64,000 nucleotides of DNA, taken from the NCBI GenBank assembly GCA_028864975.1, contig JAGWLG010000008.1:1-64000 (forward strand), in the 5' to 3' direction. How positions within the stretch are numbered: the first letter of the stretch is position 1; the number at the start of each line of letters is the position of its first letter. The notes under the pieces are model-generated. The model saw nothing but the letters and a program-made list of their open reading frames with translations, searched no databases and had not been told where the DNA came from. Positions 1 to 64,000 of the stretch are shown here, piece by piece. The translations under genes and the position numbers were made by a program. Source of the DNA: Thermoplasmata archaeon (GTDB taxonomy: Archaea; Thermoplasmatota; Thermoplasmata; Lutacidiplasmatales; UBA184).

Positions 1-1070
1 ACCTTCTCCTCCCCCTCCAGCTTGTACTGGAGTAGCTGGTGCTCGGCGTAGCGCCGGAGGAAGTCCACCTCCAAATCTTCGTCGTCGAGCGCGACCAGTT
101 CGCTCGGGATGACCTGCGCCAGGTCGTTCCCCACGGTGATGGAGGTGACCTTGTCCGGGTTGCGGTTCAGCTTGCTCCGCTGCTTCGATAGGGCCAGGCG
201 CCGGAACTTCCCGAGCACCTGCGTCACCCGCCGGAGCTTCTGGTTCTGCTTGAGCTTCTTCGCCAACTCGATGCGCTCTTTCGGTGAGAGCCGCTGCTCC
301 GTCCCCGAGCCCATGCCCCAGCCGCCGAGCAGGTTCCGGGTCTCCTCCTCCTCGCCCTGCGCCGCCTTGATGCCCTGGCGACATGCGAACCGGACCGAGG
401 CCGCGTTGTCCTGCATCGCCTTCTGGAGGTTCTGCTGGGCCTGCGCCGCCTGGTTCTGCGCCGCCTGCGCCCGCTGGTTGACCGCGTTCGCTTGACCCTG
501 GAGCCCCTGCTTCGTCGTCCCCTGCGCCTGCGCCATCGCCTGCTGGAGCGCCTGCATCTGCTGGGCCAACTTCTGGAGTTCTCCCTGCGCCTCGGCGCAC
601 TGGTTCTGCGCCTGCTTCACCGGCTCCGGCACGGATTCGAGGAGCTTCTCCAGGATGGTCTTCGTCGCGATGAGGCTCGTGAGCGGGTCCCCCATCGTGT
701 ACTGACGGAGTTCCGTGTACTCGTTCGTCCCCATCGCCTGCTGGACCATGTCCCGGTTCGGCCGGTACTGGGGCGTGATTTCCCCGGTCTCCCGGACCGT
801 GGGGTCGAACCGGAACATGGAGCCGAAGAGGTCCTCGGCCAACTTCTCGACCGTGGCCCACTTCTCCTCCGCCTCGCTGACCTCCTTCTCGAACTCCGGC
901 GCCTCGGCCATGCCGTTCCCGAGAGCCTCGTGGTCGAAGCGGTGCATCACCACGGAGTTGTCTGAGAGCGGTTCCTTTGGGGGCTTCCACCAGGCGTCGT
1001 CGCCGGCCTCCTCTTCCCCGCCGGATTCCAGCGCACTTAGGTCGTCAACCGGTGTCTCTTCCTCCGGCAT
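1..1070 (-). CDS. ViaA/VWA-associated protein, RavA partner (truncated at window start)
   Basis: Manual translation from ATG 1070: MPEEETPVDD...KFRRLALSKQRSK...VTSITVGNDLAQVIPSELVAL...FLRRYAEHQLLQYKL. This matches the region preceding the vWA domain in ViaA-like proteins. It lies downstream of a MoxR ATPase; the vWA domain itself would be off-window. Confidence 0.75.
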   Translation of the reverse strand, partial: MPEEETPVDDLSALESGGEEEAGDDAWWKPPKEPLSDNSVVMHRFDHEALGNGMAEAPEFEKEVSEAEEKWATVEKLAEDLFGSMFRFDPTVRETGEITPQYRPNRDMVQQAMGTNEYTELRQYTMGDPLTSLIATKTILEKLLESVPEPVKQAQNQCAEAQGELQKLAQQMQALQQAMAQAQGTTKQGLQGQANAVNQRAQAAQNQAAQAQQNLQKAMQDNAASVRFACRQGIKAAQGEEEETRNLLGGWGMGSGTEQRLSPKERIELAKKLKQNQKLRRVTQVLGKFRRLALSKQRSKLNRNPDKVTSITVGNDLAQVIPSELVALDDEDLEVDFLRRYAEHQLLQYKLEGEEK

Positions 1071-1590
1071 CCTGCCCCTCTCCTTCCTGGGTGACGGGCT
1101 TGGTGCTCGGGACACACCCAAAGCAGCCGTCAAAGTGTCCTCCCATGAGTGCCTGTATCTCCATGCTCCTCCTCGCCTTCACCTCATCGAGCAGGGCCTC
1201 CAGACGCTCCGTGACCATCTTTCGCTCCCGCATGCCCTCGATGAGCAACTGCATTTCCCGGATGGCGTCCGATGTTCGCGCGGCCCACTCGACGAACATC
1301 GTGAGCCTCCTCCCTGGCTCGTACCGTCCGACCTCGGCATGCTCCTTCATCACTCTGTCGTAGAGTTCCTGGACCCGTTCCCGTGGGTCCTTGCTCTCAG
1401 GGACCCGGATTCCGCGTGCGAGGATGTTGTACTCATCCCTCAGTTTGAGGAGCCGCTCCCGCAACCGACACCGTGGGCACGAGCGCTCGTCCATGACCCG
1501 GTCGTGGTTGAACGGGCTGTGGACCCCCTCCTCTCTCTCCGCGAGCAGGCGCAGCAGGTCGGCGACGAAGACCAGTTCAGGCTCCGACAT
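1045..1590 (-). CDS. hypothetical helical protein
   Basis: 181-aa ORF overlapping both neighbours in the co-oriented operon. Confidence 0.7.
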   Translation of the reverse strand: MSEPELVFVADLLRLLAEREEGVHSPFNHDRVMDERSCPRCRLRERLLKLRDEYNILARGIRVPESKDPRERVQELYDRVMKEHAEVGRYEPGRRLTMFVEWAARTSDAIREMQLLIEGMRERKMVTERLEALLDEVKARRSMEIQALMGGHFDGCFGCVPSTKPVTQEGEGQDAGGRDTG

Positions 1591-1798
1591 CGCCTGACCC
1601 CCTCTCCGTTAGCGGCTCCAGGTCTCCTGTCACTTCGCGCTTCGGCTTGAGCACCCTCCACCCCTTCGGAAACTCGATGTGCTGCCTGAAGTGCCTCTCG
1701 ATACGGTCCGATTCCTTCAGGGCCGCGCGCCCGTTCTCAGCCCGGAAGCGCACTCGCGTCGTCACCGTCTCCGTCACGATGGCCGTGTAGGTCTTCAC
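1577..1798 (-). CDS. hypothetical protein
   Basis: 73-aa ORF with GGAGTGA-like SD, operonic spacing. Confidence 0.6.
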   Translation of the reverse strand: MKTYTAIVTETVTTRVRFRAENGRAALKESDRIERHFRQHIEFPKGWRVLKPKREVTGDLEPLTERGSGDVGA

Positions 1799-1802
1799 CG
1801 GC

Positions 1803-1985
1803 TCACTCCTTCCTCTTCTTCGACAGTTCCGGGTAGCGGGTCAGCACCGCCCCGAAGGTGTCGAGGTTGTCGGCGAGGTTCCCTCGCATCGTCGGCCTGT
1901 CGCTCGGGTCCGCCAGAAGCTGGGCCATGTGGATGAAGTCCAGCGGGCACTTCGCGTACGTTCCATCCTGTTTGCGTTCGCACAT
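1803..1985 (-). CDS. hypothetical protein
   Basis: MCERKQDG...KKRKE, 60 aa, SD upstream; fills the gap after the ATPase. Confidence 0.55.
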   Translation of the reverse strand: MCERKQDGTYAKCPLDFIHMAQLLADPSDRPTMRGNLADNLDTFGAVLTRYPELSKKRKE

Positions 1986-1990
1986 CCTTC

Positions 1991-3154
1991 TCACCCCTTC
2001 TTCACGCTCTTCGACATGAAGTTCCCCAGGTTCCCCTGGATTTCCGCCTGCCTCTTCGTCTCGATGGCCTTCAGCAGTTGCTCTGCGCGCGTCGGGTCCC
2101 TGCCCTCCCGCTTCATCTGCGCGATGAGGTCCGCGACCTCGTCCACCTGCGTCTTCGTCCGGGCCAGCCACTCGACGAAGATTTGGGCCTTCTTCCCCTT
2201 CCCCTCGTCCTTGGCCGCCGCGCTCTGCGCCTCGGCGAAGTGTCGCATCACGTCGTCGTGGATGTCCTCCACACGCCCGAGCATCGGCGAGGCCACCCGG
2301 AGGACCTCCTGCGCGACCTTCGCCTCCTGCTCCGGGGTCGTCCAGAGCATGTAGCGCGTCGCCGACAGGTCGTCCATCCCCACGACGTCCCTCCCACCCA
2401 GGTAGGCGTAGGCCTTCAGGACCCCGACCGCCTGCTTGAAGCGACGTGGCGACGGCTCGATGCCGTTCGACCGGAGCGCCGCGCGAATCTGCACCAGTCC
2501 GGTGTAGACGTCGTCGGTCACCTCCAGCGCCGCGGTCTCCTTCTGGGCCTCGTGCAACTCATCCAAAGTGAGGTCCTGTTTCACCAGGCTCTCCGGGTCC
2601 GGCATCTTGAGCATCCGGAGGAACGAGTCGTTGTCCTGGATGTCTGGGACTCGGAACCGGAGCAAGAACCGGTCGTACACCGCCATCAGCCCCGGCTTCG
2701 TCGGGATGACGTTCGTCGCCGCCACCACGGACTGCAACGGGACCGGCACTACCCTGTCCCCCTCTTCGTAGAGCCGCTCATTGATGAGCCGCATCAGGGC
2801 GTGGAGGATGGGGTCGTTCGCGTTGAACACCTCCTCCAGGTACGCGATGTCTGCCGTCTGAATCCGGCCTGTCGTCACCCGGCGGTACTCGTCGTTCTTG
2901 AGCGCCTTGAGGCTCAGCGGCCCCAGCACCTCCTCCGTCGGCGTCGTCTCGAAGAGCAGCCGCTCGAAGATGCGCGCACCCTTCAGGTGGCGCACCAACA
3001 TCAGAAGCTGCTTCGATTTCGCGGTTCCCGGGGGACCCAGGAGTACGACGTGCTGCTTCGACAGCAACGCCGCGCTCGTCCCCAGGACCGGCTCGTCTCG
3101 TTCGACAAGCGCGCTCTGAATCTCCTTCGTCAGTTCGACAATCGGTCTCGTCAT
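1991..3154 (-). CDS. MoxR/RavA-like AAA+ ATPase
   Basis: Walker A GPPGTAKS, EEVLGPLSLKAL, Walker B YLEEVFNA, AATN, YDRFLLR, SPRR. The ATG at 3154 overlaps the upstream stop. Confidence 0.9.
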   Translation of the reverse strand: MTRPIVELTKEIQSALVERDEPVLGTSAALLSKQHVVLLGPPGTAKSKQLLMLVRHLKGARIFERLLFETTPTEEVLGPLSLKALKNDEYRRVTTGRIQTADIAYLEEVFNANDPILHALMRLINERLYEEGDRVVPVPLQSVVAATNVIPTKPGLMAVYDRFLLRFRVPDIQDNDSFLRMLKMPDPESLVKQDLTLDELHEAQKETAALEVTDDVYTGLVQIRAALRSNGIEPSPRRFKQAVGVLKAYAYLGGRDVVGMDDLSATRYMLWTTPEQEAKVAQEVLRVASPMLGRVEDIHDDVMRHFAEAQSAAAKDEGKGKKAQIFVEWLARTKTQVDEVADLIAQMKREGRDPTRAEQLLKAIETKRQAEIQGNLGNFMSKSVKKG

Positions 3155-3579
3155 GTTCCCTCTCCCTTCTTCCTTGATTCTTTCTTCTGGCCGCTCGCTT
3201 GCAGCAGCTTCGCCAGGTCCACTCCATCCCCCACCACGATGATGCCGCCGGGGCCGGGCGCACGGCGTCTCAACCACTCGTTCGCTATCGGCTGCGGGAG
3301 GAAGTGCAAGAGCGCCTCCAGTGCGTAGAGTACCGTGCTGACCACGGCGGTGTTCTCCTCCGGGGTCTTCCCCCACGCCTCCTCGCCGATGCTCGGGTCT
3401 CCGAGAATCGGGGCGACGTGGGAGCGATAGCTCTTCGTGTCCAGGTCCGCGTGCAACCGGACCGCCGCGTCCCACTCCGTCCTGGCCTTGTTCCAGTGCG
3501 GTGCCCCACCGATGAGCCAGTGGAGGAGCTTGTCACGTTCCCTGTCGAGGTCTTCCTTGCTCGCGTGTCTCGTTGGCAT
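3151..3579 (-). CDS. hypothetical protein
   Basis: 142-aa ORF, ATGA coupling to the ATPase. Confidence 0.7.
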   Translation of the reverse strand: MPTRHASKEDLDRERDKLLHWLIGGAPHWNKARTEWDAAVRLHADLDTKSYRSHVAPILGDPSIGEEAWGKTPEENTAVVSTVLYALEALLHFLPQPIANEWLRRRAPGPGGIIVVGDGVDLAKLLQASGQKKESRKKGEGT

Positions 3580-3931
3580 TCGCTTCCCCTTCTCCTGCCG
3601 CCGGCTGCCCGGGCAACTTGCTCCAGTCCGCCGGCTGCTGCGCTTCCTTCGGCGGCGGGCGCCGCGCCGGGCCCAGCCCGAGCCTCTCCTGCACCACCGC
3701 CACGACCCCGGAACCCAAGAGAGCGTTCAGCATGTCCCGGGCCTGGAAGAGTTCCAGGACCAGTACGACCGGCGTCGGCCGCGGCGTCGGGTTCTCCGTC
3801 GGCGACTGCTTCAGCATGAAGACCAGCCGCACCTTCCCGTCGTCGTCCTCCCACCCGAGACCGGCCTCCCGGAAGGAGACGTCGTAGTGACCGGGCTTGA
3901 GCGGGGCGCGGACCTCGGAGAAGTACCCCAT
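3533..3931 (-). CDS. hypothetical protein containing a PADWSKLP motif
   Basis: Likely start MGYFSEV at 3931 (TGATG overlap). Confidence 0.6.
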   Translation of the reverse strand: MGYFSEVRAPLKPGHYDVSFREAGLGWEDDDGKVRLVFMLKQSPTENPTPRPTPVVLVLELFQARDMLNALLGSGVVAVVQERLGLGPARRPPPKEAQQPADWSKLPGQPAAGEGEANANETREQGRPRQGT

Positions 3932-4116
3932 CAGTCCTCGGCCTCCACCGTCAGGTCGCCCGCCTCGTTCATCGTGATGACGAGCACCCGCTTCCCTTCC
4001 TTCCTCGGGTCGATGCGCACCGTGTCCCCTGGCCAGAGAATCAGAGACGTGCTCGAATCCGGGTTGGGCTCCTTGTGCCTCACGACGACGCGACCGTAGT
4101 ACAACTCTGCGAACAT
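3931..4116 (-). CDS. small beta-rich hypothetical protein
   Basis: 61-aa ORF, SD, coupled. Confidence 0.6.
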   Translation of the reverse strand: MFAELYYGRVVVRHKEPNPDSSTSLILWPGDTVRIDPRKEGKRVLVITMNEAGDLTVEAED

Positions 4117-4122
4117 CTCTCC

Positions 4123-4317
4123 TCACTCCTCCAGGATTTCGGCCCGCGCGCCGAAGGAGTCCCACCTCTTCACGTCTCGGGTGGGAACCTCCTCGTTGGC
4201 CTCATAGGTGATGGTGTCACCTTCGATGGTCTCGATGAGCCCCACGAACCGGAGCATGTCCAGCAGTTCCCGGCGCGTCATGTCCGACGGCAGCTTCACC
4301 TTCACCATGGCCCCCAT
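4123..4317 (-). CDS. hypothetical protein
   Basis: 64-aa ORF, operonic. Confidence 0.55.
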   Translation of the reverse strand: MGAMVKVKLPSDMTRRELLDMLRFVGLIETIEGDTITYEANEEVPTRDVKRWDSFGARAEILEE

Positions 4318-4318
4318 G

Positions 4319-4660
4319 CTACCGGTCTCCTTGCAGCGTCATCCTTTCCTCGTGCAACTCCCAGATGTTCGCGCCGAGCGCGCGCAGTTCGAGGTACCCC
4401 TCGGCCACGGCCTTCTCCGCCGCGGTCTCGTCGGCGTCGCTCCCCGGCTTCGCGTTGGACAGCCGTTTGACCATCCCCACGTACCGTCCCCACTTCTCCG
4501 CGTACTCGTTCGATAGCTTGGTCTCGGTAGTGTAGAGATAGGTCCACCGGGCTGTCGCAATCTCCCCCTGGTCCTTCACCTTCTTGGGGAGCAACTTGGG
4601 GGCGTTGGCGAGCGGGTCCGGCTTCGGTGGTTCGCTGTCGTCCGGCTCAGCGTCCACCAT
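4319..4660 (-). CDS. hypothetical protein
   Basis: Likely start MVDAEPDD at 4660. Confidence 0.6.
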   Translation of the reverse strand: MVDAEPDDSEPPKPDPLANAPKLLPKKVKDQGEIATARWTYLYTTETKLSNEYAEKWGRYVGMVKRLSNAKPGSDADETAAEKAVAEGYLELRALGANIWELHEERMTLQGDR

Positions 4661-5099
4661 CGCTCTGCTCCGATGGCCGCATGTCGCGCATGTTGATAGG
4701 GACCGTCGCTGCCAGGAGCACGCTGATGGCACCTCTCGGCACCCCGCTCCCACCGAAGGTTTCCAGCCAGGTGAGCAACGCCGCGATGAACAGCCGCCGG
4801 TTCTCGTGGTCCAGGCAGAGGATGTCGTCGGACTTGATGTGCACGTTCCGCGAGTTCCAGAAGAACATCGCAAGACGTAGCCGGCTCGCCTCCGAGTCGG
4901 AGAGCGTTATGCCCTCGTAGCCATCCTCCTTGAAGACCTGGTTCAGCGCCATGTCGAACTTCTGGGGCTTCGACAACTCCCCAGCGATGATGGCGTCGGC
5001 CTTGGTGACGGCCTGGTCCAGGAAGTCCGTCAGTCGCTCGTCGTGCCCGAACAGGACCTCGATGGCCCTGTACTCTGCGTCGTTCCTCGGCAGCTTCAC
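4647..5099 (-). CDS. hypothetical protein, paralog of 5096-5407
   Basis: Shares YRxxExL..FLDxA and LSxxE..FWN..D(I/V)LxLDxxNR motifs with its neighbour. Confidence 0.7.
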   Translation of the reverse strand: MKLPRNDAEYRAIEVLFGHDERLTDFLDQAVTKADAIIAGELSKPQKFDMALNQVFKEDGYEGITLSDSEASRLRLAMFFWNSRNVHIKSDDILCLDHENRRLFIAALLTWLETFGGSGVPRGAISVLLAATVPINMRDMRPSEQSDGGR

Positions 5100-5407
5100 T
5101 TGTGCACCTCCATCAAGAACACCCGGTAGGCCTCCAACAGCTTCTCACGGTTGTGCGCGTCGAGGTTCAGCACGTCACCGTACGATGGGGGCGTCACCTC
5201 TCCGTTCCAGAACCAGGCCGCGAAGCGGACCAACGTCTGCTCGCCGTGGCTCAGGACGCCGATGCCCGCTCGTCGGAAGGCCTCGTCCCACGCGCCGTCC
5301 ACGTTCACTTCCGCCGCCCGGTCCAGGAAGCTCTTGAGGTCTCGGACGTGACCCGCGAGCAGAATCTCCACGGGCCGGTACTCACGAATCGCTCGGTCCA
5401 GCGCCAT
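5096..5407 (-). CDS. hypothetical protein, paralog of 4647-5099
   Basis: Same motifs; overlapping start/stop. Confidence 0.7.
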   Translation of the reverse strand: MALDRAIREYRPVEILLAGHVRDLKSFLDRAAEVNVDGAWDEAFRRAGIGVLSHGEQTLVRFAAWFWNGEVTPPSYGDVLNLDAHNREKLLEAYRVFLMEVHK

Positions 5408-5408
5408 G

Positions 5409-5564
5409 TCACTCTCCCCTCCGCTCGTACTTCGTGCACGGACACCCCTTCACGCGGCACTTGCCGTGCTCGACGCGCTGCGGGTAGTTCGAGTAGTCCA
5501 CTTCGTGCGACCGACGACCGTGGCCGCAGGTGCACGGGTTCTTCGGACCCTCACTCGTCATCAT
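5409..5564 (-). CDS. small Cys/His zinc-binding protein
   Basis: CTCGHxxxxH...CxxxxCPCxxY pattern. Confidence 0.6.
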   Translation of the reverse strand: MMTSEGPKNPCTCGHGRRSHEVDYSNYPQRVEHGKCRVKGCPCTKYERRGE

Positions 5565-6549
5565 CACTGCCCTCGTCGTCGTCGGAGTCGTCATCATCCG
5601 AGTCCTCGTCGTCCGTGTCCTCGGTGTCGCCCACCCCCTCCTCCAGTTCCTTGAGGAGCTTGTGCACCCCCCGGCGCTTCAGGATGCCGCTGATGAGCTT
5701 CTTTCCCTTCTCGACCCGCCCCTCCCGGTCCTCGAAGATGTCGTCGTCGAAGTGCTCGTTCACCGCGTCCCGGATGATGTCCTGGAGAGCGTTGGGCTCG
5801 ATGGCGTCCAACTCGTACACCTCGTCCCCGAACTTCTCCGCGAACCCCGACGCACGGCTGTCGCTGAGCTTCAGCGGGGCCGGGTCGAGGTTGTACTCGG
5901 ACACCTGCTCCGGGTTGAGCGCGATGCGCTCGTACTCGAAGTGGTTGTGGAAGAGCGACGGCCCGAGGTCCTCCCTCACCGCCCGCGGGATGTCCTGCCC
6001 TGATGCGTCGTGGTCGCCGAAGTAAAGCAGGACGTTCTCCCTCCCCTTGCTGTCCCGCATCACGTCCGACATCTCCTTCAGGAACGAGATGCTCGGGTAG
6101 CCTCGGCAGACCGCGAGGTCCACCTCAAGCTCCTGGCACACCTGCTCGAACGGCCCCTCCAACGCCTGCTTCTCCACGGCCACGACCACGCGCTTCGGCT
6201 GGCCGTACCACCGCGCAAGCTCGTAGTTCTCGGCGGCCTGCACGCTCCCCTTCAGGCAGGCGAGCAGCCACCCCTTGGGGTTGTCATTCCGCCACCCCTG
6301 GTCGAGGACCTTCATCCCTCGCGTGCGGTCCTCCAGCGCGCTGATGGGGATGGTCCGCTCGCGCCGCCAGGTGGTCATCGCGTTCCCGAGGTTCTTGTAC
6401 GCACGGAACGAGTTCGGGATGACCCGCCCCGCGACGAGCCGGTAGTAGAGTTGCCTGAGCGTGACCGCCGTCCCCGCGTACTGCGCGAGAACGCCCTTCA
6501 CCGCCCCGAGTAACGTCGGTCTGTCTGGGAATACTGCTGCTTCGACCAT
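5551..6549 (-). CDS. TopoVI-A/Spo11-like (JetD-like) TOPRIM protein with acidic tail
   Basis: TLRQLYY (candidate catalytic Tyr), VEKQA, RGYPS, YFGDHDASG (DxD), ERIALN, ELDAI; D/E-rich C-terminus. Confidence 0.85.
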   Translation of the reverse strand: MVEAAVFPDRPTLLGAVKGVLAQYAGTAVTLRQLYYRLVAGRVIPNSFRAYKNLGNAMTTWRRERTIPISALEDRTRGMKVLDQGWRNDNPKGWLLACLKGSVQAAENYELARWYGQPKRVVVAVEKQALEGPFEQVCQELEVDLAVCRGYPSISFLKEMSDVMRDSKGRENVLLYFGDHDASGQDIPRAVREDLGPSLFHNHFEYERIALNPEQVSEYNLDPAPLKLSDSRASGFAEKFGDEVYELDAIEPNALQDIIRDAVNEHFDDDIFEDREGRVEKGKKLISGILKRRGVHKLLKELEEGVGDTEDTDDEDSDDDDSDDDEGSDDDE

Positions 6550-6557
6550 GTTCTTCC

Positions 6558-6773
6558 TCAGAGCGACACGACGGTCTTCCCCGTCGCCCGCTCAACGACC
6601 CGGCACTTCAAGGTTCGGATGTGCCGCCGGAGGTTCGCTACCTCCTCCCTGGCCATCATCTCCGTCATCCGCTTCAGCGAGCCGCGCTTCTCCACCGTCC
6701 AGTGGATGCCGTCCATCGCGTGCTGGAACTCGTAGGGCTTCCCGGGCTCGGGTGGTGTAGTTCTCGCGCTCAT
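6558..6773 (-). CDS. hypothetical protein
   Basis: 71-aa ORF, coupled. Confidence 0.55.
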   Translation of the reverse strand: MSARTTPPEPGKPYEFQHAMDGIHWTVEKRGSLKRMTEMMAREEVANLRRHIRTLKCRVVERATGKTVVSL

Positions 6774-7432
6774 GCCGTCGCCGCCGAGCGGAAGAACCGT
6801 GGCCGCGTCTTCTCACCAGCGTCCTCCACCCCACCTTCGACATCCTCCATCCCGTACACGGCCCAGGTCTGACCCTCGGTCAGGATGCTGATGCACCGGC
6901 GGGTCAGCTTCATGCAGAAGGCGTGCGCCTCGCTCACCTCCCACTCCGGGTGCTCACACGCCTGGTACTGGTAGCCAGACAGCGCGCTCAGCACCGCGAG
7001 CGGGGTGAGCTTGGTCTTGCTGTAGCGCCAGCCCTCGTCCCCAGCTTTCGGTAGCACCCGCCCGTTCTGGGTAGGGTCCACCCGCCAGATGGCTCCGATG
7101 AACTCCTCGCGCCGCTCGAACTTGTAGGGCTCCCTCTCCAGGTCCTCCTTGTACCGGCCGTCGTAGCAGTGGTCAAAGCTCTTCTCGTTCTCCTTGAAGA
7201 GCATCTCCCCGACCCGGTCCGCCGTCTCCAACGTCAGTTCCCTCTCACGCGACCTGGCGTGGGCCTGCGCGGTGGGACCCCACGGCTGGCCCCGCTTGTA
7301 GTCCGTCGAGAGCTTCGGCTCCGTTACGTACCACCTGAGCGGGCTCACTCCGCCCGCCACTCTCTCCGCGAGGTCCAGCCCTGCCTGCACCAGGAAGTCG
7401 ATGTGCGCCTTCGAGACCACGTACGCGCTCAT
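6770..7432 (-). CDS. conserved phage-type hypothetical protein
   Basis: MSAYVVSKAHID...YQYQACEHPEW pattern, which I recall from viral hypothetical proteins; ATGA coupling. Confidence 0.7.
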   Translation of the reverse strand: MSAYVVSKAHIDFLVQAGLDLAERVAGGVSPLRWYVTEPKLSTDYKRGQPWGPTAQAHARSRERELTLETADRVGEMLFKENEKSFDHCYDGRYKEDLEREPYKFERREEFIGAIWRVDPTQNGRVLPKAGDEGWRYSKTKLTPLAVLSALSGYQYQACEHPEWEVSEAHAFCMKLTRRCISILTEGQTWAVYGMEDVEGGVEDAGEKTRPRFFRSAATA

Positions 7433-7680
7433 GCTCTGTTCCTCTTCACGACCGGCACGCACCCGAGGGCGCGCGCCACCGCCTTCGCCTCTTCCAGGGT
7501 GAACCCGAGAAACTCCCCGCTCTCCCCCGTCGGACCGACCGACAGGCGCAGGGAAATCTCCATGTCACCGGCCTGCACGCCCAGCGGGACGTCCACGACC
7601 CAGCCCCTTCCGGGCATGGTCCCAACGTCCGATAGGGTGCACCGCCGAATCTCCGCCTTCACGACCCTCAACTTCGCCAT
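7429..7680 (-). CDS. hypothetical protein
   Basis: 83-aa ORF, GGAGG upstream, first gene after an intergenic gap. Confidence 0.6.
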   Translation of the reverse strand: MAKLRVVKAEIRRCTLSDVGTMPGRGWVVDVPLGVQAGDMEISLRLSVGPTGESGEFLGFTLEEAKAVARALGCVPVVKRNRA

Positions 7681-7840
7681 CCTGCCTCCGTTGTACTGTC
7701 ACTATGGGGGTGTGGGCTGACTCTGGGAATGCCCGCCCCGTTATCTATCAACCTGTTTGCGAGGTTCATGGTGCGGTATCATGCCGCCTCGTCCGCGTCT
7801 CTTCCCGGGCGCCCGCCTGCGTCGTTCTCCCGCTTCCCCC

Positions 7841-8185
7841 TCACTTGCCCGCGGGCTCCAACCCGATGGGGGTGATGGGGGGTGTCCCGGTCAGCGTGTG
7901 GTAGGCTGCCTGCTCCGCGGGAGTCATGGACCCAAAGACCCGCATCAACCGCTGCGCGTGCCACTCAATCTTCTCGGCTAGCCGGTCTCGCCGCTTCTGG
8001 CCTCTCTGGTTGTTCCAGCGCCCGCGCAGCCGTGCGATGTGCGACCACTCGACCTTGGCCTCTTCGACTAGCCTCTGCCGGACCGGAACGTTGCGCGACG
8101 GGTCCTCGACCCTCGTTGCTCCGGTAGGTCCGGCAGCAGCCCCGCCGCCGCCATACGCCTCCAGCGGCGGTATCCCCTTGCCCAT
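7841..8185 (-). CDS. hypothetical basic protein
   Basis: Likely start MGKGI at 8185, next to the DUF559 stop. Confidence 0.55.
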   Translation of the reverse strand: MGKGIPPLEAYGGGGAAAGPTGATRVEDPSRNVPVRQRLVEEAKVEWSHIARLRGRWNNQRGQKRRDRLAEKIEWHAQRLMRVFGSMTPAEQAAYHTLTGTPPITPIGLEPAGK

Positions 8186-8186
8186 C

Positions 8187-8522
8187 TTACGACCCCTCTG
8201 CACTGGACGCCGCCTTCCTAATTTCGTTGACCACCGCTGTCGTCTCCTTCATCACCCGCTCCGCGTCGAATCGAATCACCCGCCACCCGAGTTGGTGCAG
8301 CCGGTGGGTCCTGAAGGCATCCCGACTCCGCTGCCGTGGGGTGGAGTGAAACTGGGCGCCATCCACCTCCACGGCCAGCTTCACTTCCGGGAAGGCGAAG
8401 TCAACGATTGCCTGGCAAGGGAGCCCCAGGTGCATGGCGTAGGATGCCCCTGCCGCGTCGAGAGCTTGCTTCAGGATTCGCTCAGGTTCTGAGGATGGGT
8501 TCTGTGGACTTGATTTTACCAT
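8187..8522 (-). CDS. DUF559/Vsr-like PD-(D/E)xK endonuclease
   Basis: SEPE..VDFAFPEVKLAVEVDGAQFH..RD..L..LGWRVIRF. ATG 8522 follows the GGY-NN array, whose last units form the SD. Confidence 0.85.
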   Translation of the reverse strand: MVKSSPQNPSSEPERILKQALDAAGASYAMHLGLPCQAIVDFAFPEVKLAVEVDGAQFHSTPRQRSRDAFRTHRLHQLGWRVIRFDAERVMKETTAVVNEIRKAASSAEGS

Positions 8523-8527
8523 GTTCC

Positions 8528-8607
8528 TCACCTCGCCGCACCAAACCAAACCTTGCCACGCCAGACCCTACCCCACCTGACCTGACACAACCTCACCCCA
8601 CCTTACC
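8528..8607 (-). ncRNA. GGY-NN repeat array B (16 five-nt units), candidate VIPR-type guide RNA
   Basis: Minus strand: GGT-AA GGT-GG GGT-GA GGT-TG TGT-CA GGT-CA GGT-GG GGT-AG GGT-CT GGC-GT GGC-AA GGT-TT GGT-TT GGT-GC GGC-GA GGT-GA, preceded by a GAAA-loop hairpin (8613-8633). Confidence 0.8.
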
Positions 8608-8631
8608 CCACTGAAACGGGTTTCCCCGTGT

Positions 8632-9210
8632 TCAGCGTGACTTCTTGGGCTTCTCCACCTCGAAGCTCTCGACCTCGAAGGTCCCGAACTTCGGACGGTA
8701 GTCGCCCAAGCCCTTGGAGAATCCGCCGTTCTCCAGGAACTCGCGGACCTGCGGCGCGCTCATGTTCGCCGGGTCGAGGTTCTGGATGGTGAACTCCAGC
8801 CTCCACTCGCTGAACTTGGGTCGCGCCCGGGTGATGCCCCTCCCCATCACCACCGCTCGACGCACGTCGATGTCGTACGTCTTCGCCGGCTTCCCTTCCC
8901 CGTTGAGCAGGGGAATCATGTCGGGTTCCACCCGAAGGCCAGAGCGGACGAAGCCCTTGTAGGTCTTCTTTCCGCGACCCTCGACCAGATGGTCCTTCGA
9001 TGCCGCCACCAGTAGGCCCTCGACGTGGTCCGATGGCTCGTAGATGCCAACCTTCTCGTCTCGAAAGAGCGACTGCTCCGCCTCGACCTGTGGCGTCGGC
9101 ACCACCGTCTTGCTCTTCTTCGGCTCGCCGCCCAGCTTCACCGGGTACCGGTGCTGGAGCAGTGGCCGTGTTCCTCGTATGGCGACTCTGTACGTCTCGC
9201 TCTCTCGCAT
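8632..9210 (-). CDS. Cas7/RAMP-like protein (Vipr-like)
   Basis: N-terminal YRVAIRGTRPLLQH, RARPKFSEWRLEFTI, C-terminal Gly-rich loop GLGDYRPKFGTFEV; flanked on both sides by GGY-NN arrays. Confidence 0.8.
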   Translation of the reverse strand: MRESETYRVAIRGTRPLLQHRYPVKLGGEPKKSKTVVPTPQVEAEQSLFRDEKVGIYEPSDHVEGLLVAASKDHLVEGRGKKTYKGFVRSGLRVEPDMIPLLNGEGKPAKTYDIDVRRAVVMGRGITRARPKFSEWRLEFTIQNLDPANMSAPQVREFLENGGFSKGLGDYRPKFGTFEVESFEVEKPKKSR

Positions 9211-9219
9211 GTTCTCTCC

Positions 9220-9294
9220 TTACCTCACCAAACCGTGCCGAGCCGAACCGTGCCCCGCCTTGCCGTGCCTGGCCCCGCCAGGCCTGGCCGGACC
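9220..9294 (-). ncRNA. GGY-NN repeat array A (15 five-nt units), candidate VIPR-type guide RNA
   Basis: Minus strand: GGT-CC GGC-CA GGC-CT GGC-GG GGC-CA GGC-AC GGC-AA GGC-GG GGC-AC GGT-TC GGC-TC GGC-AC GGT-TT GGT-GA GGT-AA (15/15 GGY), preceded by hairpin CTCCA-N7-TGGAG (9299-9315). Confidence 0.8.
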
Positions 9295-9317
9295 CGGTCT
9301 CCATGTTTGGTGGAGCG

Positions 9318-10013
9318 TCACAGAATCTCCTGGCCTTCCAGGATGGCCAATCCGAACCTCCGCAGGAGCGTTCGCTCCTGGGACTCGATGTCGTCGTCGA
9401 GAAGCAGCGGACGAGCCTCGACTGGAATCGAATACTGCGTGTTCCCGAATCTGTCCTTCACCTCTCGAACGTACTGCTGAATCTTCCGCGCCTCTCCGAG
9501 GGCGACCATTGGCTTCGGCGTCGCATCCGGGAAGAAGAATCCGTAGAGCGCATCGCGGTCTGTCGAGGAAAGGTACTCTGCCGCTGCCTGGTCTCCGAGC
9601 AAGTATTGTTCGGGGCCTGAGACGTACTGGGCGAAGTTTGTCCCGCGAATCGTTAGGAAGCGAATCCTCTCCAGCCAGTGCGGACCCAGCCAAATCGAGT
9701 AGTCGTACCTGGTCCGCTGGTCGGCCTCCCTCTTGGTGACGGGATTCGCTGGGAACCCCAGGTTGCGGATGAGCGTGAATCTGGGATGTGCTGCCTTGAA
9801 CGCACGCGCCGCCATCGCCACGTAGCTCGGCCTCGTACCGAAATCCTCCGGCTTCGCCGAGTCCCAGTTGCATCTGTGGCACTTGAGAAACCGGCCCCTC
9901 TTCGTTGTGGCAATCTCGGTTCGGTCTCCCAGCCCGCAACGTGGGCAGATGAACGGTAGCTGCTCCTGTTCCTTCGCTGTCGGTTCCTTCGCTGTGTCGT
10001 TGGTCTCTGGCAT
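9318..10013 (-). CDS. Zn-ribbon protein, possible degenerate nuclease fold
   Basis: CPRCG...CHRC N-terminal ribbon; start MPETND at 10013. Confidence 0.65.
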   Translation of the reverse strand: MPETNDTAKEPTAKEQEQLPFICPRCGLGDRTEIATTKRGRFLKCHRCNWDSAKPEDFGTRPSYVAMAARAFKAAHPRFTLIRNLGFPANPVTKREADQRTRYDYSIWLGPHWLERIRFLTIRGTNFAQYVSGPEQYLLGDQAAAEYLSSTDRDALYGFFFPDATPKPMVALGEARKIQQYVREVKDRFGNTQYSIPVEARPLLLDDDIESQERTLLRRFGLAILEGQEIL

Positions 10014-10026
10014 TGCTCTCTCCCTG

Positions 10027-10452
10027 TCAAACGTGGAATTGGTTGACGTGCCTGGCAGCCGACCCGGCTCCGTCCCAGCATCCATCCTTGAGGCAGTGGA
10101 AAACGAGGTCCTCGCAGATGATACAGTTCTTGCTGAACACCACTCCGTTGTCGGTGTGGGTCTTGTGCCGCTCCCCTTCCCGCCTGGTTTCGCGCTCTGC
10201 CTCCAGACGCTGTCGTTCCTCGGCCTCTCGCTGCCGGTCGAGTTGGTAGCTGCGGCGCTCCTCCGGGGTCATCTCCCAGAAGGTCTTCCCATACCGCTCA
10301 CGAAAGGCCTGTAACTGCCTCGCCTCCCCTGTCACATGGCGACGTACCGCTTCCGCTCCCTTCTCCCGAAGGCGATGGTTGCATCGCTGCTTTCCACCCT
10401 TGGTAGGGTGAGTGTGGTCGAAGCCACCGTTGCTACAGTTCTTCACTGTCAT
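10027..10452 (-). CDS. Zn-finger protein
   Basis: CIIC...C..GC......HxxxxH; start MTVKNC at 10452. Confidence 0.6.
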   Translation of the reverse strand: MTVKNCSNGGFDHTHPTKGGKQRCNHRLREKGAEAVRRHVTGEARQLQAFRERYGKTFWEMTPEERRSYQLDRQREAEERQRLEAERETRREGERHKTHTDNGVVFSKNCIICEDLVFHCLKDGCWDGAGSAARHVNQFHV

Positions 10453-10793
10453 ATTGGTAGCCTCGTTGGCACGATGCCCGTGTCCGGTGACCGCTGGGCG
10501 ATTCTCTTCCACGGGCGCTCCTGGTCCCATCTGAACCCACACGCCCTACAGCGGTGGGGTCGTCGGTGGAACCTCCTCTTGATTCTGATTCCGCAGGCGT
10601 GGACACGTTGGCCTGTTCGTGTTCCCCCTGGACAAGGTGGGTCGTCCGGGTCGATGCGACGGAGCATCCCGCACGCCGGCATGCTACACCCCGCCCGTCT
10701 CGTGAACAGGTCGAAATCCTTTTGCGGGAAGGGGGAATCTAACTCCCGCGGAGACGTAATCCTCCGGCCCGACCCTGGAAGCGGGACCACCAC
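10449..10793 (-). CDS. Cys-rich basic protein (start uncertain)
   Basis: CSMPAC...CRACG. Confidence 0.5.
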   Translation of the reverse strand: MVVPLPGSGRRITSPRELDSPFPQKDFDLFTRRAGCSMPACGMLRRIDPDDPPCPGGTRTGQRVHACGIRIKRRFHRRPHRCRACGFRWDQERPWKRIAQRSPDTGIVPTRLPI

Positions 10794-10844
10794 GACCAGG
10801 GGTCGGGCTCCCTTTCCGCTCGGGCATTCCCGCGTTCGTCATCT

Positions 10845-11330
10845 TCACGCTCCCGGCCTCGCCTTCTCCTTCCGGTACGCCGCCCAGACAGCTTCCCCTG
10901 TTCTCTCCAGGGCGCTGACTAGCGTCTCGCCCGGCTTCACATGGCTGGTCGCGTGCTCCTCGATTCTTCCGAACTCCGACCGGCGAATCGTGGTCACCAC
11001 ATCGTCCGACTCCGATAGGTGAATGACCATCTGGACCGCGCGCCCGTCCTCGGGCTGGCAGTTCGCCGCGGCCGGTCGCACGTCTCTCGACGTCACCTCC
11101 GCGAGCCCCGTGGCCGGCGCGGCCTGGGGTGGAGGAGGTGCTACGAGCCGGGTCTGCACAGGCGCCGCCGCGAGCTTCGCCCCCGCTTCGAGCGCTTCGC
11201 CGTGGAGCTTGCAGAGCCAGACCTGGCGCGACGGGTCCCAGGCGAGCCTGGACCGCGGCGGAATCGCGCACCCGTTCGCGCAGTGGAGCCGCTTGCCGGT
11301 CCCCTTGTCGAACCACTGGAGCGCTGTCAA
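10845..11330 (-). CDS. hypothetical protein with N-terminal Zn finger
   Basis: CANGC...CKLH. Confidence 0.6.
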   Translation of the reverse strand: MTALQWFDKGTGKRLHCANGCAIPPRSRLAWDPSRQVWLCKLHGEALEAGAKLAAAPVQTRLVAPPPPQAAPATGLAEVTSRDVRPAAANCQPEDGRAVQMVIHLSESDDVVTTIRRSEFGRIEEHATSHVKPGETLVSALERTGEAVWAAYRKEKARPGA

Positions 11331-11331
11331 C

Positions 11332-11526
11332 TCACACCACCCTGTAGTACCGGACGACCTCGCTCACCAGGTTCGCTCCGCAGGAGAGGCAATCGCTCAG
11401 CCGGCGCCCCGCCGACCGGATGATGGTCCGGTTCTGCGTCGCGCCGCACTTGGGACACGCCTCCTTGGTCCAGGGGTCTCCCCGTTCGTCGATGGCTTTC
11501 GCTGCGAGGTCGTCTGTCCAGGGCAT
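11332..11526 (-). CDS. Zn-ribbon protein
   Basis: CPKCG...CLSCG. Confidence 0.65.
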   Translation of the reverse strand: MPWTDDLAAKAIDERGDPWTKEACPKCGATQNRTIIRSAGRRLSDCLSCGANLVSEVVRYYRVV

Positions 11527-11560
11527 GTTCAGGCGGCTCCTGGCGCTTCTCGGTCGCGGG

Positions 11561-11716
11561 TCACTTCGTAGGCTTCTTCCATGGGCGCTTCCCCTCGCGC
11601 TCGGCCATGGCGTTCCGTATCGCCGCCTGGACGAGACGGCTCAGGGAGATGCACTTCTCCTTGAGCCAGGCGTCCTGCTCGGCGGTGATGGAGACGTTCT
11701 TTCGGACCGAGTGCAT
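11561..11716 (-). CDS. ribbon-helix-helix regulator (51 aa)
   Basis: Manual translation MHSVRKNVSITAEQDAWLKEKCISLSRLVQAAI..., a typical archaeal RHH; TATA-like element about 27 nt upstream. Confidence 0.7.
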   Translation of the reverse strand: MHSVRKNVSITAEQDAWLKEKCISLSRLVQAAIRNAMAEREGKRPWKKPTK

Positions 11717-11743
11717 TGTGCTGGGTGTGTAGTCCGCACCCCC

Positions 11744-11752
11744 CTTATGAAG
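11744..11752 (-). promoter_or_regulatory. TATA-like element for a leaderless RHH gene
   Basis: Minus-strand TTCATAAG about 27 nt before ATG 11716. Confidence 0.45.
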
Positions 11753-12101
11753 CCTGGGGGGAGGTCGTGAAACCGTGGTCCCCTCGGCGCTTCGAGGTGA
11801 AACCGGCGCTCCGCCGCGCCGCCCCGAACAGCCGGGTCTTCAGCCAGTGGCAGGACCCCTCGCGCCCGGCGCAGAGCAACTGCACGTTCTCCGGGTCGAG
11901 GAGCGCCCCGCCGTCCGCGATTTCCCGGACGTGGTCGTACTCGAACCCCGGGTGGACCTGGACCTGGTACTCGTGCCCGTCCCTCGCGGTCTTGGCCTTG
12001 AGCACCGGCTCGAACTTCCGGCCGCAGCGTTCGCAGCGGCCTCCGGCGCGCTCCCAGACGATTCTCTTCACCGCGGCCCAGCCGGGGCCTCCACGACGCA
12101 C
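11745..12101 (-). CDS. HNH endonuclease
   Basis: RAGGRCERCG...EYDHVREIADGG..DPENVQLLC..CHWLKT. Confidence 0.9.
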   Translation of the reverse strand: MRRGGPGWAAVKRIVWERAGGRCERCGRKFEPVLKAKTARDGHEYQVQVHPGFEYDHVREIADGGALLDPENVQLLCAGREGSCHWLKTRLFGAARRSAGFTSKRRGDHGFTTSPQAS

Positions 12102-12156
12102 GGTGGATACGTGCGCACCCGCGCTCTTGAAGGAAAGGAGGAGGTCGTGAAACCGG

Positions 12157-12549
12157 CTATGGCTCGGCAGGGAACAGCTTCTCTTCCGCCGCGATGCGCT
12201 CCTTCAGTTCAGCGGTCGCCTTCTCGCAGAGCGGCTTGCGCCGAGCCTCGGCCTCCTCGAACGTTGGGCCTTCGACCATCCAGCGCCCGACCGGACCGAC
12301 AGGTCCCTCACGGCGCAAGTGGAAGGTGACCAGATTCTGCTCCCAGTGGTACGTGCTCGTTCGGCTCCCGCGACGGGTGGTCAGTTCGACGCTCTGGGCC
12401 TTGCCCATCAGCGCGACGTCATATCCGCCCTTGGGATTGTCCTTGACGCCGCGCATGGACCAGTTCTCCCCCCAGTTCCGGCGGAACCACTCGTAGACCT
12501 CCGGACCCGGAGCTTGCCGTGCGCCGGGGATGATGAACGTGACCGTCAT
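12157..12549 (-). CDS. hypothetical protein
   Basis: 130-aa ORF, ATGA coupling. Confidence 0.6.
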   Translation of the reverse strand: MTVTFIIPGARQAPGPEVYEWFRRNWGENWSMRGVKDNPKGGYDVALMGKAQSVELTTRRGSRTSTYHWEQNLVTFHLRREGPVGPVGRWMVEGPTFEEAEARRKPLCEKATAELKERIAAEEKLFPAEP

Positions 12550-12743
12550 GGGTTCTTCGCCTCCCCCACCTCGGTGATGGTGATGCGCACCTTCTTCTTG
12601 TCGAACTGTTCGAGCGCGTTGTCGAGCACCCGGTCGAGGTTCCCCTCCACGTCGAACACCTCGACCCCGCCGGTCTCTGACCAGTTCCGGCTCACCTCGC
12701 CGACGTGCGTCACTGTCTTCGGCGTGGTTCGCGGCGCGCTCAC
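12546..12743 (-). CDS. small hypothetical protein
   Basis: GTG start overlapping the upstream stop. Confidence 0.55.
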   Translation of the reverse strand: MSAPRTTPKTVTHVGEVSRNWSETGGVEVFDVEGNLDRVLDNALEQFDKKKVRITITEVGEAKNP

Positions 12744-13333
12744 GGGTTCGCTACCTCCTGCGCCTGCACCGCGCGCTCCCGCACCTCTCGGACCTTCTCC
12801 GGGTCCGTTCCGGTCACCAGGCCGAGGATGAGGTCCGCCGCGGGCGAGAGGTCCTTCACGGTGTGCTGGTGACCCCCGCACTTCGTCGTGAGGAACTCCT
12901 TCCCGTCCTTCTCGACGCGCTCCAGTGGTCCGCAGGTCGCAATGCCGCAGACGAAGGGACCGAAGCCGGTGAACCCGCACTCCTCCGTCGCCTGGGCGCC
13001 GCACCTGCACCGGAACGTGGAATGGTACTCGCAGTAGTCGGTGCCGGAGACCACCTTCACCGGCGGGTCGATGTGTCTCCACTTCCCCGGCTCGAAACGG
13101 TCCTTCGGCCAGTACCCCTTCTCCCCGCAGAACCCGATGAACTCGTCCGAGTAGATGCAGAACCCGTTCATCCGGAGCGTGGCGACCTTCAGGTCCCACC
13201 GTGCCCGGCTGAGGGCGCTGGAGATGCTGATGCAGCGGTCCCTGGAGCAGAAGAAACCCTCGTCCTGGTAGACCCCACCCGTTCCGGGCGCCGGCAGTTC
13301 TCCGCAGGCTCGGCAGCGTTCGTGCTCGCTCAT
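12740..13333 (-). CDS. multi-Cys zinc-binding protein
   Basis: CRAC, CSRDRC, CEYH, CRC, CGIATC; start MSEHERC at 13333. Confidence 0.65.
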   Translation of the reverse strand: MSEHERCRACGELPAPGTGGVYQDEGFFCSRDRCISISSALSRARWDLKVATLRMNGFCIYSDEFIGFCGEKGYWPKDRFEPGKWRHIDPPVKVVSGTDYCEYHSTFRCRCGAQATEECGFTGFGPFVCGIATCGPLERVEKDGKEFLTTKCGGHQHTVKDLSPAADLILGLVTGTDPEKVREVRERAVQAQEVANP

Positions 13334-13896
13334 CGTTGCCTCCCTTCGCTGAAGTCCTTCTTCTTGAGCTTCGCCATGCGTCCATCCGGGTGGTGGAACA
13401 CGAGCCCCTCCGCCGGGTGCCCCGGCGAGTACCTGCTGTCGAAGTTCCCGAGGAACTCTCGCAGGCCGTCGAACGTGCGGGGCACGTCGGGGATGACCAC
13501 GGGTCGCAGCGTGAACGGGTAGCACACCGGCTTCGAGAGACCCAGCGGGTTCCCCTGAATCTTCGGCCCTACGGCCTCACATGGCCACGCGCCATCGGGC
13601 CAATCCCCGGTGTCCGTCCCATCCACGGCGCGGAAGATGTGGACGTCGTTGGGGTCCTCCCTCTTGGCCGGGACATAGCCGGGCTCGATGCCCTCGGCCT
13701 TCTCCTCCCGCGTCGGGTTCCGGCGCTTCTCGACCGAGGTGACCTTTCCTGCGGACACCGTCAGCCTGATGTTCGTGCCATCGAGCTTCTCCGTGGCGAC
13801 CCCTTCCCCCTGGAAGACCCACTCCGTCCCCTCGCGGACCTTCGGGGTCACCTCGAAATGCTCCCCTCTGTCGAAGATGGTTGGAATCTTGTTCAC
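13330..13896 (-). CDS. ATP-dependent RNA ligase-like nucleotidyltransferase (Rnl2/DUF5565-like)
   Basis: Motif I TEKLDGTN, III CEAVG, IV AEGLV, V MAKLK. Confidence 0.85.
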   Translation of the reverse strand: MNKIPTIFDRGEHFEVTPKVREGTEWVFQGEGVATEKLDGTNIRLTVSAGKVTSVEKRRNPTREEKAEGIEPGYVPAKREDPNDVHIFRAVDGTDTGDWPDGAWPCEAVGPKIQGNPLGLSKPVCYPFTLRPVVIPDVPRTFDGLREFLGNFDSRYSPGHPAEGLVFHHPDGRMAKLKKKDFSEGRQR

Positions 13897-14035
13897 GGTT
13901 TCTCCTTGAGCAGCCGCTTCACTGCGACGTCCTGTCCCTTCTCGAAGGCTTCCTTGCGCACCTGCTCCAGCACGACGTCGAGGAGCCGGTTCGCCTGGTT
14001 CGAGATGAGGGAGCGCAGCCGCTTCTCGTCCTCGT

Positions 14036-14335
14036 TCATGGATTGTCCCTGTATCCCCGCGGCGGGCGCCGTCGGTGCATCCCGGCGCACTCGGCCTTGC
14101 AGGCGTGGTGGCGGAAGTTCTGCTCGTCGTTAGGGTCGCCCCTCACGAACACCGGATACCCCGCGGCCTGCGCGGTCTCGATGTCCTTCAGGATGTTCTC
14201 GGCCCGCTGGGTCTGGCGCATGATTTCCCACGCGCCACTGGCCTTCAGCTTGTCGATTTCCGCCTTGATTCGGGCGAGCCCGGCCTTCCCCCCGGGGGTC
14301 CGCCAGTGGGCTTCGAGGTCCCCCCTGGTCACCAT
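14036..14335 (-). CDS. hypothetical protein
   Basis: Start MVTRGDL at 14335. Confidence 0.5.
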   Translation of the reverse strand: MVTRGDLEAHWRTPGGKAGLARIKAEIDKLKASGAWEIMRQTQRAENILKDIETAQAAGYPVFVRGDPNDEQNFRHHACKAECAGMHRRRPPRGYRDNP

Positions 14336-14340
14336 GGAAC

Positions 14341-14520
14341 TCACTCCTCGACGTCCTGTCCCGAGGCGAACCCGTCGATGATGATGGACACCTTCAGCGC
14401 CTTCCCACACTTCACGCAGGTGCACCAGATGATTCGGTGCCCCTGGAAATTCCGCGGCCTGATGACGTTGTTCCCGTCCGTCGTGACCTGCTCGTGCCGG
14501 CAACCGGCTTCGTCGCCCAC
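14341..14520 (-). CDS. small Zn-binding protein
   Basis: Manual translation CRHE...CVKCG, 59 aa. Confidence 0.5.
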   Translation of the reverse strand: MGDEAGCRHEQVTTDGNNVIRPRNFQGHRIIWCTCVKCGKALKVSIIIDGFASGQDVEE

Positions 14521-14523
14521 GGT

Positions 14524-14754
14524 TCAGTCCTCCTCGTCCTCGTCGTTCTCGTCGTCGCCGGCGAGGTCGTCAAGTGCGTCCTCTCCGCCCCGGAGTTGCC
14601 TGATGGTTCCCTTCGCGTACGGCTCCTTGCGCTCCACTTCATCCGCCACGGCTCGGAGGACCACTTCCGCGATTTCGACCGCGCTCTCCGGCGAGATGAT
14701 TTTCCCGTCCGCCTTCAGCGCCTTCTCCAGCGCGTCGTGGAACCTGACCTTCAT
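14524..14754 (-). CDS. hypothetical protein with acidic tail
   Basis: 76-aa ORF, GAGGT SD. Confidence 0.6.
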   Translation of the reverse strand: MKVRFHDALEKALKADGKIISPESAVEIAEVVLRAVADEVERKEPYAKGTIRQLRGGEDALDDLAGDDENDEDEED

Positions 14755-14764
14755 CGTTCTGACC

Positions 14765-15274
14765 TCACTCGTCCAGGAGGTTCTTCAACCGCTCCGCCCG
14801 GAACTCCGGCCGGAGCAGCGCCAGTTCCACCACGGTCTTGGACTCCTCCTCGTCGAGGCCCACCAGGGAGTTGCTGACCTCCTCCGCGAGGTCCAGCAGG
14901 AACTCCTCCCGGGTGACAGCGGGCTGCTCCGAGGGCGCATCGCCTCCTCTGGGAGGGTACATCGACCGGACCCAGGCCTGTCCGTTCTCGGCCTTCACCA
15001 CGTAGAGCCACTTTCGCTGGTGGTGCGTCGTGCCCAGCCGGTCCTCGATGTAGAGCACGTCGCCGGTCTGGAGGTCCAACTCCAACCTGCTGGCTCCCGC
15101 CTCCTTGGGACTCGCGGACTTCGTCGGGCCGACCGTCTGTACCACCTTCCCGCCACGGTACAGCGTGGCGATGACCTCGCCCCGGTCGTACCAGGGGTGG
15201 TGGTAGAAGCTTCCTCCTCTCATCACCGCCTTCTGCGTCGCCCCGTCGTTGATGTTCACCTTGCTGTCTCTCAC
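14765..15274 (-). CDS. hypothetical protein
   Basis: GTG start after GGAGGGG, coupled. Confidence 0.6.
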   Translation of the reverse strand: MRDSKVNINDGATQKAVMRGGSFYHHPWYDRGEVIATLYRGGKVVQTVGPTKSASPKEAGASRLELDLQTGDVLYIEDRLGTTHHQRKWLYVVKAENGQAWVRSMYPPRGGDAPSEQPAVTREEFLLDLAEEVSNSLVGLDEEESKTVVELALLRPEFRAERLKNLLDE

Positions 15275-15460
15275 GTTTCCCCCTCCGTTTGCTTCGTCTC
15301 TTCGAGCGCGGCCCTCAAGTGGGCAGCCAGCGTCGCGGCGACCCCCTCCGCCCCGCACTCGATTCGGATGGTGACCCGCGCCGCCCGCGGGTTCAGTTCA
15401 AAGAACGCCGGCTTCCCCTTGAGCAACGCGAGCGCGGCGTCGTTCCAGCGCTTCACTTCC

Positions 15461-16060
15461 TCACCCCTCCATCCAACTCGGCCTCTCAAGTTCGAGCTTC
15501 TCTGCCAAGGCCCTCAGCTTCTCTGTGGCTTCGTCCACGAACGTGGATTCGATGTCCTCCAGTTCGTCCACGAGGCCTTCGACCTCCTCGGTCAACCTCA
15601 GTAGCCTCATGCGGTCTAGTTCGCCCTCTGCCTCCTTGGACGCCTGACTGAGAGCGAACTTCGCTTCCAAGAGACCCAGGGCCACGTTCTGTGGACAGTT
15701 GCCCACGACCTTGGCAATGGCGTCGAACTCCTTTTGCGCCTCCCCGCGCTGGCGCACGGTGAGACCTGTTCTCTTGGCCATCTCTCTCGAACCGCTTGCG
15801 CTGCTTCGCGTTAACAGAAAGGTCTTCTCCTGGACGTACTTCTTCGGCACCTTGAGCACCACCTCGTCTCCCTTCCTCACCAGCACGCGAACGGCGCCCG
15901 GCGGCAGTCTCACCGCTCGGCTCTCGCCGTCGTCCATCGTGTCGATGATGTCCACCGGAACGACGATGCGTGTCCTGCTGTTCTTCCAGTGCTCTTCCTT
16001 CCACGCCCGCTCGAAATCTCTCTTCTCCGCGCGCATCTCCTTCTTGGTCAACTTGGCCAT
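15461..16060 (-). CDS. hypothetical protein with coiled-coil C-terminus
   Basis: 199-aa ORF, SD. Confidence 0.65.
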   Translation of the reverse strand: MAKLTKKEMRAEKRDFERAWKEEHWKNSRTRIVVPVDIIDTMDDGESRAVRLPPGAVRVLVRKGDEVVLKVPKKYVQEKTFLLTRSSASGSREMAKRTGLTVRQRGEAQKEFDAIAKVVGNCPQNVALGLLEAKFALSQASKEAEGELDRMRLLRLTEEVEGLVDELEDIESTFVDEATEKLRALAEKLELERPSWMEG

Positions 16061-16064
16061 GCTC

Positions 16065-18505
16065 TCACTCCTCGTCCCAGGCCAGCGCCGTTCCCCCGGC
16101 GAACTTCCAGGGGTTCATCACGGTGACCCCGTCGCCCTTCGCCCGCCCGTCCAGCGCCGACCACATCATTCGGTGGTCCCCCCAGACCGTGTGGGGCGTC
16201 CCGTCGTCCAGCATGATGAAGGCCCCAACGACCGTTCCGTGGGGTAGAACCTCCTCCAGCCGACCGTGCACTCTCTCCGTCTCCGGTTCGTCGTTCTCGT
16301 TCTCGCTCATTGTTACTCTCTCAGATGCTCGTACTGCGGCCCCGGCTCCGGGGTCCCGCTCATCTTCAACTCGGCGGTGCCAGCGTCGCGTCCGGCGGAG
16401 TCACCTCGGCCAGGTCGTAGTCCCTCATCCGCGCCTCGAAGTCCTTGTCCGCCGCCAGGTTGTCCCACCCGTGGTAGTGACCCCACACACGGTACGTTCC
16501 CAGCGTCTGCGCTCTCTCGCCAGGCTCGACCTGCATGTGCGTCGCCAGCCTTCCGTCCGGGTCCCGCGTCCACAGCACGATTCGGAACGGGGGTGTCGAT
16601 TCGTCGCCCGGGAACAAGCTCGTCTGTCTCAGGATTCTGTCGCTCATTCGTCCTCCACACCTTCCCCGGCACAGTCCTCGAACTCACGGTCCGCGTCCAT
16701 GTACCGGAACTTCTCCCGCTCATCGGCCGGGAGCGGTCCTTCGACCTTCACCGGATACCCCCAGTAGGTCGCGGCGCTGCCCGCGAACCGGGACACTGCC
16801 CTCAGTTCCCCGTAGCGGGTGACCGCACCCTGCTCGTCCGTGAAGGTCTCGAACACCTTCTTCTCGATGGTCCCGGAGGTGCAGCCGATTCGCCGTGTGT
16901 CCGTGTGCTCGAAGATGACCCAGCGAACGGGCATGGACTCCGGTGTCGGGTTGCTCTCACTCGTTGGTGCGCCGCTCATCGCTTCTCCGGCTTGACTCGC
17001 TCCAGCACGATTTCGGTGGCGGTTACGCTTTTCACCCGGACTCGGGTGAACACCGCCTCCTCCCAGGTGTAGAGCTTCGCCACCGTTCCCGGTCGGAAGA
17101 CCCGCTTCACCCGGTCCTTCTCTGTCATGGGTCCGTCCTCTTCAGCACCTCGAAGGTGAGGCAGTGGGTACAGATGCGGGCCTCCTCTCCCTCGTTCAGC
17201 GGGCGCGTGGTCTCAACGGAGTAGTCCCAGTTGTGCCCTCCCAGGACCGTCTCGCACTCCTTACGCTTCTCGGCGTTCATGCCCTCTGGTCCACCATCCT
17301 ACAGAACTTGTCGAAGCGGTCGCTCCAGATGTGGCCGTCGTGCGGAGACTCCTCCAACTCGACCCACGCATCGACGAGCCCGAGCCGCTGAATCTCCGCG
17401 GCGAAGCTATCTTCGTTGTCCGGTCCCCCGCCCCCGATGCTGCCCTCGATGAGGGCGCAAATCAGTTCCTCGTCCGTCAGTTGGTCAGCCGTGGTGTTCT
17501 CGTCCATCTTCGACTCGCCTCCGTTGTACCCTCGCGCACGTCCGGCAAATGTCGCCGAGCCTGACCCGCCGGTCGTAGGTATCCCGTGAGGCCCACTCGT
17601 CTGTCCAGTGGGCATCGAACGGGCGACCGCATAGCATCCGTGCGTTGTCTCTGGCCTGCGTGCGTCGGTAGGGTTCCGCGACGATGTGCCACGTCGGGCT
17701 GTAGATTCCGTTCCGCCACGCCGACGGCTTGCTTCCTTCCGCCAGCAGGATTGTCCCTGTCTCGGTCATTCTTTGTCCTTGGCCGGGGTCCCCTTCGCCG
17801 GTAGCAGGCTCATCACGCCGTTCTCCGCCACCTTCAGTTCCCACTCGCTCCCGATGGGGTAGACGCCCTTCTGGCTCCACGGCAGAAGCATCATCACCGC
17901 GGTGTAGGGTGGGATGGCAGCGCGGATGAACGTCACCTCGACCATGGGCTCGGTTTCCGTCAGCCTCTTGTAGACCAGGCTCGATACGAAGACCTTCAAC
18001 TTCTCACTCTCCCTTCTCTGTCGTCGTCTGTCCTCTCAGCCGGTCCATCGCGGCGTAGTGCTCGGCCTCCCGTTGCCGGTCCGACTCGTCCTCCTCCTTC
18101 AGCCAGAGCACCTTCCCGAGGTAGCTCCTCGGTACGATGATGGCGGAGTACCGGCCGGCCGGCCCCGGTTCGTGAGGCTTGTAGGGATAGGGCTCCTGGC
18201 CCGGCCCGTTCGCGGAGTAGTACGTGCTCCGCGCCGGGTCTATCCAAAGCTCGTCCACGCGGCGCGCAAAGGCTTCCAGAAACTCCGGCGGTAGCTGGCC
18301 GCAGGTGGGACACCTCTTCCCCGCCACGATGGTCACGCGGTCGAGGGTGAAGGCCGGCTCGACCGGCTTCGCGTCCAGCTTGTCAGGGGGGCTCGGGTTC
18401 TTCTCCATCCGCTTCACACTCCTCCGGTTCGATGTCTGCGACCTCGAACGCGACGTCCGAGTCCTCGTCCTCCCAGACGCAGGATAGCCCGATGGCTTCG
18501 CTCAC
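16065..18505 (-). other. run of about 10 small co-oriented hypothetical ORFs (16065-16310, 16366-16647, 16644-16979, 16976-17128, 17125-17280, 17277-17507, 17485-17769, 17766-17999, 18004-18417)
   Basis: Tight ATGA-type coupling and GGAG/GAGG SD motifs; no recognisable domains. Confidence 0.55.
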
Positions 18506-18945
18506 GACTTCCCCGCCCGCCGCGCCTTCCCGCCTTCGGTCCGCTGCCTGTAGAGCCACCCGCGGAGCTTCTTCAGTTCGCGCTCCTCGTCCACGGAGAG
18601 CCCGTTCACCCGCACGTCGTCGAGCGCAGGCTGATGCCCCCCGATGAACCTCTCCATCACCTTCGGTGCCAGGTTGAGGTAGACCTTGGTGAGCCGGTCG
18701 CCCATGGGCCTCGTGAGGCTCGCCGTGTACAGGTACGCGACGACCTCGGCGTCCCCCGCCTCCTTCGACGGCGCACTTCTTCCCAGGTCCGCCGCGTTCT
18801 GCGCCAGGCGTTCCATCTTCACCGCGCCCTTCAGCCACTCGGGGAGCGTCTCTCCCCAGCCGCCCGGCATCACGATGACCGGGTCCATGAGCGCGCCGAC
18901 CAAGTTCTCGATTCCTCGCTTGACAGCCGCGTCCTCTCCCTTCAT
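18502..18945 (-). CDS. conserved hypothetical protein
   Basis: LVGALMDPVIVMPGGWGETLPEWL...DAEVVAYLYTASL pattern, recalled from prokaryotic virus hypothetical proteins. Confidence 0.7.
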   Translation of the reverse strand: MKGEDAAVKRGIENLVGALMDPVIVMPGGWGETLPEWLKGAVKMERLAQNAADLGRSAPSKEAGDAEVVAYLYTASLTRPMGDRLTKVYLNLAPKVMERFIGGHQPALDDVRVNGLSVDEERELKKLRGWLYRQRTEGGKARRAGKS

Positions 18946-19472
18946 GTTGTGCTCCGTCCCTGCTCCGCGCGCCGCTCCGCTCTCAGTATCGGTTCGACCA
19001 GCCAATCCAGGTCGAGCGTGGTCTGGGGAACCAGTTCCCGGACCGCTTCCTTGAACCCGACCTCGTCCCGAACCTTCGGGTGGCCGTGGTGCGCCCTGGA
19101 ACAGTCCCCACACTGGACCGGGTACGACCCGCCGAGCATCATCGAGCGCGAGACCATGATGCGCCCGTGGTCGCACTTCCCGCAGCCGGGGACGTAGAGG
19201 AACGTCTCCCGGTCACGGCGCCAGGCCGGACAGTGGGGCGGGTGCGACCAGACCTCGACCCCGGAGAGGTCCTCGACGGTGCTCTTGAACGCCGGTGCCC
19301 CGGTGCACGGGTAGCAGAGACCGTTCCACGTCCCCGCGTACAGTTCCGCCGGGTGCCCCGAGCCGTCCCCCTCCAGCGGCTTGCCACAGTTCCGGCAGGA
19401 CATCGGTGGAAGGAACCCGTCCCGGTCCATCACGGCGGCGAACGGGTGCGTGAGAACGTCGGCGCCGGTCAC
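18942..19472 (-). CDS. multi-Cys zinc-binding protein
   Basis: CRNCG, CYPC, HCP, CGKC, CGDC. Confidence 0.65.
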   Translation of the reverse strand: MTGADVLTHPFAAVMDRDGFLPPMSCRNCGKPLEGDGSGHPAELYAGTWNGLCYPCTGAPAFKSTVEDLSGVEVWSHPPHCPAWRRDRETFLYVPGCGKCDHGRIMVSRSMMLGGSYPVQCGDCSRAHHGHPKVRDEVGFKEAVRELVPQTTLDLDWLVEPILRAERRAEQGRSTT

Positions 19473-19675
19473 GCCCGCCCCTCCCGGTTCGCTGCCTGGA
19501 ACGCATCCCACTCGGGGGAGGGTCCGAGCGGCCGGATGGTGAGCACATGGTCGGAGCCCCACCGCGAGTGCTCAAGACCGCACGCTGGGCAGGGCACGTT
19601 CTCGCTCGCCGGGCCGTCCACGTTCACGGTGTGCCAGGGACCGGACTCCGTGAACTTCGCTCGCTTGACGCTCAT
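19469..19675 (-). CDS. small Zn-ribbon protein
   Basis: CPACGLEH. Confidence 0.55.
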   Translation of the reverse strand: MSVKRAKFTESGPWHTVNVDGPASENVPCPACGLEHSRWGSDHVLTIRPLGPSPEWDAFQAANREGRA

Positions 19676-20047
19676 GGCTCACTCTTCTCCTTCCGGCTCT
19701 TGGATAGGCGCGACCTGTAGAAGCTGGCTCGCCACGTACTGGGCCTGCCTCCGGGTCAGGCGAATCTGCGCTTCCCCTTGCACGATGACCACGTCGTAGC
19801 CTATCGGCGGCGCCCCTACGGGTGTCGCCACGGTTGGTGTCCTTGGTGTCATGTTCGTTTCACCCCTGCGACCGCTCCAAAGCCTGGATGGTCGAGTAGA
19901 GCCGTTCGTTCTCGCGGAGCCGCTCTCGGTTGGCCGCGTCCTCGTCGAAGCGGTGCTTTCCGGCGCCCTCCTTGAGGCGGCGGCGCAGTTCCCGCATCCT
20001 CTCCCGCATCTGGGCCTTGATGTCGGCCACGGTCAGGACGTACCCGC

Positions 20048-20368
20048 TCATGCAATTCTCCCAAGAAGCTCCTTGACCTCGGCGTCGGTGAGGGAGGCGT
20101 CCTTGTTGTCCAGCACCTTCGACCGGCAAACGAAGGCCGGGCCGCGGATGTACTGGTCCGGTCCGGCCAGGAGCGTCGCACGGGGATTGTAGAGGAGGTT
20201 GTAGATGATGCCCTCCTCGTTCACGACGAGCAGCAGCCCCTTGAACCCCGGTATCCCGGTCGGCTCGATGAGCCCACCCACCAGGGCTTGCAGCGGCTCC
20301 AGCTTCGGCTCCACCTCCCGGACCTCGGGCGCACCTTCGACCGGGATGTAGAGGACCTTCGCTGTCAT
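20048..20368 (-). CDS. DUF3846-family protein
   Basis: LEPLQALVGGLIE...VNEEG...NPRAT...IRGPAFV. Confidence 0.8.
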   Translation of the reverse strand: MTAKVLYIPVEGAPEVREVEPKLEPLQALVGGLIEPTGIPGFKGLLLVVNEEGIIYNLLYNPRATLLAGPDQYIRGPAFVCRSKVLDNKDASLTDAEVKELLGRIA

Positions 20369-20757
20369 GGCGTCGCCTTCCCGTTCCGATGCTCCTCGGT
20401 CAGCGTCTCCGTGCCTGCCTCGGTCTCCTTGAAGAAGAGCCCACAGTTCAGGCAATCGTAGAATCCTTCCTCGTCGGGTCCGACGACGTTCTCGGAGCTA
20501 CAGCCGGGAATCTTGTGAGGTCCCGACGGGCATCGAATCACATCCAGGCGCGCTCGGTTCATCTTCACCATCAGGTCCGCTGCGAGCTTCACCCGCTCGA
20601 CGGCGAACGGTGCGCTCTCCTGGATGGGGATGGTGATGCACAGTTGAGTCACCCCGCCGCCCTTCACCGGGCTTACGACGCTCGCAATCCCCCCGAACTC
20701 GCTCAGCAATTCTCCCAGGGCTCTCAGGTCGGTCTCGTCCAGCTTACGCGGTGGCAT
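20365..20757 (-). CDS. hypothetical protein with Zn site
   Basis: CPSG..C..DCLNCG. Confidence 0.6.
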   Translation of the reverse strand: MPPRKLDETDLRALGELLSEFGGIASVVSPVKGGGVTQLCITIPIQESAPFAVERVKLAADLMVKMNRARLDVIRCPSGPHKIPGCSSENVVGPDEEGFYDCLNCGLFFKETEAGTETLTEEHRNGKATP

Positions 20758-21031
20758 CTGCTACTCCCTTCGCTCCGGTCTGGTCTCCCCACCTGTCGCT
20801 CTCCCAGGTATGCCCGTCGTACTCGCGCACCTGGCCGGGCTTGAGGCCACAGTCGCACGGGGTCTTGCCCTTGTAGGTGCGCAGGTCCTCCACCCGAATC
20901 TGCCGCTTCCACTTGAGGAAGCCGGCCCGGGTGTGGACGTGGTGCTGCCCGAGGAGCCCCATCACGGCGTTCTGGACGTGGACGTTCCCGTCGGGCGTCG
21001 TCGTCGCGTAGAAGGTCATGCTCAGCATCAT
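20744..21031 (-). CDS. hypothetical protein
   Basis: HHVH and CDCG motifs, operonic. Confidence 0.55.
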   Translation of the reverse strand: MMLSMTFYATTTPDGNVHVQNAVMGLLGQHHVHTRAGFLKWKRQIRVEDLRTYKGKTPCDCGLKPGQVREYDGHTWESDRWGDQTGAKGVADATA

Positions 21032-21038
21032 CGCTCTC

Positions 21039-21389
21039 CTACTGGCACGTTCCTGTGCCGTCGGTCTCCGGGTCCCCGCCGTGGATGTAGGACCACTCGG
21101 GCTCCTCCACGTTGTACCACTTCGAGACCACCTTGGCCTCCGGGTCCACCCCGTGGACGAGCTTCTCCACCTCCTTGTGGACGGAGTCGTCCTCCTCGTT
21201 CGCCGCGTCGGAGTAGCTGCACGCCAACTCTCCCCAGTACGTCACGCCGCGCCCGGAGCCGGTCGCCCCGGTCAGCACGGCCATGGGCACGCTCTCCTCC
21301 CCGACCCGGAAGTACGGGTCGAGCACCTTTCTCACGGCCTCGGGCCTCTCCGTCACCACGTTGAACCGCACGTACTCGTTCGTTCCCAT
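21039..21389 (-). CDS. hypothetical protein
   Basis: 116-aa ORF, SD. Confidence 0.6.
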   Translation of the reverse strand: MGTNEYVRFNVVTERPEAVRKVLDPYFRVGEESVPMAVLTGATGSGRGVTYWGELACSYSDAANEEDDSVHKEVEKLVHGVDPEAKVVSKWYNVEEPEWSYIHGGDPETDGTGTCQ

Positions 21390-21404
21390 CGTCTTCTCCT
21401 TCCC

Positions 21405-21641
21405 TCAGAACCACCACGCCTTCAGGTCGCGGTGCGCCACGGCGAACCGCTTCGCCCAGGCGAGGCTCTTGAACGGGCCGTAGCCGCAGTGCTCGGAGAA
21501 CTCCACGTCCCAGCCCGGCTCGTTCAGCCGCTTCTCGATTTCCACGTAGACCAAGTCGTCGTTGGTCCGGCTCGACCGCCAGGTCTCGCCCCGGTTCGTG
21601 TGCTCGCGCGGCTGCTTCTTGAACGGTGTCCACTTCGGCAT
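21405..21641 (-). CDS. hypothetical protein
   Basis: Start MPKWTPF at 21641. Confidence 0.55.
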   Translation of the reverse strand: MPKWTPFKKQPREHTNRGETWRSSRTNDDLVYVEIEKRLNEPGWDVEFSEHCGYGPFKSLAWAKRFAVAHRDLKAWWF

Positions 21642-21646
21642 CGGTC

Positions 21647-22678
21647 TCAGACTCCCCGTAGCCCGCCGCTCTCGACCAGCACGCTGTCCTCCGCGCCCTC
21701 GCCCCGGAGCACCGCGAGCATCGCCTCCTCGTCCCTCTTCATCACGTAGAGGTCCACCCCTACCGAGAAGAGGTTGCTCGTCGGGCTGATGACCCAGACG
21801 CACGGGATTTCGGAGCCCTCCTTCTTCTGCTTCTGGAAAAGCTCCTCCAGCGGGACCGCGTGCCGGGTCGCCAGGTCGCCCCCGTTCCCCATTGGACAGG
21901 CCCAGGTGTCCACCACGCGGGTCCACGTCCCATCGTTGTCCACCTTGACCTTGCCCGGGGTCTTGGTGACCCCGCGCCAGGCACCCAATGGCTGCCAACC
22001 GATGAGCCGACCGATGGAGCGCGCCACGTCCCACGGGTCAAGCTGCTCTCCCCTGACCTTCAGGGAGCGGTTGTCGCCGGAGGTGACCGTCATGGTCTTG
22101 TCCCCCACCGCGACCCCGAAGGCAAGTCCCCCCGCGTCGATGCCCAGGACCGTGGTCGAGTGCTCGCTCTGGCTCTCCTCGCACCACAGGCAGATGTCGA
22201 TGGACGTTCTGGGGTCGATGGTGGTCTCGTACTCGTCGCCGTCGCCGATGTACCGGGTCTCCTCGGCGTTGCCGTTGTGGGCGAGCATGAAGACCTCGCT
22301 CCCATCCGGGTAGAGGTTCCCCCGCCGGCCCCAGTCGTGCCGGTGCGAGAGGTCCGTCCCGGTCGGGTCGGCCTCTTGCTCCGCCTTCTTGGACGCCTCG
22401 TAGTCGTCCGAGGCCAGGATGCCGAGCCCGCCACAGTCGTCGCACCGGAACAGCACGAAGTCCTCGTCCTTCACCAGGTCCGCGATGGTGCGCCCGAAGT
22501 ACCTCTCCACCGAGAGGTGGAACTGGGGCGGGCTCATGTAGTCCCGGCGACCCGGGGCGTCGGCGGGCTGCGCCTTCCACTCCCGGTACTTCTCTTCGTA
22601 CTCCTTCGCGCTCCGCTCGTACTCGCGGAGCTTGCGCACGGCGGTCGTGAATCCCTTCTCTCCCTTTCGTAGCTGCAT
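21647..22678 (-). CDS. hypothetical protein (343 aa)
   Basis: Long ORF, GAGGAAAAC-ATG; CDDCG and CLWC motifs. Confidence 0.75.
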   Translation of the reverse strand: MQLRKGEKGFTTAVRKLREYERSAKEYEEKYREWKAQPADAPGRRDYMSPPQFHLSVERYFGRTIADLVKDEDFVLFRCDDCGGLGILASDDYEASKKAEQEADPTGTDLSHRHDWGRRGNLYPDGSEVFMLAHNGNAEETRYIGDGDEYETTIDPRTSIDICLWCEESQSEHSTTVLGIDAGGLAFGVAVGDKTMTVTSGDNRSLKVRGEQLDPWDVARSIGRLIGWQPLGAWRGVTKTPGKVKVDNDGTWTRVVDTWACPMGNGGDLATRHAVPLEELFQKQKKEGSEIPCVWVISPTSNLFSVGVDLYVMKRDEEAMLAVLRGEGAEDSVLVESGGLRGV

Positions 22679-22704
22679 GTTTTCCTCTTGACCTCGCTGT
22701 CGCT

Positions 22705-22772
22705 GATTGTTTGACTGGCTGATGGGCCGGTAGGCTGACCGGCTGATGGGTCGGTGGGTCGCTCAGTGGATT
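22705..22772 (+). repeat. period-4 GRY-N tandem array (intergenic)
   Basis: GAT-T GTT-T GAC-T GGC-T GAT-G GGC-C GGT-A GGC-T GAC-C GGC-T GAT-G GGT-C GGT-G GGT-C, then 3 less regular units. Confidence 0.75.
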
Positions 22773-22786
22773 TGCTGCTCGGCGAA

Positions 22787-23023
22787 TCACTCTATCGGCA
22801 GGTGCCACCGGCCATCAAGCTCGGCCTCGGTGAGACACCCCGGGAACGGCTGCACCCGACCGGCCCGCTGCTCGTCACGGTAGACCCCGAGCAGAAGCAT
22901 CCCCTCCATGCTGTCGAAGGGGTGCGCCTCATAGTCGATGCCGAGCGGGGTCCGGATTTGCCTCAGCCTCTCATCTACAATCCAGGCGATGCCACCAGAG
23001 CGGAAGGTGGGTAGGGCTCCCAT
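22787..23023 (-). CDS. hypothetical protein
   Basis: Start MGALPTF at 23023. Confidence 0.5.
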   Translation of the reverse strand: MGALPTFRSGGIAWIVDERLRQIRTPLGIDYEAHPFDSMEGMLLLGVYRDEQRAGRVQPFPGCLTEAELDGRWHLPIE

Positions 23024-24849
23024 CACTTCCCCTGGAGGACCTTCTCGCACACGACCTTCTCTTCCCCGTAGTCCATGTACTCCGGGTCCACGTCGCGCAG
23101 GGCCTTCTCCCGAGCGTCGCGCGGGTCCCGGGCGTTTACCCTCACCCGCCACGTCTTCGTCACCGTCACCACGTACAGCGGCATCGTTCGCTCACTCCTC
23201 CCGGTACTGCCCGACTTCCTTCAGGTCCTCGACGAAGTACTCCGCGTCCTCGGGCACGACCCGGAGCCAGATGCCGTTCTTGTTCTCGTCCTTCACGGTC
23301 CCCTTCTCGGAGAAGACCACGTAGAACGTACCCGGCAGACTCTTGCTCTTCACCACGCGCGCTCTCACGTTCGTCTCTCCTTGAAGTCGTTCGGGCAGAG
23401 CCACGACATCTCCTCGGCCCTCCGCTTGAAACCGGAGGCCCCATCGACCTCGTACCGCCCCGGCTCGACCCTTCCGTCCCTAGCGCCGTCGTAAAGCTCG
23501 TTCATCAGGGCCACGAGCGCCCTCTTCCTGATGGCGGGGGACGTTGCGACCGGCATCGCGGTGCAGTACGACCCGTCCTCGACGGGGTGCCACTCGCGGC
23601 CCACCTTCCGGTACACGTAGAACCGGAGAAGCTCCTCGTCCTCCGGGTCGTCCGGGTCGAAGTCCCCCTGCCAGCCCTCTCCGGTCTCCTCCCACTCGAC
23701 CTTCACCTGGCCGTCCCGACTGATGGCCTTGGTCGGGGTCAGCGTGCCGCACCGGCTGTCGTGCGCTTTCATGGGTCTGCCCACGGGCCTTCACACTCCT
23801 CGCCGTTGATGCGTTCGTGCGGGCCGGCCCTTCCGTGCTTGCGCAGCCTCCGCTCGGGCTTCTCCATGGGCTCCTCCGCGACTTCGGCCTTGTAACTCCT
23901 GTGCAGGTCGCTCGCGCATTGTTCCGACCGGACCACCCGAATCGTGTCCCCGGGCTCAAAGGCCCGTAGACCGTTCCCGTCGATGGCCTCCTTGATGTGC
24001 TCGACGCAGAGCCGGTGGTACTTCTCGCTCACGAGCCCTCCTCGTCCTCGTCGTCGGCCCCGTACTCGTAGTCCGTGTTCGCGCTGTCCAGGTCCAGCCA
24101 GGAGGTGCCGACCTTCGCCGCCGGGTCCGCCTTCCTCACGGCCTCGACCAGTTGGGCGTGGCGTTCCTTGGGCGTTGTCCCTGCGAAGAGGTCATGCTCG
24201 CCCCGGGCGCCGACGCTCATCTTGTCGCAGCAGAAGCCATACGGGGCGCGGCGGGTACGGTTCCCTTCCCCGGTCCAGTCCATGACCCGGCGGATGGCCG
24301 TCAGGACCGCCGCCGGTCGCTTGGTCTCTTGCACGTTCACCCACACGTAGAAGGTGTCGCCCATGCTGGTCTCACTCCTCCGGGTTCGGGTCCAGCACCT
24401 TCTCCCACGTCGGGTCGAGGTACGTCAGGACGGTCGCTGCGTCCTGCATCGCGTTCGCCACCTCCGCGTCCCAGGTCGAGGTGTAGTCTTTCCTGGCCGC
24501 GCAGGTCGCACGTCCGAGGTGAACGAGGATGTCCACCAGGGCGCTCTCGACCTTCTTGGGCAGGCTGACCCCGGCCCGCAGGTTCTTTTCCAGTCGCTTG
24601 AAGTCGTCCACGTTCCTCACCTCACAGCCCGAAGAAGGCAGGGTCCGAGTCCTGCTTCTCCAAGAGCTTCTTCATCCGGGCCGCTGAGACCTCCTCGGAC
24701 TTGGCGACGCTCACGGAGCCCGAGCAATCACCGTCGGTGATGTCTCTGAAGACTTGGTCCAGGTCCGGCACATTGTAGGGTCCCGGGCTCAAGACCTCGA
24801 CCTTGATGATGGTCCGGTAGAACTTCTTCTTGCTCGCCACGTTCCTCAC
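23020..24849 (-). other. run of small hypothetical ORFs (about 23020-23184, 23192-23404, 23365-23772, 23769-24032, 24029-24364, 24372-24620, 24622-24849)
   Basis: Coupled ORFs with GAGGTGA/GGAGTGA SDs; 23365-23772 has a GEGWQGDFDPDDPED...SYCT pattern recalled from phage hypothetical proteins. Confidence 0.6.
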
Positions 24850-24850
24850 C

Positions 24851-25561
24851 TCAGAGCTTCAGGTCGAGGTGGTGGGGCCAGAAAGCCCTGTCCATCTCCG
24901 ACGAGACCTCCACGGCTCCCGCGAGCGGCACCCGGGAGACCTCGCTCTCCGCGAGCAGCCGCATGACCGCCGGGCGCACGCCCCAGAACCCGAGCCGGGC
25001 CTGGTCCAGAATCTCCGTCGCCGCCCACCGTTGGTCGTCTCCCTTCGCCTCCTCGTGGAGGTAGTACATCAGGGACCGGCTGATGCCGGTCGCCACGCCC
25101 TTCACGTTGAAGGGTCGGCGCTCCTGCGGGGAGGTGGGCGACGGGGCGACTGGCGCGGGCGAGCCCGGCGGCGTCGGAGCCCGGGCCCCCACGGCGAGCG
25201 CTCGCGCAGCGTCCCGGGCGTTGGTCAGGCGCTCCAGGATGACCGCGCGCTTGCGCGGGTCCGGGTCGGAACAGACCTGCTCAAAGAGCAAGTCCCCGAT
25301 GGTGATGGACTCCATCGGTCGGCGCTGGCGCTCTCCGCGCTGCTCCGTTCCGTGGCCACGCATCCGGTTCCGTCGGACCGCCTGCATCACCTCGCGGCGC
25401 AGGTTCTCCGGGAGCGCGGAGAGGATGCCGCCTCCGACCCAGACCGAGCCCGCCTTCAGAGCGGCCACGGTCGGGAGGGCGTTGGGCACCTCGTTGTTTG
25501 CCGGGATACCGCCCGGCGCGGCGTTCGGGTAGGGCACGGCTGGGGTCTGGGTTGCCGTCAT
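24851..25561 (-). CDS. hypothetical protein
   Basis: First ORF downstream of a CGAGGGTGG element. Confidence 0.7.
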   Translation of the reverse strand: MTATQTPAVPYPNAAPGGIPANNEVPNALPTVAALKAGSVWVGGGILSALPENLRREVMQAVRRNRMRGHGTEQRGERQRRPMESITIGDLLFEQVCSDPDPRKRAVILERLTNARDAARALAVGARAPTPPGSPAPVAPSPTSPQERRPFNVKGVATGISRSLMYYLHEEAKGDDQRWAATEILDQARLGFWGVRPAVMRLLAESEVSRVPLAGAVEVSSEMDRAFWPHHLDLKL

Positions 25562-25619
25562 TTTTACCACCCTCGATAGAGGCGGGAGCGCCCCGCCCCT
25601 GGCACCACGCTTCAGCCGG

Positions 25620-26033
25620 TCAGTTGAAAGGTGCGCCCTCGCTCTTGCACCAGCACTCTTCCTTCGTCAGTTGAACGTCCGCGCTTGGCTCGCAAGCGTT
25701 CGCCGGGTGCCGGACGGCCTCGACGCCGAACACCGCGGACACGACCTCGGTTCCCGCGTCGTCCATCGCGCAGAGGTAGTCGGAGTCCACGCCGTCCGGC
25801 CCGCAGTTGTGGCCGCTCTCGACGGTGGACCGTAGCTCGTCCAGAAGGCGCTGCGGCACGATGCCGAAGCTCCCGAGCTTCTCGACCAGGGCAACGGCCA
25901 TGCGCAACTCTCCGAGGGCTGTTCCCCCGAAGTCCCCTCCGGCCACGACCCTAGCCGCGGCGATGAGGCGGCGCACGGACATCTGGCGCTCGTTCGGCGG
26001 TATGGCGTTCGCTGAGGTGTCGTTCTCTGGCAT
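25620..26033 (-). CDS. hypothetical cassette ORF
   Basis: ATG directly after the repeat element. Confidence 0.65.
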   Translation of the reverse strand: MPENDTSANAIPPNERQMSVRRLIAAARVVAGGDFGGTALGELRMAVALVEKLGSFGIVPQRLLDELRSTVESGHNCGPDGVDSDYLCAMDDAGTEVVSAVFGVEAVRHPANACEPSADVQLTKEECWCKSEGAPFN

Positions 26034-26074
26034 GGATTTCCACCCTCGGGTGCGGCCCCGAAGGGCCGCGGCGC

Positions 26075-26392
26075 TCAAGCGTTGTCCGCGTGGTACGCCG
26101 CCCACATCAGGGCTCCGGTGAGGCTCGGCCCTCCGGTCGCGCGGAGAGCTTCCTCCAACACCGCGAGCGGTGCCTGGACCTCCTGGCGCGCCAGGGCGAA
26201 GCGAATGTCCATCAGGGCTCCGCACGCCATGACCGCGTGGTCGGACCGGCAGGCGGCGGTGTGGACGTGGGGCGGATGCTCCCCGAACAGGTCGGAGAAC
26301 ACCCGGTTGGTCTCGGCACGGCAAAGGAGACCGTCAAGGGCGCTGGCGATGGCAAGGTCGTCGCTGGGCGCTGGGGTCGCTCTGTCGCTCAT
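26075..26392 (-). CDS. hypothetical cassette ORF
   Basis: ATG after the element; HxH...C..H cluster. Confidence 0.65.
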   Translation of the reverse strand: MSDRATPAPSDDLAIASALDGLLCRAETNRVFSDLFGEHPPHVHTAACRSDHAVMACGALMDIRFALARQEVQAPLAVLEEALRATGGPSLTGALMWAAYHADNA

Positions 26393-26435
26393 GGTTTCCA
26401 CCCTCGGGTCCGGGCCTCTCGGCCCGGGAATAGGT

Positions 26436-26669
26436 TCACGCCACCTCACCGGAGGCGACGCGCGGTGTGTGTAGCTCCCGGCCCGTGGCCACCGGCGTGA
26501 CGGCTGTCACGTCGCACGCGGCCACGTACCAGGTCCACACTCCGCACGTCTCACCGATGGCGGCGTAGGGACACTCTCCGTGCTGCTCGACCTCCTGGAC
26601 AAGCTCGACACGGAGGTTGTCCCTGATGCGCTCGACCCAGACGAGACTCGGGTCTCGGGTTTGCATCAT
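26436..26669 (-). CDS. hypothetical cassette ORF
   Basis: ATG after the element. Confidence 0.6.
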   Translation of the reverse strand: MMQTRDPSLVWVERIRDNLRVELVQEVEQHGECPYAAIGETCGVWTWYVAACDVTAVTPVATGRELHTPRVASGEVA

Positions 26670-26817
26670 GGGGACCACCCTCGGGCGCCCGGACTTCCAG
26701 AGCCCGGGCGTTGGTCGCTCGCGGGGACGGTGAGAAGGAGCGAAGCGAACCTCTCGTGGACTAAGCCAGGGACGTTCGCTCCTCCCACCTTGGTATAGTC
26801 AGGCGCGGGTCTGGTTC

Positions 26818-27123
26818 TTAGGGTTTTGTACGGTCCTTCGCACGGGCCCGGGCATCGGGATGAGCCCACTCCCGGATGACCGGCATCTGCTTCATCGAGA
26901 GAATCTTCGTGCTCTCGGGAGCCCCGGTCAGGACGATGGCCTCGGCGGTGAACCGCACGCTCTCGTCGGACAGGCCGGCCTTCGCTAGGAAGCTCACTCC
27001 GACCGCCACGGTGCAGACCTGGGCGTTGATGTCTTCAGGGTCGGCGACGTTGTTCTCAAGGGTCTCGGCGAGGTAGCGCGCGATTTCCTTCTCGGCGTCG
27101 GGTACAGTTGCTCTCTTGGGCAT
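26818..27123 (-). CDS. hypothetical cassette ORF
   Basis: ATG after the element. Confidence 0.65.
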   Translation of the reverse strand: MPKRATVPDAEKEIARYLAETLENNVADPEDINAQVCTVAVGVSFLAKAGLSDESVRFTAEAIVLTGAPESTKILSMKQMPVIREWAHPDARARAKDRTKP

Positions 27124-27172
27124 GTGTGTTACCACCCTCGGCGGGGGAAAGGGTTCAGGAGCGCACGGACCG

Positions 27173-27466
27173 TCACGTCAGGTGCTTCCTCCAAAGCAGG
27201 AGGGTTGCACCCGCGATGATGGCCGCTACCGCCAGCGGCACGGCCACACCCGCAAGTAGCGCCACCGGCAGCCCGAGCCACGAGAGGACCGGGAACGTCT
27301 CTGTTCCCAGGCCCAGCACCGCGACCAGGGCCAAGACCACGAGACCCTTCACGACGAGGGCCCGGGGCCCCCAACTGGCGAGCAGCGTTCGGAGCGCGAG
27401 CATCGGTGTCACTCCCTCAGCTTGCGGCTTGAGCCTTGGCCTTCTCCTCGGCTCGCTTGAACGCAC
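27173..27466 (-). CDS. small membrane protein (start uncertain)
   Basis: Two long hydrophobic segments. Confidence 0.55.
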   Translation of the reverse strand: MRSSEPRRRPRLKPQAEGVTPMLALRTLLASWGPRALVVKGLVVLALVAVLGLGTETFPVLSWLGLPVALLAGVAVPLAVAAIIAGATLLLWRKHLT

Positions 27467-27746
27467 GCCAGATGTCCCCGTTCGTTGGCCCGGGGAACTC
27501 CGCCCGTGCTTCTCGGAAGAGGGCTATGGCTCGGTCGCCTACTTCTTCTGAGATTCCGGTGGACCAGCATGTCTTTCGGATGAGGAACTCCGGCTCCCCT
27601 GGAATCCTCGCGTGGGTACTGCTTAGGAGCGCCCGGTGAAGGACCCACGCTTCCTTCGATGGGGAAGCATCTAGGCCCCGCTGGTCCTTCCTTGCCTTGG
27701 ATGCGCGATGCCGTCGCCCAAGCTCCCCCTTTGGTATCTTCGCCAT
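27417..27746 (-). CDS. basic helical protein, weak TFB/cyclin-repeat resemblance
   Basis: LIRKTCWSTGISEEVGDRAIALFREA. Confidence 0.55.
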   Translation of the reverse strand: MAKIPKGELGRRHRASKARKDQRGLDASPSKEAWVLHRALLSSTHARIPGEPEFLIRKTCWSTGISEEVGDRAIALFREARAEFPGPTNGDIWRAFKRAEEKAKAQAAS

Positions 27747-27999
27747 CTTCTCTCCTAGCCCTGGCCTCGTTCTCTTCAGCTTGCGCCGAGTACCGCTCCG
27801 CGCTTCGGTCGCGGCGGCAGCACGCCGGTCTTCAGGGCTTCCGAGTACGCGGCGAACGTATCCTCGTCCATCCCGAGCACGACTTCAAGGAGCGCGCTCG
27901 CTGCCGGGTCCCTCTTCTCGTCCAGCACCCGGACGTGCCTCTTCAGGAGGTGGACCGCTTCATGGATGGCCGCGTGGTCAGGCATCGGACGCTCTCCGG

Positions 28000-28359
28000 C
28001 TAGGCCCTCGCGTTCTGGCGGTCCGCTTCGGCGATGGCTTCCTGAAGCTGCGCGACGAGGGTCCTGGCCTCTCGCAGGTTCAGCGTGAACCCGAACTCCT
28101 TCTCCTTCCGGGAGAAGTACAGCCTCACCTGGCCCCCGAGAATCGTTCCCTCGGAGCCGCGGTACTCGGACAGGGTGAACCCCTGGCCGTAGGCACTCGC
28201 CTTCAGGTTGTCCATGTCGAGGACGACCTTCCCGACCACGCCGTTCCGTCGTCTGCTGTCGCCCTCCGCGTAGTCCTCGCTCACCCAGCCGGACACGGTG
28301 CTTCCGGCTCGGTCGTTCGCCGATTGCTCTCTCGTCGCCTGTTCGCTTCCGTTCATCAT
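28000..28359 (-). CDS. hypothetical cassette ORF
   Basis: ATG after the element. Confidence 0.65.
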   Translation of the reverse strand: MMNGSEQATREQSANDRAGSTVSGWVSEDYAEGDSRRRNGVVGKVVLDMDNLKASAYGQGFTLSEYRGSEGTILGGQVRLYFSRKEKEFGFTLNLREARTLVAQLQEAIAEADRQNARA

Positions 28360-28415
28360 GGGTTTCACCACCCTCGGGTCCGCCGGTCACCCGGCGGGAA
28401 TGAGTTCGCTCGGCC

Positions 28416-28847
28416 TTACCGCTTCCTTGCGCGCTTCGACGGCTGCGCAGCCGTCAGCACGGACCGTAGCGTCGTCGTGAGACCGTCAAGCTCCTTCACG
28501 ATGTCACCGACGAGCGCCTTCACCCCGCCGCGCATGGCCAGGCTCACCGCTCCGCCCAGGCCGGACTGCGCACGGTGAAGCTCCTCGGCGGCGCGCTCCG
28601 TCGCAGCAGCCAGCCGGTCCAACGGCTCGCGCAGCCGGTCCACGCTCGCCAGAACCTCCCGGCGCACGTCCGGGTCCAGGTCTTTGAAGGACGCGATGCC
28701 CTTCTCGCTGAAGGTCCGCAGGTCCCCGAGCGCGGAGGCAATGGTCCGAAGGCGCTCCTCCTCGGAACTGCCCCCGCTCTCGCCCTCGGCAGCGGTCGCT
28801 CCCCGGCGCACCGTCAACGTCGCTCCCAGGAGCCCCATCTCACTCAC
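28416..28847 (-). CDS. helical-bundle protein, paralog of 36996-37436
   Basis: Gap-free 62-aa alignment with the 36996 ORF. Confidence 0.7.
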   Translation of the reverse strand: MSEMGLLGATLTVRRGATAAEGESGGSSEEERLRTIASALGDLRTFSEKGIASFKDLDPDVRREVLASVDRLREPLDRLAAATERAAEELHRAQSGLGGAVSLAMRGGVKALVGDIVKELDGLTTTLRSVLTAAQPSKRARKR

Positions 28848-29325
28848 CTCCGACGGGCAGGTGAGGCAGCAGGTCCAGGGGAAGCAGGTTCTTCAGCATC
28901 CCCCGGCCCACGTCCACCGACGTTCGCACGAGCCCGGGCACGTCCGCGCCCTGGACCAGGGCGAGCAGGCTCTTCATCCCGTCCGGTCCGTCCAGTATCC
29001 GGCACTTGTACCAGCCCTCCCGGATGAAGGACGTGGTGTGGCCCCCGGCGACGCCCACGACGTAGGCCGTGGTCCTGATGCCCAGGCCCATGTCCACGTT
29101 CTTGAGGAGGATTCCCCGCAGCGGCTTCGGGAGGTTCAAGCGCTGGATGGACTCCGCCCGGTCGGCGAAGTACTCCAGGCACGCGGCCTCTACGGTCTCG
29201 ACCGGGGCGGGGAGGTTGTTCATCCCCAGGATGCGCGAGGTCAGTTGTCCCATCGCGGTCTCCAAGAGGGAGAACCGCGGTTCGTTCGGCGCTCGGCGTT
29301 CTTGCTCTCGACGTGGCTTCGACAT
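28840..29325 (-). CDS. hypothetical cassette ORF
   Basis: ATG after the element. Confidence 0.7.
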   Translation of the reverse strand: MSKPRREQERRAPNEPRFSLLETAMGQLTSRILGMNNLPAPVETVEAACLEYFADRAESIQRLNLPKPLRGILLKNVDMGLGIRTTAYVVGVAGGHTTSFIREGWYKCRILDGPDGMKSLLALVQGADVPGLVRTSVDVGRGMLKNLLPLDLLPHLPVGGE

Positions 29326-29846
29326 GGTTTCCACCCTCGGCAGCCGCCCCGGTTCCGGGGCGGGAAGAGGTTCACGCGCTCTCGACGTAGCTGCGCTCGG
29401 GGTAGTTGGGGCGCGGGCGCGGTGCCCACACGACGCCCGGGGTTCTGAGGTCGGCCCAGGTCTTGAGGGCCGGGAGTTCGGCGGCGGCGCTGGCGCTCTT
29501 GCTCTCGTGTTCGTTCATGGGTTCCACCCTCGCGTGGCGCGCGGCCTATCAGACCCTCCCGTGCCGCTCGGGAGAACGGCGCCCGGCATACGCCAATCCG
29601 GCGTCCGTGCATGAGGGAAGGGGTTCCTGGGTCGCGTACCACCCTCGGCGGCGCGCCCCGAAGGGCGCGGAAGTAGTTCACTCCTGGCCTTCCAGGGTCT
29701 CGGAGTCGTGGACCCCGCCACACTCGTCGCATGGCCCGGTCCCGGCGAGCGTCGGGTCGCGTTCCCCGGTCGGCTGCTTCTTCTTGGGTTTGCTCTTGGG
29801 CATTTTCACCACCCTCGGCGGCGCGCCCCGAAGGGCGCGGAAGTAG

Positions 29847-30071
29847 TTAGAGAGGGAACCGCTTCGCAGATTCCCGCCGCTTGAGGTTCATCGTCGCGTG
29901 CTGCTCGCACATCGGGACCTTGCGCCCCTTCCAATCGCTGACCCTGCACGTTGCCCTGCGCGAGCATGTATGCGGTTGTCTTCCGTTCATCGGGCCTCTC
30001 GTCGTGGTCCAGAAGACCGCTTGGCAGTTGGTACTTGTCAGGTCCGGCGGGAACAGTTCACCATCTCTCAT
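29847..30071 (-). CDS. Cys/His zinc-binding cassette ORF
   Basis: C..C...C...CEQH; ATG after the element. Confidence 0.6.
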   Translation of the reverse strand: MRDGELFPPDLTSTNCQAVFWTTTRGPMNGRQPHTCSRRATCRVSDWKGRKVPMCEQHATMNLKRRESAKRFPL

Positions 30072-30115
30072 GGGTTCCACCCTCGGCGGCGCGCCCCGAA
30101 GGGCGCGGAAGAGGT

Positions 30116-30358
30116 TCAACCTTGACCGTGCCGGACGAGAATCGGCCCGCTCTTCTCGTAGGAGTCACGGTCGCTGAACGGGAAGAACTCCCCGACAAGC
30201 GGGAGCGCCACGTTCACGAAGGTTGTCCCGTTGTGGTCGCGGTACTCCGGCAGGCTCGCGTCGATGGTCTCGATGGTCGCTATTCGGCGGATGGCGCTCG
30301 TCGGCTCGACCCCGCCGCTTGCGCTGAGCAGGGTCCGTACGGTGTCGGCTTCGTTCAT
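30116..30358 (-). CDS. hypothetical cassette ORF
   Basis: ATG after the element; stop lies inside the next element. Confidence 0.65.
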   Translation of the reverse strand: MNEADTVRTLLSASGGVEPTSAIRRIATIETIDASLPEYRDHNGTTFVNVALPLVGEFFPFSDRDSYEKSGPILVRHGQG

Positions 30359-30430
30359 GGGTTCCACCCTCGGGAGGCAGCGGGCCGCGCCTCATGGACT
30401 TTGCCGCGCGCCCCGCTGCTGGTATCGTTC

Positions 30431-30691
30431 TCAATGACCGTGCGTGTTCCTTCCGAGAAGCCGGTCGCTCTGGTATCCGGCCCACACCGGCCGACCATCG
30501 CGGTCCAGGTCCAGGAACCGTACCGCGACCTCGTACTGCCCGCCCTCGGGCGGTTCAATCGTGAGCGTGTCCACGCCACGGTGCTGCGCCACCCAGATGA
30601 AGCCGCGCTCGCGGTTCGTACCGAAGTGGGTCTTGCCCTGGAAGAACTGGTCGATTTCGTCGCGGTAGCGCTCTCGGATGCTCTGATTCAT
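30431..30691 (-). CDS. hypothetical cassette ORF
   Basis: ATG after the element. Confidence 0.65.
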   Translation of the reverse strand: MNQSIRERYRDEIDQFFQGKTHFGTNRERGFIWVAQHRGVDTLTIEPPEGGQYEVAVRFLDLDRDGRPVWAGYQSDRLLGRNTHGH

Positions 30692-30904
30692 GGGTTCCAC
30701 CCTCGGGTAAGGCGGCGGCGAGCGGCCTCCTGCTTCGCGCGTACTGAACCGTGCGTCTTGCGTTTGCTGAAGGGCCTTGCCCTTCCTACGACCTCACACG
30801 ATGCTTCCGCACCGACAAGGGGGGGACTCATGCCCGCCACCACCCTCGGCTTTGGCGAGGGGCCGGGGAAACCGCCCGGCCCCGATTTGCGCTCGGCCCG
30901 GCCC

Positions 30905-31246
30905 TCAGAGAAGGCCGAAGCGGTGCGCGACCTTCTCGTCGATGGTCCCCGGGTACACCCGCCCGGTGTTCCCGCTGACCGGACCGCTGAAGGTCCAGCC
31001 CTTGTAGGACCCGACCCCCTGGCCCTTGTAGGTCCCCACCTTGATGCCGAGACGCTTGGCGATGGCGGCAGGGATGGCGGCGGCGAACGCGCGACCGTTC
31101 TCCGGGTTCACCCGGCCCGTGTACACGCGCTCCCCCGCTCGGAAGACCCCGAAGGTCTTCCCGTCAAGCTCCAAGGTCTTCACCTCGGAGAAGACGACGG
31201 TCGGCTTTGCGGCGCTGGCTCCGGCGTTCTTGCTGCTGGCTGGCAT
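30905..31246 (-). CDS. basic hypothetical protein, first gene of the leftward arm
   Basis: ATG after the element. Confidence 0.7.
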   Translation of the reverse strand: MPASSKNAGASAAKPTVVFSEVKTLELDGKTFGVFRAGERVYTGRVNPENGRAFAAAIPAAIAKRLGIKVGTYKGQGVGSYKGWTFSGPVSGNTGRVYPGTIDEKVAHRFGLL

Positions 31247-31261
31247 GTTGTACCACCCTCG

Positions 31262-32870
31262 ATTCTGACGTGAAAGGGAAAAGGTTGTGGACGTGGCACG
31301 TCGGGAGGTTCCTCCGTTTCCGGTACACGCGCGGCCCTTCCGGGCTCGTACCCCCGATTCTGTTCGACTCGCGTGAATCCATCTAATCGTCTGCGCCCCG
31401 AGCCTTCCCGGCCCAGTACTTTGACTCTCGCGCCACGTCCGGCGGCGCTGGTGGTTTTTTTGGTGGGCAGCCCGACGCCGGTCCTCTCAAGACCGACCCC
31501 GGACCGCCCGTTTTAGCACACAGGGTTCGCGCTCCCCTCTTCTCCATCCCGTTCGACTCGCGCCCGCCCGAAGGCCGGTCCGTAAGAGTCCGTAGCCCAA
31601 CCCGACGATTCATCATCGGCGGCGGAGGGACGGGCATAGACCAGCCGTTGTCCAGGCTCGCGTCGAACGGCACGGGAGGAAGTAGAACCACCGTCATAGC
31701 GCACCACTTGGAGTCGCCCTCCCCGTCAGTACCCGTCTATCCTCTAAGGGAACGGGAGACGAGAGAACCCTCCCCACCTCGGACCCTGCCCAGGCGAGAA
31801 AGTTGGCCCCTCCAAGAACGCACGCTCCGATGGAACGTCACGCCCCGTGCATGATGCTCTCCTCTCTTTCACCAAGAGAAGGAGGCGGGCTCACCCGGGA
31901 CGGTACACCGCCCCGGGACCCCTGCGACATTACGGGGGCGCCCACGGTCGGCCCGAGAGGGGGAGTGCCCTTGAGGGGTTGCCCTATCACCTCCCGGTAA
32001 GCTCGCCTTTCGGCGAGGGACCGACCGGAGAACCTGGGTGGACCTTCGACCCTCGGAGGTATGTCCACCTCCGAGCGCCGGGTCTCTTCCCGTTCGCTCC
32101 GCCGCCCACGTTCGATGTACTTCGGCGGGGCGCGCCCCGCACCCCCGGAAGGGTGGGAACGCGGTCCCCCGCCGAGCGGCGCGCCCTCACGGGAGCGCCG
32201 CTTCAGCCTGCTCCCCGTAGGGAGCGGACCCAGACCTGGGCGGGGACGGACCCCGCCGCGCCGAGGAGGGACGGCCCCTCGGCGCGCTCGGCCTGACGCC
32301 GGACACGGCGTACCGAGGGCAGGGCGTGGCGGCTACTTAAGGGTAGTAGAACTGTTCTATCACCCCCTGCAAAGTGGGTTGCGCCCGGTGCAACCGTCGC
32401 CGTTCCCGGCCCGTCGGGACAGGCTGAGGGTCGGACCGAAGCCCCCGGAAGAGCCGGAGGGGGTTCTACGCGACGCACCGAGAAGGACGGTCAAGACCCC
32501 CCAGGGTTTGCGCCCCGACCGCCACCCGCGTATATAGACGGGAGGTGAAAGTTTCGGGGGCGCAAAGGGTCGGTCCGAACCGGCGCGCTTCGACGGCCCC
32601 GGAGGGAGGTGGAGGAGCCCTACCCACCAGCGTTCCGAGGTGCGCGCAAACCCGGACCGGCAAAAATGTCCCCGAGAGCCCGTCACACGGGGGACGTGGG
32701 CCTAGATACGTGGGGGGGTCGGCCATACCCCCCATTTCCCCTGCGACGGCCCTTCCGGGCCCTGCTACGCCGCTCCCGGGACCGCGTACGAACCCGCGCC
32801 GGAGATGCTCCCGGGCCCGCGGTGCGCGCTCTCCGAAGGTCCTAAGAGCCCGGGTGCTCCTCTCCCTTTG
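31262..32870. other. long strand-switch region, apparently non-coding and hairpin-dense
   Basis: Only low-complexity shadow ORFs; many stems; TATA-like CTTAAG at 32336 and TATATA at 32531. Confidence 0.6.
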
Positions 32871-32873
32871 TCC

Positions 32874-33329
32874 ATGCCCGGCGTCTCCTGTGGCACCGCG
32901 CAGTTGAACCTCAGCGGTTCCTTCCGCACCCTGCGCTCTCATACCAAGGACGATAAGCTGGAACACGGCTTCTTCGTCTTCCAACTCGGACAGTTGCTCG
33001 AACCAGGCGACGAGGTGTCAGGAACCCGCAACGGCATCGACGTGCTCGAACCCACCGACCGCCGGCCGGTCGGCATCGTGCACACGCATCCCGGGGGAAA
33101 CCCCAAGCCCAGCCGGCAGGACGTCCAGGTCTACACCGATTTCCAGTTGGACTTCGGCTGCATCGTCACGGCGGAGTCCAACTGCTGTGACTTCCTCCAC
33201 ATGACGGACCCGGAACGGAAGGAGTTGGCCGCTGTTATCGGGAAGACCCGGAGCTACGCGGAGGCCGAACGCATTCTCGACGACTACCGCCGCCGGGGGA
33301 AAATCTCCCGGTGCTGCACTCCAGCGTAG
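32874..33329 (+). CDS. JAB/MPN+ (JAMM) metalloprotease-domain protein
   Basis: LEHG...GIVHTHP...PSRQD (E-HxH-S-D signature). Confidence 0.85.
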   Translation: MPGVSCGTAQLNLSGSFRTLRSHTKDDKLEHGFFVFQLGQLLEPGDEVSGTRNGIDVLEPTDRRPVGIVHTHPGGNPKPSRQDVQVYTDFQLDFGCIVTAESNCCDFLHMTDPERKELAAVIGKTRSYAEAERILDDYRRRGKISRCCTPA

Positions 33330-33400
33330 GAGCAAACGTGGCCGCCGCTCGCGCTCCCGCCACACCTCCCCCCGAACCTGACGAGGGGAACCCGGTCGCC

Positions 33401-33640
33401 ATGGCCGTGGTCAGGTCGCGCTACTTGAGCAACATCCGGAGCGAGGGCGCCGCGGAGAGGTTCTACAAGTCCCTCCTTAAGGCCGGGTTCCCGGAAGCGA
33501 CCGCGGAGAGAACCGTCACGAACTGGGTCGAGAGGTTCGCGGAAGACGGAGAACCTATCTCCGGAACGTACGGGAAGAACTACGCCGCGGTCTTCACGGA
33601 CCGCCCACTGGAGCGGAAGGTCCCGCGACGTCACCGGTAG
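33401..33640 (+). CDS. hypothetical protein
   Basis: MAVVRSRYL..., follows the JAB gene. Confidence 0.5.
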   Translation: MAVVRSRYLSNIRSEGAAERFYKSLLKAGFPEATAERTVTNWVERFAEDGEPISGTYGKNYAAVFTDRPLERKVPRRHR

Positions 33641-33648
33641 GCTGTAGC

Positions 33649-34269
33649 CTACGCCTTCGGCGGAGCGACCAACCGGGTCTGGGTCGTCCTAGCAACCCCC
33701 GCGCCGTCCGGCGGAGGTCTCCGTGTGGTGGTCGGTGTGCTCGTGGATGCCCCGCTACCAGCAAGAACCTCGCGGATGAGTCCCCGGTGTTCGCTGAACA
33801 GCCTCCTCAACAGTGAGATGTCCCCTTGAATTACCATCTCGCCGGAGTCGAAGTACACGATGTCCCACGCCCAGGCCTCGTCGATGTCTACCTCCTCCTT
33901 CAGAATCGCCATCGCGTTCCCGAGCGTCGTCCAACCCGTCGTGGTGACCGTGAGCCCCTCCTTCTGAATCTCGTCGGCGCTGAGCATCCGGATGCGCCCC
34001 CCCACCGTCGTGAGAAAGAGTTCCGCCACCTTCTGACCGCGGCGCAGGTGCACACCGGTCGTGATGAGCGCCCCGTTCAAGTTGTAGGGTTCCACGAACC
34101 GCAGGTTGACCACCGGTGGCGTCTCGTACTCCTGGAGCGATAGCTTCTGCCGGACCTCTTCCACCGGCACCCGCTTGTTCACCCGCCGCGCGATTCGGTT
34201 CAGAATCGCCTGCACCGCAATCGCCTGGACGCTCTGCTTCGCCTTCCCCAGATACTCCTTGAGCCCCAT
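33649..34269 (-). CDS. hypothetical protein
   Basis: Start MGLKEYL at 34269 after GGGGGG. Confidence 0.7.
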   Translation of the reverse strand: MGLKEYLGKAKQSVQAIAVQAILNRIARRVNKRVPVEEVRQKLSLQEYETPPVVNLRFVEPYNLNGALITTGVHLRRGQKVAELFLTTVGGRIRMLSADEIQKEGLTVTTTGWTTLGNAMAILKEEVDIDEAWAWDIVYFDSGEMVIQGDISLLRRLFSEHRGLIREVLAGSGASTSTPTTTRRPPPDGAGVARTTQTRLVAPPKA

Positions 34270-34280
34270 CGTTCGCCCCC

Positions 34281-35006
34281 CTACTGCTCCGCGAGCAGCC
34301 TCTCCGCGAGCCGGTCCAATACACTCGATTCGATGGTGAGCCCCTTCGACCGGTCCTGCCAGGGGACCTTGCCCAGGAAAGGAACCCCGTAGGCCGCGGC
34401 GACGTTCCCAGCGACGTCGTCGTTCCCGAACATGAAGTCGTCGTAGCCGCAGTGGGGACACTTCCTGAAGGCCATGTTCTCCAGCACGCCCACGATGGGA
34501 ACCTCCCTCGCCTGGAAAAGGCGCACGACCTTCTTCGCGTCGAGTTGGGCCACCGGGTCCGGCGTGCTGACGATGACAGCGCCCACCACCTCGTAGGTGT
34601 TCGCCAGCGCCATCATCTGCTCGGAGATTCCGGCTGGACAATCGACCACCAGGAAGTCCGTGTCCCCCCACTCTACGTTGCCGATGAACTCGTGGAGCAT
34701 CTGGGCCTTCTTCTCGCCGCCCCAGGCCGCGCCGATGTCGCTCCTCTTGACCATGGCGCTCGTCGAGATGACGCGCATCCCTTCGATAACGAGGGGGACC
34801 ATCTGGTGATTGGGCGCTGGAGGGCCGAGCTTCATCCCCTCGGCGCCAAGTTGCTGGAGAACATCTGGGCCGTCGAAATCTGCATCGCAGACCCCGACCC
34901 TCGTTCGCCAGGACAACCTCTTGGCGATGTTCAGCGAAATCCGAGTCTTTCCAACGCCGCCTTTCCCGGCACACAGCATGACCACGCGCACGGCTACCTT
35001 CCCCAC
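34281..35006 (-). CDS. Mrp/NBP35 (ApbC) family P-loop ATPase, Fe-S carrier-like
   Basis: GKGGVGKT, DADFDGP, WGDTDFLVVDCPAG, VSTP, GVLENM, CPHCG. Confidence 0.9.
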   Translation of the reverse strand: MGKVAVRVVMLCAGKGGVGKTRISLNIAKRLSWRTRVGVCDADFDGPDVLQQLGAEGMKLGPPAPNHQMVPLVIEGMRVISTSAMVKRSDIGAAWGGEKKAQMLHEFIGNVEWGDTDFLVVDCPAGISEQMMALANTYEVVGAVIVSTPDPVAQLDAKKVVRLFQAREVPIVGVLENMAFRKCPHCGYDDFMFGNDDVAGNVAAAYGVPFLGKVPWQDRSKGLTIESSVLDRLAERLLAEQ

Positions 35007-35041
35007 CGGGCGGAGGATGGGGTGATAGAAAAGAACTACGT

Positions 35042-35584
35042 TCAGGCCTTGGCGCGCGCTCGGCCCGTCGCCATCGACCCGAACACCGCGTTGAAGTCTC
35101 TCTGGTTGAACGGGTCCGCGGGCGGAGCGAACTCCTTCGCCATCTCGACCAGCAGGTCAGGGACCTCGGGCTTCGCCGACTCCTCCGCTAGCCCGGCGAC
35201 CGGCTTCCCAATCTCCGACATCATATCCTCCCAACCGGTCTCGCAGGCGAGGCACGTCGCGTGACGGGGAACTCCCGGCTGCGGGGCTGGGCATGGCCGC
35301 GGCGTCTTCTTCATGTGGGTGTCCACCGCGCCCTTGAACCGGCACATGTACGCGTACATATCGTCGGTCGTCGGGTCGAACGGGTGCTCGTCCATCCACT
35401 GCGCGCCGTGCCGCCCACAGCCCTTGCAGTAGTAGATTCGCTGGAGCGAGTCGTGGACGTACTGCCAGAGTTCCCGCTGGGACTTCGCGTCGGCGGGTGC
35501 GTAGTCGGCGAGGGTGAAGAAGTAGGGCCAGGTGGCGCGACCGAGCGCCGCGCGCATGTCCTCGACGCTCTGGTTGTCCGGCAT
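35042..35584 (-). CDS. divergent Erv1/Alr-family sulfhydryl oxidase
   Basis: LGRATW...YYCKGCGRH (CxxC)...YMCRFKGAVD..MKK; extra C-terminal CLAC. Confidence 0.7.
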   Translation of the reverse strand: MPDNQSVEDMRAALGRATWPYFFTLADYAPADAKSQRELWQYVHDSLQRIYYCKGCGRHGAQWMDEHPFDPTTDDMYAYMCRFKGAVDTHMKKTPRPCPAPQPGVPRHATCLACETGWEDMMSEIGKPVAGLAEESAKPEVPDLLVEMAKEFAPPADPFNQRDFNAVFGSMATGRARAKA

Positions 35585-35585
35585 C

Positions 35586-35759
35586 TCAGAACTTCACCGT
35601 GCCCTTCCCGCCGCAGTTCGGGCAACGCGCGGGGCACCGAATCCAGACCTTCGGGTCCACGATGGACGGGCTCGACCCACCGTCGTTGATGAGACCCAGC
35701 CCGACACACCACGGACACCGGTGGTCGTCCGCTGTCCTCCCCGCGGGAATCCCCGGCAC
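35586..35759 (-). CDS. small DnaJ-type zinc-finger protein (start uncertain)
   Basis: CPWCVGLG...CPNCGGKG. Confidence 0.6.
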   Translation of the reverse strand: MPGIPAGRTADDHRCPWCVGLGLINDGGSSPSIVDPKVWIRCPARCPNCGGKGTVKF

Positions 35760-35783
35760 GACCCGGTCAACGTTGAGCACGGT

Positions 35784-35794
35784 CTTAAGTATTG
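35784..35794. promoter_or_regulatory. probable bidirectional TATA element (CTTAAGTAT)
   Basis: About 25-28 nt from the divergent starts at 35814 (+) and about 35759 (-). Confidence 0.45.
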
Positions 35795-35813
35795 CCCCGA
35801 CATCGACCGGACG

Positions 35814-36089
35814 ATGCCCGAGTCCCCAGGGGAAGGGGAGAACCCCGTTTGCCGAACACTCGAAGAGTGCGCCGAGCGCAAGGCGCACCTGTTCTGCGAG
35901 TACTTGGACCAGGAGGAGCCGGCCCAGTGCCTCACGCTCCTGGAGAAGCTCCGCGACCACTCCTCCAGACCGGACCAGGTGAACGAGGAACTGGTGAAGC
36001 TCTACGGGGCGGACCAGGTGAAGGAGGCGAAGCACGCGGTCGCCGAGAAGCTCCGGAGTGAGCACGCCCCGAAGGCTCCCGCGTCGTAG
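35814..36089 (+). CDS. hypothetical Cys-containing helical protein
   Basis: Start MPESPG at 35814. Confidence 0.6.
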   Translation: MPESPGEGENPVCRTLEECAERKAHLFCEYLDQEEPAQCLTLLEKLRDHSSRPDQVNEELVKLYGADQVKEAKHAVAEKLRSEHAPKAPAS

Positions 36090-36092
36090 GCG

Positions 36093-36473
36093 ATGTCGAA
36101 CCTGCGCACGAAGCGCGTCGAGGTCCGCCTCTCCGAGGATGAGGACGGAGCACTCGACCGCCTTGCGCAACGGTGGCGCTGTGACCGTGCGGAAGCCATT
36201 CGACGCGCCTTCATCTCCTTCGACACGAACGGCTCCCACATCGTTTCTGTTCCTCTCGATGCGTACGACCTCGGCGTGGCTTCGACCCTCGCGCGCCGGT
36301 GGAACGTGGATGAGGGCGGCGCGGTGCGCAAGGCATTCCACGCCTTCAGCGGCCTCATGGAAATGGGTCTCGCTAACGTCATCGACCAGAGGAAGATGGA
36401 CTTCCTCGCTCGCGCCGTGGACGACCCGAGCATCGACGTGCCGCGCAAGCGACAGCCGACCCGCCATCACTGA
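36093..36473 (+). CDS. tandem ribbon-helix-helix regulator
   Basis: KRVEVRLSEDE..LAQRW..RAEAIRRA, with a second copy IVSVPL..LARRW..GGAVRKA. Confidence 0.75.
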   Translation: MSNLRTKRVEVRLSEDEDGALDRLAQRWRCDRAEAIRRAFISFDTNGSHIVSVPLDAYDLGVASTLARRWNVDEGGAVRKAFHAFSGLMEMGLANVIDQRKMDFLARAVDDPSIDVPRKRQPTRHH

Positions 36474-36572
36474 CGGACATCACCTCGAAGGGCGGTTGTA
36501 CGGCGCTACGCTCTCAGCGCCGTACGTCCCGCTATATCCCCACCCCTGTTCTCCCACTTCGAGGTCACAACG

Positions 36573-36905
36573 ATGTGTCCCATGCCCCAACACCTGGAGA
36601 GCAAGTACCAGAGGAACGCCGCCGCAGCCGCCCCGACCTGGAAGGCTGATGTCGCCGCCGCAGAGGCCAGTGGTGCCTACTGCGCGGGGATTCAGGCCCT
36701 CCTGGGAGAGGCCGTGCCCGAGTGCCAGTCCCTGCGACAGGGGAACTGGGCCTCCGGGCTCGACTCCGTCAGCGCCGCCGAGTGGGGAGCGTCCGTCTCC
36801 GCCGCCGGCGACCGCTGGGGCTCCGGCTACGCCGCCGCCTTCACGGGCGGCGCGAAGGCCCCCCGCGCGATGCCCCGCAAGGCGCGCGCCCGCGAAGAGT
36901 ACTAG
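36573..36905 (+). CDS. small Ala/Trp-rich helical protein, possibly structural
   Basis: Periodic W/Y..G motifs; own TATA-like element and terminator. Confidence 0.7.
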   Translation: MCPMPQHLESKYQRNAAAAAPTWKADVAAAEASGAYCAGIQALLGEAVPECQSLRQGNWASGLDSVSAAEWGASVSAAGDRWGSGYAAAFTGGAKAPRAMPRKARAREEY

Positions 36906-36927
36906 GTACTCTCGCTCTCTCGCCCCC

Positions 36928-36972
36928 GCCGGGTCGAGGACTTCCCCCCTCGGCCCGGCACAACCCTTTTCC
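36928..36972 (+). terminator. hairpin + T-tract terminator
   Basis: GCCGGGTCGAGG...CCTCGGCCCGGC then CTTTTCC. Confidence 0.55.
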
Positions 36973-36995
36973 TCTTGTTCTCCTACCTCCTCTCG

Positions 36996-37436
36996 ATGGG
37001 TGGTAGTCCGTTCCGACTGAAGGGTGTCTCCGTCGCGTCGGTCTCTTCCTCGAATGGGGCGACCCCATCTACGTCTCCCGGCACCCTCTCAACCGAACAG
37101 CGGATGCACTACCTCTTCGAGTCGTTGCGCGACGTGGACGCGACCGCCAAGGACCTCAGCCGTCAGTTCGCCGGCGCTTCCCCTGCAACCCGCCTTCTCA
37201 TCCTCTCCAAGCTCTCCGGGCTCACGTCTACGCTCCAGGGGCTCACCGAGTCCATCGACGAGTTGACCGCGACCCTGGCGCGGAGCAACGGCATCGTTGG
37301 ACTGCTCGGGGTTGCGATGCAGAGCCGCGGCGACGCTGAGAACCTCCTCGCCGGCATCCGCCAGCACCTCGAATCCCTCAGCGCGACCGTGAAGCAGGTC
37401 GTGGCCGAGGCGAAGCGGCAGGGCGCGGTGCTCTAG
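36996..37436 (+). CDS. helical-bundle protein, paralog of 28416-28847
   Basis: Alignment with the 28416 ORF. Confidence 0.7.
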   Translation: MGGSPFRLKGVSVASVSSSNGATPSTSPGTLSTEQRMHYLFESLRDVDATAKDLSRQFAGASPATRLLILSKLSGLTSTLQGLTESIDELTATLARSNGIVGLLGVAMQSRGDAENLLAGIRQHLESLSATVKQVVAEAKRQGAVL

Positions 37437-37445
37437 GGACCCACT

Positions 37446-38372
37446 TCAGGGTGGGTTCTGTAGGGCTCGCAGCAGCCCCTCGACCGCGGTCAAGATGTTG
37501 GTGAAGCTCCCGACCCCGAGTAAGTGGAGCAACGTGGGCAGACCCAGCAACAGCGCTAGGACCGCGTAGGTCCCGTAGAAGCCCCTGGACCAGAGCTTCT
37601 CCCCCTTCCACTTGAACGCTCCTCCGATGGCGACGAACATCGGGACGACATAGAGCAGGAGCCAAGGGTTCCCGGTGTAGAGCCGCCACATCAGCATGAC
37701 GACCAGAGGCCATACCACACCGATGAGCGTGATGAACCGGGCGACCTCGCTGCCCCACCGGGTAGCTACGGTCTCGACTCCCGCGGCCATGTCCCCGGCC
37801 TGGTCGTCGATGTCCTTCGCGGTGTTGCCGAGGGTCACGAATGGAACTGTGATGGCGAGAACGGTCCAGAGCCCCGGCGAGAAGAAGCTCCCGTACACGA
37901 CCCACGCTGCCGCGATGCCGAGACCTCCTCTCGGGACTCCGAGGTTGAGCGCGTTGGGTCCCAGGTACTTCTTCCCATAGGGTGGTCGTGAGTAGACCCA
38001 AGCGAACGTGAGCGTGAGTGCATCCAGGGCAACGAAGATGGACGGCAGGAAGAGCGCGCCGACCACGATGGAGAGCAGCCAGCCGATGACGCCCACGGAC
38101 TGCACGACGCTCGCGTCCAGTTCACCGGATGCGACGGGCCGTGACTTGGTCCTCTCGTTCGTCCGGTCCGCGACCATGTCGATGGGCGAGGTCTCGTTGA
38201 TGAGGTTGCTACAGCCGTTCGCCACGACCAGCAAGCTCCCGGCGAGGAGGATGTGCAGCCACTGGTCCAGGTCCGGACCGTGACCGAGGCCCATCAGCGA
38301 GAAAACGACCGCCAGGACCAGCACCGGGAAGAGAGTGACCGGTCGGAAGAGCCGCAGCCAGGGACCTGGCAT
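37446..38372 (-). CDS. UbiA-family prenyltransferase (DGGGP-synthase-like)
   Basis: LRLFRP, NLINE..IDMVAD..RPVASG, KDIDDQAGDMAAGVETVATRWG; multiple TM helices. Confidence 0.9.
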   Translation of the reverse strand: MPGPWLRLFRPVTLFPVLVLAVVFSLMGLGHGPDLDQWLHILLAGSLLVVANGCSNLINETSPIDMVADRTNERTKSRPVASGELDASVVQSVGVIGWLLSIVVGALFLPSIFVALDALTLTFAWVYSRPPYGKKYLGPNALNLGVPRGGLGIAAAWVVYGSFFSPGLWTVLAITVPFVTLGNTAKDIDDQAGDMAAGVETVATRWGSEVARFITLIGVVWPLVVMLMWRLYTGNPWLLLYVVPMFVAIGGAFKWKGEKLWSRGFYGTYAVLALLLGLPTLLHLLGVGSFTNILTAVEGLLRALQNPP

Positions 38373-39370
38373 TAGACCCCCGGCGCGAAGCTGCTCTTGC
38401 TCGTGCCCTTCTGTACGTAGAGGGACCGGTTGAATCCCACGAACCAGACGACCGGCGCTATAATGAGATAGAGGAAGAACCAGATGGGCATGGACCAGAA
38501 CAGCGCGATGGGTAGGAGCAGATAACTGGCCGCCTCTCCCAATCCGAGGAGCCTCATCCCCTTCGGACGGTTGTACGGCCCGCTCCGGAAGAGCTTCGCT
38601 TCGTACCCTCCGAACACGAGCACCGCGAGCAGAACTGTCACCCACCACCACCATGTCCACTCCCGGAGGAACAGCGAAATCGTCAGCACCTTAAGTGCGA
38701 CGAGGAATGTGATGAGCAGGCCGACGTCCGTGGATGTCGTCATCCGGCCCTTCTCCACTTTGCTCCCGAGCGCACGGAGCAGATTCCGTTCGTGCCCGGC
38801 CTCAAGCTCCTTCCACTCGCCGCCCCCCCATATTTGAGCTAGAACGTAACTGGTTACGAATAGGAATAGCGGCCACACTACGACACCATTCCACACTGCC
38901 GTTACAGCAAATGCGAGGAAACCGTAGCTCAACGCTATGGAAAGACCCGCTGCCAATTTGTTCTCTTTGCCCCGATGGTTATAGTAGAAACCTAGGGCGA
39001 TGAATAGGAGGAAGGGCAGGAGCGTCCACGTCGTGTGCCTCAACCCCACCAGGTAGACGAACATTGCCACGGAGATGGCCTGGCAGAGTCCGACCGCGAC
39101 CCACGCTTCGCCGAACGTCATGCGTCCTGCGATGAGCGGATGGTCGGCCTTGTCACCGGTCAGCGCGGCCTGTTTCTTGTCATACTCGTAGTCACTGACA
39201 GAGTTCTCCCCGAACGCTCCAAAATGTTCTAGCACCCCGAGCAGCACGAAGTACGGGAGCCAAATCCAGGGCGCTCCGCCGAGCCAACCGGCGAGGGCGA
39301 ACAGACCAACCTCTACCGCGGCGGTCTGGGCCCGGAAGAGGATTCCAAAGTCTCTCACTGAGGTCGGCAC
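38372..39370 (-). CDS. second UbiA-family prenyltransferase
   Basis: ENSVSDYEYD...KADHPLIAG; multiple TM helices; second Asp-rich motif degenerate (KELEAGHERN). Confidence 0.8.
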   Translation of the reverse strand: MPTSVRDFGILFRAQTAAVEVGLFALAGWLGGAPWIWLPYFVLLGVLEHFGAFGENSVSDYEYDKKQAALTGDKADHPLIAGRMTFGEAWVAVGLCQAISVAMFVYLVGLRHTTWTLLPFLLFIALGFYYNHRGKENKLAAGLSIALSYGFLAFAVTAVWNGVVVWPLFLFVTSYVLAQIWGGGEWKELEAGHERNLLRALGSKVEKGRMTTSTDVGLLITFLVALKVLTISLFLREWTWWWWVTVLLAVLVFGGYEAKLFRSGPYNRPKGMRLLGLGEAASYLLLPIALFWSMPIWFFLYLIIAPVVWFVGFNRSLYVQKGTSKSSFAPGV

Positions 39371-40503
39371 AGGACCTCCCGTAGTCGTCGCATACAGTCC
39401 CCCGGGTTTTTCTTCAAGTCGGTCTCCCAGAACCTAATCACACTCCACCCCATGGCCCGTAATTCATTATCCTGCCGCTTGTCCTTGGCCACCACGAACC
39501 GCTGTGTGCTGTTTATTGGTCCGTCAGGGTAGAATCTCGGGTCGCAGTGCCAATACTTGCCGTCTGCGAATAGGGCGACCTTCTGTGCCCTCACAACGTA
39601 GTCAGGTTGACAGACTCCCTCAATTGGGACGTGGTCATCAAATGTCACGTTCATCTGTTCCAGGAGACTGCGTAGAGTCAACTCCGGTATCGCGTCCCTC
39701 TTGGGATACCTTCGACCGATGGCTGCGAGCCGTATCCTTTCCCTCGTCTCAGCCGGGCGCTTGCGCCCCGTATGGTACCTTCTTATGGCCGATTTCACGT
39801 ACTCACTCTTATCCCTGCATTCACGAGAGCAGAACATCTGCGGCAATGTTACACGAACACGAAACGTGCCTCCACAGGTAGGGCATACCTTCGTGGCTAT
39901 GGGTACTCTTCTGTGGAATGGGTCTGCGCCAATCACTCTGAGCCAGCATTCTCGTGAACAATACTTCTTGTCCTTCCTCCATACTTTGTGTTCTTTGCAC
40001 GCTGGGCATTGGCGTGGCGGGTGTGGTACCCTTGGTCCCCTGGAAACATTGGCTCTCCTTCGCTCAGTGAGGAACCGTTCTGGCGATGTACGCCAGAGTC
40101 TCGTCATCTTTCGTGCTTGATTTGGTCTTGGTGCTCGGACCCTCTTCAGCGTCTCAGGCTGACGCGCGAGCCATCTAGCCGCACATAACTGGGAACAGAA
40201 CTTTCTACGGGCGGCCCTACCTGGGTGACCACGGTAGTAGTCCGGTAGAACAATGGATACCCCGCAGTTGACGCACATCTTTGGGGCAGTCGGGGGGAGG
40301 TCCTTCATCCTCTGTCTCGATAGCTCACGTTGATTGAACGTGTTCGCACAGAGGTGTGAGCAGAACACTCGCTGTGTTGGTCCCTCCAGCCTCGTCCCAC
40401 ACTCACGACATACCTTTGGAGGGGTCGGAGGTAGAACTTCCATTGCTGAGGTGGACGTCGCCGCCTCCGGCCCTGTCTCCGATTCAATCGCTGGCGCTGA
40501 CAC
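39355..40503 (-). CDS. free-standing homing-endonuclease-like protein (4 Zn fingers + NUMOD3 + Vsr/DUF559 nuclease)
   Basis: Four CxxC...(F/Y)CSxxC units, HTGRKRPAETRERI, PELTL..PD..ALFADGKYWH..D..L..GWSVIRFWE. Confidence 0.85.
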   Translation of the reverse strand: MSAPAIESETGPEAATSTSAMEVLPPTPPKVCRECGTRLEGPTQRVFCSHLCANTFNQRELSRQRMKDLPPTAPKMCVNCGVSIVLPDYYRGHPGRAARRKFCSQLCAARWLARQPETLKRVRAPRPNQARKMTRLWRTSPERFLTERRRANVSRGPRVPHPPRQCPACKEHKVWRKDKKYCSRECWLRVIGADPFHRRVPIATKVCPTCGGTFRVRVTLPQMFCSRECRDKSEYVKSAIRRYHTGRKRPAETRERIRLAAIGRRYPKRDAIPELTLRSLLEQMNVTFDDHVPIEGVCQPDYVVRAQKVALFADGKYWHCDPRFYPDGPINSTQRFVVAKDKRQDNELRAMGWSVIRFWETDLKKNPGDCMRRLREVLCRPQ

Positions 40504-40604
40504 TACGACGCCACCTCAGCGCAAGGGATAGGGAATTTCTTGCTGATAACGATTCCGGACGGGGAGGCTTTGAAAACAGTTGACCGGAAACCGCACATCC
40601 GTTC

Positions 40605-41855
40605 TCACGCGACCCGAACCGTTCCCACGAACTGAGGGGCGATGCCGTGCTCGAACATCTCGTGGACGACCACCGACAGGTTGTAGCAGATCAGCTTCGC
40701 CAAGACCTCGTTCGCCTGGGCGACCGGCGTCCTCGACCGGATGTTCTCCCCGAACTTGCGCTTGAGGGCCGAGAAGACCGATTCGACGTTGGACCTGACG
40801 TGGTAGCTCGCGTCGAAGGCGTCCCGGCACGCCTGGAAGAGGTGGAAGGCTTTCTTCCACGCGGGGGAGCCCCCCGCGTCGGGGATCGAGTTCGACTTGA
40901 ACGGGATGAGGGCGTGGAGCCCCAGGTCCTCGGCGAGTTGGTAGTTGTCGCGGGAGAGGTATCCCTTGTCGGCGGGGACCGTCGCGGGCCTGAACCCGGC
41001 TTCGAGCGCCCCACGCACGAGCGGGGCGAACTGGGGGCAGTCCGCCGAGTTCGCGTCGCCGACCACAGCGCCAATCACGATGTGGGTCTTGGTCCCGACG
41101 ATGGCGTGGACCTTGAGCCAATGCTTCGTCCGCTTCTCGCCGTGCTTCTCCTCGCGCCAGCCGCCGAACGAGGTCGTCTGGACGCCGGTGGAGTCGGGGG
41201 AGATTGCCCCGCCGTCCTCAAGGCCGGCCAAGGGGAGGGCGCTCTGCGTCAGGAGGTGGTAGAGGACCGCCGTTGCCTCGGGGCGGTTCAGGCAGTTCGA
41301 GGAGACGGCGTAGCTCGGGGCTCGGGTGAGGAGCCCCCGGTCCGCGACATTCAGGTGGACACCGTGGGCACGGCGGGCCGAGAGCCCCGAGTATACCTTC
41401 AGAACCGCGCAGTAAAGATCGTCCTTGAAGGGGGTCGGGGCCGGTCCCGGCATCCCGACCGGGCGGGGCATGTCGGGGACGCCACTCACCAGGTCGCGGA
41501 GGAGCGAGTCCACGAGGCGCATCTCCTCGGTCTGGCCTTGGGTGTAGCTCTGGTGCTGGGCGTACTGCTTGCGAGGCTTCTTGGTCGGGAGTTCGAGGCT
41601 CTGGCCGGACTCCCGGAGCCGAAGCTCCCACGCGGCCAGGATGTGCTTGCAGGGAAGGGTCCTCTTGGAGAAGTCGGGGCACGAGCACCGACCCTCGGCG
41701 ACTCCGAGGAGTTCGACGCGGTAGCGCCCGAAACCACTCTGGGAGGGGACGCTCCACTCGCTGTCGCCCAGCCGCTCGACCTGCTCCGGGTGGAGGGCGA
41801 TTTCCCTCGCTCGGGCCATTCTCTCGGTCGTTCCTGTCAGGTCGATGGTCGCCAT
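40605..41855 (-). CDS. IS4/IS5-superfamily DDE transposase with N-terminal SWIM Zn finger
   Basis: CSCPDF..CKH (SWIM); PDSTG, ADKGY, RSNVESVFSALKRKFG. Confidence 0.9.
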   Translation of the reverse strand: MATIDLTGTTERMARAREIALHPEQVERLGDSEWSVPSQSGFGRYRVELLGVAEGRCSCPDFSKRTLPCKHILAAWELRLRESGQSLELPTKKPRKQYAQHQSYTQGQTEEMRLVDSLLRDLVSGVPDMPRPVGMPGPAPTPFKDDLYCAVLKVYSGLSARRAHGVHLNVADRGLLTRAPSYAVSSNCLNRPEATAVLYHLLTQSALPLAGLEDGGAISPDSTGVQTTSFGGWREEKHGEKRTKHWLKVHAIVGTKTHIVIGAVVGDANSADCPQFAPLVRGALEAGFRPATVPADKGYLSRDNYQLAEDLGLHALIPFKSNSIPDAGGSPAWKKAFHLFQACRDAFDASYHVRSNVESVFSALKRKFGENIRSRTPVAQANEVLAKLICYNLSVVVHEMFEHGIAPQFVGTVRVA

Positions 41856-41959
41856 CTTTCGCACGTCCTTGCTACCTATATGGCGACCTACGCATATAAG
41901 GTATAGGTAGCTAGGTAGGCGCGATAGACTATAAATAGGCTAGCGCCTATTAATAGGTA

Positions 41960-42169
41960 GTGAGGTCGTCGGTGGAGACAACGAAGGTGGTGATTGCCCA
42001 AGCCAAGAGCAAGTCACTCCGCACGACTATCCCGGCCGGGATTGCCCGCCAGTTCAAGATCACGGCGGAGTCGGAACTCGGATGGGAGATTGAGGCGCGA
42101 GACAACGCCCTGGTGATTGTCGTCCGTCCGGTTTCGCCGCCCGCCAGACCGAACGAGGGAAAAGCCTGA
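41960..42169 (+). CDS. AbrB/MazE-like DNA-binding protein
   Basis: SLRTTIPAGIARQFKI...LGWE; divergent from the transposase across a palindrome-rich AT spacer. Confidence 0.8.
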   Translation: MRSSVETTKVVIAQAKSKSLRTTIPAGIARQFKITAESELGWEIEARDNALVIVVRPVSPPARPNEGKA

Positions 42170-42280
42170 AGCGATTAGTAACCCGGGAGGACAGTTTGGC
42201 GGAGGAAGTTGTTGGGCACCTAGCACGTCGCTCGGCTCACACCCTCGACTTCAAATCCGCGTTCTTGAGTCGCCGCCTTC

Positions 42281-44140
42281 GTGTCTGGCTGGCGCTCCGC
42301 GGTCTTGGACGAATGGGGTGAGGATGGTTTGGCTCTCGCTCGTGCCCTCAAACAAACTGCCAAGCGCAAAGCATCCTGCATCTCAGATTTCGTCTCGACC
42401 ATCGAAGACCCGGGCACAATTCGCCCAGGGGGACGAACTAGTGACATGCCAAGATCATCCGGAAGCCTTCCGACGACCGCGTTGGACTCGGTCAAGACCC
42501 TGCTTGCGGGCACAACTCCTGAAGGGTCGGATCTGCGGCGGTTCGCGTTGAACACGGGACGGTTCTACACGCACGAATTCATCGGTCGGAGATTGGCGAA
42601 GGGAATCAGCAAGGCGCTGGGCGCACGGCTGAAAGGCCCTGTTTCGATTGTCGATCCGTTCTGTGGTGACGGAAGGCTCGTTGCCTGGTTTCTGGAGGAG
42701 ATTGGCACGAAGCCGATGGCTCGCGGGACGTCTCTCTCAGTCGACCTGTGGGATTGTGACGGGGCAGCTCTAAGGCAGGCTGCGAGGAGAGTCCAAGCGC
42801 TTTCCGACGACATGGGTTCAGTCATCGTGAACAGCCACCACTGGGATTCGTTCGACGGTGCTAGGCTACAATGGGGCCGGTTCGATTTTGTCCTGACAAA
42901 TCCTCCGTGGGAACTTCTAAAGCCGGATCCCCGCCAGATGCGCGGAATGCCCAAGGACGAGGCACTGCGGTTCTCGAAGAGCCTTAGGGAGGAAGACCGT
43001 AGGCTAACCGGCCTCTATCCCGCATCAGCTCCAAGAATCAGATACGCCGGGTGGGGGCTGAATCTCTCCCGATGCGGAACGGAAGCCGCCGTATCGCTCC
43101 TCAAGCCGGGGGGCCTGGGTGGAATCGTGGTTCCTGCGTCGCTGTTCGCTGACAACTCCAGCGGCGGTGTTCGCGAGTTGCTGACGACGAAGTTCGACCT
43201 CCTGTCTATGGACTATTTTCCATCTGAGGCTCATCTATTCCCAGGGACTGACCAACCTGCGGTGTCCGCCCTCGTTCGTCGTTCTGAGCCCAACGGTGTG
43301 TCGCTCGACCTCACCGTGTTCGATCGCGGGCTTGAAATTCGCAGCAATGGGCAGCTCAAGATTTCGAGGGAGGAGCTAGAACGGACTGATTTCGTGATTC
43401 CCGGACAGCTGCCAGCAAAGAGCTATTCCATACTGAGGAAGTTGAACCGACTGGGTGCGTTCGCCGAACTAGAAGGCGCCTCTCCTGCCGACCTCGTTGC
43501 CGGAAGAGAACTAGACGAGACGAGAATCGATGAGCGGCTCTCAAGCCGCGGCACTCATCGATTCGTCAAAGGCCGTATGGTCACCCGATTTCAGTCCGAC
43601 CTTCGCTCGGCCCGTTTCCTCCTTCCGAGCGTTGAGGTCCCTCCGTCCGCGGCTCACTGGAGAATCGCCTGGAGGGATGTCTCTCGGACGACTCAGGCGC
43701 GGCGTGTCAAGGCGACACTCCTCCCGCCAGGCGTCGTCACGGGGAACTCTCTCTCAATCGCTTACTTTCGCGACGACCACATGGCCCGGCTGAAGACACT
43801 TCTAGTGATCATGAACTCGGCAGTATTCGAATTTCAAATGCGACTGTGGCTCGCGACCCCTCACATCTCCCTCGGTGGGGTGCGAAGGGGACGGCTGCCG
43901 GCAAGCTGGAGTCCTAAGCAGCTCGCCGGAATGGCCCGCGTTTGTGACGGATGCTTAGCCGGGGAGCCCTCCTCCCTGATTGAGGCGGAGGTACGAGTTG
44001 CCCAGGCATACGGACTAGACCGTCGAGAGTTCGGGGCCATTCTCGACGAGTTCGGGAGGCTCTCAACTCATGAGAAATGCCATCTACTCGATTCCGCCTG
44101 TTGGGAACGGGTTCCCGGCTGGCTGGAGAGGTCCCCGTAG
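42281..44140 (+). CDS. gamma-class N6-adenine DNA methyltransferase (start uncertain, perhaps 42446)
   Basis: Motif I VDPFCGDG precedes motif IV NPPW; C-terminal TRD-like WRDVSR. Confidence 0.85.
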   Translation: MSGWRSAVLDEWGEDGLALARALKQTAKRKASCISDFVSTIEDPGTIRPGGRTSDMPRSSGSLPTTALDSVKTLLAGTTPEGSDLRRFALNTGRFYTHEFIGRRLAKGISKALGARLKGPVSIVDPFCGDGRLVAWFLEEIGTKPMARGTSLSVDLWDCDGAALRQAARRVQALSDDMGSVIVNSHHWDSFDGARLQWGRFDFVLTNPPWELLKPDPRQMRGMPKDEALRFSKSLREEDRRLTGLYPASAPRIRYAGWGLNLSRCGTEAAVSLLKPGGLGGIVVPASLFADNSSGGVRELLTTKFDLLSMDYFPSEAHLFPGTDQPAVSALVRRSEPNGVSLDLTVFDRGLEIRSNGQLKISREELERTDFVIPGQLPAKSYSILRKLNRLGAFAELEGASPADLVAGRELDETRIDERLSSRGTHRFVKGRMVTRFQSDLRSARFLLPSVEVPPSAAHWRIAWRDVSRTTQARRVKATLLPPGVVTGNSLSIAYFRDDHMARLKTLLVIMNSAVFEFQMRLWLATPHISLGGVRRGRLPASWSPKQLAGMARVCDGCLAGEPSSLIEAEVRVAQAYGLDRREFGAILDEFGRLSTHEKCHLLDSACWERVPGWLERSP

Positions 44141-44143
44141 ACA

Positions 44144-45337
44144 ATGGCCGGAGACATCACAAGGTCGGCGGGATCTGGGACGCCTGCTACGATACCAAAC
44201 CACTACTCCCCACGGCTAAGTGAACTGGACCTCCGCATGGTCAAGGCCATCCCTCCGGGGGGGAACTGGAAGTCGATTCCACTGGACATTCCGTCGAGAC
44301 GCCTCTCTCAGATACGGCGGACCTTTCTGTCGGGAAATGGCAGCAGGTCCACGTACTATGGTCGGCTTGACCCGGACATGCCGGCGTTCACAATCAGCAC
44401 CTGCATCAACAGACCCGGCAACGGTTGCTACATTCACTATGACTGGGAGGGGGGACAACACCGCCTAATTTCCCAGCGGGAGGCTGCCAGGCTTCAAAGC
44501 TTTCCGGATTGGTTCGCTTTCCAGGGCACTCGAGCCTCCGTCAATCGTCAGATTGGAAATGCCGTCCCACCCCTTCTTGCGCACCACGTAGCGCGGAAAT
44601 TGGGACGCCCGGGTGTCTTCGTCGACCTGTTCTGCGGCGCGGGTGGGCTTTCCCTCGGGTTCAAGATGGCTGGATGGACCCCACTGATTGCAGTGGACCT
44701 CGACCCGAGTGCAGTCGCCACATATGGTCAGAACGTCCACGAGTCCGTGGTCGCGGGCTCGATAGAGGACGATGCGGTTTTTGAGGCGCTGCTCGAGAAA
44801 GTTGGCGAGCTTCGGCCGTCCGACCAACCCATGTTTGTAGTGGGGGGGCCGCCGTGTCAGGGATTTTCGACCGCGGGTAATCGGCGCTCAACCGCCGATC
44901 CGAGAAACTCTCTGTTCCGCCGCTTTAGCATGTTTATCGAAGAGGCACGACCCGACGGTTTCGTTTTCGAGAACGTGCCTGGGATTCTGAGCATGGACCG
45001 CGGCCGGTTCTTCGGTGTTATCCTTCACGAACTGTCAAAGCACGTCGCCGGAGTCAGTCACTGGCAGCTTGCAGCCGTTGAATTCGGAGTTCCGCAGCGC
45101 AGGCGCCGTGTATTCGTGGTCGGGCGACGGAACCAATCCGGGAAGCTCAGCCCCCCGGCCCGCGTGACTCGCCTCCCAGACGGCCAATCCTCTTTGGATG
45201 GTGTCGCAAGAGCCATCTCGGTAAGAGAGGCCCTGAGCGATCTGCCGCCGCTAGTTGCGGGTGAAGATGGAAGCCATCTCGACTACGTTCACGCTCCAGA
45301 AGGTGCTTACCAAGAACTCATGAGGAGAGGGCGTTAG
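44144..45337 (+). CDS. circularly permuted C5-cytosine DNA methyltransferase
   Basis: Motifs IX-X (REAARLQSFPD, QIGNAVPP) precede I (DLFCGAGG), IV (GGPPCQGFS), VI (ENVPG), VIII (QRRRR). Confidence 0.9.
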   Translation: MAGDITRSAGSGTPATIPNHYSPRLSELDLRMVKAIPPGGNWKSIPLDIPSRRLSQIRRTFLSGNGSRSTYYGRLDPDMPAFTISTCINRPGNGCYIHYDWEGGQHRLISQREAARLQSFPDWFAFQGTRASVNRQIGNAVPPLLAHHVARKLGRPGVFVDLFCGAGGLSLGFKMAGWTPLIAVDLDPSAVATYGQNVHESVVAGSIEDDAVFEALLEKVGELRPSDQPMFVVGGPPCQGFSTAGNRRSTADPRNSLFRRFSMFIEEARPDGFVFENVPGILSMDRGRFFGVILHELSKHVAGVSHWQLAAVEFGVPQRRRRVFVVGRRNQSGKLSPPARVTRLPDGQSSLDGVARAISVREALSDLPPLVAGEDGSHLDYVHAPEGAYQELMRRGR

Positions 45338-45369
45338 TCCTTCGAACGCCTGGGGGAACCCGGGAGACG

Positions 45370-46668
45370 ATGACGGCACTCCAAACTGGCAATCCGACCC
45401 TCTACGCACTTGCTCTCGACCGACTCGCAAGGCACAAGAGCCAGATTGGCCGAGAATTCAAGGGACGATTCATCCAAATCTTCCTCGCTCTCAAATTCTT
45501 TCAGAACAGTATCCCGAGCATGTTTTCCGGTAAGTTCGTCTCAACTGAGTCTCTTCAAACCCTCCTCGACAACCTCTACGCTAGGCACTCTCGGCCTCCA
45601 GGCGAGTGCGTACTGATGGTGTTTGAAGGCACCTACCTCGCCCGAACTGGTGTGGTTGGTACATCGAACACTGTGGCTCAGAACACTTGGCGGAACAACT
45701 TCAACTTACAGAAGGGGGTTGGGTGCTATGCATCTCGCCAAGAACTTTCAAGTCCCACATTCCTCGCCCAGCCGCGTCATGACTGTACCCACCTCGTTCC
45801 AGCTGTCGCGGGGAGCTTGAATGGGGCCAAGTGCGCCCTCTCTCCCAGAGGAGCGGCTTATCGGAGTGAGGAGCACGCCAAGTGGTTGAGAATTGACCAC
45901 GGGGGAAATGGATATGCCGTCGCCGACCTGATGAACGTGGATAACTTCAAGGGAGTCCTCGCCCCTGGAGGCCGACGGCTGCCCGTTGACCCCCTGATTG
46001 TGGCGCTCTACCACGACGCCCTCCCGAGCAGGTCCGCGATCCGCCCCCAAGGCGTCGAAGTCAGCGATTTCAAGGCGGATTTTTCCCTCTCCCCCTCAGA
46101 ATTCTCTGCATACTTCGACGACAGCGCGTCCAATCCGGATAACGGTGCGATTCGATCCGCGTCGGGAGCGGCTCCTGTGCCCTTGGCTGGCGCCGCGACT
46201 CCAACACCGCTAGCGGCTCCCACTCCCCCTACACGTCGACCGTCAAGGGTGGCTGATTTGTCGGGCACACCCGTAGCCCCCCCGAGCGTGAACTCTGGCT
46301 GGTCTGCGGAGGAATTTGTGAGGCAGGCGTTGATTAATCTCGGGTGGGCGACCGTTAACGTTTCCAGACAGCAGCTAGGATACGACTTGCTAGGCCAGCG
46401 TGGGAAAGCGACACGCTTCTTCGAGGTCAAGAGTTCCCTAGGGTACTGTTCTCCTCGCCTCACCGAAAGAGAGTGGGAGCAGGCGACTCAGCTGGGGAGT
46501 GACTACATTCTCGCCATCATCGAGAACTTCAACCCAGATGGGACGAACGAGATTTTCTGGGTGCCCAATCCCGCCGGGACCTGTGCCGCGACCGCGTCGT
46601 TGACCACCCAGTTCGGCATTGCTCGGCATGTGTGGCAAGCCGCTGCCGTCGACTCAATCGGCCTGTAG
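45370..46668 (+). CDS. putative restriction endonuclease with C-terminal DUF3883 PD-(D/E)xK domain
   Basis: GYDL...FFEVKS...LTEREW; third gene of the MTase operon. Confidence 0.7.
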   Translation: MTALQTGNPTLYALALDRLARHKSQIGREFKGRFIQIFLALKFFQNSIPSMFSGKFVSTESLQTLLDNLYARHSRPPGECVLMVFEGTYLARTGVVGTSNTVAQNTWRNNFNLQKGVGCYASRQELSSPTFLAQPRHDCTHLVPAVAGSLNGAKCALSPRGAAYRSEEHAKWLRIDHGGNGYAVADLMNVDNFKGVLAPGGRRLPVDPLIVALYHDALPSRSAIRPQGVEVSDFKADFSLSPSEFSAYFDDSASNPDNGAIRSASGAAPVPLAGAATPTPLAAPTPPTRRPSRVADLSGTPVAPPSVNSGWSAEEFVRQALINLGWATVNVSRQQLGYDLLGQRGKATRFFEVKSSLGYCSPRLTEREWEQATQLGSDYILAIIENFNPDGTNEIFWVPNPAGTCAATASLTTQFGIARHVWQAAAVDSIGL

Positions 46669-46766
46669 AATTGGCTCTCTTCGAGAAGCGTTCTCACGCC
46701 CATCGATCCGTTCTCAGAAAGGCCCCGGGGGGCTATCCGTTTTCAAAGCCGGACGGGGACCACACA

Positions 46767-46774
46767 TTTTATAC
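46767..46774 (+). promoter_or_regulatory. TATA box
   Basis: TTTTATAC about 24 nt before ATG 46798. Confidence 0.6.
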
Positions 46775-46797
46775 TACCCCTCCGCTCTCCGCCGAGC

Positions 46798-47475
46798 ATG
46801 GCCAAGCGCGCCGGCAAGGAAGCTGCACCTCTCGTGGACACGACGACCCTCTACGTTGACCTCGGTCCGGACAACACGGCGAGGCTCAACGACGTCCTCC
46901 TCGACCTCAAGGAGAAGGAGAAGGACGAGAAGAAGCGCGCGAAGCTCACCCCGGAACGGCACATCAAGGACGTGCTCATCGTCACCGCGACGCAGTACTT
47001 CGCCGTCTACCGGAAGCTCCTCCGGGAAGGGAAGGTCCCCGCGCAGACGCAGCGGTTCACCGGAGAGGTGCTGAAGTGGATGCCGCGGAAGGAATACGCG
47101 CCGCTCAACTACGAGCCCATCCCACCGGAGGGGGTGCACCGCGTCGGCTTGTCGGTCGATGTGGGTCCCAAGCTCCTGAAACAACTGGGCTGGGCCGCGG
47201 GGCTGATGAACACCGCGAACCGGCTCACGAACACCGGCAACACCTGGAAGACGTTCGACTCCTGGCTCCTTGACCTCGTGCTCGACGACCTCGACGTCCG
47301 GGACAGCGCCCTGAACGCGGAGGACCTCAAGGAAGAGGACGAGGAGGTCGAGACGCAATCGACCCTCGGCGACGAAGAGGAAGCGGGAGAGGAAGAGGAG
47401 GCGGCTGACGGGGAAGAGACCCCGGCGCCTCCCTCTTCACCCGCCGCCCCGGCCTCGGCTGGAGGGAAGGCCTGA
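46798..47475 (+). CDS. putative DNA-binding protein (two RHH-like repeats, acidic tail)
   Basis: LYVDLGP..RL / LSVDVGP..QL internal duplication. Confidence 0.65.
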   Translation: MAKRAGKEAAPLVDTTTLYVDLGPDNTARLNDVLLDLKEKEKDEKKRAKLTPERHIKDVLIVTATQYFAVYRKLLREGKVPAQTQRFTGEVLKWMPRKEYAPLNYEPIPPEGVHRVGLSVDVGPKLLKQLGWAAGLMNTANRLTNTGNTWKTFDSWLLDLVLDDLDVRDSALNAEDLKEEDEEVETQSTLGDEEEAGEEEEAADGEETPAPPSSPAAPASAGGKA

Positions 47476-47476
47476 G

Positions 47477-47857
47477 ATGCTGCTCGGTCGCTTGGGCGGT
47501 CAGGGTCAACCCGGAGGGGGCGCGGGTCTCCTAGGAGGCCTGCGCGGTGGTGGCGGCGGCGCCGGCGGCGTCATGGTGACCCTCTCGTTCAAGGTCGTCT
47601 GGAAGAACGCGGACCCGACTAAGGTCATCCCCGTCCAGGAAGCCCAGGTCACCATCTTCGGGCCGCTCGGCATGCGACCGGTCGCCGTGGGCCCGGCCTG
47701 GGACAACCAGAACGGCAAGCTCTCCGTGCATCAGTTCCAGGTCGGACGACTTCCTCACCCGTACATGGTGACCATCCCGGGGATGGACCAACCGGTCCGC
47801 GGCCAGTGCAACTCGGGCCGGGACGAGGTCGTCACCATCCAAGTCCAGCAGGGCTGA
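47477..47857 (+). CDS. Gly-rich N-terminus + Ig/beta-sandwich-like protein
   Basis: TLSFKVVW..AQVTI..Y.VTI..VVTIQV beta pattern. Confidence 0.6.
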   Translation: MLLGRLGGQGQPGGGAGLLGGLRGGGGGAGGVMVTLSFKVVWKNADPTKVIPVQEAQVTIFGPLGMRPVAVGPAWDNQNGKLSVHQFQVGRLPHPYMVTIPGMDQPVRGQCNSGRDEVVTIQVQQG

Positions 47858-47861
47858 ACTC

Positions 47862-47892
47862 CGGGGGACCTGCCTAACGCAGGCCCCCCGGT
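47862..47892. terminator. hairpin between convergent genes
   Basis: CCGGGGGACCTGC-ctaac-GCAGGCCCCCCGG. Confidence 0.55.
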
Positions 47893-47900
47893 CCGCTGTC

Positions 47901-48851
47901 TCACGCCAACTGGAGCGTGAAGGCGATGGTCCCGTCGCCGACCTTGGGCACCGTGGTTCCGGGTGTCACCGACCAGGTCACACCGGCTGCGCCGTTCTGG
48001 AAGCTCTGGCCTTGGAGTTGAGCCGGCGGCGCCGGACTGAAGGGTGGCAGGAACACGGTGGCCTGCAACTCCAGGTAGTGCGTGGCGTCTGCGGTGAACG
48101 TCGAGGCCTCCGTGAGGGAGTCCCCGTTCGCGGCGACCGCGGTCCCCGAGGCCGTGTAGGTCGCCGTGGAGTTCGAGGCGACCATCACCAACTGGTCGAG
48201 GATGGTCTGCCCGACGGTGTAGACCCCCAGGTCCTGCGCCTGGAACGCCTCGATGCTGGAGGCCTCCCCACCGGTCAAGGCGACCGTGGAAGGGACCTGG
48301 GTCAGCCGTACGACTCCGCCAGCGAGACGGGTCCCGACGCCGGCGCTCTGGGCGCTCCCGGTTGACCCGGTTGTGGTCTTCGCCTCCGGCCGGAAGCCGT
48401 GGATGCGGAAGGTCATCCCGGTGTTCGGCAGCAGAGCCGCCGGCACCGTCGTCCCCGCGCCACCGGCGAGGATGGCGACTGGGGTCGTGGAGCCCTTCGG
48501 CTGGTAGAGGATGTTCAGCCCCTGCGACGGGTTCGAGTAGTCGAGGGTGACGATGTCCTGGGGTTCGAGACCGACCTCGATGAGGAGGGTGACCGCACCA
48601 CCCCTGACCCCGGCCGCGGTGACGCTCGCCACCAGCACTGTCGGGAGGATGGGCTTGAAGGTCGTCTTCTGGTTGGGGTTCACCGGCACGGCGCCGAGCC
48701 CGTTCTTGAAGAGCGACGGGTCCGTTGCCGTGATGGCCTCGAACATATCGTCGGTGATGGAGAAACCACCGGCGAAGACCGAGGCGGAAGGGTTCGTCAC
48801 GTAGGCGGCCGGCGCAGCGGCGAGCGCTGTGGCGAGGGGAGGCAGAACCAT
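47901..48851 (-). CDS. beta-rich Ala/Thr/Gly protein, putative virion structural protein
   Basis: 316 aa, few charges; TATA-like element about 25 nt upstream. Confidence 0.7.
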   Translation of the reverse strand: MVLPPLATALAAAPAAYVTNPSASVFAGGFSITDDMFEAITATDPSLFKNGLGAVPVNPNQKTTFKPILPTVLVASVTAAGVRGGAVTLLIEVGLEPQDIVTLDYSNPSQGLNILYQPKGSTTPVAILAGGAGTTVPAALLPNTGMTFRIHGFRPEAKTTTGSTGSAQSAGVGTRLAGGVVRLTQVPSTVALTGGEASSIEAFQAQDLGVYTVGQTILDQLVMVASNSTATYTASGTAVAANGDSLTEASTFTADATHYLELQATVFLPPFSPAPPAQLQGQSFQNGAAGVTWSVTPGTTVPKVGDGTIAFTLQLA

Positions 48852-48955
48852 GCCCGGGGGACCGGTAACGGGCTACTTATTCCTGGCCGTCAATTTCGTG
48901 AAAGTGTCGATAACCCGCTTATAGCTGGAACCACTCGTTCCCGGCGGGGACGGCT

Positions 48956-50977
48956 GTGGCAATCAGTGGGCTTCTCAGCGCTGTCGAGTCCATCCAGGTC
49001 CGCTCTCTTCTTCCCCAGGTCCCCAACCTCCTTCTTCTCGCCGGGCAGACCCCTGCGCTCACCGCGCTCGCTGCCGCCCAGCCTCAGATTCAGTCCCTCC
49101 TCGTCAATTCGCTGGCGCTGAGCCCCCTCTTCGGTGGCGGCATCATCGCGCACCTCGTCCAACTCGCCACGAACCCGGTCTTTGCGAACCTCATCACGCT
49201 CGCCACGCCGCCGACGTTCAGCAACATCGTCGCGCTCACGTCCGGGGTGGCGTTCGTCAATCTCTCCGCCCTGGGCGCTCTCCCTTCCGTCCTCAACCTC
49301 GTCGCCCTGGCGAAGCTGTCGTCGGTGACGAACCTGGTGACCCTCGCAGGACTCCCCTCCGTGGGGAACCTTGTCACCGTCGCGGGTGCGCCTTCCACGA
49401 CGGTCACGAACGTCCTCACCCTTGGAACCGGCACCGTCTTCACCAACCTCAGCACGCTGGGCTCTCTCTCCTCCGTCGCGAGCCTCGTCACCCTCGCGGG
49501 ATTCTCCTCGACCGCGATGAGCAACCTCTCCATCATCGCCAACTTCACAACGAGCACCTTCGCCAACTCCGGGCCGGCGTACAACCTCACGTCGTTCTTC
49601 ACGAGCAATGCTTACCCGACCCTTCCGGCCGGAGGCGGCTTCCCCAACATCACCGCGTGGTTCGTCGCGCTCCAGAGCGCCCTCTCCATTAGCAACCTGG
49701 CGCTCTCGACGTTCTCCACCCAGCCGGCTGCGACATCCTCCGGGTTCAACTCCTCGCTCCTGTTCATCCCGGGTCTCGGACGCACCGGCCTCGACATGAC
49801 CACGACCCTCGGCAGCTTCTCCTCCCTTTCTTTCCAGGGCGGAGTGGCCGACATCCTCGGAACCCTCCCGCTCCTCGGCGCCATCGAGGAGACCGTCGCC
49901 ACCCTCGGAAGCCCGACCGGTTCCCTGCGCATCACGTCCATCGGCGCTGACAACAGCCTGCTCCACGACCTGTGGCAGTTCGCGCAGCGGCTGGAGAACG
50001 TCAACGTCATCGGGCTGAGTTCGCTCCCCGAGTTCCCGACGTCTCCTCTCGCCGGAACGCTCGGCTTCCTCCAGGCCGTCGAGGTCATCACCCGGCAACT
50101 CTTCTTCCAGACCGGCTACACGATTGCCTCGTCGGGAACGGTCCTCGACGCGGCGATGACCTTCTTCACCGGCGGACCCAACGTCTTCGGCTCGACGAGC
50201 AGCCGGCCCACCGGTCAGTTCCCCATCCAGCAGGGCGTCGCCACGGACATGATTGACACCCTCCAGTCGATGACCGACTGGGCCAACAACGGGATGGGCG
50301 TCCAGCACTTCCTCAACAACGCCGCCGGCCCCTTCCACGACGAGGAGGCCTCCTGGAACGGCAGCGCTCCGGGTTCCTCCGCCCTTTCCGGGCACAAGGG
50401 AGGGTTCGCTTTCGGGACGTTCTTCGCCAACACGGGTGGACCCTTTGGCGGCACCGGCTTCTTCACTGTCGGGGTCCAGTCGTGGTCCTTCTTCATCTAC
50501 GGCGACCAGGTTGCCGGTGTCTCCGGGCCCGATGGCTCCGGGAACATGACCGTCACCGGGACGAGCGGAGCGACGTACACTGTCTCGACCGGGGCGACAC
50601 CGACCGGCTCTCCATCTCCCCAGAACGTCTTTGGCGGCGCAGCCAACATGGCGTGGGGCAACATGGTCGCCATGCTGAGGGCGTTCCACCAGGCCACGGA
50701 CTTCCTCATCTCCGGGTTCGAGGCGCAATCGAACACCGGTGCCCTTGGCTCCCCTTCGGGAGACATCTTCCGGGCGCGGGTCGAGGCCTACCTCCACCGG
50801 GTCGCGTTCGACAACTTCGTGGACACGATGGCCACGGAAGTCGGGAACCTGTTCAACGGCCGGAACCTCGGCATCAAGACCCGGTTCTTCAACGACGGGG
50901 TCCTCCCTGGTCTCAACTCGGTCAGGAACCTCGCTCCGGCCGGGCTCCCCAACAGGAGCCTCGGTACCCTGAGCTAG
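48956..50977 (+). CDS. large hydrophobic repeat protein, putative virion/envelope component
   Basis: About ten 12-aa repeats (VxNLVTLAGLxS-like), very low charge. Confidence 0.8.
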   Translation: MAISGLLSAVESIQVRSLLPQVPNLLLLAGQTPALTALAAAQPQIQSLLVNSLALSPLFGGGIIAHLVQLATNPVFANLITLATPPTFSNIVALTSGVAFVNLSALGALPSVLNLVALAKLSSVTNLVTLAGLPSVGNLVTVAGAPSTTVTNVLTLGTGTVFTNLSTLGSLSSVASLVTLAGFSSTAMSNLSIIANFTTSTFANSGPAYNLTSFFTSNAYPTLPAGGGFPNITAWFVALQSALSISNLALSTFSTQPAATSSGFNSSLLFIPGLGRTGLDMTTTLGSFSSLSFQGGVADILGTLPLLGAIEETVATLGSPTGSLRITSIGADNSLLHDLWQFAQRLENVNVIGLSSLPEFPTSPLAGTLGFLQAVEVITRQLFFQTGYTIASSGTVLDAAMTFFTGGPNVFGSTSSRPTGQFPIQQGVATDMIDTLQSMTDWANNGMGVQHFLNNAAGPFHDEEASWNGSAPGSSALSGHKGGFAFGTFFANTGGPFGGTGFFTVGVQSWSFFIYGDQVAGVSGPDGSGNMTVTGTSGATYTVSTGATPTGSPSPQNVFGGAANMAWGNMVAMLRAFHQATDFLISGFEAQSNTGALGSPSGDIFRARVEAYLHRVAFDNFVDTMATEVGNLFNGRNLGIKTRFFNDGVLPGLNSVRNLAPAGLPNRSLGTLS

Positions 50978-50994
50978 ATAGGGAGAGGTGCACT

Positions 50995-52317
50995 GTGCGC
51001 GTCTCCAGGCTCCTGAAGCTCGAACGCCCGGTCACTGGGCAACTCGCTGAGCGACGCCGCGGCCCCCGTGGTCCTCCGCTTCCCCCGGCCGGCGTGACCC
51101 CTCCTCCCGAGTTCTTCTCCCGGCCCACCGTCGAGCAGAAGTTCCTCCTCGACTACGCGCAGGGCATCTGCGGCATCGTTCGCTCCTGCGACCCGGCCGT
51201 CGCTCCCTCCTGCACCCGGGAACAGGCAAGCTGCGTGAACGACTCTCTGCACAACCCCCGGTTCTACGACATCGGGGACCGGTTCTACGAGCGGGTGCAC
51301 GCGGCGTTCGCTGCTCCGCCCACGGGTTCCTTGGCTCAACCGCTCAACGCTCCCGCGAGCCAGTTCGTCGCCCGGTCCATCACCCGCGGCGTCCCATTCT
51401 CCGACATCACCCGACGGCTCGAACGCGAAGGCTACACCCCCGCCGAGGCAACCCGTTTGTACGACAAGGTCTACCGCGCCCTCATGCCTCCTTCGACCGG
51501 CGCCCACCTGCACCAGCAGGAGGTGTTCGTCCTCCCGCAGGACGTCACCTTTGTCCAGCAGGCCATCGAGCGGCACGAGAGCGCGACCGACATCAAGGAG
51601 GGTCTCGTGGAACGCGGTTACACTCCGCGGGAGGCTTCGCTCATCTTCGGGCGCGTCGCCCTAGAGTACCACGGCCTCGTTCCGTCTTCGTCCGCGCCGG
51701 GCCCCCGGGTCCGCATCGGGACCCACCTCTACCAGCCGGAGGAAGACGAGGATGACGAGGACTTCGGCGGCGGCGAGGGCATCGGCGTCGAAGCTCAAGC
51801 TCTCTCTGTCACGTACGAGGCGTTCGACGCACGGCTCGGCCAGGAGAAGGAGTGCCCGTCGGATGCGAAGGACCTCCCGCGCATCTTCTCTGACCTCGAC
51901 ACCGACCTCCAGCATCTGCGCGACTTCGCTCTCAGCAACGACCCCGGCGATGCTCAGACCGCGGAGACCTTCCTCCCCGCCATCACCCGCGACGTGGGGA
52001 ACCTCGGCTTCGCCATCCAGGACAAGGTGCTGGAGCAGGGGCTCACCGCGCAAGGGTTCCCCTCCACAGGTTCGCTCAGCGAGGAAAAGCATCAGTGGTA
52101 CTACTTTCCGGGCCATTACGTCGCCGGCCCGAGGATGGGACAGACCTGGTTCTCTCTTGGGTACCTTGAACCTTCCGACGCCGGAACAGGACTTGTCGGC
52201 CCGTTCCCGACCCGCGAAGCCGCGGTCATCAGCGCCTCAAGCCGGGGCTACACCGAACTTGTGCCGGGTCGCATACTCGGTCGCTCGGAGTCTGCTGCCC
52301 GGTACCACGCGGAGTGA
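50995..52317 (+). CDS. hypothetical protein with internal repeat
   Basis: Two DI..L..GYTP.EA units; GTG after GGAGAGGTG. Confidence 0.7.
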   Translation: MRVSRLLKLERPVTGQLAERRRGPRGPPLPPAGVTPPPEFFSRPTVEQKFLLDYAQGICGIVRSCDPAVAPSCTREQASCVNDSLHNPRFYDIGDRFYERVHAAFAAPPTGSLAQPLNAPASQFVARSITRGVPFSDITRRLEREGYTPAEATRLYDKVYRALMPPSTGAHLHQQEVFVLPQDVTFVQQAIERHESATDIKEGLVERGYTPREASLIFGRVALEYHGLVPSSSAPGPRVRIGTHLYQPEEDEDDEDFGGGEGIGVEAQALSVTYEAFDARLGQEKECPSDAKDLPRIFSDLDTDLQHLRDFALSNDPGDAQTAETFLPAITRDVGNLGFAIQDKVLEQGLTAQGFPSTGSLSEEKHQWYYFPGHYVAGPRMGQTWFSLGYLEPSDAGTGLVGPFPTREAAVISASSRGYTELVPGRILGRSESAARYHAE

Positions 52318-52319
52318 AC

Positions 52320-53042
52320 ATGCTCGGTCGGAACGAGGTCTGCGAACTCGTCGCCCGGTCCGCACCGGACCCGGTGGCCGCGCGCCAGACCTGCCTCCGT
52401 CTCCGCGGTCGCCTCGCGCAGGAGTTGGTCACCTGCTCCGGCCCTCTCCTCGACCCGGAGACCCACGAGTGCGACGCCTCCGCCATCCTTGCTGCTCACG
52501 GCGCCGATTGGGATGCTGCGATGAACTCGGGTCGGTACGACACCGCGGTCGGCCACGCTCAGGGGGCCATCGACGATGCTAGGGAGATGCTCCGTCAGGC
52601 CCAGCGTTCCCAGAGGACAGGTCCACTCTCCAGGCGCAACGTCTCCCAGGAGCTAGACTCCTCTCGGTTCTGCCGTGCCGAGTCCCATGTCCTCACCCTC
52701 GTGGCAGGGGGAAACTTCGAGGATGCCGAGACCGCGGCTCTCGACCTGTGGGACGACATCGCCGGGGTCTTCCGGGACATCCAGAAGCGGGAAGCTGCAC
52801 CTCGCCCCGGCTCCATGCGCCAGGAGTTCGAGCAACTCGGCGTCATCCCCGGAACCCTGGAGGTTCATCCCACAGTCTGCCAGTCGATGCAGGGAGCCAC
52901 GTACCTCATCGGGAGCGCCAAGGAGTACGAGGAGGCCGAGGACTACCTCATCGACGCGCTCAAGGAAGCGGACAACCTGCTCGCCTGGGTCCAGAAGAGC
53001 GAACGGGTCCTGTCCCGGGCCGGGGTTCCGTGGAGCGGATAG
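52320..53042 (+). CDS. helical protein with CE.VAR.A.DP.AA...C motif
   Basis: Coupled ORF; motif shared with the next gene. Confidence 0.7.
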   Translation: MLGRNEVCELVARSAPDPVAARQTCLRLRGRLAQELVTCSGPLLDPETHECDASAILAAHGADWDAAMNSGRYDTAVGHAQGAIDDAREMLRQAQRSQRTGPLSRRNVSQELDSSRFCRAESHVLTLVAGGNFEDAETAALDLWDDIAGVFRDIQKREAAPRPGSMRQEFEQLGVIPGTLEVHPTVCQSMQGATYLIGSAKEYEEAEDYLIDALKEADNLLAWVQKSERVLSRAGVPWSG

Positions 53043-53044
53043 AA

Positions 53045-53530
53045 ATGGACGACCGGGAGTTCTGCGAGGCCGTCGCCCGGGGCGCCGACGACCCCGACGC
53101 CGCCTACGCCGCGTGCATGCGCAACGCCCCGCGCCGCGGTGAACTCCACCAGGAGGCTTGCCCGGCGTCCTGCGCCTACTGCGGGACCCGGTTTGGAACC
53201 GCTTGTCCAACGAAGTGCTCCGCTTGTGGTGCACCTGCTCCAGCAGCGGCTATCGGCCCAGAGGAGTCAGCGTGCGAGACCCTCTACTCGGATTTTCTGG
53301 CTGACCTAGAAACCATAGAGAGCAACGGTGTGGCCAGCTTCGACCTGAGCCAGTACCCTCGTTCTCGGAGGAAGGCCATCGAAGCGGCGTTCGGAGATGT
53401 CCTGGACCTTCTTGTGAAGCACCTGGAGGAGCCCCAAGCTAAGTCGTTCAACCTCCGGCACTGTGGTGAGACGCCGGAGTCACACGCTCTCCGGATGGTG
53501 GGTATTCCTGGCGCGAGTTCATTCCTCTGA
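53045..53530 (+). CDS. Cys-rich protein with CE.VAR.A.DP.AA...C motif and Zn ribbon
   Basis: CAYCG...CSACG. Confidence 0.7.
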   Translation: MDDREFCEAVARGADDPDAAYAACMRNAPRRGELHQEACPASCAYCGTRFGTACPTKCSACGAPAPAAAIGPEESACETLYSDFLADLETIESNGVASFDLSQYPRSRRKAIEAAFGDVLDLLVKHLEEPQAKSFNLRHCGETPESHALRMVGIPGASSFL

Positions 53531-53536
53531 GGCCGC

Positions 53537-54973
53537 ATGCCGCTCACGCGCTACGTCGAGGAGCGGACCCACTACGGGTTGACCTCCGGTTCAGAGACCC
53601 AGCGCGAGGTCGTCCGCGGAGTCAGCACGACGCCGGGTTCCCTTGAGCCCTGGTCCGAACTCGATGCCGCGCTGGAACCGTTCCCGGTCCGCGGCCGGTA
53701 CGAGGAGTTGGGGCCGGGGGGAACGGACCGCGGCGTCGAGACGCATCCCTCTCGCTCCGGCCGGCTCGCGCAGCGCTCTCGCCCTCCGACCGGCGTTCGC
53801 CCCTTCCCCCAACCGGTGGCCAAGCGTCGCGCGCCTCCTCCTTCCTGTCCTCCGCCGGGAGCGAATCCACTCCCATGTCGGGACGTCCAGAAGCTCGCCC
53901 TACGGGGGCGACAGCTTGCTGACTATCTGCGGACTCGCACGGGGGAGGATTCCCTGTTCGCGGTGCTGTCCGGGGTGTTCCACTCCGGCCCCATCACCTA
54001 TCAAGGTCAGCAGTTAGCCGTAGAGTGGTTGAGTGAGAACAAGGACGTGGCCCTGGACCTGGCGAAGCAGGACGTGGACACCATCGAGCGGTTCTTCCGC
54101 AACCCACCCCCCGGCATTCCTTCTGTCCAGCACCCGCGTAGCCGGGCCAACATGTACACCGGCGCCATCGAGTGCTATGAGAACCTCTGCGGCCCGGACG
54201 GTAGAGCGTGCCTCGAACCGGACACCAGCGAGCGCCTGGTCCAGTGCATGGTCGCCAACGCCCGCGGCCCGCCGTCCGAGGGCAAGCGTCGCGGCGGCAT
54301 CGGCCCCAAGACCGCCGACCTCGTCCGGGAGTACCTCGGGAACAAGCGCGCCGTCGCCGTGGACCGCCACGTCTTCCGCTACCTGTGCTCCCACGGGCTC
54401 TTCGTCCCGCGCGACCCGGAGACCGGTCAACCTTACCCCGAGTGCTGCGAGCACTTCCGCAAGGAGAGCGGCTACAACATTCCTGCCGACGTCTTCGCCC
54501 AGGCCAAGGACTCGTTCCTCTCCAGCGCGGACTCTTGTGGCGTGGTCCCGACGGACCTCCAGGTCGGCGTGTGGTTCGCCGGGGTCTGCGACTCGGAGAC
54601 CCGCCGCGGGAACGCGGTCTACCTCGGACGCGATGGCTATTTCCCCTGTGTGAAGACCTTGCCCCTAGAGCACTTCGCGGAGGAGCAGGAGGGCTTTCCC
54701 GAGAAGCCTGCGACCCGGGACGTTGTCGTCAACGACTTCCGGTCCTCGATGGCCGACCTCCTCGGCGCCGGACGGAGCTACACCGACGGCGACCTCACTG
54801 GTTCGATTCTATGGAGCATGCAGCTTGCGAAGGACACGGAGCATCTTGAGTCCGACCTCCGCCTCCTGAAGAGGGAACAGCGGCAGGCCCGGGGCTTCTA
54901 CCTGCGCGAGCAACTGGCCCCCATCCCCGAGGACGACTTCGCTTCACCGGACGAGTTCCTCTTCGACGTGTGA
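53537..54973 (+). CDS. HhH-GPD DNA glycosylase-domain protein
   Basis: GGIGPKTADL...AVDRHVFRYL...DLQVGVW. Confidence 0.75.
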   Translation: MPLTRYVEERTHYGLTSGSETQREVVRGVSTTPGSLEPWSELDAALEPFPVRGRYEELGPGGTDRGVETHPSRSGRLAQRSRPPTGVRPFPQPVAKRRAPPPSCPPPGANPLPCRDVQKLALRGRQLADYLRTRTGEDSLFAVLSGVFHSGPITYQGQQLAVEWLSENKDVALDLAKQDVDTIERFFRNPPPGIPSVQHPRSRANMYTGAIECYENLCGPDGRACLEPDTSERLVQCMVANARGPPSEGKRRGGIGPKTADLVREYLGNKRAVAVDRHVFRYLCSHGLFVPRDPETGQPYPECCEHFRKESGYNIPADVFAQAKDSFLSSADSCGVVPTDLQVGVWFAGVCDSETRRGNAVYLGRDGYFPCVKTLPLEHFAEEQEGFPEKPATRDVVVNDFRSSMADLLGAGRSYTDGDLTGSILWSMQLAKDTEHLESDLRLLKREQRQARGFYLREQLAPIPEDDFASPDEFLFDV

Positions 54974-54982
54974 GGTACTCCC

Positions 54983-55168
54983 GTGGAGTCGGCTCACCCG
55001 GTCCACGACTGCACCGGTCACCCGGCCTGCGACGCCTGCTGGCTCTCGCTCGGACCCGCGCTCATCCACGCTCCGGGTATGGGCGTGTCGGCTCAGCAGT
55101 GCGAGTGCCGCAAGTGCCCCAACTACGGGGTCTCCGCGGTCGAGGCGATGCAGAGGGCGCTGCGCTAG
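54983..55168 (+). CDS. small Cys/His-rich protein
   Basis: HDC..H..CDAC...CECRKC. Confidence 0.55.
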   Translation: MESAHPVHDCTGHPACDACWLSLGPALIHAPGMGVSAQQCECRKCPNYGVSAVEAMQRALR

Positions 55169-55407
55169 GGGACCAGCCTCGCTTTCTTCAGCAATTCCTC
55201 GATGGGATACGACTTCTCCTCGCGGGTGCGTCGCTCCATCTCTTTCAGGAATGCTTCGGGGGGATGGTCCTCGATGAAACGGGTGAACACGTCGTCCCAG
55301 GATTCCCCAGGTCGCTTGTACTGCCTGAGCATCCGCACTGTGGAGTCGCGGAGGGTCATCTTGGTCAGCGGGTCTGGAGCAGTGGCCTTACTTCGCGGCC
55401 TCGACAT
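55165..55407 (-). CDS. archaeal RHH-type antitoxin-like protein
   Basis: MTLRDSTVRMLRQYKRPGESWDDVFTRF. Confidence 0.75.
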   Translation of the reverse strand: MSRPRSKATAPDPLTKMTLRDSTVRMLRQYKRPGESWDDVFTRFIEDHPPEAFLKEMERRTREEKSYPIEELLKKARLVP

Positions 55408-55443
55408 GGATATCCTTAAGAATCATTGGAACATATAACTTAC

Positions 55444-55719
55444 ATGGCCGCTACGACCATCAGCATCGACTCCGGCATACTGGAGGGACTCAAGCAGTAC
55501 CGCGGGGCCGGGAAGAACTACAGCGAGGTCCTCCGCCTGTTGATGCTCTCGACCTCTCCCGAGCAGGCCCTCGCCATCCGTCGCCGGATGCAGGAAATCA
55601 ACATCGACATCGACGAGGGACGACGACCGGTCCCCGAGTCGTTCTGGCGGGAGATGAAGCGGCGCAGCAAGGAGCCCAGCCTCTCGGCGGAGGAAGTTGA
55701 CCGAAGGCTGGGTCTCTGA
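55444..55719 (+). CDS. RHH-type antitoxin
   Basis: TTISIDSGILEGLKQYRGAGKNYSEVLRLL; TGATG coupling to the toxin. Confidence 0.75.
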   Translation: MAATTISIDSGILEGLKQYRGAGKNYSEVLRLLMLSTSPEQALAIRRRMQEINIDIDEGRRPVPESFWREMKRRSKEPSLSAEEVDRRLGL

Positions 55720-56036
55720 TGCCCCTCGCCGCGCGTGCGACCTACAAGCCCGAGGCACTTAGGGACCTTGAGCACCTACCCAGAGATGTCCAACTGGCCT
55801 TCCGTAAGGCACGGGAGGCTCTCCTACGTGACCCGACGCATCCGGCGCGGAACGGGGTCGATGCCGTCCGTTACGAACACGGGTCCTGGCGGCTGAAGGT
55901 CGGCGAGTACCGGGCCATCTACTACCTGCTCCCAGGCCTCGTCGTGGACTTCTACTGCTTCGGAGAAAGGAACGCACTCTACTCCCGCTTCAAGCTCATG
56001 TTCGACCTCGGGTTCCTCCCCGAGAAGCCGGACTAG
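55719..56036 (+). CDS. RelE/ParE-family toxin
   Basis: YKPEALRDLEHLP...DP...WRLKVGEYRAIY. Confidence 0.85.
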   Translation: MPLAARATYKPEALRDLEHLPRDVQLAFRKAREALLRDPTHPARNGVDAVRYEHGSWRLKVGEYRAIYYLLPGLVVDFYCFGERNALYSRFKLMFDLGFLPEKPD

Positions 56037-56037
56037 C

Positions 56038-56409
56038 TCAGTACGGTCTCAGGAGCTTCGCTGAAGGGTCCCTCCGGTGAAGGATTCGCGCACGGTCATC
56101 GAAGTGCGTCAGGTCCCGGTCCCGGATTTCGCGGAGCTTGAAGTCGTAGAGTGCCTCGTCGCGCGTGGCCGGTCTCAGCGACCGGTCGAACTCGTCCTCG
56201 TTCATCTGGGAGGCATCGAGCCAAAAGTCCGGCTCCGGGCAACCGAGCGAGCGCACCTCTGCCTCCTCGATTCTCCGGCCGACGTCCGGTCTCGCGGTCA
56301 GAATCCCCACCTGGTGGCCGGCACTCTTGAGCGCCGCCATGATGACGCAGAGGTCCCGCCCGTGGGGACCGAACAGCGTATCGTCCAGGTCGAAGGAGAA
56401 GCCGCTCAC
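56038..56409 (-). CDS. HAD-superfamily phosphatase
   Basis: FDLDDTL, LTAR, K, HFDD. Confidence 0.8.
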   Translation of the reverse strand: MSGFSFDLDDTLFGPHGRDLCVIMAALKSAGHQVGILTARPDVGRRIEEAEVRSLGCPEPDFWLDASQMNEDEFDRSLRPATRDEALYDFKLREIRDRDLTHFDDRARILHRRDPSAKLLRPY

Positions 56410-56433
56410 GAACTAGGCCACGGGTGCCGCGCC

Positions 56434-56658
56434 TTATTGAGCCTTCTCTGTACCCTCAATCTTCCAGTTCTTCGAGACGACCCCAGTTATTCGGAGCCAC
56501 CCTATGGTACACGCCAAGCTCACTAACTCCTGGACCCATAGGAACGCCGCCAGGAATCTCAGGGTCAGGTTGAGGGTCACCATCACGAGCATCGTGAACC
56601 CGATGGTGTAGACGATGACCTCCATCACCACCTGGCGCTTGCCTAGCGAGAGCGCCAT
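56434..56658 (-). CDS. small membrane protein
   Basis: Two hydrophobic segments. Confidence 0.55.
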   Translation of the reverse strand: MALSLGKRQVVMEVIVYTIGFTMLVMVTLNLTLRFLAAFLWVQELVSLACTIGWLRITGVVSKNWKIEGTEKAQ

Positions 56659-56661
56659 TGG

Positions 56662-57927
56662 TCAACCCGCGAGCGCCTTCCACAGCCGCCCGGCCTTCCA
56701 CAGCGTCTTGATGGGACGGAACCCTTTCTTCCTCACGAATCGGAGCAGGTCCCGCCGCACCGTGTAAGGGTTGAAGTCACCCTCCGGCATCGGGAACTCG
56801 CAGAACCAGGTGAAGAACTGGCGGAGGTCAGCGTCACTCATGGAGAGGATGGTCTGTTTCATCGCCCACCGTGCGCGCATCTCCTTCGTGTACGGACGCA
56901 CCAACGGCTCGTAGTGGTCCGGCTGACCCTCGGCGACGGTCCTCGCGGCCATGACCCCCGATGCGAGGGCCTGGTGGATGCCGCCCCCAGTCACGGGGTC
57001 GCATAGCCTGGCCGAGTCACCGATGGAGAGGACCCGACCGGCGTGCAGCGTCCTCGGTGGCCTGTAGGTCGGGATGATTCCGCCCTCGCGCTGCAAGGGC
57101 TTCGTGTCGTAGCGCGGGTTCTGCTTCAGCCACCGGTTGAAGAACGTCTTCGTGGCAATGGTTCTACCCGCCTCGTCCTTCACACTGATGGGGGTACCGA
57201 TTCCGACACGCCTTGCGGGTCTACCCTTGAACGAGCACGGGAAGTCCCAGATGTATCCGGCCGGAGAAGTAGACCCAATCCACATCCCGACCTGGTCCTT
57301 GGGTAGCACCGCATTCTCCTCGATGGTCTGCTCGAAACCCATATGGAAACTCTCGGGTTCCAGTTCCCTCACGATGCCGAACTTGCGGGAGACCCGTGCG
57401 TCGTAGCCACCGGCGTCGAGCACCCAGCGTGTCGTCACCAATCGTACAGTCTTCCCGTCCCTCACCGCGACGTGGTATCCTCCGTCCGACCTCACGACGT
57501 CCTCGACTGCGCACGAATGCCACGCCGTCAACCCCTTTGACAGCGAGAACCGTTCGAGCCTCCCCAGGAAGTCGTCCTCGTTCAGGACGAAGCCAAGGTC
57601 CCCGGCCAACAGGTTCGTGTTGTTGAGGATACGCTTCTTCTCCGGTGCGTCTCCCGGGATGAAGATGCGGAAGGAGTTGATGGGACTGGAGACGGAAGAT
57701 TCGACTGGCGGGAAGCCGAGCTTCTTCAACCAGAAGGAGGCGATGCCCGAGGTCGAGGCCGCGGGATAACCAGCGCGACCCCGGCGGTCCACCAGGAGTG
57801 CCTTGTGCGCGAGCCCGAGCTTCGCTAGTTCGTGCGCCGCCGCCTGCCCGCCGTAACCCCCGCCGACGATGACCACCTGATACGCCGTTTCCCTCCCCGG
57901 TACCATTGACGCTTCCCCGCTGGCCAC
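56662..57927 (-). CDS. geranylgeranyl reductase-family FAD oxidoreductase
   Basis: VVIVGGGYGG, LDAGG, PAGYIWDFP, GGIIP, IGDSARLCDPVTGGGIHQA. Confidence 0.9.
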   Translation of the reverse strand: MASGEASMVPGRETAYQVVIVGGGYGGQAAAHELAKLGLAHKALLVDRRGRAGYPAASTSGIASFWLKKLGFPPVESSVSSPINSFRIFIPGDAPEKKRILNNTNLLAGDLGFVLNEDDFLGRLERFSLSKGLTAWHSCAVEDVVRSDGGYHVAVRDGKTVRLVTTRWVLDAGGYDARVSRKFGIVRELEPESFHMGFEQTIEENAVLPKDQVGMWIGSTSPAGYIWDFPCSFKGRPARRVGIGTPISVKDEAGRTIATKTFFNRWLKQNPRYDTKPLQREGGIIPTYRPPRTLHAGRVLSIGDSARLCDPVTGGGIHQALASGVMAARTVAEGQPDHYEPLVRPYTKEMRARWAMKQTILSMSDADLRQFFTWFCEFPMPEGDFNPYTVRRDLLRFVRKKGFRPIKTLWKAGRLWKALAG

Positions 57928-57937
57928 CTCATAGCGA

Positions 57938-58432
57938 ATGGGGTATAAGCACTTGTTCTACTACCCCTCGCCGATGCCCGAGGCCGAGGTCATCGACGTC
58001 CGCGCTCCCCCTGCCCCTGAGACCAAGAAGTCCGGCGGAGGTGCCGGTGGCAAGCGCAAGTACGAGAAGGGGCAACCGGCCAACGAGCACCCGAACTGGA
58101 ACATCCAGGCCCGCGCGATTGCGCGCACCGACTTCGACCTCGTCAAGGCCGCGGCGGAACAGCGCGGCATCGGCCAAGCGCAACTCATCGCTGAGGTGAT
58201 GCACCTGTGGTGCTCCGACCCGAATCTCCTCGTCTACAACGCTCTCTACGCAGAGTGGGAGCGGAACTACCAGGGGAACTACTCGTTCCCGTGCCGGTCG
58301 TGCAAGAACTCCTTGAATCTCACCCCGAAGTTCTGGAAGGAATACGTCTGGCCACGCATCGCCCGGCTCACGGACCAGCGGCTCTTTCCGCGGTTCCGGT
58401 GCCGGAACTGCGCCTCGCGGACCAAAAAGTAG
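57938..58432 (+). CDS. RHH-like + Zn-ribbon protein
   Basis: FDLVKAAAEQRGIGQAQLI; CRSC...CRNC. Confidence 0.65.
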   Translation: MGYKHLFYYPSPMPEAEVIDVRAPPAPETKKSGGGAGGKRKYEKGQPANEHPNWNIQARAIARTDFDLVKAAAEQRGIGQAQLIAEVMHLWCSDPNLLVYNALYAEWERNYQGNYSFPCRSCKNSLNLTPKFWKEYVWPRIARLTDQRLFPRFRCRNCASRTKK

Positions 58433-58462
58433 GTCTTAAAAAGGTGTCTGAGCTTCCCTGGG

Positions 58463-59590
58463 TTGGGGAAGAAGGTGGCCGGTGCAAGTGCCTACGCTTC
58501 CGGGGTCGCATCTGTGACCGGCGAAGGGGACAAGGACCCGGTTGCCGAAGAGCAGCGGGCATCAGGCCCCCTGACCGAGGACCCCGAAATCTTCGCCCGA
58601 CGTATCGACCTCCGCAGCAAAATCACCGGCATCCTGCTGCGCGTCAAGCGCCTCTCTAAGGTCTACGACGAGAAGACCGAACTCCTCCAGAAGCTCAACG
58701 ACTACAAGAACCGGCTCTCGACCGGGCGCAACGTCGGCCCGGAAATCCTCGACCTCATCGTGAGCGAACTCAACGGCGAAGTGACGCCGGAACTCCTTGC
58801 TCTCGAAGCCGACATGGAGTTGCACGGGTACCCACCTGACCTCCCCGCCGGTGTCCAGGGGAACAACGGTCACGCCCTCGCCAAGAAGGACGAGGTAGCG
58901 ATTCCGCGCATCATCGGCTCGACCAACTTCGGGAAGATGACGGACCGGGAGTGGAAGGAGTTCATCCAGAGCACTCCTGCCGAAACCATCCGCGCCGCCG
59001 CCTCCGGGTCGAAGGGCTCCGACGGGGAGAACGGTAACTCCAAGCTGTTGGAACGCCTCATGGACACCCAGCAGAAGTTCTTTGAGGAGCGGTTCGCGCA
59101 GCTTCGCTCTCAAGCGAACTGGAACCCGTTCGAGATGTTCGACACGCTCCGCCAGCACAACATCCCCGTCGTGATTGGAGGAGTTGGGGCTGGTGCGACG
59201 GACCCGGCCACGGCCAAGGTACAGGGCACCCACGAACTCGTGAAGACCGTCGTCCAGGGGCACAACCAGACCAAGAACCAACTCCTCACCATCCTCGGCC
59301 CGTTGGCCCGGGACGAAATCAAGCAGCGCCGACGACAGCACTACGGCTCCGCTCCGGTCGTGCACCAGTACTCCGCTGACGAAGCGGCCTCGCTCGCCGA
59401 GGAGCAATCCACGGCCGACGCCCGGGAGCGCGAGGAAGAGGAGAACGAGGAGCACGACGAACAGGTGACCTTCCATGGTCACAATGGTCACGACGGCGAC
59501 GGCGGGCCGGACACCGGGCCCGACAACGGCTCCGACCGCTCTCAGCCTCGCAACGGGAACGGCAATGGAGGTGCGCGCCGTGGCCGGTGA
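58463..59590 (+). CDS. hypothetical coiled-coil protein
   Basis: 375-aa ORF; CTTAAAAA about 28 nt upstream. Confidence 0.75.
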   Translation: MGKKVAGASAYASGVASVTGEGDKDPVAEEQRASGPLTEDPEIFARRIDLRSKITGILLRVKRLSKVYDEKTELLQKLNDYKNRLSTGRNVGPEILDLIVSELNGEVTPELLALEADMELHGYPPDLPAGVQGNNGHALAKKDEVAIPRIIGSTNFGKMTDREWKEFIQSTPAETIRAAASGSKGSDGENGNSKLLERLMDTQQKFFEERFAQLRSQANWNPFEMFDTLRQHNIPVVIGGVGAGATDPATAKVQGTHELVKTVVQGHNQTKNQLLTILGPLARDEIKQRRRQHYGSAPVVHQYSADEAASLAEEQSTADAREREEEENEEHDEQVTFHGHNGHDGDGGPDTGPDNGSDRSQPRNGNGNGGARRGR

Positions 59591-60413
59591 ACCCTCCAGC
59601 ATCCCCTCCGACGCCCAGGTCCTCGTCAAGGAGAAGGACGGTGTCGAGGACAAGACCTACGTGTACGACGACGGGAAGAACATCGTCGTGGAACGCAACC
59701 TGGACTTCGAGCCCGGGTCCGAACCTGCTCCCCTCGGGAAGAGGGAGGGCGTGACACTTCAGGCCGGGCGCCGGAACATCAAGGGGCACGACTACCACAC
59801 CGTGCGCAAGGTGTTCTACGAGAAGGCGAAGGGGTTCGACGTGGCCAAGGTGATGGCGGAACTGCCGAAGCTCCTGGAGTACGAGGGGAAGTGCCCCCAC
59901 TGCTCGAAGGCCGCGGAGGCGGCGAAGCCGCTGCGGGTTCCCGGAAGTGCGCAGCCCGCGAAAACTGGAGGCTCCTCCAGAACGCCGCGCCAGCCGAAGG
60001 TCCCCAAGCCCGCGGACTGGTCGAAGCTCCCTGCCCCCGCGTTCAAGCCGCGCCCGCCGCCGCGACCGAAGTCCGCTCCTCCTGCGCCGGGCTCATCCCG
60101 GGCCCCCGCTCCATCCGGTCCCACTGCTCCCCCGGAGACCGGGGCTCCCGGCACCGGCCCGTTCCACATCGCAGAGGAAGGGGCGACCGTTCCCCGCTCC
60201 GGCTTCCTCGGGTTCGGTGTCGTGGGCTCGCTCGGAGTCCTACCGTCGTCCGGCCCGCGGTCCGGCCGCGTCGCCGAGCCCGGCCGCATGCGCTCCAGCA
60301 TCCCCCACGTCCCCCGCCCCGGACTCCTCAAGGACATCGGCGGCGACGCGCGGGAGGCCATCGACAAGCTCAAGCAGAACAGACCGCGCCTCTCTGAGGT
60401 GTTCAGCTTCTGA
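59565..60413 (+). CDS. hypothetical protein, Pro-rich C-terminus with PADWSKLP (start uncertain)
   Basis: Globular N-terminal half with CPHC. Confidence 0.7.
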   Translation: MEVRAVAGEPSSIPSDAQVLVKEKDGVEDKTYVYDDGKNIVVERNLDFEPGSEPAPLGKREGVTLQAGRRNIKGHDYHTVRKVFYEKAKGFDVAKVMAELPKLLEYEGKCPHCSKAAEAAKPLRVPGSAQPAKTGGSSRTPRQPKVPKPADWSKLPAPAFKPRPPPRPKSAPPAPGSSRAPAPSGPTAPPETGAPGTGPFHIAEEGATVPRSGFLGFGVVGSLGVLPSSGPRSGRVAEPGRMRSSIPHVPRPGLLKDIGGDAREAIDKLKQNRPRLSEVFSF

Positions 60414-60757
60414 TGCCGAAGAAGGCCCCTCCCTCCAAGGGCCGCTCTTCTTCCAAGGGCGCGCCGGTGCCTCGTGTTAGTCCTGCCGCGTCTTTGCCGA
60501 CTGCGCTCCCTCCCCCCCAGCCCGAACTTGCTGTCCTCCCGCAGGCCTCTCATATCCCTCTCCAGGGTCCCGCCAACGGCGAGACCGAGTACAAGATGAT
60601 GGGGAGGTACCGCGTGCGCCGTGAGACGTGGAACCTGTTCCACCAGGCGATGTCCCGGCGCTTCGGCTCACCTCATGGTCACACGAACGACTGCCTCGAC
60701 ATGGCGCTCGAACAGTGGAGCCGTTCGATGCTCGCCGCCCAGAACGCCTGGCTCTGA
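60413..60757 (+). CDS. RHH-like protein
   Basis: YRVRRETWNLFHQ...CLDMALEQW; TGATG coupling. Confidence 0.6.
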   Translation: MPKKAPPSKGRSSSKGAPVPRVSPAASLPTALPPPQPELAVLPQASHIPLQGPANGETEYKMMGRYRVRRETWNLFHQAMSRRFGSPHGHTNDCLDMALEQWSRSMLAAQNAWL

Positions 60758-60773
60758 AACAGGGGAAGAGAAG

Positions 60774-61061
60774 ATGTCCGCGAAGCCCACCAAGAACGAC
60801 AAGGCCGAGTACCTCCGACGCATCACGAACACCGAGGTCCACTTCGAGAACCTCTCGAACGACGACATCGACCTGCTCTACGAACTGTTCCTGGCCCGGC
60901 TGCCGGAACTCGCCGCCCACATCACCCAGTTCAAGGCGAAGGAGCGCGTCGATACTGTCTCCGCGCAAATCCTGGGACAGGTCGGGCAGAACTTCCCCCT
61001 GGTCAACGCCTTCCTCGACAAGGCCAAGACCGCCGCGTCGGGACACGGCGCTATCCTCTAG
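60774..61061 (+). CDS. hypothetical protein
   Basis: Start MSAKPT after GGGAAGAG. Confidence 0.6.
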   Translation: MSAKPTKNDKAEYLRRITNTEVHFENLSNDDIDLLYELFLARLPELAAHITQFKAKERVDTVSAQILGQVGQNFPLVNAFLDKAKTAASGHGAIL

Positions 61062-61082
61062 GTACAGGTAGGAGGGACGGGC

Positions 61083-61466
61083 GTGGCGCACCCCCATCGC
61101 ACCAAGCAGCGCGCCGTCGAGCGCGAGGTCCGACGCGCCGGGCTCCCTCCCCCCGCGAGCAAGCTCGGCTGGCATGTCGCCTTCGTCCCGACTACCCCAG
61201 AGGTCCTCAAGTCCATGGGCGACCCGGACGCCGGTGTCCCCTACGCCTGCAAGAGTGTCCCCAACGGGGATGGTACGTACAGGGACGAGTTCTACCGGTT
61301 CGACCGGGTCGAGGACTTCCAGGCCGCGCTGATGCGTGACAGCAAGCTGCGGACCCTCGTTGAGCAGTGGCAAGCCAAAGGGTTCCGGGCCATGCCGGTC
61401 CCCGCGACTCCGAAGGACCGAATCGTGGGTGGCCTCGGGGAACGACGGGAGTTCCTCTCGTCCTGA
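61083..61466 (+). CDS. hypothetical protein
   Basis: GGAGGG SD, 127 aa. Confidence 0.65.
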   Translation: MAHPHRTKQRAVEREVRRAGLPPPASKLGWHVAFVPTTPEVLKSMGDPDAGVPYACKSVPNGDGTYRDEFYRFDRVEDFQAALMRDSKLRTLVEQWQAKGFRAMPVPATPKDRIVGGLGERREFLSS

Positions 61467-61545
61467 GAACTCTTTCGACACTTTCACTACTTTCGCGGCT
61501 TGCCCTTTATACCCCGCCCCACTCGCAGAGGGTTGAGGTCCCACA

Positions 61546-61752
61546 ATGGCCGTAAGCGACATCGGCAGCCGACTCGTCTACCGCGACCGAATGCAGAACA
61601 TCCGGGACGCCGTGGAGACCTTCCGGGACAGGAGCGCAGACGAGGCCGTCATCGGCCTGGTCTCGGGCTTCGGTCACAACAACCGGAAGCTCCTCCTCGG
61701 ACGCACCCAGGCGAACGGAGCCAGCAAGTTCGCCCCCGAAGGAGGGTTCTGA
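61546..61752 (+). CDS. small hypothetical protein
   Basis: After TTTATA; GAGGT SD. Confidence 0.6.
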   Translation: MAVSDIGSRLVYRDRMQNIRDAVETFRDRSADEAVIGLVSGFGHNNRKLLLGRTQANGASKFAPEGGF

Positions 61753-61800
61753 GCACCCCCCCGGGTGACTCAGCACTCTAGAAGGAGGTAGAAGAGCAAC

Positions 61801-62070
61801 ATGACGCTCGCTACCGCTCTCTCCGCCGCGCAGACCGCCCGGGCCTCGGCCCGCTCCGCGGCTGCCAGCGCCGTCACCGCGACGCTCGCCTCGGTGAAGT
61901 CGGTCCGCGCCAGCGTGGCCGCCTTCGCTCCGTTCTCCGGGGCCGCGCTCTCCGCGCTGGTCTCGACCCCGCTCGTGTCCATCTCGGCGGCCCCCGCGCC
62001 CGCCGCCGCGCCCGCCCCCGCCACGGAGCTTGGCACTGGCCTCAACAACGGGAGCAACGCGCTCCTCTAG
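61801..62070 (+). CDS. Ala-rich hydrophobic small protein, putative virion/membrane
   Basis: GGAGGT SD; almost no charged residues. Confidence 0.65.
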   Translation: MTLATALSAAQTARASARSAAASAVTATLASVKSVRASVAAFAPFSGAALSALVSTPLVSISAAPAPAAAPAPATELGTGLNNGSNALL

Positions 62071-62104
62071 GTAGTCCAGGTCAAGTGAAAGGAGGAACAA
62101 GAAC

Positions 62105-62746
62105 ATGAGCAACAACAACTTGGGAGACATGGCCGAGGACTCCGTCCTCGCCTACGCCGGACTCAACCCGACCGCGAAGGCCTACCAGTCCTACGTGGAC
62201 ATCTCCATCGCCGACGATGGGGTGTCCGTGCAGGACCAGCCGGAAGCCTCCGCTCCGGGCGGGTCCACCGGGTACGCCGTGGTGAACGCCGCCGACAACA
62301 CCTCGGGCGCCGCACCCCCGAAGACCTACCACACGAACTTCGGGTGGATGACCCTGCGCTCGGGCGAGGTGGTCCGCGTCTTCTACGACTTCCAGATGAA
62401 GACCGTGGACGCGACGCTCCGGCTCACCCACGCCTCGGCGACCGCCACGCCCGGCGGAGCCGCGAACTTCAAGCAGGGGGACTCCGTCCTCGTGCAGAAG
62501 GGCAAGTGGGGAGGCGCCGCCTACAAGGCCGGCACCACCCCGACGGGAACCCTCAAGGCCCACCTGGGCGCCACCACGAGCGAGGGCGCGACCGGTGTCG
62601 TGCCCAAGCTGGACCAGGGGACCCCCGTCAACGTCGCGGCCGGCGAGGACATCGCTGTGGTCTTCGGGCTCGCCACCGCTCCCGCGCAGCACGCGGTGGG
62701 CGTCTACGGGCTCCACTACATCGGTCTCTCGACCGCGGTCGTCTGA
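62105..62746 (+). CDS. putative structural protein
   Basis: GGAGGA SD, strong codon bias, followed by a terminator. Confidence 0.75.
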   Translation: MSNNNLGDMAEDSVLAYAGLNPTAKAYQSYVDISIADDGVSVQDQPEASAPGGSTGYAVVNAADNTSGAAPPKTYHTNFGWMTLRSGEVVRVFYDFQMKTVDATLRLTHASATATPGGAANFKQGDSVLVQKGKWGGAAYKAGTTPTGTLKAHLGATTSEGATGVVPKLDQGTPVNVAAGEDIAVVFGLATAPAQHAVGVYGLHYIGLSTAVV

Positions 62747-62772
62747 GCCCACCCCGGGTGAACGCCCAAGCT

Positions 62773-62822
62773 GACCGGAGGGAGTAGCTTCCCTCTCCCT
62801 CCGGTCGGCTCAACCCTTTTTT
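62773..62822 (+). terminator. hairpin + T6 terminator
   Basis: GACCGGAGGGA...TCCCTCCGGTC then TTTTTT. Confidence 0.7.
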
Positions 62823-62852
62823 CTCTCACCCGCGGGGAGCAACAGCACACCG

Positions 62853-64000
62853 ATGACGGACAATGACCTCGTGAGCTACCCGCGAACCGGGCGCGATGGT
62901 CTCCTCGCGGCAGTTCAGACGCCGCAGTCCCTAGCGGACTATCTCTTCAACCTCGAAGGCTTCATCGCCACTTTCACCGGGGCCGACCCGACGCCCCATA
63001 GCGTCCTCGCCCCCATCACGTTCCTGGAGGGCGTGACCTTTGCTGGAGGGGTGACCTTCAGCGGCGGCGGTGGATTGGTCGGGTGCGTCCCCATCGACTC
63101 CATCTGCCCACCCTCGGGAACTCTGACCGTCAACGGGAACCTGACCGTGACCGGTGCGGAGACCATCGACCTCACGGAGACCGTTCTCGGGCTCTTGACC
63201 GTCAATGTCGCGGCCGGCAACATTGCGGAGTTCCAGGTCGGGGGGGTGACCAAGGCGCACATCGACGCCAACGGGACGTACCAAGCCGGTGGCTCCAGCG
63301 GCTACGGGCTCTCCGGCATCAGCATCGACGCCGGTGTTGTGTCGTACAACGTCACGCTTCAGGATGGGTCCACGGTCCGCTTCACCAGTGAACTTGTCGC
63401 GGGGTACACCGCCGGAGCCGCCGAGGTGTGGACCCTGGCGACGCAGAACGTCGGGTTCCCGCTTGCGACGCTGTACGGCGGCGCCGCCACGGCCGGAACC
63501 ATCCAGCTTTGGGGCCGGGCCGGGACGGACTACGCCGCTATCAACATCCTCGGCGGACTCGGGGGAGCCTTCCAGGCTATCGCTGACCCCAGCGGGGACT
63601 CCGTGTACTACGCCTACTCCTACCTGCGCGGAGGACAGGCAGCGTCACTACCCATCCAGGGGTACAACGGAGCGGCGTTCGTTACCGTGGCGACACTGAC
63701 CCAAGCGGCGACACCGACGTTCGACCTCGCGGCCGGGAGGTTGACCGGGGGATTCAATCTCAATGCGCAGACCCTCACCGGGAACGCTATCCTGACAGGG
63801 TTCCCCTACGCGCTCTCCGGCACCACCCTCGCCACCGGAGGGACCATCCTCCAGGCGTTCAGCGATGGGGGAGGCGTGCACATCATGGATATGCTACTCG
63901 CCGGGACGGTCCTCTCGTTCGACAGCAACTCTACCATCCCCATCAGCAAGAACCCCACCTATCAGTTTGGGAAGAACGTAAATGTCGTCTTTCCAATCGG
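62853..64000 (+). CDS. beta-rich fibre/receptor-binding-like protein (truncated at window end)
   Basis: Manual translation MTDNDLVSYP...GTLTVNGNLTVTG...; open to the window edge. Confidence 0.7.
   Translation, partial: MTDNDLVSYPRTGRDGLLAAVQTPQSLADYLFNLEGFIATFTGADPTPHSVLAPITFLEGVTFAGGVTFSGGGGLVGCVPIDSICPPSGTLTVNGNLTVTGAETIDLTETVLGLLTVNVAAGNIAEFQVGGVTKAHIDANGTYQAGGSSGYGLSGISIDAGVVSYNVTLQDGSTVRFTSELVAGYTAGAAEVWTLATQNVGFPLATLYGGAATAGTIQLWGRAGTDYAAINILGGLGGAFQAIADPSGDSVYYAYSYLRGGQAASLPIQGYNGAAFVTVATLTQAATPTFDLAAGRLTGGFNLNAQTLTGNAILTGFPYALSGTTLATGGTILQAFSDGGGVHIMDMLLAGTVLSFDSNSTIPISKNPTYQFGKNVNVVFPI

Follow-up and report, generated by a model that had tools for sequence, protein, structure and literature searches.

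The array of 5-nucleotide units that follows a Cas7-like gene on the minus strand of this contig (array B) is very probably the guide RNA (vrRNA) gene of a VIPR system, carried by an element of about 120 kb that is probably viral and was binned with an archaeon. This reading follows from two results, one from the window (the whole 64,000-nucleotide stretch analysed here) and one from related loci: the gene upstream of the array is a Vipr homologue, and same-strand GGY-NN arrays adjoin Vipr homologues in 138 of the 163 loci that we fetched (opposite-strand arrays occur in 3). VIPR (Viral Interference Programmable Repeat) systems are CRISPR-related, RNA-guided DNA-binding systems of viruses, first published in 2026 (bioRxiv 10.64898/2026.04.26.720920,.720927 and 10.64898/2026.10.15.759431), and array B is a further example of the published kind rather than a new kind. 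As the preprint text describes them, a lone RAMP protein, Vipr, polymerizes on a vrRNA of 9–16 GGY-NN repeats, the NN bases of which pair with double-stranded DNA such that every third base is skipped, the ‘1-nt skip’ rule (bioRxiv 10.64898/2026.04.26.720920). The gapped NN.NN.NN reading proposed in an earlier note on this DNA is this same rule. According to the text of the cryo-EM paper, G1, G2 and Y3 of each repeat are held by H17, R138, D177, W178 and R179 of SUSP1 Vipr, and the Y3 pocket excludes purines. The experiments presented in the preprint text concern type II systems, from phages of Escherichia and Pseudomonas.

As a vrRNA we counted at least 4, and typically 9–16, tandem GGY-NN units with variable NN, beside vipr and on its strand. 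Read directly from the letters, array B comprises 16 consecutive units (8607..8528), of which 15 have an intact GGY (12 GGT and 3 GGC, with 1 TGT). The NN string is AA GG GA TG CA CA GG AG CT GT AA TT TT GC GA GA, and both this string and the triplet counts in the earlier note match the minus strand exactly. On the 5′ side the letters AGTGG (8612..8608), described there as a degenerate unit, are present; they are better read as the arm of a hairpin than as a repeat unit, because the hairpin takes in most of them. On the 3′ side a GGAAC unit is followed by an ATG at 8522 (Table 1). A period-5 scan of the window returned arrays A and B only, and a GGY-NN caller run over the whole 3.6-Mb assembly added one marginal 7-unit call; the assembly has these two arrays only, and a single vipr. 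The two arrays share at best 8 of 22 NN positions in any register, and array A is mainly GGC. The earlier note's view of array B as an independent, second guide, and no recent duplicate of array A, therefore stands.

Table 1 Features of the VIPR locus, in positions of the window
Feature	Position	Strand	Basis
DUF559/Vsr-like (PD-(D/E)xK) nuclease, 111 aa	8187..8522	-	PF04480, E = 2.4e-14
Terminal GGA-AC unit (GG + purine), closes array B	8523..8527	-	Direct read
Array B, predicted guide part of the vrRNA	8528..8607	-	16 GGY-NN units; same-strand arrays beside vipr in 138/163 loci
Hairpin with a GAAA loop on a 12-bp stem (one C bulged)	8609..8637	-	RNAfold; lies over the vipr stop
vipr, 192-aa solitary RAMP/Cas7-like protein	8632..9210	-	Homology to SUSP1 Vipr and AF2 model; vrRNA coating predicted
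Array A, predicted first vrRNA	9220..9294	-	15 GGY-NN units, mostly GGC

It is extremely improbable that array B is a simple repeat that arose by chance, or that it serves as a repeat at the coding or DNA level, for instance as iterons bound by a protein. Open reading frames do cross it, such as 8336–8614 on the plus strand, but a 5-nt period does not fit the codon frame, shuffled sequences yield approximately zero such arrays, and the arrays are strand-specific and linked to vipr across very different hosts.

The Cas7-like character that had been assigned to the neighbouring gene was borne out. We took as a Vipr protein a solitary RAMP that has an RRM core, a glycine-rich loop and a thumb and is homologous to SUSP1 Vipr, and the gene product fits this description. 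Its 192-aa product belongs to no Pfam family, matches phrog_4652 and is not matched by PADLOC. An AF2 model (pLDDT 91.8) has Csm3/Cas7 subunits as its best Foldseek matches, and the protein aligns with PDB 36pp_D, ‘SUSP1 Vipr protein’, at E = 3.5e-23 with a clade profile and at 9e-8 with the single sequence. Aligned residues of SUSP1 and window Vipr are H17/H20, K33/K32, K82/K72, R138/R130, D177/D170, W178/Y171 and R179/R172, so the residues that hold G1, G2 and Y3 (H20, R130, D170, Y171 and R172) are conserved; Y171 is aromatic like its SUSP1 counterpart and is also Y in the homologue of Pseudomonas phage LESphi2. The 126 phage records retrieved with tblastn include those of Felixounavirus (Escherichia phage phiSUSP1 among them), of Escherichia phage SUSP2 and of Mycobacterium, Gordonia and Pseudomonas phages. 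A search of genome contigs gave one distant Clostridia locus only, and a search of viral contigs with the single sequence gave no match; the closest protein (P0002) is 53% identical.

The 163 loci include 75 from IMG/VR and 80 from metagenomes, the latter search having been run with a 9-sequence alignment. In 97 loci arrays follow the vipr stop, with a median gap of 17 nt, and among relatives at 28–47% identity an array directly 3′ of vipr is the commonest layout, with upstream arrays such as array A less common. Array B therefore lies in the usual guide position. The NN strings vary between arrays and between loci. After 206 terminal arrays the next unit is GGA in 23% (12 times background) and GGG in 13% (8 times background), as it is at the end of array B. 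Since the published Y3 pocket excludes purines, we infer that such a GG-purine unit acts as a stop for the Vipr filament, and would do so at this locus. Neither arrays A and B nor close relatives share a 3′ tail resembling the type II pseudoknot. Comparison of the 163 loci suggests three testable rules for the clade: a guide directly 3′ of vipr, a GG-purine end to the array and a small nuclease gene at that end.

Some loci of the clade depart from this anatomy. In one subclade (L137, L140, L147, L148 and L158) a conserved 3′ hairpin, AGCGGGCAWGACCCGCT, lies right after the array with a T/A run behind it; it has the look of a tail or terminator and sets these loci apart from the window. In L106 (3055–3755), one of the 3 loci with arrays on the strand opposite vipr, three GGY-NN arrays of 16–18 units flank a DUF559 gene. 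In L095, L099, L102, L089 and L103 a 204-aa vipr overlaps a 95-aa DUF559/Vsr gene, and the GGY-NN caller found no array in most of these five loci, which may use a variant repeat.

The earlier note had also described a GNRA-capped leader hairpin before array B and had taken it to mark a processing or loading site. The hairpin itself is present and is larger than had been proposed. It pairs CGCUGAA and ACGGG, with a C bulged between them, across the GAAA loop with CCCGU and UUCAGUG, and takes in the last sense codon and the TGA stop (8634..8632) of vipr. Its predicted energy is -18.2 kcal/mol (z = -5.15), and none of 200 shuffles folds as well in RNAfold. A dedicated role of the hairpin in processing or loading, in which it would set the 5′ end of this vrRNA as the counterpart of the type II 3′ pseudoknot, would fit its stability, its end 1 nt before the first clean unit and the small hairpin (CUCCA/UGGAG) found 4 nt upstream of array A. 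The family as a whole does not bear this out. The 36-nt flanks 5′ of 97 arrays show no more folding than control windows, and the composition-corrected z for 67 first downstream arrays (the window and 66 non-redundant relatives in which no more than 40 nt separate the vipr stop from the array) is -0.22, against -0.20 for controls. Stop-codon hairpins are no commoner where an array adjoins, and the spacer between vipr and array in most close relatives is 0–20 nt and usually unstructured. By z the hairpin of the window is the strongest or among the strongest, and by energy it ranks third in stability among the 97 upstream flanks.

A comparable stop-codon hairpin occurs in one small subclade only, the proteins of which end in ...VTAFKEA. 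It is a bulged 10-bp tetraloop hairpin over the stop, in the last 30 nt of vipr (L098, L090, L097 and L086). Two of its pairs are kept through double, protein-silent changes, a point in favour of a processing or loading role, but both come from a single sequence; in L097 synonymous and stop-codon changes come in pairs that preserve the hairpin. The hairpin is degraded in L084, L092 and L104, in which no array lies close behind. Because array 5′ flanks across the family fold like controls, a processing or loading role lacks support, and we consider it unlikely. We rate more highly a lineage-specific boundary, which would either stabilize the vipr message at its 3′ end or stop the filament on its 5′ side, since the family-wide tests are negative and a similar hairpin is confined to one subclade. 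Eye-catching as it is, the hairpin offers no general handle on the family. Elsewhere among the relatives, hairpins resembling a tRNA T-arm (GGTTCGAnTCC) lie 5′ of arrays in Mycobacterium phage LittleE (L006, 2755–2790) and Gordonia phage MakoManhole (L007, 1658–1693 and 2993–3028). ARAGORN reports no tRNA at these hairpins or near the arrays of L002 and L005–L007; a tRNA-maturation enzyme might process the RNA at these hairpins.

At its other end array B runs into a gene for a DUF559 nuclease that starts 5 nt after the last unit. The GAGGTGA of the last units lies 5 nt before the ATG and, together with GGAAC, forms the Shine–Dalgarno region of this gene; it complements the 3′ end of the 16S rRNA of the assembly, GGATCACCTCCT. 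In the closest relatives a small open reading frame starts between -7 and +10 nt from the array end and encodes an HNH-like protein of 90 aa or a DUF2726-like protein of 135 aa (both below the Pfam threshold), or DUF559. DUF559 homologues also lie right after vipr in L083, L095, L099, L102, L089, L103, L106, L125 and L009. Because small open reading frames recur at array ends and the last units in the window match the 16S end, an operon of vipr, guide and nuclease, in which the end of the guide serves as the ribosome-binding site of the nuclease gene, appears from the sequences to be a recurrent design. VIPR systems comprise, besides Vipr and vrRNA, an accessory gene, vap, next to vipr, and the nuclease is likely to be a vap-like accessory effector. 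It also matches a homing endonuclease model in PADLOC and could be a selfish, homing-type insertion.

This arrangement raises the question of whether array B serves chiefly as a cis-acting leader, bound by Vipr, through which translation of the nuclease is controlled, and lacks any target in trans. The match of GAGGTGA and GGAAC to the anti-Shine–Dalgarno end of 16S rRNA, the nuclease-like open reading frames at array ends and the failure of our searches to find a target (below) would all fit. A ribosome-binding site needs the last 2–3 units only, however, whereas 16 units with diverse NN have been kept; NN strings differ between arrays and loci, as those of guides should, and many relatives have an array without a gene behind it. 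Control in cis is, moreover, compatible with guidance in trans, and we regard a purely cis-acting array as improbable. With array B as a guide, Vipr on its last units would hide the ribosome-binding site of the nuclease. A fuller form of this idea, for this nuclease-linked clade with its guide inside the vipr–nuclease operon, has Vipr coating gate nuclease synthesis, the closing GG-purine and last units being the nuclease ribosome-binding site, and has the filament bounded by a 5′ hairpin in place of a 3′ pseudoknot; it is speculative and on balance doubtful. If true, it would be a form of guide maturation and self-control that is absent from the VIPR preprint text.

By analogy with the published type II mechanism, array B and vipr would be co-transcribed from the minus strand, and one Vipr protomer would bind each GGY through H20, R130, D170, Y171 and R172. 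The 16 protomers would form a helical filament that presents 16 NN dinucleotides, and these would base-pair with double-stranded DNA, each third base being passed over, at a 47-bp site of the form AA.GG.GA.TG.CA.CA.GG.AG.CT.GT.AA.TT.TT.GC.GA.GA. A competing mobile element would be its most likely location. With the DUF559 nuclease taken as the effector, the target would be cut, not merely silenced.

Searches for such a site, scored with the rule of at least 80% of NN positions used in the VIPR paper, were negative throughout the collections covered. In the assembly itself the best match under the 1-nt skip rule is 21 of 32, the same as for shuffled guides, and rules with skips of 0–3 gave only a self-match at a skip of 3. 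No site was found in 401 genomes of the same class (28 informative positions, up to 3 mismatches). Five exact 8-unit seeds hit 119 loci in IMG/VR, about what is expected by chance (tens per seed), and the best full score there, 24 of 32, is below 80%. These searches are less sensitive than the profile searches of the VIPR papers.

The absence of a target from every collection searched would also suit an orphaned or decoy guide, the target of which has vanished, or a guide aimed at the VIPR machinery of a rival. Solo and decoy vrRNAs, as well as vrRNAs aimed at other VIPR loci, are described in the text of the October 2026 preprint (bioRxiv 10.64898/2026.10.15.759431). Against this, a scan of the 163 VIPR loci with the guides of both arrays gave at most 24/32 and 20/30, array B is intact and regular, and the lower sensitivity of our searches weakens the argument from missing targets. 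We consider an orphaned, decoy or VIPR-directed array B a minor possibility, and favour a guide with a target in a competing element.

Compared with the type II VIPR systems (Escherichia phage SUSP1 and a Pseudomonas fulva prophage), the locus shares a solitary small RAMP with GGY-binding residues, a tandem GGY-NN guide on the vipr strand in flanking intergenic DNA (9–16 units there, 16 here), two independent guides, carriage on a mobile element and the lack of a CRISPR array. It differs in that the Vipr proteins are only approximately 26% identical, the host bin is archaeal and a DUF559 nuclease takes the place of the DNA-binding vap1 as partner. The type II vrRNA is presented in the preprint text as having an invariant, structured 3′ tail or pseudoknot and no 5′ hairpin, whereas array B has a 5′ hairpin and ends in a GG-purine unit and the next start codon. 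The nuclease-associated types III–V, as far as the preprint text describes them, resemble the window in linking vipr to a small predicted nuclease, with one or few guides, and an HNH-type vap is mentioned among them in the legend of fig. S21 (bioRxiv 10.64898/2026.04.26.720920). DUF559/Vsr-like nucleases are not named in the preprint text. Types III and V are described as residing mostly in host defence islands; this locus and many of its relatives (IMG/VR contigs) are instead on viral or, in the case of this locus, probably viral elements. The locus thus adds a well-resolved VIPR example, with two guides and a PD-(D/E)xK nuclease partner, from an element binned with an acid-mine or soil archaeon.

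Cas7/Csm3 of class 1 CRISPR–Cas systems has the same fold as Vipr by Foldseek and, according to the text of the cryo-EM paper, likewise places one protomer on each fixed RNA step with thumb-mediated base flipping. The period in class 1 is 6 nt with 5 informative bases, compared with 5 nt and 2 in VIPR, and the locus, unlike class 1 systems, has no repeat-spacer array and no other Cas-like protein. A search of the window for repeats with periods longer than 24 nt found none, and hence no CRISPR repeat-spacer array. The (G/U)AG-NN repeats bound by TRAP resemble array B in that an oligomer reads a triplet every 5 nt and the array lies over a ribosome-binding site. TRAP has an unrelated fold and a different triplet, and we rejected a TRAP-like attenuation array on the basis of the Vipr homology.

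Array A reaches into the ribosome-binding site of vipr and, like array B, closes with a GG-purine unit (9215–9219). Gene X (9318–10085), which encodes a zinc ribbon, has no homologue among the 162 other fetched loci and therefore lies outside the VIPR module. At E ≤ 1, Rfam has no match in 7500–10500, so neither a hammerhead nor any other known RNA is present in this region.

The contig is 119,883 bp long and carries phage-like genes, consistent with a viral element. Its assignment to an archaeon comes through binning alone; the 16S rRNA gene of the assembly scores 1488 bits with an archaeal model and 1095 bits with a bacterial model. The same stretch occurs, with zero differences, in mine-drainage and soil metagenome contigs from two studies, and because these copies are identical they provide no NN variation. 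Other short contigs of the same metagenomes (runs X2, X3 and X6) match array A in part (9251–9295) and then continue as different GGY-NN arrays; further VIPR loci therefore share these communities. Other features of the window are a MoxR-type AAA+ ATPase (1991–3475), a C5 cytosine DNA methylase (44144–45337) and a tRNA-Arg(GCG) (48495–48583). Each of the four array borders (8526, 8633, 9214 and 9308) carries the minus-strand motif RAACAYG, with 7 copies in the 925 bases of 8520–9444 and 36 in the whole window, compared with 21 expected from shuffles.

What the first reader, a model, noticed from the sequence alone, without database searches (positions are those of the whole stretch)
9220..9294. 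Array A spells a 30-nt code that can be searched as a gapped target
Seen in sequence: the NN string is CC CA CT GG CA AC AA GG AC TC TC AC TT GA AA; 15/15 units are GGY (10 GGC, 5 GGT). The dinucleotides are diverse, unlike microsatellite decay. Inference: if every third target base is skipped, the target is CC.CA.CT.GG.CA.AC.AA.GG.AC.TC.TC.AC.TT.GA.AA or its reverse complement. Such a code would tolerate wobble-position changes. I noticed no self-match by eye but could not search exhaustively.
Basis: partly seen in the sequence, partly recalled or inferred. Interest (0 to 1): 0.8.

Follow-up and report, generated by a model that had tools for sequence, protein, structure and literature searches.

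The report
VIPR guide-RNA array, archaeal mobile element
The 15 five-base repeats are a guide-RNA gene of a VIPR system, a CRISPR-like RNA-guided DNA-binding system first described in 2026 preprints. It sits on a virus-like element binned with an archaeal genome, so it is a new example of a known kind, and I could not find what it targets.

Summary
On the minus strand, 9294-9220 is 15/15 GGY-NN pentamers with exactly the NN string reported. A second array of 16 units lies at 8607-8528. These are the only two such arrays in the 3.6-Mb assembly.

The arrays flank a 192-aa gene. A profile built from this protein and 53 homologues matches the solved SUSP1 Vipr protein (PDB 36pp, E 7e-27). The gene keeps the GGY-contacting residues, and its model folds like Cas7/Csm3. 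Most relatives fetched from IMG/VR (12 of 16 loci) carry GGY-NN arrays with different NN strings beside the gene.

This is therefore a VIPR locus (bioRxiv 10.64898/2026.04.26.720920 and .720927).

No target was found. Matches were no better than shuffled guides in the own assembly at skips 0-3. There was nothing within 3 mismatches in 401 genomes of the class. Seed scans of IMG/VR, metagenomes and GTDB genomes gave only chance-level extensions.

Local twists:
- both arrays run into the ribosome-binding site of the next gene;
- no shared 3' tail is visible;
- the partner gene is a DUF559 nuclease.

This scan has already noted VIPR loci in more than 300 other genomes.

The parts
9220..9294 (-). 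Array A: 15 perfect GGY-NN units, the predicted variable (guide) region of a vrRNA. NN = CC CA CT GG CA AC AA GG AC TC TC AC TT GA AA.
9215..9219 (-). In-register closing unit GGAGA (purine at the Y position). It doubles as the Shine-Dalgarno-like box 5 nt before the vipr ATG (9210-9208).
   Evidence: the same kind of GGR closing unit occurs in 11 of 20 arrays of relatives
9299..9315 (-). Small leader hairpin CUCCA-(CCAAACA)-UGGAG. It lies between the stop codon of the upstream 255-aa gene (9320-9318) and array A.
   Evidence: sequence reading; not conserved in relatives
8632..9210 (-). vipr gene: a 192-aa stand-alone RAMP protein, homologue of SUSP1 Vipr.
8609..8637 (-). 12-bp hairpin with a GAAA loop that starts in the vipr stop codon. 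It is either the leader of array B or the 3' end structure of the vipr message.
8528..8607 (-). Array B: 16 units (15 GGY plus one TGT). NN = AA GG GA TG CA CA GG AG CT GT AA TT TT GC GA GA.
8523..8527 (-). Closing unit GGAAC, directly before the ATG (8522-8520) of the nuclease gene.
8187..8522 (-). 111-aa DUF559/Vsr-like endonuclease, the candidate vipr-accessory (vap) gene.
   Evidence: PF04480, E 2.4e-14; a DUF559 gene also sits directly behind an array in the related loci L001/L002

Best explanation
Array A is the variable region of a VIPR guide RNA (vrRNA). The operon 9320-8187 (minus strand) reads: array A, vipr, array B, DUF559 nuclease. By analogy with the SUSP1 system, one Vipr protomer binds each GGY. 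The protomers form a helical filament that flips the GGY bases out and presents the 15 NN dinucleotides. These pair with double-stranded DNA of the form NNxNNx... (1-nt skip), which silences that DNA or, with the nuclease partner, perhaps cuts it. The likely target is a competing mobile element or virus.

Shown here:
- the array itself;
- homology of the adjacent protein to Vipr, with the GGY-binding residues kept;
- a Cas7-like predicted fold;
- co-occurrence of arrays and gene across relatives, with differing NN strings.

Inferred:
- expression and processing of the RNA out of a polycistronic transcript;
- filament formation;
- the skip rule in this clade;
- the role of the nuclease.

The target is unknown. 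Because each array ends in register at the ribosome-binding site of the next gene, Vipr loading probably also throttles translation of vipr and of the nuclease. That last point is inference only.
For: - Array: 15/15 GGY at period 5, against 0.01 six-unit matches expected by chance.
- Protein: phrog_4652. BLASTP to SUSP2 gp040 gives 26% identity, E 2e-15. A profile of 54 homologues hits PDB 36pp_D, 'SUSP1 Vipr protein', at E 7.2e-27.
- Residues: those that contact G1, G2 and Y3 in SUSP1 (H17, R138, D177, W178, R179) align to H20, R130, D170, Y171, R172. All but the aromatic residue are invariant or more than 90% conserved in the family.
- Fold: the AF2 model has pLDDT 93.6. Its best Foldseek matches are Csm3/Cas7 subunits, probability 1.0, TM about 0.55.
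- Relatives: 12 of 16 IMG/VR loci with a homologue (10 of about 13 distinct contigs) carry GGY-NN arrays on the same strand near the gene, most within 150 nt. Positions 1-2 have 0.2 bits of entropy, positions 4-5 have 1.8-1.9 bits, and all 16 dinucleotides are used.
- Published rule and mechanism.
Against: - No target was found at any skip rule or in any collection.
- No shared 3' tail or pseudoknot like that of the SUSP1 clade, and no ribozyme or other Rfam family in 8000-9600.
- There is no room for a separate promoter in the 24 nt between the upstream stop codon and the array, so the RNA would have to be cut out of an mRNA.
- The region that forms the skip-base pocket in SUSP1 (the alpha-bundle with K33) is 12 residues shorter here and is modelled with lower confidence (pLDDT 70-74). 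The 1-nt skip rule is therefore not assured for this clade.
- Nothing was tested experimentally.
Confidence: 0.85

Rival explanations
1. The arrays are mainly cis-acting translational operators. Vipr (or another multimeric RNA-binding protein) coats the GGY repeats of its own mRNA leader, as TRAP coats GAG/UAG triplets, and hides the ribosome-binding sites of vipr and the nuclease. The NN bases would carry no guide information.
For: - Both arrays end in register in a GGA unit that is the Shine-Dalgarno-like box, 5-10 nt before the ATG.
- Several relatives also place an array 5-30 nt before a start codon.
- No target was found.
Against: - The family's founding member is shown to use NN as a programmable guide.
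- NN strings are near-maximally diverse among relatives and between arrays A and B. A pure operator would not need that.
- In other relatives arrays lie far from any start codon or in multi-array tandems (L010, L003).
- Autoregulation is compatible with guide function as a second role, so it is not exclusive.
Confidence: 0.1
2. The locus is a decaying or idle VIPR remnant. The arrays are inherited guides whose targets no longer exist, and the system does nothing at present.
For: There is no match of 80% or more of NN positions that exceeds chance in the own assembly, in 401 genomes of the class, or among seed hits in IMG/VR, metagenomes and GTDB genomes.
Against: - Array A has 15 of 15 intact GGY units and array B has 15 of 16.
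- The vipr reading frame is intact, with all conserved RNA-contact residues.
- The databases sample viruses of uncultured Thermoplasmata poorly, so absence of a hit is weak evidence.
Confidence: 0.04
3. The GG-N3 periodicity forms two-tetrad RNA or DNA G-quadruplexes, or binds an unrelated protein, and its position next to vipr is a coincidence.
For: GG runs spaced by 3 nt formally fit a G2N3 quadruplex motif (sequence reading).
Against: - The third base is restricted to pyrimidine in 15/15 units, which a quadruplex does not require.
- Arrays co-occur with vipr homologues in 12 of 16 independent loci.
- These are the only two such arrays in 3.6 Mb, and both flank vipr.
Confidence: 0.01

Closest known systems
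VIPR system of Escherichia phage SUSP1 (type II; Vipr + vrRNA + vap1). Sources: bioRxiv 10.64898/2026.04.26.720920, 10.64898/2026.04.26.720927, 10.64898/2026.10.15.759431; PDB 36pp.
   Same: - A stand-alone RAMP protein of about 190 aa with the same G-loop (GxGD-aromatic-RP) and thumb arginine.
- Flanking intergenic arrays of 9-16 GGY/NN units on the coding strand.
- One array upstream and one or more downstream of vipr.
- A minimal two-gene locus on a viral or mobile element.
   Different: - Only 26% protein identity, with a 12-residue shorter alpha-bundle region.
- No recognisable conserved 3' tail or pseudoknot.
- The arrays abut the start codons of the next genes instead of being free-standing small-RNA genes.
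- The partner gene is a DUF559 nuclease rather than a DNA-binding vap1.
- The host is an archaeon with 67% GC.
- The target is unknown.
Nuclease- or helicase-associated VIPR types III-V (same preprint, main text and the legends of figs S21-S22)
   Same: A Vipr gene is paired with a predicted DNA nuclease, and some of these systems have a single vrRNA or few vrRNAs.
   Different: The paper describes those types as enriched in cellular defence islands and shows an HNH example. Here the locus sits on a 120-kb element whose tetranucleotide signature differs from the chromosome (r = 0.90, against 0.99 or more for chromosomal contigs), and the nuclease is DUF559/Vsr-like. The type could not be assigned because the paper's trees and tables are not held as text.
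Cas7/Csm3 backbone of class 1 CRISPR effector complexes
   Same: Same predicted fold (Foldseek probability 1.0 to 6xn3_F, 9g9b_E, 6s6b_I). One protomer per RNA repeat length, with the thumb flipping bases at a fixed period.
   Different: The period is 5 with three bases displaced, not 6 with one. There is no CRISPR repeat-spacer array. None of the 8 flanking ORFs tested (5551-11316) matched a Cas family in Pfam or PHROGs. The guide information is interleaved with the protein-binding motif.
TRAP (trp RNA-binding attenuation protein) binding sites of Bacillus
   Same: Many short triplets at roughly 5-nt spacing in an mRNA leader that overlaps a ribosome-binding site. This was my first working analogy, before the literature search.
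   Different: The triplet is GGY rather than GAG/UAG, with 15-16 units rather than 9-11. The adjacent protein is a RAMP, not a TRAP beta-sandwich ring. The resemblance is functional only, for the possible autoregulatory side effect.

Membership tests
VIPR | Vipr protein: sequence homology to the experimentally characterised Vipr (SUSP1) | tested here: met
   A profile of 54 homologues hits PDB 36pp_D 'SUSP1 Vipr protein' at E 7.2e-27 over 172 of 178 profile positions. BLASTP to the SUSP2 orthologue gives E 2e-15.
VIPR | RAMP fold with a single RRM core, glycine-rich loop and thumb | tested here: met
   AF2 model with pLDDT 93.6. The top Foldseek PDB hits are all Csm3/Cmr4/Cas7 chains at probability 1.0. 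The G-loop G167-L-G-D-Y-R-P173 is conserved.
VIPR | Residues that read GGY in SUSP1 (H17, R138, D177, W178, R179) | tested here: met
   They align to H20, R130, D170, Y171 (aromatic kept), R172. H20, D170 and R172 are at least 90% conserved and R130 is invariant in the 54-sequence family.
VIPR | Alpha-bundle pocket and K33, which accommodate exactly one skipped target base | tested here: inconclusive
   There is a 12-residue gap relative to SUSP2 in this region. K33 aligns to V24, with K25 adjacent. Model pLDDT is 70-74 for residues 21-40.
VIPR | Arrays of about 9-16 GGY/NN (YNNGG) units in the intergenic regions flanking vipr, on the same strand | tested here: met
   15 and 16 units, directly 5' and 3' of the gene, and the only two in 3.6 Mb.
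VIPR | GGY conserved but NN hypervariable across related loci | tested here: met
   20 arrays from 11 loci: entropy is 0.18, 0.25 and 1.00 bits at positions 1-3 and 1.93 and 1.84 bits at positions 4-5. Caveat: the arrays were found by their GGY, so only the NN diversity is independent evidence.
VIPR | Invariable structured 3' tail capping the repeat tract (pseudoknot in the SUSP1 clade) | tested here: not met
   The 3' flanks of arrays A and B share only the closing GGA unit and AACATG, then run into different coding sequences. There is no Rfam match. The paper says architectures vary between types, so this argues against the SUSP1-type subclass, not against VIPR.
VIPR | Accessory vap gene in the same operon with a predicted DNA-related function | tested here: met
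   A DUF559 endonuclease domain (PF04480, E 2.4e-14) starts 5 nt after array B. A DUF559 gene also follows an array in L001/L002. It is absent from the other related loci examined.
VIPR | Natural target matching at least 80% of NN positions under the 1-nt skip rule, above chance | tested here: not met
   - Own assembly: best 21/30 for A and 21/32 for B, equal to shuffled guides.
- 0 of 401 class genomes for A and 0 of 61 family genomes for B within 3 mismatches.
- Seed hits extend at chance level, best 24/30 and 24/32.
- The searches needed 8-10 perfect consecutive units, so diverged targets could be missed.
VIPR | vrRNA expressed, co-purifies with Vipr, and the RNP binds gapped dsDNA | not testable with these tools
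   This needs small-RNA sequencing, pull-down and binding assays.
CRISPR-Cas (class 1) | Repeat-spacer array plus multi-subunit cas operon (Cas5, Cas6, large subunit, adaptation genes) | tested here: not met
   The 8 ORFs tested between 5551 and 11316 gave no Cas family in Pfam or PHROGs. The tandem-repeat scan of the window shows no CRISPR-like array.
TRAP-regulated leaders | 9-11 GAG/UAG triplets separated by 2-3 nt, bound by the MtrB ring | tested here: not met
   The triplet is GGY in 30 of 31 units. The adjacent protein is a RAMP. An mtrB gene was not searched for.

The most novel reading that the evidence does not exclude
This would be a nuclease-coupled VIPR carried by an archaeal virus-like element, in which the guide tracts are built into the mRNA leaders. 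Each tract would end in a GGR 'stop' unit that is also the ribosome-binding site. Loading of Vipr on the guide would then both make the RNP and shut off translation of vipr and of the DUF559 nuclease, giving a self-limiting circuit that cuts rather than silences. It would use no 3' tail or ribozyme, unlike the architectures described so far.
Probability: 0.2. Interest if true: 0.5.

Novelty: new member of a known kind. Interest (0 to 1): 0.3.

Why it matters
The finding adds an archaeal, high-GC, DUF559-linked example to a family that is only months old in the literature, and its compact leader-embedded layout may say something about how vrRNAs are made and capped when no pseudoknot tail or ribozyme is present. 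It does not open a new question: the gapped code is already published and tested, and this scan has already noted VIPR loci in more than 300 genomes. Its practical value is as a test case for whether the 1-nt skip rule holds in a Vipr with a shortened alpha-bundle, and whether DUF559 turns VIPR binding into cleavage.

Tried and rejected
1. My first reading was a TRAP-like leader or a G2N3 quadruplex. I dropped it once the flanking protein proved to be a Vipr homologue.

2. Self or host targeting. I scanned the 3.6-Mb assembly exhaustively on both strands at skips 0, 1, 2 and 3, with the arrays masked. The best scores were 19, 21, 21 and 21 of 30 for array A. Sixty unit-shuffled guides gave mean maxima of 20.7-21.0 and reached up to 24.

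3. Class-level genomes. The full 1-skip pattern with at most 3 mismatches hit 0 of 401 genomes for A and 0 of 61 family genomes for B.

4. IMG/VR seeds for array A.
- Units 4-12 gave 0 hits.
- Units 1-8 gave 9 hits and units 8-15 gave 16 hits.
- A shuffled 8-unit control gave 21 hits.
- Extensions were at chance. The best, L033, scored 24/30, and about 0.26 such cases are expected among 25 seeds.
- L028 and L039 match the 3' ten units exactly but 0 of 10 positions in the 5' units. They lie in 32% GC contigs, in a gene motif NGTSSTFDK. I judged this a coincidence, with a rough p of 0.05 before multiple testing.

5. Metagenomes. The 3' ten units gave 0 hits. The 5' ten units gave 4 contigs of one lineage, scoring 22/30 and not in wobble phase.

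6. GTDB genomes. The 3' ten units and the central ten units both gave 0 hits.

7. Array B seeds in IMG/VR gave 85 hits, the best 24/32, which is chance level.

8. Rfam found nothing in 8000-9600, so there is no hammerhead as in some VIPR types.

10. The paper's supplementary tables are not held, so the VIPR type was not assigned.

11. External scans used only the 1-nt skip rule.

Full report
**What is there.** On the minus strand, 9294-9220 reads as 15 consecutive pentamers. The tract continues in register into GGAGA (9219-9215), then GAAC and the ATG at 9210 of a 192-aa ORF (8632-9210). Directly after that ORF's stop codon comes a 12-bp GAAA-capped hairpin (8637-8609). A second array of 16 units follows (8607-8528, one unit TGT), then a closing GGAAC and the ATG at 8522 of a 111-aa ORF (8187-8522).

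A 6-unit GGYNN probe with at most 1 mismatch gives 24 overlapping hits in the window, against 0.01 expected from shuffles, and all lie in these two arrays. No other such array exists in the 3.6-Mb assembly.

**What the neighbours are.**
- The 111-aa ORF is a DUF559/Vsr-like endonuclease (PF04480, E 2.4e-14).
- The 192-aa ORF has no Pfam family but matches phrog_4652 (E 5e-19).
- By tblastn it finds about 130 phage records, among them Felix-O1-like phages such as SUSP2.

**Literature.** A literature search then found three 2026 preprints. They describe Viral Interference Programmable Repeat systems:
- a stand-alone RAMP protein, Vipr;
- vrRNAs made of 9-16 GGY/NN repeats;
- a 1-nt-skip target rule, shown by pangenome searches, competition binding and GFP repression;
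- seven types with varied array layouts and accessory (vap) genes, including nucleases in types III-V.

The cryo-EM paper shows one protomer per repeat. The GGY bases are flipped out and read by H17, R138, D177, W178 and R179. The skipped target base sits in a thumb/alpha-bundle pocket, and the R-loop grows 3' to 5' along the guide.

**Membership tests.** The database search found 55 homologues at 27-54% identity, all unnamed metagenomic proteins. I aligned 54 of them.
- Their profile hits PDB 36pp chain D, 'SUSP1 Vipr protein', at E 7.2e-27.
- Pairwise BLASTP to the SUSP2 orthologue gives 26% identity, E 2e-15. It aligns H20, R130, D170, Y171 and R172 with the five GGY-reading residues.
- Four of these are invariant or at least 90% conserved in the family, and the fifth stays aromatic.
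- The AlphaFold model is confident (pLDDT 93.6).
- Its best structural matches are Csm3/Cmr4/Cas7 backbone subunits at probability 1.0.

Of 16 IMG/VR loci that encode a homologue, 12 carry GGY-NN arrays on the same strand near the gene, most within about 150 nt. L001/L002 and L004/L007 are duplicate pairs, so this is 10 of about 13 distinct contigs. The NN strings are unrelated to ours. Across 20 arrays, positions 1-2 are nearly invariant, position 3 is C or T, and positions 4-5 have 1.8-1.9 bits of entropy. I conclude with high confidence that this is a VIPR locus and that array A is the variable region of a vrRNA.

**The specific claim, a searchable gapped target.**
- *Own assembly.* With the arrays masked, both strands and skips 0-3, the best scores for A were 19, 21, 21 and 21 of 30. 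For B they were 21, 21, 22 and 22 of 32. Unit-shuffled guides gave the same or better (mean maxima 20.7-21.9, up to 24). This covers the host chromosome contigs, the 120-kb element itself and every other contig in the bin.
- *Genomes of the class.* The full 1-skip pattern with at most 3 mismatches hit none of 401 genomes for A and none of 61 family genomes for B.
- *Large collections.* These accept only exact IUPAC patterns, so I used seeds of 8-10 perfect units and treated the remaining units as an internal control.
- *IMG/VR.* It gave 0, 9 and 16 seed hits for A, against 21 for a shuffled seed. The unseeded units matched at chance. The best was 24/30, and about 0.26 such cases are expected.
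- *Most suggestive case.* Two related 32% GC contigs match the 3' ten units exactly but none of the ten 5' positions. I regard this as coincidence.
- *Metagenomes.* They gave 0 hits for one seed and a single lineage at 22/30, out of codon phase, for the other.
- *GTDB genomes.* They gave 0 and 0.
- *Array B.* Its seeds behaved the same way.

So there is no hit better than controls. This does not refute guide function: in the paper, 30-40% of type III and V guides also lacked hits, and viruses of uncultured archaea are poorly sampled. The target remains unknown.

**Context.** The contig is 119,883 bp with 65.4% GC against 67.4% for the assembly. Its tetranucleotide profile correlates with the rest of the bin at 0.90, whereas large chromosomal contigs correlate at 0.99 or more. 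It also carries phage-like topoisomerase, methyltransferase and ATPase genes. It is therefore a mobile, probably viral, element binned with the genome. The assembly holds a full-length SSU rRNA that scores 1488 bits on the archaeal model. That is consistent with earlier notes calling the host a Thermoplasmata archaeon, a name I could not check.

**How this locus differs from the SUSP1 archetype.**
1. There is no shared 3' tail. The two arrays share only a closing GGA unit and AACATG before running into different coding sequences, and Rfam finds no ribozyme.
2. Only 24 nt separate the upstream stop codon from array A. The guides must therefore be transcribed as part of the operon and trimmed out.
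3. The closing unit of each array is the Shine-Dalgarno-like box of the next gene, so Vipr loading would be expected to occlude translation of vipr and of the nuclease. This is an inference, not tested.
4. The partner is a DUF559 nuclease. In L001/L002 (Vipr 40% identical) a DUF559 gene also sits directly behind an array, although the gene order is permuted. This suggests a real array-nuclease module.
5. The alpha-bundle region that forms the skip-base pocket is 12 residues shorter than in SUSP2 and less confidently modelled. The 1-nt rule is likely but not certain here, and my external scans assumed it.

**Verdict.** The locus is a new member of a known kind, with modest local peculiarities and no identified target.

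Noticed in passing
window 9215-9219 and 8523-8527; L002, L004, L005, L008, L012, L014; L017 about 2245 and about 2380: In 11 of 20 arrays of this Vipr clade, and in both SUSP2 arrays read, the GGY tract ends with one in-register unit that has a purine at the third base (GGA.. or GGG..). This could be a stop or cap signal, because the published Y pocket excludes purines. I could not tell whether the papers describe it.
   Followed up: partly
L003:1080-1172 and L005 about 4690-4746 (IMG/VR relatives): A CUGAUGA-containing hairpin module lies between GGY-NN arrays. It looks like the hammerhead-interspersed array layout the VIPR paper mentions. I did not run it against Rfam.
   Followed up: no
L010:2193-2446: Three tandem arrays are separated by an identical hairpin of about 42 nt (cgacagtaatatccgaaagggtattgctgtcc...). 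This repeat-like handle gives the locus a CRISPR-like look.
   Followed up: no
window 9318-10085 (minus strand): The 255-aa ORF just upstream of array A has a CxxC...CxxC zinc-ribbon near its N-terminus. It has no Pfam or PHROG family and no counterpart in the 17 related loci.
   Followed up: partly
window 8603-9304 (minus strand): A 233-aa ATG-started ORF reads through array A and overlaps vipr in another frame. It is most likely a spurious high-GC ORF, but a gene caller could annotate it and hide the array.
   Followed up: no
window 5551-6549 (minus strand): A 332-aa ORF matches a phage 'DNA topoisomerase' PHROG (phrog_6247, E 8e-63). This supports the viral or mobile nature of the contig.
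   Followed up: no

Follow-up and report, generated by a model that had tools for sequence, protein, structure and literature searches.

Hairpin-associated boxes at start codons in an array of small ORFan genes on a Thermoplasmata mobile element

Here, we analyzed a stretch of 64,000 nt (the window) on a contig from the metagenome-assembled genome (MAG) of an uncultured archaeon of the Thermoplasmata. The contig has a length of 120 kb, is rich in ORFans and represents a mobile element, probably a virus. Since an earlier sequence-only reading of this DNA was made without knowledge of the archaeal host, other promoter, terminator and nuclease analogies apply than those available to it. The locus consists of a leader followed by an array of 17 small ORFan genes in 13 modules with one to four genes each; every cassette-encoded protein is an ORFan. 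The modules are preceded by units which at their fullest comprise a pyrimidine box, a GC hairpin and the motif CGAGGGTGG. The features are as follows.

Leader, 31287..32873, minus strand: upstream of the array, gene-free, highly structured (z -7.3)
Leader TATA boxes, minus strand: TATATA at 32531-32536 and TTAAGT at 32335-32340
Whole array, 25559..31286, minus strand: 15 units, two of them without an ORF
Unit 1, 31244..31286, minus strand: box AACCTTTTCC, no hairpin (z +0.7), motif 31253-31261, spacer TACAAC, then ATG of a 113-aa gene
Unit 2, 30829..30882, minus strand: hairpin with z -1.6, motif 30840-30848; effectively ORF-less, since the downstream 47-codon ORF is dubious (GC3 0.62)
Unit 3, 30689..30729, minus strand: weak hairpin, not significant, motif 30697-30705, spacer AACCC, then ATG of an 86-aa gene
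Unit 4, 30356..30419, minus strand: 43-nt hairpin (-31.6 kcal/mol, z -3.6), motif 30364-30372, AACCC, then ATG of an 80-aa gene
Unit 5, 30069..30116, minus strand: box AACCTCTTCC, hairpin CGCGCCC-UUCG-GGGCGCG, motif 30077-30085, AACCC, then ATG of a 74-aa gene
Unit 6, 29801..29848, minus strand: box AACTACTTCC, hairpin and motif as in unit 5, TGAAA, then ATG of a 41-aa gene
Unit 7 ("empty"), 29639..29678, minus strand: identical box, hairpin and motif, no start codon after it
Additional box near unit 7, 29616-29625, minus strand
Unit 8, 29516..29565, minus strand: irregular structure, not significant, motif 29524-29532, AACCC, then ATG of a 48-aa gene
Unit 9, 29323..29372, minus strand: box AACCTCTTCC, hairpin CCGCCCCG-GAAC-CGGGGCGG (z -2.8), motif 29331-29339, AAACC, then ATG of a 161-aa gene; kept in the relative L094
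Unit 10, 28354..28406, minus strand: box AACTCATTCC, hairpin CCGCCGG-GUGA-CCGGCGG (z -3.1), motif 28368-28376, ATG at 28359 or, likelier, 28356; kept in L094
Unit 11, 27121..27155, minus strand: box AACCCTTTCC abutting the motif 27132-27140, no hairpin, ATG of a 101-aa gene
Unit 12, 26667..26710, minus strand: 10-bp hairpin (z -2.9), motif 26675-26683, TCCCC, then ATG of a 77-aa gene
Unit 13, 26390..26436, minus strand: box AACCTATTCC, hairpin CCGGGCC-GAGA-GGCCCGG (z -3.6), motif 26398-26406, AAACC, then ATG of a 105-aa gene
Unit 14, 26031..26069, minus strand: hairpin GCGGCCC-UUCG-GGGCCGC (z -2.5), motif 26040-26048, AAATCC, then ATG of a 137-aa gene
Unit 15 (last), 25559..25600, minus strand: 9-bp hairpin (z -1.3), motif 25567-25575, TAAAA, then ATG of a 236-aa gene; the genes beyond are tightly coupled

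Between 25567 and 31261, CGAGGGTGG was counted exactly 15 times, as the sequence-only reading had it, and on the minus strand only, at an expectation of about 0.2 copies. Shuffles of the whole window yielded a mean of 2.0 copies and a maximum of 7, and within the whole 120-kb contig the motif is the top over-represented strand-specific 9-mer. Three further copies in the window (49899, 63108, and 63823) had been regarded as in-frame chance matches; according to GC3-based gene calls, on which their orientation rests, they are instead antisense to plus-strand genes. Genome-wide, the motif is found at background frequency (174 copies vs 161 for the reversed control). Host genes do not use it at their starts, as a plausible ORF follows only 1 of 154 host copies. 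Therefore, the motif is a signal peculiar to this region rather than the general host Shine-Dalgarno sequence (SD), the identity that the earlier reading had named as speaking against its own proposal. The genes 3′ of the motif copies are mutually unrelated ORFans, so the motif was not propagated via gene duplication.

Thirteen of the 15 copies are located 5–8 nt upstream of the ATG of ORFs with GC3 values of 0.75–0.90. The placement just before start codons was thereby corroborated, while the number of ORFs served had to be lowered from 14 to 13: the copy at 30848 precedes the dubious 47-codon ORF, and the copy at 29647 has no ATG nearby. All 13 motif-preceded starts are ATG, whereas GTG or TTG is used at 9 of the 29 starts in the rest of the arm. 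Also, the median intergenic gap is 56 nt in the array (41–213 nt between array genes) vs 4 nt elsewhere in the arm, where canonical SDs of several kinds (GAGGTGAGG, GGAGGAGTGA, among others) are found, just as had been noted before. The spacer and ATG are predicted to be more open than random sites (P(unpaired) 0.58 vs 0.39), and the predicted exposure of the motif itself is not unusual (0.34).

For comparison with the host 16S rRNA 3′ end, as suggested with the first reading, pairing energies with the anti-SD were calculated. The motif pairs partially and weakly, with -7.3 kcal/mol vs -8.7 kcal/mol for GGAGG and -15.2 kcal/mol for GGAGGUGAG, and it includes positions unable to pair with rRNA. 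Its distance to the ATG fits the SD range (5–10 nt).

A GC hairpin is present 2–4 nt upstream of the motif in 9 of the 13 distinct units, with z values of -2.5 or lower in six of these nine, and the four other distinct units are without a significant hairpin. For five independent stems of 7 bp, pairing holds in 35 of 35 cells, with C-G and G-C both present in each column, while mismatched arm combinations pair in only 49%. On the coding strand, the loops are UNCG or GNRA in four of the five stems (chance ~2e-5), and on the other strand none is. The RNA-stabilising loops seen earlier were found again, namely UUCG in four copies (three in identical units) and GAGA; the GUGA loop of unit 10 adds to these. 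Since the stems vary and yet always pair, and since UUCG/GNRA loops are restricted to the coding strand, the hairpin acts in RNA. The GAAC-pyrimidine tract is likewise real, with the consensus AACYYHYTTCC at nine intergenic positions. This box is missing from six units, all of which have the motif, and in six hairpin-bearing units it is separated from the motif by 31–34 nt. Units 5, 6, and 7 share 35–41 identical nt, confined to the unit itself; this hints at unit-to-unit conversion.

Host TATA hexamers (TTTAAG, TTAAGT, and AAATAG) are enriched 40–80-fold at positions -39 to -22. On the array strand below 33000 they were found in the leader only, and neither such a hexamer nor an AT-rich element was found in any unit. 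A run of five or more T is absent from the coding strand between 32666 and position 1, so that the arm has no oligo-T terminator. The leader is thus the probable origin of the transcript of the arm, and the cassettes are probably internal cistrons within one long transcript. By GeneMarkS-2, all 11 analysed Thermoplasmata genomes were assigned to "group D", with RBS at internal operon genes (PMC6028130).

One diverged relative fragment (L094), the only one compared, covers units 9 and 10; its DNA is 80–88% identical, and for its 140-aa protein the identity is 73%. Both units are retained in place with 18 of 18 motif positions and every stem position. In unit 10 the loop changed from GUGA to GCGA, whereby GNRA was maintained, and a pyrimidine box changed from TCATTCC to CTCTTCC, keeping the pyrimidines and losing A/T. 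The sole gene gain or loss in this comparison falls within a module, where a canonical SD/stop/start junction is repeated, rather than at a unit; the units on either side are both kept. The proposed shuffling of cassettes at element boundaries thus finds no support in the sole comparison available. The other part of that proposal, an RNA-processing or translation-activation signal, fits, as the motif is region-specific, the hairpins are sense-strand RNA structures and both are kept in the relative.

We consider it somewhat probable, and prefer the reading, that the units act at the RNA level as "punctuation" between the cistrons of a single long transcript made from an archaeal mobile element. 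Transcription would begin at the canonical TATA promoters within the 1.6-kb leader and continue leftwards through the whole arm, co-transcribing the cassettes. Because of the gaps of the array, the genes of the first 5.7 kb would not be translationally coupled, and therefore each module would need fresh internal initiation. This may be supplied by the invariant box C-CGAGGGUGG-W at its 5–8 nt from the ATG, which ribosomes would use by imperfect pairing with the 16S rRNA 3′ end. The tetraloop-capped GC hairpin upstream could serve for insulation of the start site, stabilisation of the RNA, or as a processing mark. The box is identical everywhere, weaker than an SD and contains rRNA-unpairable positions, and hence it is probably also read by a second, sequence-specific factor (protein or nuclease), which would treat the 13 modules as one regulon. 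No candidate trans-acting factor was found. Also counted against the preferred reading are the weak anti-SD pairing and unexceptional exposure of the motif, the two units without a downstream ORF and the four without a significant hairpin; in the hairpin-bearing units, moreover, the box-to-motif distance could also be that of a TATA box to its TSS, provided that the pyrimidine box is a promoter element of an unusual kind. More tentatively, it is possible that a dedicated factor, encoded by the element or the host, reads C-CGAGGGUGG-W as a private box and thereby switches the 13 promoter-proximal modules, which would make this the first archaeal start-associated-sequence system. If so, a non-canonical ribosome-binding box would operate behind an RNA hairpin in a lineage with mostly leaderless mRNAs, and translation or RNA processing would be the step at which a whole gene set is switched on or off. 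As judged by the searched papers and databases, a hairpin with a start-associated box had not been reported for archaea before.

In cluster K mycobacteriophages, start-associated sequences (SAS) occur in 11–19 copies in one orientation, 3–7 bp before mostly ATG starts, confined to the non-structural genome part and before genes whose upstream gaps are unusually long, exceeding about 50 bp (PMC3203893). They combine an SD core with conserved positions unable to pair with 16S rRNA, their host makes no use of SAS, and their function is still unknown (PMC3203893). To count as a member, a sequence may deviate from the consensus GGGATAGGAGCCC at no more than two positions (PMC3203893, PMC12699233). 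Roughly every second copy is preceded by an inverted repeat (ESAS); the sequence of these repeats is conserved and shows no RNA compensation, for which reason they were interpreted as sites of DNA binding (PMC3203893). Like SAS, the archaeal motif is short and asymmetric, has a single orientation and a fixed place before ATG starts with long gaps in the non-structural region, joins an SD core to positions that do not pair with 16S rRNA, and is not used by the host. Unlike SAS, it reads CGAGGGTGG and not GGGATAGGAGCCC, the SAS host is a bacterium, and the archaeal units have an added pyrimidine box; unlike the 17-bp paired inverted repeats of ESAS, the archaeal stems vary, are fully compensated and carry RNA-type tetraloops. 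The units are best read as analogous to SAS/ESAS and to the phage PeSLs considered below, and as members of neither family.

It is unlikely that each unit is a self-contained promoter module, in which the pyrimidine box would be an unusual BRE/TATA element, the motif the transcription start or the operator of a common regulator, and the hairpin a stop for transcription arriving from upstream. Intergenic repeats that work as promoter modules are proven for T4-type phages (PMC2839356) and for an archaeal virus, HF2, whose class I and II intergenic repeats have a CTTTAAGT TATA box and a start-site motif and were proposed as targets of virus-encoded factors (Russ, Pfeiffer, Dyall-Smith 2021, PMC8707807). 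They are hairpin-less, are not beside start codons and occur in 7 + 2 copies over tens of kb (PMC8707807). HF2 thus shares with the array repeated intergenic regulatory modules whose sequence and position are kept among relatives, whereas the archaeal units here are without any TATA box. In T4-type phages (RB49, phi1), promoter-early stem-loops (PeSLs), eight in about 5 kb, carry a strong sigma-70 promoter, preceded by AT-rich sequence, together with stem-loops at which transcription ends (Arbiol et al. 2010, PMC2839356). They resemble the units as stop-to-ATG intergenic cassettes with stem-loop and SD, flanked by ORFans and densely packed among small ORFans in an accessory region; the archaeal units differ by having neither an AT-rich/TATA element nor a U tract. 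With a start site falling at C-G-A of the motif, the 31–34-nt distance of the six hairpin units would suit a promoter, and in the two hairpin-less units the box is at ~22–38 nt before the ATG, the host TATA position. However, the box is C/T-rich rather than A/T-rich and lost A/T in the relative, six units have the motif and no box, no unit has a host-type TATA hexamer or an oligo-T tract after its hairpin, and no TBP or TFB is encoded on the contig. Moreover, the restriction of UNCG/GNRA loops to the sense strand shows transcription through the hairpins.

Similarly improbable is the explanation that the units are mainly RNA processing sites, with the SD resemblance of the motif being secondary. 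An endonuclease would recognize the hairpin plus single-stranded C-CGAGGGUGG, and its cleavage of the polycistronic RNA would release stable mRNAs of one module each. In the early region of phage T7, RNase III hairpins between the cistrons of a long transcript lead to stable single-gene mRNAs; there, a bacterial enzyme cleaves double-stranded stems that are long and irregular, and no invariant single-stranded box is found beside the start codon. Intercistronic hairpins are common to both, whereas the archaeal stems are short and perfect, and as such unlike known RNase III or bulge-helix-bulge substrates. A capped stable hairpin, a 2–4-nt linker and an invariant single-stranded box would suit a nuclease reading structure plus sequence, the 3′ hairpin would shield the upstream fragment, and the invariance of the motif exceeds the needs of the ribosome. 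Also, full hairpin and motif are kept in both ORF-less units, which a pure RBS model leaves unexplained. On the other hand, four units are without a significant hairpin, the contig yielded no candidate nuclease, and the fixed distance to an exclusively used ATG points to translation.

Very unlikely is a function as recombination substrates, integron-like or PeSL-style, by which cassettes are captured, lost and shuffled and the adjacency to start codons is incidental. As in integron attC arrays, promoterless ORFan cassettes of the same orientation are found beside a variable hairpin with structure kept over sequence and a short constant core. The two units without an ORF could be what remains of lost cassettes, the identical stretches of three neighbouring units suggest conversion, and PeSL-mediated gene exchange is documented (PMC2839356). 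The resemblance to attC is superficial: attC sites have R″/R′ cores (RYYYAAC / GTTRRRY) and extrahelical bases, whereas the archaeal stems are perfect with 7–10 bp and RNA-type loops, and no complement of the constant core was found upstream of the hairpin. No integrase is encoded on the contig; the 7 matches to PF00589 in the genome, i.e. the tyrosine recombinases, all lie elsewhere. In contrast to the exchange at PeSL units, the single gain or loss against the one relative fragment lies at a canonical junction, with both flanking units kept, and a sense-strand RNA loop signature would not be expected for a DNA site.

Finally, an ordinary SD variant with copies alike by chance or recent local duplication is already disfavoured and highly improbable, for although the motif contains GAGG/GGUG able to pair with the anti-SD and isolated copies precede ATG codons in many unrelated genomes, host gene starts do not have it, its 15 copies are identical against ~0.2 expected, neighbouring genes of the same arm have different and stronger SDs, the hairpin sequences and downstream genes are unrelated among units, and the motif is unchanged in the relative despite 12–20% divergence of the flanks.

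The array of minus-strand units (window 25559..31286) is a real feature under selection. A unit is read as an optional pyrimidine box, in most units a GC hairpin, the 9-mer motif CGAGGGTGG, a spacer and usually an ATG. All 18 copies of the 9-mer in the window are located on the minus strand and 15 of them lie within 25567-31261. Whole-window dinucleotide shuffles contain 2.0 copies on average and at most 7. On contig C2 (119,883 bp), of which the window makes up the first 64 kb, it is the top strand-specific 9-mer by over-representation (20 copies), and in an unbiased count of 8-mers located 3-9 nt before ATG on this contig the top matches were all pieces of the motif. For 13 of the 15 copies an ATG follows 5-8 nt downstream, and the ORFs thereby opened have a GC3 of 0.75-0.90. 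The exceptions are the copy at 30848, which is followed by an ORF of 47 codons with a GC3 of 0.62 running into the next unit, and the copy at 29647 with no ATG within 26 nt. The independently made gene calls of locus L027 agree with the motif-associated starts. Read from the sequence, the conserved core of the extended motif is C-CGAGGGTGG-W. A second box, AACYYHYTTCC, is present in 9 intergenic positions; its start coincides with the upstream stop codon or follows it immediately. Upstream gaps within the array have a median of 56 nt, and the motif-associated starts are all ATG. The 29 genes downstream of the array have a median gap of 4 nt, GTG or TTG at 9 starts, and varied, canonical Shine-Dalgarno (SD) sequences (GAGGTGAGG, GGAGGAGTGA, GGAGG). 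Canonical SDs, e.g. GGAGGTGAG at 28838, also precede the four motif-less genes within the modules. The unit can also be used as an annotation marker for true start codons and module boundaries in a nearly all-ORFan element.

The sequence-only reading had set the motif apart from ordinary SDs, and comparison with the host bears this out. In the 3.6-Mb genome the 9-mer occurs at background frequency (174 copies vs 161 of the reversed control). In ten of 154 host copies an ATG follows at a distance of 4-9 nt, as often as expected by chance, and a single one of these opens a plausible ORF, its ATG being internal. The 16S gene of the genome is archaeal, and its 3' tail is GGATCACCTCCTAAC. The calculated anti-SD pairing amounts to -7.3 kcal/mol for CGAGGGUGG, -8.7 kcal/mol for plain GGAGG and -15.2 kcal/mol for GGAGGUGAG, which is in use within the array. 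Because of the weak pairing and the chance-level placement before ATG among the host copies, the motif was rejected as the host's SD. Host start signals were measured on a set of genes with unambiguous starts. There, TTTAAG, TTAAGT and AAATAG are enriched 40-80-fold at -39 to -22, the AT content is increased at -33 to -26, and SD pairing is modest (dG <= -8 at 20-29% of starts vs 12-15% in the control window). This combination of a TATA signal and modest SD use is consistent with 'group D' of GeneMarkS-2, which comprises 11 of 11 Thermoplasmata genomes analysed and is characterized by leaderless first genes and an RBS at internal operon genes (PMC6028130).

Further inside the host 16S rRNA (G000:C124, locus L009, ~nt 109-119), the segment UCUGCCCUCGG and the extended motif CCGAGGGUGGA would form an 11-bp duplex with two G-U pairs and -21 kcal/mol. 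None of 60 shuffled motifs was better, the best shuffle reaching -20.9. Since this 16S segment is presumably part of a helix, the duplex is likely a coincidence.

For folding of the hairpins, 34 nt upstream of the motif were used per distinct unit (48 nt for unit 4). A defined hairpin ending 2-4 nt before the motif was obtained in 9 of 13 distinct units, the gap being longer in unit 2. In six units z was <= -2.5, with 0-3 of 200 shuffles folding equally well, and four distinct units had no significant hairpin when compared with shuffles. As the hairpins are alike in structure, not in sequence, and no MAFFT alignment was obtained, pairs were counted on a gapless stack of five independent hairpins with a 7-bp stem and a 4-nt loop in common. 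All 35 stem cells pair, and both C-G and G-C are present in each column; with swapped arms, i.e. the 5' arm of one hairpin and the 3' arm of another, pairing was only 49%. The coding-strand loops of four of the five are UUCG, UUCG, GUGA and GAGA (chance of at least four of five being UNCG or GNRA ~2e-5), and on the opposite strand none of the same five loops belongs to a stable class. Among all perfect tetraloop hairpins of the array and the leader, the gene-free stretch upstream of unit 1, GNRA or UNCG loops were found in 8/22 on the coding strand vs 0/22 on the other strand, and elsewhere in the window in 7/83 vs 2/83. Given the compensation in the stems and the UNCG/GNRA loops on the sense strand alone, selection acts on the hairpins as structures of the sense transcript. 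For spacer and ATG of the units, the predicted probability of being unpaired is 0.58 vs 0.39 +/- 0.19 at random sites and 0.30 at intra-ORF motif copies; the motif itself is predicted at 0.34 and is not unusually exposed. The pyrimidine box might pair with the motif on the other side of the hairpin and so mask the RBS until the terminating ribosome frees it; this idea was rejected, as such pairing is predicted in some units only and provides no conserved structure.

The region is also present in three other assemblies, which carry the 236-aa protein and, at 100% identity with the window, show no variation. A diverged relative, the 1,592-nt contig L094 from another sample, was reached via the 90% cluster of the 161-aa protein. 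It matches window 29460-28083 with a DNA identity of 80-88%, and the identity of the 140-aa protein is 73%. L094 covers two units and has kept both, with 18/18 motif positions and all stem positions identical. One loop changed from GUGA to GCGA within the GNRA class, and in the other AA became TT, which is equivalent to flipping a perfect palindrome. In the pyrimidine box TCATTCC is replaced by CTCTTCC, so that the pyrimidines are kept but not the A/T content, and the linkers have one base gained or one base changed. The ORFan coding sequence beside the units is far more diverged. At unit 10, L094 has AAG in place of the first ATG (28359), so that 28356 is probably the start.

Among 5.8 billion proteins, homologues of the 236-aa, 161-aa and 140-aa proteins were seen within the lineage only. 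Extending the search with the proteins of L094 as queries led back to L094 alone, the last homology search found L094's protein only, and the 90% clusters of ten cassette proteins contained no further variants. In 40 relatives the extended motif is missing. No match was obtained by megablast of the region against a phage database or with Rfam (gathering threshold and E<=1), and a DNA search of 400 Thermoplasmata genomes gave noise-level matches only. Exact 18-mer scans of IMG/VR, JGI metagenomes and GTDB genomes returned isolated single copies in unrelated DNA of 39-71% GC, the single exception being a coding segment present in duplicate in a Bacteroidaceae MAG; the metagenome loci from these scans gave only compositional noise in tblastx.

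The region from which the cassette genes might be transcribed is the following:

Window 31262-32873, minus strand: leader, 1.6 kb, gene-free, between the divergent JAB gene and the array

No host-type TATA hexamer is present within any unit, and on the coding strand below 33000 the only ones are TATATA (32531-32536) and TTAAGT (32335-32340), both in the leader. Runs of T>=5 are missing on the coding strand from 32666 to position 1 (32.6 kb), where ~4.6 are expected from base composition. With TATA boxes in the leader only and no such runs, one long leftward transcript from the leader is the simplest reading, and the cassette genes would then be internal cistrons needing an RBS; the whole leftward arm may be a single transcription unit. 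TBP or TFB genes were not found on the contig. A 989-nt stretch of the leader folds at -537.5 kcal/mol vs -476.8 +/- 8.4 for shuffles (z -7.3), hairpins with UACG and GAAA caps are present on the coding strand, and Rfam gave no match; the leader may represent a large structured RNA or an origin of replication. The TATATA box is directly followed by CGCGGGTGG, the motif with 1 mismatch, and at 32047-32072 there is a degenerate unit, in which the hairpin GGAGGT-GGACAT-ACCTCC runs into CGAGGGTCG (1 mismatch) with no start codon after it. For the leader, two copies with 1 mismatch do not exceed chance (~0.7 expected). Also on the coding strand, CCACCCTT at 32149-32156 is an 8-bp complement of GAGGGUGG, to which we give little weight (~0.15 expected by chance).

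From sequence and predicted structure, RNA-level intercistronic punctuation is the best-supported reading of the units. The capped hairpin and the dedicated box adjoining the start codon would separate cistrons, and the box would serve internal initiation on the leader-driven polycistronic RNA. That the box is invariant, pairs sub-optimally with the anti-SD and has conserved positions unable to pair with rRNA suggests a further sequence-specific reader besides the ribosome. Among ~40 neighbouring proteins (Pfam and PHROG) and for the first cassette protein (protein atlas), no RNA-binding, nuclease or regulator lead to a trans-acting factor was obtained. As a rival we keep a T7-type processing signal. 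A second one is that the units are promoter modules as in HF2 or PeSL. HF2 intergenic repeats are the nearest archaeal precedent and proven promoters (PMC8707807), whereas the array units have no TATA box; PeSL cassettes (PMC2839356) are, together with the SAS/ESAS start-associated repeats of phages (PMC3203893), among the closest in anatomy and placement, but their promoter content is missing from the units. The consensus sequence of SAS/ESAS differs, and the ESAS repeats of cluster K phages are sequence-conserved and uncompensated (PMC3203893), in contrast to the compensated hairpins of the array. As a defining feature of each family is missing, the units are an analogue and not a member of the SAS/ESAS, PeSL and HF2 families. 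A recombination site, also kept as a rival, is opposed by the lack of an integrase on the contig and by stems unlike attC sites.

To our knowledge, the start-associated repeats of phages, reported in 2011, are still without a mechanism, and the array is an independent, archaeal example for this problem. Its RNA signature of compensated stems and sense-only UNCG/GNRA loops is cleaner than that of SAS/ESAS, which argues that at least the archaeal version acts in RNA. In archaea most mRNAs are leaderless, and both the translation of internal cistrons and the means by which viruses set apart a gene class are poorly understood. The array provides a testable system with a 10-nt box, 13 natural contexts and a conserved relative, and GGAGGUGA has been named as exchange for the motif in a suggested translation comparison.

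In a paralogy comparison no similarity was found among the cassette proteins, thus the motif did not spread with duplicated genes. The neighbouring units at 30085, 29817 and 29647 have 35-41 identical nt in common, bounded by the stop codon on one side and the motif end on the other. From this confinement of the identity, the unit itself seems to have been copied or converted among the three. Between these units, window 29847-30071 and 29678-29803 contain Cys/His-rich cassette genes of 74 and 41 aa, which may encode zinc-binding proteins. Cassette shuffling at the unit boundaries had earlier been suggested as one possibility; it is not supported by the one gain or loss seen in comparison with L094, which is located at a canonical junction instead. 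L094 has an extra gene of 68 aa between the 163-aa and 140-aa genes (L094:627-833 vs window 28838-28840), away from any hairpin unit and flanked by directly repeated canonical SD/stop/start junctions (…GGTGAGTGAGATGGGGC and …GGTGGCGTAGATGGGGC). Judged by these flanking repeats, gene turnover does occur in the array at repeated junctions, the sole event seen not being at a CGAGGGTGG unit, and the repeated canonical gene junctions look like sites of gene gain or loss.

Recognisable genes of the contig encode a MoxR-type ATPase, a topoisomerase-like protein, ParA, an Erv1/Alr oxidase, a JAB protein, DUF3846, a transposon, UbiA, a geranylgeranyl-reductase-like protein, a PKD-domain protein and a HerA/FtsK-type ATPase with a packaging ATPase as best PHROG match; the remaining genes are mostly ORFans. 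The contig is most reasonably read as a putative mobile element, probably viral. A search for related loci among viral contigs with two proteins gave no match. The HerA/FtsK-type ATPase (G000:C2 87960-89828) has 48-50% identical homologues in three other Thermoplasmata genomes. These distant relatives (G017:C49, G392:C2 and G285:C52) have 1-3 genes in common with the element, no synteny with the array and no start-associated k-mer; the ATPase may mark a broader family of elements in Thermoplasmata. A circular contig closed by assembly overlap was rejected, as its ends (G000:C2 1-74 and 119806-119879) match imperfectly, as a 74-nt direct match with 89% identity. This match could represent paralogous coding sequence or diverged terminal repeats.
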